A stretch of DNA of 63,503 bases, counting the filler, from Octopus bimaculoides (taxonomy: Eukaryota), in assembly GCF_001194135.2 (NCBI RefSeq). It is 11 parts of 11 records of this genome, joined end to end, with 100 filler letters (N's around TTAATTAATTAA, not from the genome) between each part and the next. Parts side by side here need not be neighbours in the genome. Positions count along the whole stretch, not along the records: positions 50,885 to 58,098 come from NC_068981.1; 10 more parts are not named here. One strand, given 5' to 3'. Under the pieces are notes generated by a model. That model saw nothing but the letters and a program-made list of their open reading frames with translations. It was not told where the DNA came from and ran no database searches. Position 1 is the stretch's first letter, and every line of letters starts with the position of its first letter. Below are positions 1 through 63,503 of this stretch, piece by piece. The position numbers and the translations under genes were made by a program.

Positions 1-28534: not shown

Positions 28535-29900
28535 TAGGAACGTCGTTTATTGTGGTCGCTTTATAACGAGGATAATTGTTTCAAAATTCATTTTTAAATA
28601 AAGTATCTGGGACCTAATAATTTTGAAAAGTTAATTTAGATGCGAAACTTGAAATTATTAAAAGATTGAAACGAAGAGAAAGCAGTGCAACGCAGAGTAC
28701 TACTGTAATTCTGGTGTGGCTTTATCTACGCCTTTGTTTAGGCAATATTGCGAACTCGAAATTCCAAACTGTTTAGACTAAAGATTATTTAGCGAGTTAG
28801 TTAAAAGATTGTATTCAATAAATGATTCCATGTATAAGCAATAATATTTACGTACAGCCTATTTTTACGACTTCCTGAAATAGGATAACGTTACATTTAC
28901 AGGCAAGGGAAAACTGGTTTGAAAATTTTAAATATGGTATTGGATTGAACATTTCCAAAAATATTACGAAAGCATAATCGAAGGAAACAATTATGACCAT
29001 CGTTGAGCATTCAGTGTTATTGAGACTGGCCTTTGCTGGAACGAAAATGTCATCTAGAACATTATTTGACAATGCATAAACCATCGCCAATACTTGATAC
29101 TGAAAAATCAGCACTGTAACGTGGGTTGTGTGGACCGTACGTGACAGCCAATATTTAGTGAGGAGGTGGGGAACAAATATATGTTGAAAGTATGTTATGC
29201 TTCTGGAATGATAGCATGGATTTTGGAGCAGGGCGGGCAAAATCCATGCTATGCCACTGAATATGAAGAGCTCGTATTACAATCTTACTTGAAGTTAATG
29301 TTGTAGGAGACTTTTAATTAAAATCATTGAGCTCGAAAAGACTACAACAAACAAGCTCTTTCGTCAGTTGGTATTCAGTGTTTAAGTTGACATCTCATAA
29401 GTCATTAAAAGACAAATAATTTAACTTTCAAAGCTTTCTTATTTCTATACAATTTCCTTGGACTCACTAGATGCCTTATTGTATAGTGAGGAAGTTTTCT
29501 TACAGCTAAATGCAATTTCGTTTTTACAACTTATAGACCAAGGCGGTGTTTCCTCTTTCAAGGCATTCTATATCAGAACTTTGGCAAAAGAAGTTTAAGT
29601 TGAGACTAGAGAATGTGCTATTGTATTTCAAGATTTTGGAATAACTTCAATATTAAGCACTTAGTTAAAATATTCATTACTCACGGAAAGAATAAAAATC
29701 CAGATGTAGGAGAGGTATTTAGAAGAAAGCACACTTGCCTGAAAGTGCTTATGATTTTCTTGGCTTTGAAAATCTAGTGAATAATGTAACTGAAGAAATT
29801 ACTGTACGGCTGTTTGAAGAAGTTGATGCGGTGAATGTTCGGGAGTTATTGGATATACACTGGAAAGAATCTGAGGATGATGTACTCTAGGAAATAGGAC
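28535..29900 (+). mobile_element. Fossil pogo/Tigger DNA transposon
   Basis: Tigger-like left end; LDAKLEIIKRL, WFENFK, FSVIETGLCW, LQLIDQGGVSSFKAFYIRTF, FWNNFNI, GFENLVNNV, NVRELLD in shifting frames. Confidence 0.8.
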
Positions 29901-30206
29901 AAAACAGTTCATGTAAGGGGAAACAATGGGGAGACTTTGAGGGGAAAAAAGAAACAGTATTAAAAGAGCTTGTTTGTGTATAAATTCACATAGCGTTATA
30001 GGGCTTGTTCGCATATGCATTCACAAATATAAATATACACACAGACAGCTGTCCGACGAACGGGAACGCGAAACTCTGAGTAGCAGGTTTTTTGTGATGT
30101 TTTGCAGCTTTAATAATAAAGCATATTATTCTACCTCCAGTATTCGAGAACTATTTTTCTCACCTTGTTTCACTTTTATGTGCTTACTCTGGTATATACT
30201 CTTTAC

Positions 30207-30395
30207 TCTTTTATTTGTTTCAGTCATTTGACTGCGGCCATGCTGGAGCACTGCCTTTAGTCGAGCAAATCGACTCCAGGACTTATTCTTTGTAAGCCTA
30301 GTACTTATTCTATCGGTCTCTTTTTGCTGAACCGCTAAGTTACGGGGACGTAAACACACCGGCGTCGGTTGTCAAGCGATGGGGGGGGGGACAAA
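30207..30395 (-). mobile_element. SINE 3' half, well preserved
   Basis: close match to the 34730-34900 tail. Confidence 0.85.
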
Positions 30396-30691
30396 CACTT
30401 ACACTGTGCGCGTGCGCATGTGTGTGTGTGTAAACATATTTGTATGTTTGTTCATTAAGGCAAATGTAAGAAAAGAACTCGGTACGATAAAGTACAGAGC
30501 AGTTTCTGTTTTTTGAGTTACAGTTTACAAAATTCACGTTGTTTCGGTATAACACTTTCGTCAGAATTGCTGGTGAGAATATAGGAGCAATTATGAATAT
30601 AAAATATATGACATGAAGTTGTCATAAAATAAGATTTGGAGAAAAAAATGGTAGGATGGAGAAAAGCGAAAAAAAAAAACAACGATGACAA

Positions 30692-30917
<226 letters not shown>

Positions 30918-31597
30918 GCGAATAGAATACGTGAACGTAAGTGAAAAAATCTGAGAATGTGAGCGGGGCAAGATCCATAACCGATATTCAATATACAGTA
31001 TAAGGGCAAAAAATCGAAGGAGTTTTAAATTTAAATTTTGGCCTCTATGAAGTATAAGGTCAAAGTTTGTTTGTAAACAGGAAAATTGGAAGAAGTTAGA
31101 ATTAGCTATGGCTGTGTGATATGGGCGCTGGTAATTAAGAAACCGTTTGGATGAAATTAAACGTAAAACTGCATGCTATGTAAGTAAATATACTAGGAGC
31201 TTACAAGAATAAAGAGATATCAATGTGGATACCATTTACCAAAGAACATTCGCAGATTATATGGATGTTTATAAAGTAACTAATACGTTGGTGTACTAAC
31301 GAGAAAATAAGAACGAAATTATGTACAAGTGTGTTTGTAAAACAATTCAGGTGCAATTACATATGTATACATACAAAAATAACTTCCAATGATATCAAAT
31401 TTTGTTATATGCGTTAATAAAGAAAAATACTCAAGAGTACACGCAGTCCCCCAAAATACAGTCGTCTACAAGGAGTCTCTTGTTTGCATATTTACTAAAA
31501 TACAAACAGATATGCAAGCATATATACAATATACATGCATGCATATGCATACGCACATACGCATATATATATATACACACACACATATATATACGCT

Positions 31598-31658
<61 letters not shown>

Positions 31659-31659
<1 letters not shown>

Positions 31660-32200
31660 CTAGCAGAAATACCCGGCTTTGCTCGGGTTAAAGAGAATAA
31701 TGAAATCTAAAAACGCCGTCTAGACTACGCAGCCCTCAACTGTTAGTAGCTACGATACCATATTTCTACATTAATAACTCTCCAATCCATGCCAGCATGG
31801 AACATAGACATTAAGTGGAATGCCAGTNNNNNNNNNNNNNNNNNNNNNNNNNNNNNNNNNNNNNNNNNNNNNNNNNNNNNNNNNNNNNNNNNNNNNNNNN
31901 NNNNNNNNNNNNNNNNNNNNNNNNNNNNNNNNNNNNNNNNNNNNNNNNNNNNNNNNNNNNNNNNNNNNNNNNNNNNNNNNNNNNNNNNNNNNNNNNNNNN
32001 ATCTAAAAGGGTAGTCTTACACTGTTGTACCGTTGAATTACAAATAATGCTCATCTGTTATGTTCGGGTTAAAATTTCATCAACATCAAAAATATATGAA
32101 TTTTCATGGGAGTTATGGCCGTTATGCATAGAATATAATTTCCAAATTTCATAAAGATCCGTTCAGTACTTTTGACGTAGTTTTGGATAAGAAAACAAAT
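31659..32200 (+). mobile_element. Helitron/Helentron-like non-autonomous element spanning a gap
   Basis: ACTAG start with acccgg..ctcgggt hairpin; ccaaatttcataaagatccgttcagt 3' block. Confidence 0.5.
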
Positions 32201-32431
32201 GACTAATGTGTGTGTTTGTGTGCATGTGTATGTGTGTGATGGGTGTATATATGTATAGATATCTGTATGCATGTATATATATGTATGTATGTGTACATAT
32301 TACATGTACATCTATATATATACATCTACACATATGTATACATATACATGTATGCATATAGATCTATATCTATATCTATATATATATCTGTAAATATACG
32401 TGTACATATACATCTATATGTATACATATAC

Positions 32432-32489
<58 letters not shown>

Positions 32490-32624
32490 NNNNNNNNNNN
32501 NNNNNNNNNNNNNNNNNNNNNNNNNNNNNNNNNTTAATTAATTAANNNNNNNNNNNNNNNNNNNNNNNNNNNNNNNNNNNNNNNNNNNNTATATATATAT
32601 ATATATATATAGTGTGTGTGTCTG

Positions 32625-32880
32625 TGTTTTACTGTCTCCTTGCCTTGGCATTACAAGACAGTTGTAAATGAAGGTTGCCATTATGCAAGAGTTGTCCTTT
32701 GTTCCCAATCTTTTGTGGAAACATGTCTGGTTGTGAAGAAATGTTACCTTACACAGAAAAAAGTGAGGATTAGCAACTGGAAGGGCATCTGGCTGCAAAA
32801 AATCTGCCTCAACAAAATATTCAGCCTGACCCATGCGAACATGGAAGAGTGGACATTAAAACAATGATTAATGATGATGC
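32625..32880 (+). mobile_element. SINE 3' part with RTE-like tail
   Basis: ggaagggcatctggctgcaaaaaatctgcc...cccatgcgaacatggaagagtggacattaaa. Confidence 0.7.
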
Positions 32881-33523
32881 AATTATAGATACATAAATAG
32901 ATAGAAAGATGACTGGCAAAAGCAAATATTTCTTTTATAATAATTTTGCCTCACCATACATTTTACCCCTTCACCTCACTCTTCTTTCCTTCCCCACCAT
33001 CTCTCTTCTTCCTCCCTTTCCACTCTCTTTCTCTCCCTTTCTCATCTTCTCTCTTTCTGTCTCTGGACCTCTTTCTTTTACCAATTCCTCTTTAATCTGA
33101 CTATATTAGGAATTCTGAACAACAAAATACTATCGGGCTTCACTCATGGATGCTCCCACCCCACCATGGTAAATGTCAAATGGCTATTACTGACACTACA
33201 AGGCTCCACCAAACATTCACTGACAAAATAATTACCACACACAAAAAAAAATTATACTACACAAAATCAAGCTCAATGCATTTTGCCCATCTCCTCTGCC
33301 ATCTCACATTTGCTTTTACCTCTCTACACCACCCACCTTAATTTCTGACCAACAAAAATAACAAAAAGAAAGAAAAGAGATATATTTGGATGCTATTATG
33401 TCGGTCACAGGAAGTCCATCTTGTGAAGAATTAATTCTACTTACCATTATTCATAGCGACATATTCTAAATTTGAGCTGAAGTGAGAGACTTCAAACTGG
33501 TCTCTTAGAATTGCTAGAAATAA

Positions 33524-33721
33524 CTGCAGGCATGACTCTGTAGTAAGACGCTTACTTCCCAACTACATGATCTCAGGTTCAGTCTCACTGTGTGGCACCT
33601 AGGGCAAGTGTCTCTTACAATAACCATGGGCTGACCAAAACCTTGTGACTGGATTTGGTAGACGAAAACTAAAAGAAGCCTGTTGTATATATACATACAT
33701 ACATACATACATGTATGTGTG

Positions 33722-33786
<65 letters not shown>

Positions 33787-33990
33787 CTATGTGTGTGTGT
33801 GTGTGTGTCTTTGACAGCTGGTGTTGGTGTATTTTCATCCTAGTAACTTAGTGGTTTAGCAAAAGAGACTAACAGAATAAGTTACAGGCTTTAAAAAAAA
33901 ATCCTGGGGTTGATTTATTTGACTAAAAATTATCCAAGGTAGTGCCCCAGCATGGCCACAATCTAATGACCGAAATAAGTAAAAGATAAA
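33524..33990 (+). mobile_element. Full-length SINE with internal microsatellite
   Basis: tRNA-like head, (TA)n(GA)n(GT)n centre, ccagcatggccaca tail. Confidence 0.85.
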
Positions 33991-34368
33991 ACATGTATAA
34001 TCTTTTTATTTTGCTTGAGTCCTAGGATTCATAAAGCTGGTTACCTGGCTTGCATGGTTTATAAGTGACTGAGATCAGAATAGTCTCCCTGGCTGTGTCA
34101 CTGGTTCATTGCAGGGTCTAGCTGGTTAATGATGCACAGCTGCATTCAATAAAATTGCAGCTGTGCATTGTTAACCAGCTAGAGGAGATGTCCTCTTGGG
34201 GTTAAAAAATCGCAGTAGACTCTGTTTGAATGGACAGCCATGTTAAAGTGGCTACAAATGTTACTTGTCAGTACAACTACTGTGTTGCTCTCTTAGAGAG
34301 ATTTTAAAACTAGCATTTTTTCTTGTTGCAAAATCAGCGACTGTGTGTTCGCTTGAAATATATATATT

Positions 34369-34528
34369 CAATGTGTACAAATAACAAGGAAAAAATAAAT
34401 AAATAGTTACCAGGGTAGCAAAATTTCACATAAGTGTCAAGGACATTACAGCCTACTTATAAAGGTAGAAATTCCAGGGTTAAGTAAAATGTTTTTGTAT
34501 AACATGGATAAATTAAGAAATGGAGTCA
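34369..34528. repeat. Unclassified 160-bp dispersed repeat; second copy at 53203-53361
   Basis: caatgtgtacaaataacaaggaaaaaataaataaata...gataaattaagaaatggagtca in both places. Confidence 0.85.
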
Positions 34529-34544
34529 AACACAGGCGTTATTC

Positions 34545-34661
34545 AAGGTTCTGGGTTCAGTCCCACTGCGTGGCACCTTGGGCAAGTGGCTTCTACTATA
34601 GCTTCGGGCTGACCAAAGTCTTGTGAGTGGATTTGGTAGATGGAAACTGAAAGAAGCCTGT

Positions 34662-34706
<45 letters not shown>

Positions 34707-34900
34707 CTGTGCTTGTTGCCCCAACATTGCTTGACAACCTATGCTGGTGTGTTTACGCCCCCATAACTTAGCGGTTAGGCAAAAGGTACCGATAGAATAA
34801 GCACTAGGCTTACAAAGAATTAGTCCTGAGGTTGATTTGCTTGACTAAAGGCGGTGCTCCAGCATGGCCACAGTCAAATGACTGAAACAAATAAAAGAAT
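34545..34900 (+). mobile_element. Near full-length SINE with internal (TA)n
   Basis: head and tail both close to the other copies in the window. Confidence 0.9.
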
Positions 34901-35191
34901 TAAAGAATATATAAATGTGTGTGTCTGTGTGTGTGTGTCCTTCATTTCTAATATTCTATGGAAACATTTCTGGCTATGGGGAAATGTTAACTTGCTTGAA
35001 TTTTTAATCACCTTTTGTTTTGAACTTGACAAAGACAGACGTACTGTCGAAATATTGTTCAATGAATAAAACATTTATACAATCGAATCGCGCTATTCGT
35101 CTTGACTATTTACCTTCGTGAAGAGTTATGTCAATCCTTTTAAAATTATTATTATTATTATTATTATTATTATCTTTATTACTATTTTCAG

Positions 35192-35359
35192 ATAGAAAGT
35201 TCTGGTGAGGCTCTGGTGAAGACCCGTAACTATGTGAACCATTCTTTAGCCTGCGTTGCAGGCCAGATTGGAACTGCAGCTGATAAGTTTCTTCAACTTC
35301 TTGATGAGGAGAACAAACGAATTGATGAGGCAGCAGCCATTATCAGTGAACTCACATCA
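35192..35359 (+). CDS. ABI: Abl interactor exon (second coding exon equivalent), WAVE-binding / Abi_HHR region
   Basis: ttttcag / gtaagt; 168 nt, phase 0-0; IESSGEALVKTRNYVNHSLACVAGQIGTAADKFLQLLDEENKRIDEAAAIISELTS aligns with ABI1 [32 protein letters not shown]. Confidence 0.9.
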
Positions 35360-35404
35360 GTAAGTTGTTGTTGTATTGGTGAAGGTGTGGTAGTAATGGT
35401 ATAG

Positions 35405-35506
<102 letters not shown>

Positions 35507-35699
35507 TTGTATATTGTTCAAATTTACAGAAAACAAAAGACGAAGACAGGTGTAGGAACAACAAGTAGGTGTATTAGTTTAATGCTTGAGAAGAATGGAA
35601 AACTCTTTTACTTTTTGCGCCTACACTCTTAAATGGATTAAGAGGAAAAAGGGGAGAGAGAATGAAAAAAATTTTTTGTAGGGATTAACGGTTCAACAT

Positions 35700-35850
35700 G
35701 ACTTCATACAGTTTCCATGTACCAAATTCACTCACAAAGCCTTCATTGGCTCAGGGCTGTAGAAGATACTTGTTCTCAAGGTACTGAGCAGTGAGACTGG
35801 ACCTGAAACCATATGGTTGAGATGCAGACTTCTTAATACCTGCCCCTACT
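35700..35850 (-). mobile_element. SINE 5' half
   Basis: reverse of the 2066-type head. Confidence 0.65.
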
Positions 35851-36224
35851 GACTTTCCCTGCTCACCACCTTTCTTCTTTGTTGACCAAATGTGGTCAGC
35901 TGTGATTGCTTGAAGCATGTTTGGTCATTGTTTTATTTTCTTTACCACGTCGTCTATGTCTATTGTGAATTGTAGGAAGTAGTTCTGTGTAACTCTTTGG
36001 TAGTAGGGCACACAGAGGGGTGGTTTATCAAATGGCAGAGTAGTAGTCAGGGTATACCAGAGGGTGATGTAGATGGTTGTGGTGGTGGTGTACACAATAT
36101 GAAGGGGTAATGGTGGATGCAAAGTCTGGTGCTGTACCATGTGGAGAGTGTGGGCATAAGCATGTTTTAAACTCGAGAGCCCGTCTTGAATAATTTATTC
36201 ATATCTTGTCATTTCTTTTTGCAG

Positions 36225-36416
36225 TTAACAGCATTCCATGAACAGAAGATTAGTCGTCGATGTATTGCCCAATTACTGTGTAAAAAGGGCCAATCTCATG
36301 TTGTGCCCAGTGGTAAGGGTATCATTGTGTACCCTTCTAAATTGCAGAAATCTGCTCAATACAAGAGAGCTCCCATAGATTATTCTGCATTAGACGATAT
36401 TGGTAATGGTGTGAAG
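36225..36416 (+). CDS. ABI: Abl interactor exon, Abi_HHR region
   Basis: tttttgcag / gtaagt; 192 nt, phase 0-0; LTAFHEQKISRRCIAQL...YKRAPIDYSALDDIGNGVK matches ABI HKEKVARREIG...YIRKPIDY..LDDVGHGVK. Confidence 0.92.
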
Positions 36417-36431
36417 GTAAGTACTGTCATT

Positions 36432-36473
<42 letters not shown>

Positions 36474-38683
36474 GTCATTGTCATCGTCGTCGTCATCATC
36501 GTTGGGGGAATAACACAGACACACATATGCACACATACATGCACACACGCACAAACGCACACATGCACACACACACGCACACATATATATAAATATATAT
36601 ACGACACGCTTCTTTCAGTTACCATCTACCAAATCCATTCCAAGGAATCTAATGCTCTTAGCTTAGTTTTTCCTTGGGGCTGGCCAGATTGGAGCAATAT
36701 CGAGAATAACCAGCCGAAATTGCAAAGATAATCTGGATCTCGACTGAAGAGAGAAAACTCCGAATGACATGTCCGTGTTTCCTTGTATCATCTATCTGTA
36801 TGTTTTGTCCCTTTCTTGTATCACCTAACTGTCTGGATGTTTTGCGTTCTTGTCCCATTCAATATTATATATATATATATGTATGTGAGTAAAAATAAAT
36901 ACAAAAAAAGGGGTTTTGTATGATTGTGTATAGAGGAATATATTATTTTGTTTAAAAGAGTTCCAACTCTGTCTGTTTTTTATGTTTTATTTATATTCTT
37001 GCAAAACCAATGTGGGATATAGAATANNNNNNNNNNNNNNNNNNNNNNNNNNNNNNNNNNNNNNNNNNNNNNNNNNNNNNNNNNNNNNNNNNNNNNNNNN
37101 NNNNNNNNNNNNNNNNNNNNNNNNNNNNNNNNNNNNNNNNNNNNNNNNNNNNNNNNNNNNNNNNNNNNNNNNNNNNNNNNNNNNNNNNNNNNNNNNNNNN
37201 NNNNNNNNNNNNNNNNNNNNNNNNNNNNNNNNNNNNNNNNNNNNNNNNNNNNNNNNNNNNNNNNNNNNNNNNNNNNNNNNNNNNNNNNNNNNNNNNNNNN
37301 NNNNNNNNNNNNNNNNNNNNNNNNATATATATATATATATATACTCTCTTCTTCCACACTGTATTGGGACCATTTTATCATTTCACCTACACTTGAAAAG
37401 TGGTCATCTCATCTCTTCAGCCAGACAAAAGGGTCTTGTTGATTATGTGTTGTCCCTGCTTTTTGGTTAACTATTTTACAGTGTTCTGGCTTCATCTCAT
37501 TGCAGCACCGGCACCAGTGAGGTTGCTTTCTTTCTCTGCAAAACTAAAGAGTTCTCTACCTTATATTGTCTCTGTTTAATGTAGTATGACTGGGAGGGTG
37601 AACTGAAGAGAGAGGGTCAGTCATTGAAGGAAGTGGGAGGTGAGATTATAGAAAAGAAGGGAGTAATAGAAGAGACATAGAGATGCTATTCAGTAATTGA
37701 ACAAAAACAGGGATATGGCATCTATGTTTGCTAGTTTGATTAAGTTGTAGACTGCTTAAATGATGATCTCAGATTTATGGGAATATGGGGCTATTGAACA
37801 CAACTGTTCAGGGAAGAGCATCTAAAGAGGTGGCAGTGGCCCAGCTGATAGTGGAGAGAGCAGGAGGGAGAGAGAGGGAGAGAGTGAGGGAGAGAAAGAA
37901 AAAGGTGGTGGGGAGTGCCTGAAAAGGCTTGAGCAACTCAGACTAAGATATACATAATACAGATGCTGAATTGCTGGCAAATGAAATAGATGAGCAGATT
38001 GTGTATATGGGTATAACTATGTGTGTGTGTCTTTGTGAAAATGTATGTGTGTGTCTGTGTATAACTGTGTGTTTGTTTGTGTGTATGTTGTGCATGTATG
38101 TCTGCATGTGCATGTGTATATATCTGTATGTAGATATATGCATGCAGGGCATTTGTGTATGTTCAGTTTACTTGTTAGATATTTCTACCTAATTTAGGAG
38201 AAAGGTGACTGGAAATTCCATGGAATCTAAATGGCAGCAATAGGTATTTGGTAAAATTCCTGCCGGAAGCCATTATTACTCACTTCTAATACTGGCTTCA
38301 AATTCTGGCACAAGACCAGCAATTTTTAGGAAGGGGACAAGTCAATTACATTGATCCCGGTGCTCATTTTATGGACCCTGAAAGGATAAAAGGCAAAGTC
38401 GACCTCGGTTTGACTTACAGCTGTTTCAAGGAGTCAATATAGGTTTGTAATTGATTGGTTTACTCGATTGGCCCATTCATTGGTTGAAAAAAAATTGAAT
38501 GATCTAGTGAATTAATGCTACTTCATCAGAGTCATATCTGTTTATATGTCTGTCTACATGTGGAAATTTCAGTTTCAATTAGTTGGTTTTGACTAATTCC
38601 ATTCTATTATCTATACTCTACTGCCAGTATTCCATACTTTTTCCCTTATGTTAACTCATTTTTTTTTTGTATTCCTCCTACAG

Positions 38684-39038
38684 ATAGAAACACAGTACGG
38701 TCCCACAATCAGTATTCATACGTATGCTCGAGGCCTGAATCGAAACTCAAGCCTGAAGGGTCGCAGTTCCAAATCCCAACCTTCAGGTTATGCAACCATC
38801 AGCCATTCAGGTGTCTATTCTCAATACAGGGTGACTGGTCAACCTTTACTTAATTCCAGTTCTTCACAGCCATCCATTTACAAATCCATAGCACCCCCTG
38901 TTGCCCCTGTATCTCCTGTTCGAAGGTCTAAATTGATTTACGCCACCCAACGCAGTGCCTCAGTGGACATCAATAGAGACATTTTCACAGACTCTCTACT
39001 CAGAAAAAACAGAAGCCATTCAGTGGCACCGGATTATG
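38684..39038 (+). CDS. ABI: Abl interactor exon, Ser/Pro-rich middle region
   Basis: polypyrimidine tract + cag / gtgagt; 355 nt, phase 0-1; open frame IETQYGPTISIHT...SHSVAPDY. Confidence 0.85.
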
Positions 39039-39545
39039 GTGAGTACAATACAGTTGAGTACAGTAAAGTACAACTGGGCGCAATAGAGCAGAGTACAGTA
39101 AAGTACAACTGGGTGCAATAGAGCAGAGTACATTACAATATAGTAATGTGATATAGTACAAGGAGTGGAATATAATGCAGCAGCATTCAGTGTAGTTGAA
39201 CAGAGTACAGCATAATGCACTGTAGTACATTGGGATAGAGTACAATAGAGTGCAGATAGCAGAGTATAGTACAATGTAGTAGAGTGCAAGACAGTAGAGT
39301 ACAGCTCAGTAGAGTATTGTATAAAATACAGTATAGTGAGGTAATGTACAGTACACTAGAATATAGTAGAATATAGACTAGAGTAGATTGTATTATAGTG
39401 TTATACATTTGAGTGCAGTACAGCAGAGTACAATTGAGTATAGCACAGAAGACTACAGTACAGTACAGTGCAGTTAGTGTAATATGATGCAGTATGCTAT
39501 GATACAGTATAGTATGGCCTGACAGAACAAATACAGTGCAGTATA
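39039..39545. repeat. Degenerate pentanucleotide (AGTAC-like) satellite
   Basis: 5-bp periodicity starting at the ABI exon donor. Confidence 0.85.
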
Positions 39546-39596
39546 ACCATCACTTGAAAGTGTGATAACACATCTTTCTTTTGCTATTTACTTTAG

Positions 39597-39626
39597 GTTC
39601 CTCAGTCTCAACCAGACATAGGCCCA
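39597..39626 (+). CDS. Candidate 30-nt symmetric (phase 1-1) microexon in ABI
   Basis: strong pyrimidine tract catctttcttttgctatttactttag; open frame (G)SSVSTRHRP; donor GTAGAA is weak. Confidence 0.3.
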
Positions 39627-39652
39627 GTAGAAACATTCAGGATAACTTAAAG

Positions 39653-39684
<32 letters not shown>

Positions 39685-39714
39685 AAGAGAGATATTTATA
39701 TATATATTAAAAAG

Positions 39715-40005
39715 CACTTGTGCATCGCCAAGTACAAGGCACTCGTGCTGGTGGCATGTAACAAGTACTTGTACTGGTGCCATGTAGTAACGCCCATGCA
39801 GGTGAAATGTAAAAAGGCACCAAGTACACTCTGTAAAGTGACTGGTGTTAGGAAGGGCATCCAGCTGTAGAAACCATACTGAAATGGACAACTGGAGCCT
39901 GCGCAGCTCTGGCTGGTAAACTCTTGTCAAACTCTCTAAATCATGCCAGCATGGAAAACACATGGCTGCAGTTTAATGACTGAAATAAGTAAAAGATAAA
40001 AGAAA
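39715..40005 (+). mobile_element. SINE with RTE-like tail
   Basis: gtgttaggaagggcatccagctgtagaaacc...catgccagcatggaaa. Confidence 0.75.
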
Positions 40006-40319
40006 TCAAGTATTTCATCTCTGATATGAGTGTCATGGCATGGTAAGTAGAAAAGATGAAAGGGTACAGAATAGTATAGGTGGGTTGGGGTGCATGAAGA
40101 TGTGAGCCCAGAGGTGGAATGAGGTGGCTGGATGCTGTTTGGATGCTGATGATTTGGCATGCCTAACTGTTTGGACACTGGTGATTTGGCATGGCTAACT
40201 GGACATTCAGCTTGTTTTTTAACACTACTTTTTGATGCTGGATTCAAACACACACAAACATATGCCTGTACATGCAGAAACATGCGCATGCAGAAATATA
40301 CACAGATAGAAAGATTTAC

Positions 40320-40394
<75 letters not shown>

Positions 40395-40508
40395 GAGAAG
40401 AGAGAGAAAGACATAATTTATAAATTGAACATTATTGGTATAAACATTTTCCATCTCCTTGTACATATAAAGAGAAATATGCTCACTTGCATAAATGTCT
40501 TATATCAA

Positions 40509-40910
40509 ACTAGTAAATGCACCTGTCCTATGGACGGTTTAAGTTGCTATTGTAGTATTTTTTCACCAAATAATTGAACTACCAAGGAGGTTTGTGTGTA
40601 GCATGCCAATCTAAGTTTCTGATTAAGTTAGGAATGGAAAATCAAATTGAAGGCTGATTATTGTGGAGGTCGTTGCACTTTAATGATCATAGAACATATA
40701 AGTTTACAAGCGATGCAAAGTAGAGCTACTGAAGTGTTTTGGGAGTAGATTATGGATAATGACTACAAGATATAGTTGTTCTAATGCATAACCATCCTTG
40801 GGACATAAGTAATGCGTGTGTAAAGTTTGGTGAAAATCGGTTGAGAATTGTGGAAATGTATGCGTTAATCAATATACACACACATACTGTGATTTATACA
40901 TGCTAGATAA
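40509..40910 (+). mobile_element. Helitron/Helentron-like non-autonomous element
   Basis: ACTAG start with ctgtcc-tat-ggacgg hairpin; aagtttggtgaaaatcggttgag 3' block. Confidence 0.5.
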
Positions 40911-41149
40911 GTCAGCATCAAAATAGTGATGCCAAATAGTTGGTGCCAAAATGGATGTGACAAAACAACTCCTACCAACCCAGATGGTACAGAATAAGTG
41001 CAGTAGTTAGGAGAATAGATGGTGGTGAAATGTGAGAGTAGGAAATGGACAAAAGACTAAAGCATGGACGCATGCACAAAACAATAGGCAACAGAAGGGT
41101 GTATGGGTAAAATGTTAATGCTATCTTTTACTGTTTACTTGTTTCTATC

Positions 41150-41310
41150 ATTAGACAGCTCCATGCCTTGAAGAATTTATAGTTAAATGAATTGACTCCA
41201 GTACTTGTTTTTTGTTCTTTTTAAGCCTGATACTTATTCTATTGATCTCTTTTGCTGAACTGCTAAGTTATGGGAACATAAACACAATAACACTAGTTGT
41301 CAAGCAGGGT
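41150..41310 (-). mobile_element. SINE 3' half
   Basis: reverse tail as at 2674. Confidence 0.7.
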
Positions 41311-41439
41311 ACATCCTCAGACACAAAGACACACACATATGTATGTGTGTATGTGTGTGTGTTTGTGTGTGTATATATATATAATTACTAGATGTGGTTT
41401 AGGGTATTTGTGTATAGTATCAGTATCACTTGGATGTGG

Positions 41440-41950
41440 GAGCAAAATTCCATTCTTGGTAAATGTGGGAACAATATTCTATTTCTTAGTAAATGTGGAA
41501 ACAACAGTTCATTGTTGATAGGTATGGGAGCAATATTCCATTCTTGGTAAATGTGGGAACAATATTCTATTCTTGATAGAGGTGGGAGCAATATTCAATT
41601 CTTGGTAGATGTAGGAACAATATTCTATTGTTAGTAGATGTGGGAACAATATTTCATTGTTTGTAGGTGTAGGTGTAATCTATTTTTAGTAGATGTGGGA
41701 ACAATATTCTATTCTTAGTAAATATAGGAGTAATATTCTGTACTTTGTAGATGTGGGAACAATAAGTTTATTGTTGGTAGAAGTGGGAATGATAGTTCAT
41801 TGTTAGTAGATGTGAGAACAAAATTCTACTCTTTGTGGATGTGGAAACAGTATTCCATTCTTGACAGATGTGGGAGTTATATTCTATTCTTGGTAGATGT
41901 GGGAACAATATTCCATTCTTGGTAGATGTGGGAGTAATATTCTGTTCTTG
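41440..41950. repeat. Degenerate about 29-bp minisatellite, roughly 17 copies
   Basis: consensus cttggtagatgtgggaacaatattctatt. Confidence 0.9.
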
Positions 41951-41994
41951 GTCTTGCTTTAGTCTTGTAAAGATGCAATCTTAGACCTAGTCAT

Positions 41995-42180
41995 TTTGTC
42001 AAACTTCAAAATCGTCAATTTCAGAATTAATTATCAACTTCAAGGTCTGTTGTCAACTTCATGAATAATTGTCAACTTCAAAACTGTCAATATCAAAATT
42101 AATTATGAAACTCCAAAATTAATTGTCATCTTTGAAGTAAATTGTCAAATTTGTAATCAATGAATTGATTGTCAATGTTT
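41995..42180. repeat. Degenerate ttgtcaacttcaaaattaa-like repeat
   Basis: repeated gtcaa/cttcaa/aattaa motifs upstream of ABI exon 42225. Confidence 0.6.
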
Positions 42181-42224
42181 TTATTTAAAAGCAAAAATAA
42201 ACTCATTCCTATTTCTTTTTACAG

Positions 42225-42599
42225 ACAGGCAGGTGAACAGAATGTCAAATTTATCACTGGAAGCCAACTGGCAACCATCAGTACGACACACTGCTCCAAC
42301 TGAAAATCCCCCACCACCACCTTCTCTAGCTGCACTTTGGACTCAAGCTCCAATTGCTACTGAAGAAGACAATGACTTTGATGATACCTTGCCACCACCA
42401 CCTTTACCATCACTACAGCCATCACAGTTACAAAACCCACAAGCAGAGGACTTAGCCTACCCACCACCCAGTCCACTATACCCATCAGTATCAGATCTTC
42501 CAGAAACTACATCACAGTCGTATGAAAACCAAGGGTTGTACCAGACCACAGGCATGTACATGATGAAAACCCAGGAACCAGAAAATTACATAGAAAAGG
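42225..42599 (+). CDS. ABI: Abl interactor exon, polyproline region ending PENYIEK
   Basis: tttttacag / gtcagt; 375 nt, phase 1-1; PPPPP tracts; PENYIEK(V) matches the ABI P.NYIEKV junction. Confidence 0.9.
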
Positions 42600-42744
42600 G
42601 TCAGTCTAAATTCATTGTACATATAACAGAGATTTTCTGGTGGGATTTCAAGTGTAATTATACACTACTGTCTTTTTAATTCTATCTAACTAGCTATCTG
42701 CCTGCCTGCTTGTCTGTTTGCCTGTCTGTTTGTCTGTCTGTCTG

Positions 42745-43440
42745 TCGTGCAGCTATCTATGCACCACTTCCTGTGAGTCTTTGTCTGTAGCAAATTGATG
42801 ACCTGGCAAAAGATGTATGAGTGGTTCAAAGAGATGCTTGTTGGAAGGAGTGAGATCTGGATTGTATGCAGGGTATTCCAGCAACTCAAAACCCAACTTT
42901 TCAATGGCTTCCACTTTGTGAGTGGCCGTATGTGGATGTGTATTGTCATACCACAATAATACTTGATTTGACAATAGATCTTGGCATTTGGTGTGACTTG
43001 CTGGTTTCAGTTTGTTGGTCAGCATTTCACTGTAACCTACACTCATGACTATAGACCCGTTTTTCATGTAATGCTCCAGTGTAAGCCTTTTTGCATCCCC
43101 CAAAACAGTTAGTATTACTTTTTCTACAGAAGGTTGAGTCCTGAATTTCTTTTACATTGGAGATTCTGGGTCTTTCCATTCCATACTCTGCCTTTTGGAT
43201 ATATTCTCTTGGCACCCATCTTGCACAGATTTTACAGAAGCAAAGCTTGTTGTGGATAATTTTGTTTGTAGAACAATGGCTATTTTGCAGAGAACACTCT
43301 CCCCATATTGTACAGAAAGCCTGTAATGAGTTTTAACCCTTGAAACACCTTCAGACCAGAAAAATCAGATCACTGATCTCTGTTTTTCCTTGGTGCACAC
43401 AGCTAGTGAAGTGGCCATGTTTAACCTGAAACACAAGAAA
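42745..43440 (-). mobile_element. Internally deleted mariner transposon in the last ABI intron
   Basis: MATSLAVCTKEKQRSVI*FFWSEGVS start (ATG at 43418), KICARWVPR, DNTHPHTA, LGFELLEYPAYNPDLTPS motifs; stops, frameshifts and two internal deletions. Confidence 0.9.
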
Positions 43441-43810
43441 TAAAACAACTGGGGAAATCAAGGTGAAACTTTGGTTATGTAACTACAAGAGTACCACCTT
43501 TTAGTATGTGACCATTAAAGGCAGTGCATTTAACTTGGGAAAGATTTGGCAAGAATGCAAATAATTTTTGATTTCCTCATATATAATGTGTTCTCACCAT
43601 TTCAAAACAGCAGTGCATATAATTTGGGGGATGTTTGGCTTATATTTTTAGCAGATTGAGAGACTCAACAGAGTCTCATTTTCAATATGTCTCATTTTCA
43701 TTATGTCTAAGTTCTAGATTCTAATGTTATCTTCTTATTGACAAGATACGTGTTTGCTTAGAAAATTGGTCCTGGCACTTCTAATATCAGTTGCCTTCTG
43801 TCTATTTCAG

Positions 43811-43974
43811 TGATTGCCGTATATGATTACACTGCCAACGAACCAGATGAATTGACATTTAATGAGAATGCTGTTATCTATGTGTTGCAGAAAAACGAAA
43901 ATGGATGGTGGGATGGCATATTAAATGGTGAACAAGGTGTCTTTCCATGCAACTACGTAGAACCATGTGTGTGA
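43811..43974 (+). CDS. ABI: Abl interactor terminal exon, SH3 domain
   Basis: tttcag acceptor, phase 1; (V)IAVYDYTANEPDELTFNENAVIYVLQKNENGWWDGILNGEQGVFPCNYVEPCV*; TGA at 43972-43974; AATAAA at 43979. Confidence 0.95.
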
Positions 43975-44872
43975 TTATAATAAAACATGGATGCATTTCT
44001 TAAGTGGAATTTGGTTACAATATAAAAGATGTTAAAAGAGAGAGAGAAAAACAAAAAATAAAAACATCCCGCACCACACCTAAAAAATAAAAAGAGAGAG
44101 AGAGAGAAACAAAGCAACAAAGAAATATCCATGTGTGTGTGTGTGTGTGTGTGTGTGCGTGCGTGTGCGTGCGTGTGTGTGTGTGCATGTGTGTAAATGC
44201 ATAAATTGTGATTAAGGTGTTGCACTCATGATGGTGGTTTCAGTTCCTGCACTGGACACTATGTTGTGTTCTTCAGCAAAACACTTCATTTCACATTGAG
44301 ATCACCTTGAATGTATAGCACAAACTTTTGATTGCTATAAACAAATCATCCATGCATTTGATCANNNNNNNNNNNNNNNNNNNNNNNNNNNNNNNNNNNN
44401 NNNNNNNNNNNNNNNNNNNNNNNNNNNNNNNNNNNNNNNNNNNNNNNNNNNNNNNNNNNNNNNNNNNNNNNNNNNNNNNNNNNNNNNNNNNNNNNNNNNN
44501 NNNNNNNNNNNNNNNNNNNNNNNNNNNNNNNNNNNNNNNNNNNNNNNNNNNNNNNNNNNNNNNNNNNNNNNNNNNNNNNNNNNNNNNNNNNNNNNNNNNN
44601 NNNNNNNNNNNNNNNNNNNNNNNNNNNNNNNNNNNNNNNNNNNNNNNNNNNNNNNNNNNNNNNNNNNNNNNNNNNNNNNNNNNNNNNNNNNNNNNNNNNN
44701 NNNNNNNNNNNNNNNNNNNNNNNNNNNNNNNNNNNNNNNNNNNNNNNNNNNNNNNNNNNNNNNNNNNNNNNNNNNNNNNNNNNNNNNNNNNNNNNNNNNN
44801 NNNNNNNNNNNNNNNNNNNNNNNNNNNNNNNNNNNNNNNNNNNNNNNNNNNNNNNNNNNNNNNNNNNNNNNN

Positions 44873-44950
<78 letters not shown>

Positions 44951-46060
44951 ATTTGAAGCTATAATAATATAGATTGTGATTATTAGTATTAATGTTTTAC
45001 AAATTTTCAAGCAGTGTAATAAATATGTAATGATTCAATTATAAAAACAGTTGGATCAGTACAGGTTATCAGATGTTCAGTTGCTTGAAAAATAATGTCA
45101 AATATAAAATTTTCTTTATTTACATTAATTAATAAATGTTTTGGTAATTTAGAGCATAGATTTTTTAAAAAATTTATTACAGGATTATAAAAATATTTTG
45201 ATTAGTGAAGACTAAAAGATATCGCATCTGAATAAGTGGCACTCAAGATGGAGTTTTTGTAAAATAGCATATTCATTTTCTCTGAGAAACAAAAGTTACA
45301 ACTGTTGTCATTATCTTTATAAAGTTTGGTATCTTATTATATATTCCAAACAATTTTATGGTCCCTAAACATGTTATTTTTTAAAATACCATATGCATTT
45401 TGATAACATTGTGTCTGAATTGTATTGTGGTTAAATTCTGCATTTTGTATAAATAGGTGTTTTGATAAAATTGTGTCATATTTCTGACAGAATGCAGTTA
45501 GTGATCAAATTAACATTTAGATTTGTTTTCAGGTAACTCATAGCTCATATAGATTTTAGAAACTGAACTATTAGTTGTAATTATTTTTACACAATAAAAT
45601 GCTTATTTAGAATGATAGGAACTATTCAATGGACAATTTACAAGGTTCAGACAATTTTACAAGCAGGAGATATTAGATGTAGATGGTTGTTTAATATTTT
45701 TTAGTATTGCTGTTTACTGTTTCTGCTGCGAAATTGTGTACAGCTGAAGCTAAATTTAACATTATTTCTAATTAAGATTCTAAGATATTTATAATCTTTC
45801 ACAACCATGTCTTATCATTTTAAGATATTTATAAGTTTTCACAGCCATATCCAATAAGTAAAAGAAATGTCTTGCAGTAATTGTACTTATACTGGGACTA
45901 ACTGGGAAATTGAACCAAATGCCTTACCATTTTCTATTTCAATGTGTAACATATGATGGAAATACTCCAACTTCACACCTGACTTTAGCCATTTACTCTC
46001 TCTCTTTCTTTCTCTATATATACATATATATACAAACATAAATCTATATATATACTGTAA

Positions 46061-46138
<78 letters not shown>

Positions 46139-46543
46139 ATAGATTTATGTATATATCATCATCATCATCGTTTAACGTCCGCTTTCCGTGCTAGCATGGG
46201 TTGGACGATTTGACTGAGGACTGGTGAAACCAGATGGCAACACCAGGCTCCAATCTAATTTGGCAGAGTTTCTACAGCTGGATGCCCTTCCTAACNNNNN
46301 NNNNNNNNNNNNNNNNNNNNNNNNNNNNNNNNNNNNNNNTTAATTAATTAANNNNNNNNNNNNNNNNNNNNNNNNNNNNNNNNNNNNNNNNNNNNGTGTC
46401 GATAAGCCAGCTGGAGGAGATGTCCTCCTGGGGCTAAAAGCAACAGTAACATCCACCCCTAGGGGTCAGCCACACTTAAGTGGCAATATACTACACTTTA
46501 TCGTGCAGTTACTGTTAATACTTCATTTAGAGAATTAACATTG

Positions 46544-46614
<71 letters not shown>

Positions 46615-47323
46615 ATATATATATATATATATATAAATACGTACGTGCAAACATACATACATGCATGCATGCATACATACATGTATACATACATGCATAC
46701 ATACATACATACATACATACACTGACGCATATATTTACGTATAAGTATAAAAATGTAAATATATATATCACCATAAAAGATATTATCTCAACACTAATAC
46801 CGCAGTAAATTTAGTCTTTCATGTCCACTGCTTTCCTATAGAAAAGACGTGTTTTTTCTGTCTCTTCTCTTATGCACGTCTGTCTAGCGTTCATAATAAT
46901 TTTTCTTTCATCTTGGCTTAACAGCTCTCACTATTTGTTTTTACTGTCTTGTTCTCACTGTTCTGTTTTTGTTAACACTTTCACCCTCCGCAAAAAATTC
47001 CAAATTTTATTGAATTTGCTTTGCGGGAAGGACTGTTCCAACGAAGTCGCGTATTGTCCTTGCCTTCGAAACGCGGAGTAGATGGATCAGGGACAACTGA
47101 AGAAGGGTAATATTCTTTATGTTGCATGTCTCGTTTCTCCGTTTGATTTTTTCGTTGTTCGAAAAATGTTCGTTTTCCGTTTTCGTCTTTATGTTTTTTC
47201 GTTTCTCATTATGTTTACCGTTTTTTGATGTCCTGTACCCATATATGCTTGTATGTATACATATAGATTTAGTTATGTACATATATGTATGGATATATGC
47301 ATATATCTATATATTATTTATAT

Positions 47324-47358
<35 letters not shown>

Positions 47359-47402
47359 NNNNNNNNNNNNNNNNNNNNNNNNNNNNNNNNNNNNNNNNNN
47401 NN

Positions 47403-47472
<70 letters not shown>

Positions 47473-48504
47473 GTAACAAACAATGGATAGGTGTCAATTT
47501 ATTTATGATTCACTTCTCCCAGTATCTGCTCTTCGCGTGTTCCGAAGTATATTATCGACCATATATTTGATACAATGTGCGTTTCTGAATTACCCAAAGG
47601 GCTGATAATATATACTCAGTGAGGTTCAATTAATTGTATTACATAACCTGAATATATTTCTGCCTGTAATTCGGTATCAATGTTTGTATTGGTCTATAAT
47701 TGCTGCGCATGCATTTTAATTTTGACCCAACTCGGTGCCTTACCCATTAACTGTCTTATTCACCTGAATCTTAACATGCATGCATACATAGGTACATACA
47801 TACATACATACATACATACATACATACATACGAACATACATAGTGCGGTGATCTTTCTGGCTGGGGAAGCAATGACCAACATTTTCTGTCACATAGATAT
47901 TTGAATCAAATTGTCATATTCATATTATACAGCAATTTTTAAAATATAAAAAAATTACATTTTATATTAAGGGTGTTCTGTAATTTGAAGAAGTATAAAA
48001 TATTAGTTGAATAAACACCGAAAACTACGCGTGTTATCTTTTCACCGTTTTACTGATGGAAGTAGAATATCAAAATTTCCTATGTAAGTGTTACATAATT
48101 TAAGATAATATATGTATCATAGGTATTGCGAATCGACAGAAGCTTAATCTAAGCGTATAAGTTTTTATTAGCATCTAAAACTATTCGCTATCAAAAAATT
48201 GTCTTTCTGGCATTTTTATCGGAAAAAATGTTAAAAAAAAAATATTACACCGAAAAGGATGCAACAGCTCGTGTTGCTTCCCTCGCATAGATTTTATGCG
48301 TTGTCTGTCACTGCTTGTCGTCTCATACTAATTCCGACGATAAAAGGCTGAAGCCTATGATGTCATGTAGTTTATATTAATTTTACAGAGCATAAGATTG
48401 ATCTTATGAAAAATACGTAATGCAGTTTCATTTTCGGTTCTATAATTTTTAAGGGAAGCATTGTTTCCCTTGCTTCCATGGCCCGCACGCCTATGATACA
48501 TACA

Positions 48505-48895
48505 TACGTTCATAGGGATATGTAACTCACGGCCTAAATACCAATCTTGAGAAATTAGGCTTCTCAAAACCAGAAAGGAGAAAGCTAATTCGAAGACAAC
48601 AGATCCAATCCATCACTGGAACTGTAAAAATCTGTAAAACTTTCCAGAAGTTTATCATTTGAATATATATATATATGAGCATGTCTAGATATGCAACTAT
48701 ATGCATAGGAATACATACACAAAATATACAAATCTGCACATACATACATACATACATACATACATACATACATACATACATACATACCCTGTTGCTGCTG
48801 TTGAAATTCCAATGAAAGAGCCTTGGATCTCGGATAGAAACCGGCTCTTTCTCTATTTGCAAGAAATCTTGAAATAAAACTGAATAATGACATAA
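48505..48895 (+). mobile_element. REL-type non-LTR retrotransposon 3' end, second family, (TACA)n-associated
   Basis: GYVTHGLNTNLEKLGFSKPERRKLIRRQQIQSITGTVKICKTFQKFII*, then a 3'UTR with internal (TACA)n; short (TACA) repeats also just upstream. Confidence 0.75.
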
Positions 48896-49080
48896 TGCAT
48901 GCACGCATACATGCATGCATGCATGCATGCATACATACATACACGCATGCATACACGAATGAACGAATGAATGAATAATAAATTCTAATTAACTTAAGTA
49001 TCTCTATTAAAGCACAAAATTTCTAGCAGCCATCCACCTAATTTCAGGTTTGAATATTTATAAATTTGTATCATGATCAA

Positions 49081-49144
<64 letters not shown>

Positions 49145-49145
49145 G

Positions 49146-49184
<39 letters not shown>

Positions 49185-49679
49185 CCATCATTTATATATA
49201 TATATAGGGAGAGAGAGAGAGAGAAAGCACACGTATGTGCAAATATACGTATCAGTATATATATATATANNNNNNNNNNNNNNNNNNNNNNNNNNNNNNN
49301 NNNNNNNNNNNNNNNNNNNNNNNNNNNNNNNNNNNNNNNNNNNNGTGTGTATGTGTGTTTGTGTATTTTCATTTTTGTACGAGTGTTTGTAAGTATATAA
49401 TACATACATAGTATACATGAGTATATATGAGTATATATATATATATATATATATATATAATGCGTATGTATATATACATGCACACACAGACGCAAGCATG
49501 CTCACTCATATATGTATAAATACCAAGTGTGTGTGTATGTATGTGCGCGCACTCAAGATTGCATCTCGTGGAATCGAACTAAAAAAAGGGACGGTTGTGA
49601 AGTGACTTCTGCAAGTTAGAAAATACTGGTTTATGGATTACTATCTTCCTTCCACCTGCTCGAATCATGCCAGGATCAT

Positions 49680-49885
49680 GAGGGCCGGATTCCTGGTTTC
49701 CATATATATTTCCCAACTAGACGGGACAGCGGTCCGTCGCAGGATTACTCATTTTTGTCAGCTGAGTGAACTGGAGCAACGTGAAATGAAGTGTTTTGCT
49801 CAAGAACGCAGTGCACTGCCCAGTCTAGGAATCTAAATCACATCTTACGATCATGAGTCAAACACTCTAGCCACAAGAACATGCA
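49680..49885 (-). mobile_element. tRNA-derived SINE, third type
   Basis: reverse strand reads cttgagcaaaacacttcatttcacgttgctccagttcactcagctg. Confidence 0.7.
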
Positions 49886-49964
49886 CCTCCACTTAAGGAC
49901 TGCCCCCATGGATTAGTGCTTTAAATGCATTCCATATGATTTTTTATACTTAAATTTATATTCT

Positions 49965-50175
49965 TTTCTACTCTAAGCACAAGGCCGGAAATTTTGGGGG
50001 AGTGTACCAGTCGATTAAATCGACTCCAGTACGCAACTGGTACTTAATTTATCGACCCTGAAGGGATGAAAAACCAAAGTCGACCTCGGCGGAATTTGAA
50101 CTCAGAACGTAAAGACAGACGAAATACCGCCAAGCATTTCGCCCGGCGTGCTAACGTTTATGCCAACTCGCTGTC
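49965..50175 (-). mobile_element. tRNA-derived SINE, well preserved
   Basis: same family as 1147. Confidence 0.85.
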
Positions 50176-50649
50176 TTAAATTTATATTAATTACTCTGAA
50201 TATATGTAAAACTACACAGCTGAGACACCTGATGGCAGAAATTATAAGACTAAAAATATGAGATTTGAATTCATCGAAATTTCAACCGAAGATCCACGTT
50301 TCATGCGTTAGGTATTTCTTGTTGAGTGTGTACATAATTTCAAGGAAAATTCGAATTTCTCATGTTAATTTCCGGCTGACAAGAGTTCTGGTTATGTCCT
50401 TAGGAATGCAATCAATTTGAAGAAAGACAATTGTGTCCCGGTAAAATAAATATTTGATTCTGATAGACGCATTGCATCATTTTGTTATTCAGTTATTCTC
50501 TATGTTATATTATTGTACTACATTATATCACCCTAAATCTTGTTAATGAAGCACTCCAGTGGATTCTGGCTTTAAGATATATTTCTGATTATTCATATAT
50601 GTATGTATATATGTATGTATGTATGTATGCATGTATGTATGTATGTATA

Positions 50650-50680
<31 letters not shown>

Positions 50681-50884
50681 GTTGTATGAATGTGTGTGTT
50701 TATATATATATATATATATTTATACAATATATATACAAACAGATTTATGTATATATATGTCTGTGGCCCATCTCTCTCCCCCCTNNNNNNNNNNNNNNNN
50801 NNNNNNNNNNNNNNNNNNNNNNNNNNNNTTAATTAATTAANNNNNNNNNNNNNNNNNNNNNNNNNNNNNNNNNNNNNNNNNNNN

Positions 50885-51243
50885 AGTTGTCTGCACCTTG
50901 CTGTCAACTTGACAATGTGCATGTCAAATGATGCATCACTACACATGTTGATGCCCAGATCTCTCACTGTTTGTGGTTCTGGGATTGCAGTACCTCCAGG
51001 CCCTGTGTATGCCAGTTGGGAGGTACTTGTGGTCTTGTAGCGCAGTACTTGAAATTTTTTTGCATTGAACTGCATATTATTTTGCTCTGCCCACTCATAT
51101 ATTGCATTTAGGTCATTCTGCAGGCTTACAATATCATCAGGATTCTTTATTGCCTGAGATATCTTTGTGTCATCAGCATAGCTAGTGACAGTGGCTCTCC
51201 GAGTGACCGTGGGCATGTCCAGAAGGGCCACTATGAACAGTAG
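50885..51243 (-). mobile_element. CR1/L2-like LINE reverse transcriptase fragment
   Basis: uninterrupted frame LLFIVALLDMP...SYADDTKI...LQNDLNAIYEWAEQNNMQFNAKKFQVL...RDLGI; YADD motif; cut by a gap. Confidence 0.92.
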
Positions 51244-51284
51244 TGTACAAATATATATATATATATATATATACACGTGTCTGT

Positions 51285-51430
51285 ATGGTAAGTAGCTTGC
51301 TTATCAGCCACATCGTTCTAGGTTCAGCCCTACTGCATGGCACCTTGGGCAAGTGTCTTATACTATATCCTCGGCCCGACCAAGGCCTTGTGAGTGGATT
51401 TGGTAGACGCAAACTGAAAGTAGCCCGTCG
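51285..51430 (+). mobile_element. SINE 5' half
   Basis: same family as 34545. Confidence 0.8.
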
Positions 51431-51473
51431 TATATATATATATATATATATGCATATATGTGTGTGTGTGTGT

Positions 51474-51510
<37 letters not shown>

Positions 51511-52869
51511 AAAATAAGGATATCCAGAGGTGATACATTACGATCGTTTCAAGTGACTCCATTCAATTGAACAATGCAGAGCTGCATAAATAAATAGAAT
51601 TTATTTAATCAGTCGGATATATTTGCATAATTTTACCTAAATCCTCTAAAAGGGTAATAAGACAAAGTGCATGGTTTATTCACTTCAGCCTAGAAGCTTT
51701 GATTTTATTCACTTTATTTGAAACTGTACAGATAATTCTGCACTAATTTTTGGTGCCTCAACTTAAGTACCTAAGTCGTCTGAATCTCCATTATAAATAT
51801 ATATATATATATATATANNNNNNNNNNNNNNNNNNNNNNNNNNNNNNNNNNNNNNNNNNNNNNNNNNNNNNNNNNNNNNNNNNNNNNNNNNNNNNNNNNN
51901 NNNNNNNNNNNNNNNNNNNNNNNNNNNNNNNNNNNNNNNNNNNNNNNNNNNNNNNNNNNNNNNNNNNNNNNNNNNNNNNNNNNNNNNNNNNNNNNNNNNN
52001 NNNNNNNNNNNNNNNNNNNNNNNNNNNNNNNNNNNNNNNNNNNNNNNNNNNNNNNNNNNNNNNNNNNNNNNNNNNNNNNNNNNNNNNNNNNNNNNNNNNN
52101 NNNNNNNNNNNNNNNNNNNNNNNNNNNNNNNNNNNNNNNNNNNNNNNNNNNNNNNNNNNNNNNNNNNNNNNNNNNNNNNNNNNNNNNNNNNNNNNNNNNN
52201 NNNNNNNNNNNNNNNNNNNNNNNNNNNNNNNNNNNNNNNNNNNNNNNNNNNNNNNNNNNNNNNNNNNNNNNNNNNNNNNNNNNNNNNNNNNNNNNNNNNN
52301 NNNNNNNNNNNNNNNNNNNNNNNNNNNNNNNNNNNNNNNNNNNNNNNNNNNNNNNNNNNNNNNNNNNNNNNNNNNNNNNNNNNNNNNNNNNNNNNNNNNN
52401 NNNNNNNNNNNNATGCATACATACATATATACATACATACATACATACATACATACATACATACATACATACATACATACATGCATATATACACATATAC
52501 ATCCATACAACTATCTGTCTGACATGTTGAATGTAAATACGAAAATTGTTAAAAGAAAGAAATATGCAATATTAGTGGTATAAATTAATAGGGCATTGGA
52601 GTTTAAAACGAGTTGAAGCAAAATTAAATTTAAATTAAAATTAATTATAAAATTAAGCTAAAGTACTAAATACATTGTTTTATGCAATTTGAATATAAAT
52701 AATCCTTGTAGGCCTGACTATATATGATTGTTTGAAAAGTTGAGGTACATACTAAGTCAATGCAACGCAAAACACATTTAAGTATTGAATGGAGTGAGTA
52801 TAAATAAATATTGATGACTATTAAATATTAATATTGATATTAAAATTAGTGGTCACCGTTTGTAAGAGA

Positions 52870-53205
52870 CGTTTTTTTCCACAGCTCGTCTCTTTGACTG
52901 AGCTGCAGTCCTGGATAAGGCGTAGACCGAGGCGGAGGCGCTTGGCACCTCTAGTGCCGTCAAGCGCTCGCAGCCCTCCGCCAGGCGGGCAATGCAGTCG
53001 GTGATAGTTCCCCTCTAGCTTTCTATAGAGAGCTAGGGGAGGGAAAGTGCGACGATGTTCTCGGGAAAACTCTGGACGTCGATGAAGATCAACTAACCGG
53101 TCTGTTTCGGAGAACTTTCGGGCCTGGACCTATGGATAACTTCCAGAAATCCCTTGCTTAGGAGTGCTACCGAGGGGCGCTGCCTGTTCGGGATAAACTT
53201 TACAA
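52870..53205 (+). mobile_element. Tx1/L1-like LINE fragment, same family as 20335
   Basis: GC-rich island; LGKTLDVDEDQLTGLFRRTFGPGPMDNFQKSLA*ECYRGALPVRDKLY. Confidence 0.7.
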
Positions 53206-53430
53206 TGTGTACAAATAACAAGGAAAAAATAAATAAATAATTGCCAGGACAGCAAAAATTCACATAAGTGCTAAAGATATTACAGCTACTTATAAAGGCA
53301 GAAATTCCAGGGTTAAGTGATTTGTTTTTGTATAACATGGATAAATTAAGAAATGGAGTCATTTAACATCATTATATATGCTATGTGAACGAATATATTT
53401 TATAAGCAAAAGGGTTTAATATTTAATTTC

Positions 53431-53495
<65 letters not shown>

Positions 53496-54090
53496 AGTGT
53501 GTGTATGTGTCAGTGTGTGAAACTGATAACTTAATACAATCTATGATAAAAATTTAGTATAAATTTTTATTAAAATACCAGCGTATCTGAGCAAAATAAT
53601 GCTGTTCTGCTTTACCACCTCTGACTGTCACCCACACCCACTCCGTTTATTCTTTACTCTCCTTTCCCTAGTGTAACCGACAAGTGCATTGTGTGTGAGA
53701 CACAAAACCCGTGCATAATCATACAAAGATGAATAGAGACTTTACTGTGCGTCAAATTCAAACACGTCTCGTCAAATTCGTATATTTCTGCCCAAGGAGG
53801 ACAGATTCGTCCTTTCTCACTAACTAAAGAAAACCAAATATCAAGATTTAGTCTGAAAACAAACAAATAAATAAATAAATAAATAACAACCAAGGAGGTA
53901 TGTATGGCACCTGAAACAAACTATAATTCGCTGAAGTTGGCAAGAGAGCGCAAGTGGAAGCCTTCCACATGCGAAGACTAATTTAGTCCGGACTGCCACT
54001 CTCAGGAACAAGTACAGGCTAAGGATTAAACGTTTGTGACCCCGAGATTTATGCTAATGATATAGAAGTGTGTCCGGCACTGTGATTGAT

Positions 54091-54167
54091 TCAGAAGAGC
54101 TTGCAATACAATTGAGATACTCCTTCACTTTCTGCAAAGGACAATGCATCTCCAATATTTGCTTCGT
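54091..54167 (-). CDS. Probable terminal exon of the acidic-repeat gene
   Basis: tatttgtatag acceptor, phase 1 compatible with copy A; (D)EANIGDALSFAESEGVSQLYCKLF*; a degenerate duplicate lies next to copy C. Confidence 0.6.
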
Positions 54168-54429
54168 CTATACAAATATAGACTTAGTGACGTAACTCCA
54201 TTAACATAAACACACACATAAACACACGCATATATATGTATGTGTGTTATGTACATGCATATCTGTATATGTGTGTATCTGTATATATGTATATGTGTGT
54301 GTCTTTGTATGTAGTGTGTATGGGTGCGCCTATGTATGTATGTATGTATGTATGTATGTATGTATGTGTGTGTGTATGTATGTATGTATGTGTGTGTGTA
54401 TGTATGTATGTATGTATGTATGTACTTTT

Positions 54430-55045
54430 CTCTTAATTATTTGAATTCTTCCTCTGAGGAAGGGGCTAGTTTCTAAGAAAGATACGAAATTCCGTCGCTG
54501 GAATGTAAGTAACAAAAACAATGCCATTTTTAACTCGAGAAAAGCCTTATATATTTTTACAGTCACGTTTAGAAACTGTATTTATAATATACGTGTTAGC
54601 CTCTTAATTTTGTTTTCTGAAAACCCTAGCTTATCCAGTTTGTCTTAGGCATTTACACACAAACCGAAGTGTAGCGATTATTATTGTGATAAATGTAAAT
54701 TTATAATCTGGGTATGGAAGCTGGAGGTTTCAAGCAGTTGTCGGTAGTTATCCTCTTTCTACTTGATTTTCAAAGTGATATTCACATCAGCAAGGCGGTT
54801 GACGGCACACTTTTTCTTGTCTCTTTTAAACAACCGGTGTGTTATGTTTACACTTGGCAGATGTTTTGATAGGAGTGTTCCACCAATATTCCTTGTGTTG
54901 ATGCTTTTGTATGTATTCAACAACAGGGTGATTCTCTATATTTATTCCAAGACACTCTTTTTTCGAATGGTATTCTATATTGTATTTGCCACAACGTCAT
55001 ATCGCATACGGATGTTGTATCTTGACAACGCCGCATCGCATAAGG
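54430..55045 (-). mobile_element. REL-type non-LTR fragment of the same family as 48505, decayed, in the intron between exon A and the terminal exon
   Basis: KEYWWNTPIKTSAKCKHN, ADVNITLKI, LLENLQL.YPDYKF.FI, LDKLGFSE, TVKIYKAF; (TACA)n on both sides. Confidence 0.75.
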
Positions 55046-55113
55046 AGGTAGTGTATATATGTATGTATGTGCGCATGTATGTATGTATATATGTATGTGT
55101 ATGTAATTCATAC

Positions 55114-55191
55114 CTAGTGTCTCCAGCTCTAAATCCTCTGTCTCCTCAGCCTCGGACTCTAACTCTTCTGGTATCGCATTCTCTTCAAATT
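55114..55191 (-). CDS. 78-nt acidic repeat exon, copy A, unknown gene
   Basis: ccatttctctag / GTATGA; phase 1-1; (E)FEENAIPEELESEAEETEDLELETL. Confidence 0.75.
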
Positions 55192-55309
55192 CTAGAGAAA
55201 TGGAAAGGAAAACTTTTACATAAAATTTCAATATCAAATATTTCAAGTTTTCTATGCTATTTGAGACTGTATATAAAATACATTCACAATCATAGAAAGT
55301 ATGTGATGT

Positions 55310-55376
<67 letters not shown>

Positions 55377-55423
55377 ATATATGTTGGGATATACGTGTGT
55401 ATATATGTATATGTAATTCATAC

Positions 55424-55501
55424 CCGGTGTCTCCATTTCTAAATTTTCCATCTCTTCGGCCTCAGCCTCTAACTCTTCTGGTATCGTATACTCTTCGAAT
55501 G
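55424..55501 (-). CDS. 78-nt acidic repeat exon, copy B, unknown gene
   Basis: ccatttctctag / GTATGA; phase 1-1; (A)FEEYTIPEELEAEAEEMENLEMETP. Confidence 0.75.
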
Positions 55502-55954
55502 CTAGAGAAATGGAATGGATGAAATATTTTATATTAAATTATAAATAATAAATATTTACAATATCAGAATATTTATGTACAAGTAGTTCGAAATCTGCAG
55601 CTTGTTTAACCTCATAAAATCTTCATATTACAAATAATCATTCCAACTCTTGGATCTATTCCATTTCAATCACACTGTTTAGTTTAAAAAAGAAATTAAT
55701 TAAAAACTCTGATTGAGATGGGTCCCAACACTTTGTTGTGTTAGTGGATACTTCGTTGACAAATTTTTCTGCAAAGTGATCGCGTAAACATATAATTTAC
55801 AAATACAGACCATTACCGCCACCATTACAATCATCATCACCACCACCAATATTCCTGGTAGTATTGATAATAACAGTGACAGAAGGTGCAGCAACATTGG
55901 TAATAGTATTATTATTGGGAGTAGCATTATTTATATTAGTATCAGCAAATAAGG

Positions 55955-56090
55955 AAGAGAGCTGGCAGAATCGTTTGCAAAATGCTTAACGTCATTTCGA
56001 CCGTCTTTACGTTCTGAGTTCAAATTCCGCCGAGGTTGACTATACCTTTCATCCTTTCAGAGTCGATAAAATAAATACCAGTTGATCTTA
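55955..56090 (+). mobile_element. tRNA-derived SINE
   Basis: gagctggcagaatcgtt...gttctgagttcaaattccgccgagg. Confidence 0.8.
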
Positions 56091-56962
56091 AGCTAAAATT
56101 TGAAACCAATATTAGTATCAGAATTGGCTTCAAAAGAAATACAGCAGAAATAGTTGTAGAGGTAGATTTATGAGTATTAGTCAGGATTAATACTAGTCAA
56201 GTGTAGTTACGTTTGGTTTGGTTTCAGTGAGGTTGCGTACAGTATTCTTTATGTTGGTGTATTTAGATATTTTATGTCTATCGTGGAAAGGACATTTTTT
56301 TGTTTGCGTAGTGTTGCTTATCAAGTTACATGGTTTTTATTTTTTATCTGTAATCCTATTGTAAGTACTTAAGATTGAATTATTTTCTTCTACCTTTCTC
56401 TTGTTTCTTAGTCCCTCTTTATCTCTCTCTTTCAATTGTTCTCTTTCTGCTTCCTTTTCAAAATACTTATAAAATGCCTCGGCATCTACTCAACTTTAGA
56501 CATTAGGTATCTGTAACATAATAAATAAAATGCTTTCTGATGATCCATTGTAATTAAGCATCGAATTGCACTTGGAGCAACCGATGCAGAGCTCCAAACG
56601 ACCACACTGGTGAAACGTACGCAGGAACTCATGATACTTTCCTGTCCCTTTCTATATTATGTAACTTGCGAAGTTGTTAATAATATGCACAATAGTAAAA
56701 GTGTATATATGTGGAGCCTTTAACACCTGTTGTATTTATTTCAAGACACTGATAAGGTAAAGTGCAAGACTGCGTGTTTCTACACCTGTTGTGTAATTAT
56801 TACAGCATTTTTCTGAAATGCCGATTTGTTAAATAATTCATTAAATACGATGTTCTGTGCTTAATTATTATTATTTCTATTATTTGACACGTATTCCGCA
56901 CACTGGCCTATCCTTGAAATATCCGTAGGTAATATGGAATGATTTTCAACATTAAGATAGAT

Positions 56963-57010
56963 TCAGAAGAAGAGCTTGCAATGCATTCAAGTGGCTCCTG
57001 CAGTTTCTGT
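56963..57010 (-). pseudogene. Degenerate duplicate of the YCKLF terminal exon
   Basis: gaa act gca gga gcc act TGA atg cat tgc aag ctc ttc ttc tga aligns with gaa agt gaa gga gta tct caa ttg tat tgc aag ctc ttc tga; in-frame premature stop. Confidence 0.55.
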
Positions 57011-57056
57011 ATTCATGATGTATACACAGGCGTATACATACGTGTATAATTCATAC

Positions 57057-57134
57057 CTGGGGTTTCCAGCTCTAAATTCTTCGTCTCCTCAGCCTCAGAC
57101 TCTAATTCCTCTGGTATCGTATTCTCTGCGAATT
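57057..57134 (-). CDS. 78-nt acidic repeat exon, copy C, unknown gene
   Basis: ctgtttctctag acceptor, GTATGA donor; phase 1-1; (E)FAENTIPEELESEAEETKNLELETP. Confidence 0.75.
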
Positions 57135-57569
57135 CTAGAGAAACAGAATGCAGGAAGTTTATTATTCAAATTTTTTATATTTAATGTTTAAAGTGTTTTA
57201 TGCTACTTGAATATTTGAGGCATAATACAAAGACCATGTAAAATTAAACAACACAACTGACATACGGATTTAAATCTATGCTTAACTAGTAAATATCAGA
57301 ATGTTTATGAACAATTACTCCGTCGCAGTTATATCTTTATCTCTCTATCTGTCAATCTATCTATCTATTTGTGTATGTACATGTGTGCGCCTGTGTGTGT
57401 GTGCGTGTATGTGTATGTGTGTGTGAGTGTCTGTGTGTGCGTACAAACACAGAGACACAGTAAGAGAGAAACTGAGATATATAGACAAAAACAGACATTT
57501 TATGGTTTTATGTATGTATCCATTACACATGTGTATATAGTGTGTGTGTATTTGTGTGTGTGCGTATGT

Positions 57570-57890
57570 AACCCCTCATTTGAGCACCATTTTCATCTAC
57601 CGGGTTGTTCAGGTAGTAACACTCCATGACCACAGCATAAATTTGCTTGCTCCATCTACGCCGTGTGTGGTGGTCCCTTTCTGGATATCGACAGGCTGGA
57701 GCCGAACCAGAATCTCTGAGCCTACCGGGTGCAACACTGTCACCATCAATGGCTTCAGTTTCATTACCACAGTTATTCACAATATTTTGTTTTTTTCATT
57801 GTCACTCATATGAGGTATCGATTATCAGGTTGCACAATTACCAGTGTTTTTATTGTGTATCATTAATCAGGACATGGAGAAGCTCCACCC
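57570..57890 (-). mobile_element. 5' end / ORF start of an R4/Dong-like element
   Basis: RRRWSKQIYAVVMECYYLNNPVDENGAQMRGY resembles the N-terminal R.KW......VM.CYY.....RGY motif of R4-clade ORFs. Confidence 0.65.
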
Positions 57891-57899
57891 GCTTCTTTT

Positions 57900-58098
57900 C
57901 ATTATTATTATTATCGTTCAGTAGTTTTATTGTTATAACGTGCTTTCACTTCACTACCGAGCGCAGCTCTGTGTGCCTTGGGCATGTGCTGTGGTTTGCT
58001 GTGATGCTCTTATGGTTACTGTATTGAAAGTGTTTTGCGTAGGATGTGTGCAGTGCCCAGTAGTGCAATTTTCTGTATGTTATATATATTTGTAATTT
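57900..58098 (-). mobile_element. R4/Dong-like 3' end
   Basis: NIQKIALLGTAHILRKTLSIQ* (REL C-terminal LLGTA.ILRK motif), 3'UTR and (TAA)n. Confidence 0.88.
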
Positions 58099-58198
58099 NN
58101 NNNNNNNNNNNNNNNNNNNNNNNNNNNNNNNNNNNNNNNNNNTTAATTAATTAANNNNNNNNNNNNNNNNNNNNNNNNNNNNNNNNNNNNNNNNNNNN

Positions 58199-58257
<59 letters not shown>

Positions 58258-58974
58258 AATAGGAAAAGAAAAAGAGAGGGAGAGGGAAAGAAAAAGAAAT
58301 ACTTAAATGCTGTCAGAGATCTTACAGGCGTCTCTTTCTGCACATTATAAGCTTTGGTTTATTATCATTAAATTAGGATATCTTTATCATAGCATTATTA
58401 TATAAATGTACTGTTTTCACTTTGCTTCATAGCCATGGCACACCACAATTCACTCTCTACTAACTCATCATACACCTCCATAAAGCAAAACTTATCAGAA
58501 ACATGGTTAGGAAAAAAAAAAGAAAAGTGATAACTTAATATTTGCTTCAAAGACAAGAGACAAAATAGACACATTTTGGAAATGGTTTGACTTCATTACT
58601 TTAACATAATCCTTGCTACTCCAAATAAATGTAGACAATTTAACACATACAGAAGAGTTTAATACATGCTTGGTTAGGGGGAATTTGTAAATTATGATGC
58701 CCAAAATAGATACCGTTTCAGTGCTTTGGTCTTTGACTTTGGTAACTTTGAAAGCTGGGATGCAACTTGTCTGTAAAATATAAAAAGAGAAAAATCTCTG
58801 ATTGTATTAACAGGTCATATTTCAACTATGCTATATGCATATTTCTTTAAAATTTGAAAGAATATCTGAACATACATATGCATGCACATGCACATATATA
58901 TGTGTGTATATGTACATGCCTGTAAGTTTGTGTGTGTGTGTGTGTGTGTGTAAGTGTGTGCGCACATATAATCT

Positions 58975-59180
58975 TTTATTTTTTACTTGTTTCAATCATT
59001 AGATTGTGACCATGATGGGACACCACCTTGAAGAATTTCAGTCAAATAAATCAACCCAAGTACTTATTGTTTTTTAAAGTCTGGTACTTATTCTCTCAGT
59101 CACTTTTGTCGAACCACTAAGTTATGGAGATGTAAACTCACTATTACCAGTTGTCAAGCAGTGGTGGAGGACAAACACAG
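58975..59180 (-). mobile_element. SINE 3' half
   Basis: reverse tail as at 2674. Confidence 0.7.
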
Positions 59181-59212
59181 ATACAAAGACACCCACACTG
59201 ATACACATAAAT

Positions 59213-59590
59213 ATGGTTGGCACTCTGCTGGTTACGACGACGAGGATTCCAGTTGATCAGATCAACGAAACAGCCTGCTCATGAAATTAACGTGCAAGTG
59301 GCTGAGCACTCCACAGACACATGTACTCTTAAGGTTGGTCTCAGGGAGATTCAGCGTGACACAGAGTGTGACAAGGCTAGCCCTTTGAAATACAGGTACA
59401 ACAGAAACAGGAAGAAAGAGTGAGAGAGAGTTGTGGTGAAATAGTACAGCAGGGTTCGCCACTACCCTCTGCCAGAGCCTCATGGAACTTTAGGTGTTTT
59501 CGCTCAATAAACACTCACAATGCCCAGTCTGGGAATCAAAACCACAATCCTATGACTGAAAGTCTGCTGCCCTAACCACTGGGCCATTGC
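59213..59590 (-). mobile_element. Long tRNA-derived SINE
   Basis: minus-strand head ggcgcaatggcccagtggttagggcagcagac (A-box-like) followed by a B-box-like segment. Confidence 0.75.
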
Positions 59591-59664
59591 GCCTCCACAC
59601 ACATAGATATACATACATACATACATATATACACACACATATATATACATATATATATATATAT

Positions 59665-60050
59665 ATGGAGGCAATGTGGCTGATGATGGTGTTGCATAAA
59701 TAGCACCCATGCAGGTGGCAAGTGAAAAGCACCTTTTGAGTGTTGGGCCTCACTGAGGCAATGACAAATGACTGAGACCTTCGGCAATATGTTGTGCTTG
59801 AGAAGAAGACACATCAAGTCAAGTGAAATCATAGTCGTGGCAGATACTGGTGCCATGCAACTGGCACCTGTGCCAGTGGCCCATACAAGCACCCATTACA
59901 TTCTCAGAGTGGTTGACATTAGGAAGGGCCATAGAAATCCAGCCAAATAAAACTGGAGTTTGGTGCACCCCCTTAGTTTATCAGCCTTAGTAAAACTGTC
60001 CAATGCATGCCAGCAGGGACAACAGACATTAAAGGATGGTGATGATGTTG
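59665..60050 (+). mobile_element. SINE with RTE-like tail
   Basis: ttaggaagggcc...catgccagca.ggaca.cagacattaaa.gatg. Confidence 0.7.
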
Positions 60051-60070
60051 ATGATATATATATATATATG

Positions 60071-60107
<37 letters not shown>

Positions 60108-60109
60108 CC

Positions 60110-60762
60110 TCTCTCCCTCGTGTTCTGGCCATTAACCCTAACCTTCTCTGCCTTACTCTGTCTCTCTCAATCTCACTCTCTCTCTCCTTCTCCCTCTTTT
60201 GATTACCTCTTGCTTCGCCAGGACTATAAACTAGCACACGCACCCTGATTCTGCCACTCATTCTTAGAACCTCTGCCGAATAAATAAGAACCCAGAATTA
60301 TGACCAGATAAGTTTTCTGTCTTTTCAACCTCACTCATACCCTTCTATTTATGCACTGATTCACAACACCTTACTTAGTGCTTTCCCTATTCTGTCTATT
60401 TCATTACCATGTCGTCAAATTCATTCAGATATTCTTGTTATTCGATTTTAATTTTATCACAGTCACTTATTTCTATAATTCTGTCTTAGATTACCTGACC
60501 GAAAACTCTTATTTTTCAATTCTATATTACTATCATCAACATTTACTGTCTCTTTAAACTATGCAACAGAAATCCCAAAAGAATATCTCTCTCTCTCTCC
60601 CTTGTGTGCTGGCCACTAACCCTAACCGCCTCAGCCTTACTCTGTCTCTCTCGATCTCACTCTCTCTCTCCTCCCTCTTTCGATTACTTCTTGCTTCGCC
60701 AGGACTATAAACTAACGCAGGCACCCCGATACCCCCACTCGACCTTAATACCTTTGCAGCAC
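60110..60762. repeat. Pair of about 170-bp direct repeats (60110-60280 and 60592-60762)
   Basis: both carry ctggcca.taaccctaacc...gccttactctgtctctctc.atctcactctc...tgcttcgccaggactataaact. Confidence 0.85.
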
Positions 60763-60989
60763 TATGCCAGTGGTGCACCCGTCCTCCCACCACCTCCACC
60801 AGTACCAGAAGTTCCTATCCTCTCCACCAGTCCCGGAAGTGCCTGGCTGTCTCCCATGAACACTTCTAAAGGCTTCACCCCCCCACCCCTACTTAGGGTT
60901 TATCTCCTCCTATGTAAGGTAGTGATCATATAGTGCAAAATATGATAGTGCAGTGGATGCAGGTTGAAATGAAGGCTACTGATTGTTTA

Positions 60990-61354
60990 TGAATTCTGCA
61001 AAATGCGAGCTTTCTTTTCAGGTACATGACACTGCTGTTCCCTCTCCCAGGGTCTCATGGGCTCATACCTCCCACACCCTCAGGGTTGGCACTCTCAATG
61101 TCGGCACACTGAAAGGTAAGTCTGGTGAGATTGTTGAGATGCTTGAACGGAGATGTGTCGATATCTGCTGCCTCTAAGAAGTAAGGTGGAGAGGAGGTTC
61201 GGCTAGGTTCCTCACAAGCAAAGAACACAGGTACAAGATTTTCTGGGCAGGGAACACAGACGAGGTCAGGGGCGTGGGTATACTTCTTGCAGAGAAATGG
61301 GTGGATAAGGTAATCGAGGTAGCCAGAGTATGCGATAGAATACTTAAGATTAGA
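60990..61354 (+). mobile_element. RTE-clade LINE, APE endonuclease N-terminus
   Basis: LRVGTLNVGTLKGKSGEIVEMLERRCVDICCL*EVRWRG...GVGILLAEKWVDKVIEVARVCDRI; one stop at the QE position. Confidence 0.9.
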
Positions 61355-62389
61355 NNNNNNNNNNNNNNNNNNNNNNNNNNNNNNNNNNNNNNNNNNNNTT
61401 AATTAATTAANNNNNNNNNNNNNNNNNNNNNNNNNNNNNNNNNNNNNNNNNNNNTAGAGCTTCAGTGGCTTTGGACTTAATTTAACTCTTATTTTAACAT
61501 AAACGGTACTAGCCAGTACTCTCCGTCACTTTTGTGGCTTCTATTAAGATATATATATATATATTAATATATCCACTAATTGTTTCTCCTGCATCTCTCA
61601 CACCATGAACTCTAACATACTCCTCAACATTCTGAAGAGATCTGCCAAACCATTTGGCACATCGAAACGTACGTAAATGACTCATTATATAATCTCCACA
61701 TAATTAAATCAAGGGCTAACTAGCCCAGTTGACTTGCTTCTTCTTGTGTTTGTTTCTCCATTCTCTACATAACTATGTATATATATATATATAAGAAATG
61801 TTCGTGGCCACTTCAACATGGCTATCCGTTCGATAGATAGATAGATAGATAGATAGAAAGATAGATACATACATACATAAATACATACATACATACATAC
61901 ATACAGACAGACATTAGTAAATATATGCATATGATATATGCACACATGTACATGAATATGCATATATACATACATGCACATACATACATGCACATACATA
62001 CATATATACAGCAATGAACTGCCAGCATTTTAACAACCGGTTTAGTGTGCCACAAATACTTTCACACGGAGTCTGTACGAAGGATACCAAACACGGCTAT
62101 AAAACATCGTTTCATATAAATTTCGCTTCGTTCATATAATATTAAATTGGGGCAAAATCTGAAATCCAAAGAAAATAGCATTCAGTGTAGCAGTCAGATT
62201 GTGTGCCACCCGGGTAAGCCTTTAGTTTTAATCCCACACAAACGCACACCCAATAAAAATAGAACACAACACAGCACAAAGAAAAGAGAACACAAAGCGT
62301 CATTTTTTGTGGATAAAAATGCATTTTATGGAGTTTTGTGTTATTTTTATTGTCTAGAAGAAAAATGCAAACTGTATTTTCCATGCGTA

Positions 62390-62545
62390 GACATAGCTCT
62401 GTGGTTATGAAGCTCGTTTTGTAATTGCGTAGTTTCGTGTTCGGTCTCAGTACGGGGTACTTTGTGCGAGCGCCTTCTGCTATAACATTTCACTCATACC
62501 TTCTGATTAAATTTGACTGACGGAAACTGTGTGAAGATCCGTCAC
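62390..62545 (+). mobile_element. Decayed SINE head
   Basis: catagctctgtggttatgaagctc...gttcggtctca. Confidence 0.5.
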
Positions 62546-62576
62546 ACACACACGCGTTCGGCCCCTCTGCTCCATG

Positions 62577-63002
62577 CAGAGCCGGATTAAGACCTATTGA
62601 GGCCCTAAGCACTTATAAGATTTTCGTGCCCCCATAAAAGATTATGTAATTCTTAAAATATAAGCAATAACAAACCATAAAATCAATTTTTATTCTTCAA
62701 AACGAAACAAAACAGTAAGAGGGAAAATAAAGTTTATTTTTGTGTGTTTCCACTTTATATATACTGGAAAAGTTTCCTCCTACATTTTTGAATTGCAAAG
62801 TCTTTGATCAGATCCTCAAAATTAATCTTAGGTAACACATCTGCATCTATACTTAGTAGAGATAAAGGCATCCCGAATATTATTTTAGCAAAGTTTAAAG
62901 TGATTTTTTTTGTGCCGTAAGCCATTTACCATTTCTGTGGTGCCCCCCTCCTTTGATGCTCTAAGCATGTGATTATTTTGCTTTATGGTCAATCCAGCGC
63001 TG
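62577..63002 (-). mobile_element. Non-autonomous hAT element with imperfect TIRs and 8-bp TSD
   Basis: ends cagagccggatta / caatccagcgctg; flanks gctccatg and gttctatg; interior minus-strand LSLLSIDADVLPKINFEDLIKDFAIQKCRRK matches the hAT dimerisation C-terminus. Confidence 0.8.
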
Positions 63003-63503
63003 GTTCTATGTTGAGCCAGTTTCGTAAGATCGCAGCCCGCCTAGTGCAACGTTAATTACGAAGGGTGTCTACAAAGTCGTGCAGTATACAATGGTGCGTT
63101 GTAATGCGGTGTAATGCAGTCTGTTGTGATACGGAGTGGTGCTGTGAGGTGGCTTCAGAAGTGGGGCGGGAAGTGAAGTGAGTGTGCGTGGTGGTGTTGA
63201 GGGAGGTGGGGAGCAGCTGACTTTGGCTCTGTTGTTCGTAGCTTCAACAAGAACGAACAGTAGATGCACAGCGCCAAAACACGAGGCCGGATGTTGGCGG
63301 GAAGAAAAGGAAACGCTTCTGCTTTCATTGCAAATATTATTTGAAGCTGATATCACGTGATATTCTAATGAACATTCGCATGCCTACAAACTGTTGGTCT
63401 CTATGTATACATTTATTACAAATACATACATAAGTACATAATACACACACACATATATATATACATATATATATATTTATATATATATATACATACATAC
63501 ATA

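What the first reader, a model, noticed from the sequence alone, without database searches (positions are those of the whole stretch)
54091..57134. Unrecognised gene built from tandem-duplicated 78-nt acidic cassette exons
Seen: three minus-strand 78-nt segments (57134-57057, 55501-55424, 55191-55114). Each has a tttctctag acceptor, the same GTATGA donor, phase 1-1 symmetry, and no stop or indel. They encode x-F[EA]E[NY][TA]IPEELE[SA]EAEE..[ND]LE[LM]ET[PL], with 13 of 26 residues acidic in copy A. Copies A and C differ at 12 sites, 7 of them synonymous, well above the roughly one quarter expected for unconstrained sequence. A phase-compatible terminal exon gives ...DEANIGDALSFAESEGVSQLYCKLF*. 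The ORF track misses this because it is split by introns. Inference: a lineage-specific protein whose acidic-repeat number can be changed by exon duplication or skipping. I cannot name a family, and the 5' exons are not identified in this scaffold piece.
Basis: partly seen in the sequence, partly recalled or inferred. Interest (0 to 1): 0.75.

Follow-up and report, generated by a model that had tools for sequence, protein, structure and literature searches.

The report
Octopus orphan gene's acidic cassette exons
Three duplicated 78-base segments in this octopus DNA look like real small exons of a glutamate-rich gene found only in octopus; the same exons are already in an uncharacterised Octopus vulgaris gene model, so the find is plausible but fairly ordinary, and expression is unproven.

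Summary
Three minus-strand 78-nt units sit at 57134-57057, 55501-55424 and 55191-55114. All have a tttctctag acceptor, a GTATGA donor and one open sense frame in phase 1-1. A phase-compatible stop-bearing exon follows at 54167-54091.

An exhaustive search of 1.84 billion proteins gave one relative: CAI9715271.1, "hypothetical predicted protein" of Octopus vulgaris (E 2.6e-27). Its 99-kb locus is colinear with the window. Its model splices the orthologues of the three units together in the same order. So the gene is not wholly unrecognised.

That locus holds at least seven more cassette-type exons or exon relics. Six are intact, 54, 75 or 78 nt long and in phase 1. One is a decayed copy.

Evidence for coding constraint is suggestive only:
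- Paralogue changes are enriched for synonymous sites (12 of 21 against 6.6 expected, P=0.008; P=0.055 without CpG sites).
- Between the two species the exons evolve like the introns (6.1% against 7.6% divergence; 6 synonymous, 13 not).

The O. vulgaris model skips the proposed terminal exon. It also looks chimeric across a 99.5-99.98% identical segmental duplication. No RNA data could be reached.

Best reading (about 0.6): real symmetric cassette exons of an Octopus-restricted, disordered polyanionic protein, built by tandem exon duplication.

The parts
57057..57134 (-). Cassette unit 1, a 78-nt candidate exon in phase 1-1 encoding (x)FAENTIPEELESEAEETKNLELETP. Acceptor ttctgtttctctag, donor GTATGA.
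   Evidence: The orthologue at L001 42300-42377 is a coding exon of CAI9715271.1, with 73 of 78 nt identical.
55424..55501 (-). Cassette unit 2, 78 nt in phase 1-1, encoding (A)FEEYTIPEELEAEAEEMENLEMETP.
   Evidence: The orthologue is at L001 43649-43726, with 71 of 78 nt identical. The O. vulgaris model uses an acceptor 24 nt further upstream there, and that acceptor's AG is absent from the window.
55114..55191 (-). Cassette unit 3, 78 nt in phase 1-1, encoding (E)FEENAIPEELESEAEETEDLELETL. It has 13 acidic residues of 26.
   Evidence: The orthologue is at L001 43903-43980, with 76 of 78 nt identical.
54091..54167 (-). Candidate terminal exon, 77 nt including TGA, encoding (D)EANIGDALSFAESEGVSQLYCKLF*. 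An alternative in-phase acceptor gives an exon start at 54131 and the peptide (E)SEGVSQLYCKLF*.
   Evidence: The ORF and stop are intact in O. vulgaris at L001 53563-53639, but the O. vulgaris model does not use it as an exon. Its use is inferred, not shown.
56956..57009 (-). Decayed copy of the 3' part of the terminal exon, 48 nt downstream of unit 1. It has an in-frame TGA and a 3-nt insertion (ETAGAT*MHCKLFF*).
   Evidence: repeat D8, 79%; 76% over 54 nt, E 3e-4. It is also present in O. vulgaris with the same TGA.
57033..57210 (-). Full duplicated block around unit 1: the exon plus about 76 nt of upstream and about 24 nt of downstream intron.
   Evidence: 78% identical to 55264-55088.
55365..55558 (-). 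Full duplicated block around unit 2. It lies 310 nt from block 3, start to start.
   Evidence: (repeat D6) and 14: 78% identical over 197 nt to 55243-55051.
55051..55264 (-). Full duplicated block around unit 3.
53566..53651 (-). Two AATAAA motifs, starting at 53651 and 53571, which lie 440 and 520 nt after the stop. They are possible polyadenylation signals if 54167-54091 is the last exon.
   Evidence: Both are kept in O. vulgaris, which is unsurprising at about 92% identity. Inference only.

Best explanation
The piece is the 3' part of an Octopus-restricted protein-coding gene whose body is an array of small symmetric (phase 1-1) exons.

Shown:
- Each exon encodes about 26 residues of glutamate-rich, low-complexity peptide.
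- The array grew by tandem duplication of blocks made of an exon plus its flanking intron.
- One old duplication also copied the terminal exon. That copy has since decayed, while the copied cassette stayed intact.
- The gene is the orthologue of the O. vulgaris model CAI9715271.1.

Inferred:
- Every exon starts and ends in phase 1 and has a length divisible by three. Exons can therefore be added, lost or skipped without breaking the frame. Repeat number would set the length and charge of a disordered polyanionic segment.
- The product probably works through bulk charge or length, as a spacer, a cation- or partner-binding polyanion, or an entropic spring, rather than through a folded domain.
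- The transcript probably ends at 54091 in ...SQLYCKLF*.

Not shown: expression, splicing, the 5' end and the function.
For: 1. Anatomy. There are three 78-nt units with canonical, near-identical acceptors and donors and a single open sense frame in phase 1-1.
2. Orthology. The only relative among 1.84 billion representative proteins is O. vulgaris CAI9715271.1 (E 2.6e-27). Its locus L001 is colinear with the window. Its model joins the three orthologous units in the same order, with the predicted junction residues.
3. Family. The O. vulgaris locus has further exons with the same boundaries (...ttctctag|AA...CCAG|gtatga...), of 75, 75, 78, 78 and 54 nt. They align as one peptide family with in-frame indels only.
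4. Substitution pattern. Synonymous changes among the paralogues are in excess: 12 of 21 against 6.6 expected, P=0.008. For changes that predate the species split the figures are 11 of 18 against 5.8, P=0.006.
5. Splice flanks. These are better conserved than the exon bodies for the diverged paralogue m7: 30 of 32 against 51 of 78, P=0.001.
6. Decayed copies as an internal control. A fourth unit in O. vulgaris has its acceptor changed from AG to GG, a 30-nt deletion and a broken donor. The relic terminal exon carries a stop. Both show what unmaintained copies look like, in contrast to the six intact orthologous units.
7. Distribution. Copies are local and on one strand. The SINE-like repeat in the same piece, by contrast, hits L001 nine or more times on both strands.
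8. Structure. The AF2 model is low-confidence (pLDDT 65, pTM 0.20) with one short helix per unit, which fits a disordered chain. There is no Pfam or PDB match.
Against: - Between the window species and O. vulgaris the exons are no better conserved than the introns: 19 mismatches in 310 nt (6.1%) against 7.6%, Fisher p=0.43.
- The absence of indels in the exons is only P=0.083.
- The substitutions are 6 synonymous to 13 non-synonymous. For the three units that is 4 of 14 against 3.7 expected, which is as neutral sequence would give.
- Removing CpG-involved sites weakens the paralogue signal to P=0.055.
- The antisense frame that shares third codon positions also gives low dN/dS, although it is not a long ORF and has no splice sites.
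- The O. vulgaris model is itself doubtful. It starts at an ATG inside a cassette exon, reads its last cassette out of frame, skips the proposed terminal exon, and bridges a 99.5-99.98% identical segmental duplicate.
- That model comes from a pipeline that mixes transcripts with ab initio predictions (PMC10700109).
- No transcript data were reachable, and no homologue was found in any other annotated proteome.
Confidence: 0.6

Rival explanations
1. The units are a dead or never-functional exon array. They would be remnants of duplicated exons, from a decaying gene or a pseudogene cluster, that still look spliceable only because too little time has passed. On this reading the O. vulgaris 'gene' is a gene-predictor artefact.
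For: - Evolution between the species looks neutral: 6.1% against 7.6% divergence, and 6 synonymous to 13 non-synonymous changes.
- Degenerate copies exist in the same locus: u4x, the 5'-truncated copy at L001 40.6 kb, and the relic terminal exon.
- The O. vulgaris model has an arbitrary internal start, an out-of-frame last cassette, and runs across a near-identical duplication.
- No other homologous protein is known in 5.8 billion clusters.
- The synonymous excess is borderline once CpG sites are removed.
Against: - The paralogues are old, at about 20-30% divergence in exons and flanks. All three nevertheless keep their length, frame and both splice sites in both species.
- More diverged family members differ by in-frame indels only.
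- Old changes show a synonymous excess, P=0.006.
- For m7, the splice flanks are conserved above the exon body.
Confidence: 0.27
2. The 78-nt unit is part of a dispersed repeat or transposable element, and its splice-like ends and open frame are incidental.
For: - The piece is full of repeats: SINE-like elements, a LINE reverse-transcriptase fragment and microsatellites right after each donor.
- The unit is multi-copy in the O. vulgaris locus.
Against: - In 99 kb of O. vulgaris, all copies found by nucleotide similarity lie in one cluster on one strand. The true dispersed repeat of the piece (51266-51487) hits nine or more places on both strands.
- Only one protein in 1.84 billion representatives carries the motif.
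- There is no transposable-element protein similarity.
- An exact-pattern scan of the JGI metagenome contigs found nothing, but that collection is a poor test for an octopus.
Confidence: 0.05
3. The units are the acidic (poly-E-like) spring exons of a giant titin/sallimus-type muscle gene, not of a small orphan gene.
For: - The units are small, repeated, symmetric exons of about 26 residues, rich in Glu, with a P+E+V+K+A fraction of 0.56-0.62.
- That fraction is above the 0.54 cut-off used to find titin PEVK exons (PMC6469411).
- Such exons are notoriously missed by gene predictors (same paper).
Against: - Val and Lys are almost absent, so the ratio is carried by Glu and Ala.
- A conserved in-phase stop exon follows directly.
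- The O. vulgaris product has no Pfam domain, and the 99-kb locus holds no other gene.
- No titin or any other protein was hit by the exhaustive search.
Confidence: 0.03
4. The real coding strand is the plus strand, where an open frame also runs through every unit.
For: Plus-strand ORFs of 69-217 aa cover all three units.
Against: - That frame shows dN/dS of 1.9-3.6 among the copies.
- Its openness follows automatically from the GAR-rich sense strand.
- The ORFs run on into microsatellites.
- There are no plus-strand splice signals at the unit borders.
Confidence: 0.02

Closest known systems
Octopus vulgaris hypothetical predicted protein CAI9715271.1 (UniProt A0AA36AH76), on OX597814.1:67.39-67.49 Mb of GCA_951406725.2
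   Same: - The locus is orthologous. It is colinear with the window, with 6-8% mismatches in aligned DNA (BLAST blocks 83-91% identical).
- The three cassette units are present, intact and used as consecutive exons.
- The acceptor and donor sequences are the same.
- The terminal-exon ORF and the relic copy are also present.
   Different: - The model uses an acceptor 24 nt upstream for unit 2.
- It skips the proposed terminal exon and continues into a near-identical 34.6-kb segmental duplicate.
- The O. vulgaris locus has an extra 8.7 kb, with a decayed fourth unit, between unit 3 and the terminal exon.
- No function is known.
Titin PEVK / poly-E exon array (vertebrate TTN)
   Same: - It works alike: many short, repeated, in-frame exons of about 26-28 residues encode a disordered, highly charged segment.
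- Exon duplication and loss change its length.
- Gene predictors annotate it poorly (PMC6469411; poly-E peptides of 28 residues in PMC9100103).
   Different: - There is no sequence similarity.
- The PPAK motif, Val and Lys are missing.
- A stop exon follows directly.
- No Ig or Fn3 context was found.
- The gene appears small and restricted to Octopus.
Tandem exon duplication that yields symmetric cassette exons (general class; for example the duplicated exon in COE/EBF genes, PMC2394523)
   Same: Adjacent homologous exons have equal length and phase, with the flanking intron duplicated along with them (literature hit).
   Different: Classical cases are often mutually exclusive alternatives that encode part of a folded domain. 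Here the O. vulgaris model includes the copies additively, and they encode a low-complexity repeat. Alternative use was not tested.
CaaX-box prenylated proteins (a lead from general knowledge, not tested)
   Same: The proposed product ends in C-K-L-F. This has Cys at position -4, an aliphatic residue at a2, and Phe as X, which is an accepted X residue for geranylgeranyltransferase I. YCKLF* is identical in O. vulgaris.
   Different: A four-residue match is weak evidence. The exon's use is unproven, and its conservation is no higher than that of the flanking non-coding DNA.

Membership tests
Orthologue of the O. vulgaris gene that encodes CAI9715271.1 | Significant protein similarity over the cassette units | tested here: met
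   phmmer gave E 2.6e-27 and 111 bits. It was the only hit in 1.84 billion representatives.
Orthologue of the O. vulgaris gene that encodes CAI9715271.1 | Colinear flanking and intronic DNA (positional orthology) | tested here: met
   Window 57912-55052 aligns with L001 41388-44042. Window 55098-53199 aligns with L001 52730-54491. BLAST identity is 83-91%.
Orthologue of the O. vulgaris gene that encodes CAI9715271.1 | Same exon boundaries | tested here: met
   Units 1 and 3 have identical boundaries. Unit 2 has the same canonical site, but the model uses an acceptor 24 nt upstream that is specific to O. vulgaris.
Orthologue of the O. vulgaris gene that encodes CAI9715271.1 | Same 3' end | tested here: not met
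   The model skips the orthologue of 54167-54091 (L001 53563-53639) and splices on to an exon at L001 55970.
Tandemly duplicated symmetric cassette exons | Adjacent homologous exons of equal length and phase, with intact splice sites and duplicated intron flanks | tested here: met
Tandemly duplicated symmetric cassette exons | Purifying selection on the encoded peptide | tested here: inconclusive
   Among paralogues P=0.008, or 0.055 without CpG sites. Changes that predate the species split give P=0.006. Between the species the pattern looks neutral.
Tandemly duplicated symmetric cassette exons | Transcribed and spliced, with inclusion or skipping observed | not testable with these tools
   No cephalopod RNA data could be reached. 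The protein collections hold no transcript-derived relative.
Titin-type PEVK / poly-E spring exons | PEVK(A) fraction of at least 0.54 per short exon | tested here: met
   The fraction is 0.56-0.62, but only because of Glu and Ala. Val is 0 and Lys is 0-1 per unit (criterion from PMC6469411).
Titin-type PEVK / poly-E spring exons | Embedded in a giant gene with Ig or Fn3 domain exons, with sequence similarity to titin, sallimus or twitchin | tested here: not met
   No protein other than P0001 was hit. P0001 has no Pfam domain. The 99-kb locus holds only this gene and one gene of 113 aa. A stop exon follows unit 3.
Dispersed repeat / transposable element | Many copies in both orientations, unlinked to one locus | tested here: not met
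   Within 99 kb of O. vulgaris the copies are clustered on one strand, unlike the SINE-like repeat of the same piece. A genome-wide count was not possible.
Dispersed repeat / transposable element | Similarity to transposable-element proteins or RNA families | tested here: not met
   Pfam gave nothing above threshold. Rfam gave only sub-threshold hits driven by microsatellites.
CaaX prenylation substrates | C-terminal Cys-a-a-X with a permissive a2 and X | tested here: met
   ...YCKLF* is present in the window and in O. vulgaris. The rule itself is recalled from general knowledge.
CaaX prenylation substrates | The protein actually ends there and is prenylated | not testable with these tools
   This needs cDNA and biochemistry.

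The most novel reading that the evidence does not exclude
An Octopus-specific gene makes a polyanionic, disordered protein. Its length would be tuned by how many interchangeable phase-1 cassette exons are present or included, and exon number would differ between sister species. The protein would be anchored to membranes through a C-terminal CKLF prenylation box. That would make it a young, modular 'charge ruler' invented in cephalopods.
Probability: 0.12. Interest if true: 0.5.

Novelty: new member of a known kind. Interest (0 to 1): 0.3.

Why it matters
If the exons are expressed, this is a clean, small example of gene growth by tandem exon duplication in a cephalopod orphan gene. Intact, diverged and decayed copies lie side by side, and exon content differs between sister species. 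That makes it useful for studying how low-complexity proteins arise and how gene predictors handle them.

It also flags a probable error in the O. vulgaris annotation. The model has a chimeric span across a near-identical segmental duplicate, an internal start codon, an out-of-frame last cassette and a skipped stop exon.

No function is known, and nothing here bears on a long-standing open question.

Tried and rejected
- Word-indexed protein search with the 102-aa conceptual product found nothing. A control search with the LINE reverse-transcriptase fragment of the same piece also found nothing, and one search had missed P0001. That negative is therefore uninformative. The exhaustive search was what worked.
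- Searching again with P0001 returned only P0001 itself.
- Pfam and PDB sequence searches found no family.
- Rfam, tRNA and tandem-repeat scans found only microsatellites and sub-threshold miRNA-like hits caused by them.
- An exact-pattern scan of the JGI metagenome contigs for the unit gave 0 hits. That collection is not expected to hold octopus DNA.
- Literature searches for the accession numbers gave nothing, and neither did the supplements of an octopus mucus proteome paper. A generic octopus/acidic search was useless.
- The plus-strand ORF through the units was rejected: dN/dS is above 1 and there are no splice signals.
- Titin-PEVK membership was rejected (see the membership test).
- Nei-Gojobori dN/dS of 0.08-0.14 among the paralogues should not be taken at face value. 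It is inflated by transition bias (16 transitions to 6 transversions) and by CpG sites at codon boundaries. The permutation tests replace it.
- The AF2 single-sequence model has too low a confidence for a fold search, so none was run.
Full report
**What is in the sequence**

On the minus strand the piece holds three 78-nt units. I number them in transcript order: unit 1 is 57134-57057, unit 2 is 55501-55424 and unit 3 is 55191-55114.

Each unit is preceded by ...tttctctag and followed by GTATGA. Of the three sense frames only one is open. It is the frame that enters and leaves in phase 1. The peptides are:
- unit 1: FAENTIPEELESEAEETKNLELETP
- unit 2: FEEYTIPEELEAEAEEMENLEMETP
- unit 3: FEENAIPEELESEAEETEDLELETL

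The junction codons would be Ala (G+CA) and Glu (G+AA). A 77-nt exon at 54167-54091 is phase-compatible and reads (D)EANIGDALSFAESEGVSQLYCKLF*.

The repeat extends beyond the exons. The duplicated blocks are 160-197 nt long and about 78% identical, and they include about 55-75 nt of upstream intron and 25-60 nt of downstream intron. A search of the piece with the peptides finds only these three units.

- A plus-strand frame is open through all three units, as expected opposite a GAR-rich strand. It shows dN/dS above 1 and has no splice signals.
- A decayed copy of the last 54 nt of the terminal exon lies 48 nt after unit 1, at 57009-56956. It has an in-frame TGA and a 3-nt insertion. An old duplication therefore copied a cassette together with the terminal exon. 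The cassette copy stayed intact and the terminal copy decayed.
- The homology between the relic and the terminal exon begins exactly at a second, pyrimidine-rich acceptor inside the proposed terminal exon (ttgtcctttgcag|AAAGTG, exon start 54131). That acceptor is in the same phase and would give ...(E)SEGVSQLYCKLF*. Which acceptor is used cannot be decided here.

**Is it more than chance?**

The duplication itself is beyond doubt, with E values of 3e-29 to 4e-40. The coding signal is weaker.

- Of 22 variable sites, 12 fall on third codon positions.
- I ran a permutation that keeps each change's base and type but moves it to a random matching position. It gives 12 synonymous of 21 against 6.6 expected, P=0.008.
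- Six of the changes involve CpG dinucleotides. In this GAR-rich frame those sit mostly at the boundary between codon positions 3 and 1. Without them the count is 7 of 15 against 4.0 expected, P=0.055.
- The Nei-Gojobori dN/dS of 0.08-0.14 is inflated by the 16:6 transition bias and should not be quoted alone.

**Finding a relative**

The word-indexed protein search found nothing. Neither did a control search with the LINE reverse-transcriptase fragment of the same piece. Because one search had also missed P0001, that tool's negatives mean little here.

The exhaustive phmmer search of 1.84 billion cluster representatives returned exactly one protein (E 2.6e-27). It is CAI9715271.1 / A0AA36AH76, 'Hypothetical predicted protein [Octopus vulgaris]', 238 aa. 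It is encoded over 79.5 kb on chromosome record OX597814.1 of GCA_951406725.2. I fetched that region as locus L001, 99,478 nt. A second search with that protein found only itself among 5.8 billion clusters.

**Comparison with the O. vulgaris locus**

The window's minus strand is colinear with L001:
- window 57912-55052 aligns with L001 41388-44042
- window 55098-53199 aligns with L001 52730-54491

The window therefore comes from an Octopus species about 6-8% diverged from O. vulgaris in alignable DNA. I cannot name the species.

The O. vulgaris model uses the orthologues of all three units as consecutive coding exons, at L001 42300-42377, 43649-43726 and 43903-43980. The junction residues are those predicted from the window. 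For unit 2, however, the model picks an acceptor 24 nt upstream whose AG does not exist in the window. The orthologue of the proposed terminal exon is intact (DEANIGDAFSLAESEGASQLYCKLF*, L001 53563-53639), but the model does not use it.

O. vulgaris has an extra 8.7 kb between unit 3 and that exon. It holds fragments that look like transposable elements, microsatellites and a decayed fourth unit. In that fourth unit the acceptor AG has become GG, 30 nt are deleted and the donor is changed.

**A wider exon family**

L001 contains further exons with the same boundary sequences. Their lengths are 75, 75, 78, 78 and 54 nt, and all are in phase 1-1. Their peptides align with the units as one family, and all indels are in frame. 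Examples are SKGYTIPGVLESEADKTDGFEVDP, LTNTMSKELESQAEDTDNYKTGIP and YKFMIPMPHGEELEAVMQNLETETL.

For the diverged paralogue m7, the 32 nt around the splice sites are far better conserved than the exon body: 30 of 32 against 51 of 78, P=0.001. For the other pairs the difference is not significant. There is an ascertainment caveat, because a gene predictor only keeps frame-compatible exons.

**The O. vulgaris model is itself imperfect**

- It begins at an ATG inside a cassette exon that has its own upstream phase-1 acceptor.
- It reads its last cassette-like unit out of the cassette frame.
- It runs from the unique part of the locus into a 34.6-kb segmental duplicate that is 99.5-99.98% identical to the first part, including an inverted block.

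The annotation pipeline combined Iso-Seq and RNA-seq, protein alignments, and Augustus and GeneMark predictions through EVM (PMC10700109). I cannot tell whether transcripts support this model.

**Between-species test of constraint**

This test was the most independent one available, and it is negative.

| Measure | Candidate exons | Non-coding DNA outside microsatellites |
|---|---|---|
| Mismatches | 19 in 310 nt (6.1%) | 7.6% |
| Fisher test of the difference | p=0.43 | |
| Indels | none (P=0.083 by chance) | 26 events in 3243 nt |

- Exon substitutions, terminal exon included, are 6 synonymous and 13 non-synonymous.
- For the three units that is 4 of 14 against 3.7 expected under the permutation null.
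- Paralogue differences shared by both species, which are therefore older than the split, give 11 synonymous of 18 against 5.8 expected, P=0.006.

The data fit either past constraint followed by relaxed or fast evolution, or simply too few recent changes to see moderate constraint. The two synonymous proportions do not look clearly different, though I did not test that formally.

**What it most likely is and how it works**

I judge it about 60% likely that these are genuine coding cassette exons at the 3' end of an Octopus-restricted gene, built by repeated tandem duplication of exon-plus-intron blocks.

Every member is symmetric in phase 1 and has a length divisible by three. Duplication, loss or skipping of an exon therefore leaves the frame intact. 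The O. vulgaris locus shows gain, divergence and decay of copies side by side.

The product would be a polyanionic, low-complexity chain, with 9-13 acidic and 0-1 basic residues per 25-26. A single-sequence AF2 model has low confidence (pLDDT 65, pTM 0.20) and shows one short helix per unit (PEELESEAEE) in otherwise unstructured chain. There is no Pfam or PDB relative.

Action through bulk charge or length, as a spacer, ion or partner binder, or entropic spring, is inference. The possible C-terminal CaaX-type box (CKLF, identical in O. vulgaris) is a lead from general knowledge, not a finding.

**Rivals**

- A non-functional exon array that a predictor stitched into a gene: about 0.27.
- A dispersed repeat: about 0.05. 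The local, single-strand distribution of copies argues against it, in contrast to the SINE-like element of the same piece.
- Titin-type PEVK or poly-E exons: about 0.03. The architecture is analogous (PMC6469411; PMC9100103), but there is no similarity and no Ig or Fn3 context, and a stop exon follows.
- Plus-strand coding: about 0.02.

**Novelty and verdict**

It is also independently mirrored by an existing, uncharacterised O. vulgaris gene model, so this is a new member of a known kind (tandem exon duplication in a lineage-restricted low-complexity gene), not a new kind of thing.

Expression, the 5' end, the true 3' end and function all remain open. Junction-spanning RNA reads would settle the question quickly. 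Interest: 0.3.

Noticed in passing
window 50885-51230 (minus strand), cut by the piece's edge: Fragment of a non-LTR retrotransposon reverse transcriptase (…SYADDTKISQAIKNPDD…). Pfam RVT_1 gives E 1.9e-5 at 24.9 bits, below the 29.6-bit cut-off. It found no relative in the word-indexed protein search.
   Followed up: partly
window 51266-51487: SINE-like dispersed repeat. It hits the 99-kb O. vulgaris locus at nine or more places on both strands at 72-85% identity. It served as the contrast for what a dispersed repeat looks like here. A second, smaller dispersed element at 55959-56085 hits L001 three times.
   Followed up: partly
window 52849-53203: GC-richer element, 79% identical to two inverted-orientation copies in L001 (30379-30730 and 95267-95618). 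It is probably another transposable-element fragment. Not characterised.
   Followed up: no
window 57523-57780 (minus strand): An 85-aa ORF (…RWSKQIYAVVMECYYLNNPVDENGAQMRGY…) in the intron upstream of unit 1, with no Pfam hit. It lies in DNA that aligns to O. vulgaris at about 87% identity. It is probably an old retroelement fragment.
   Followed up: partly
window 51818-52413: Run of about 600 N (a scaffold gap) flanked by (TA)n and (CATA)n microsatellites. This points to a short-read scaffolded assembly.
   Followed up: no
window 55040-55100, 55300-55400, 54200-54450 and 57330-57445: Every cassette donor (GTATGAATTACA...) runs directly into TACA, CA or TATG microsatellites. These attract sub-threshold Rfam hits to mir-297 and mir-466-type families that are not real. 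The breakpoint of the 8.7-kb difference from O. vulgaris lies in one of these microsatellites.
   Followed up: partly
L001 1-34589 against L001 53900-99478 (O. vulgaris OX597814.1:67.39-67.49 Mb): Near-identical (99.5-99.98%) segmental duplication with an inverted 8.9-kb block. It is either very recent or an assembly artefact. The annotated gene CAI9715271.1 spans it and so looks chimeric. Its start codon lies inside a cassette exon, and its last cassette is read out of frame.
   Followed up: partly
L001 44042-52730: An 8.7-kb segment present in O. vulgaris but absent from the window, between unit 3 and the terminal-exon region. It contains a LINE-tail-like ORF, long (TACA)n tracts and a decayed fourth cassette unit at 52610-52661.
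   Followed up: partly
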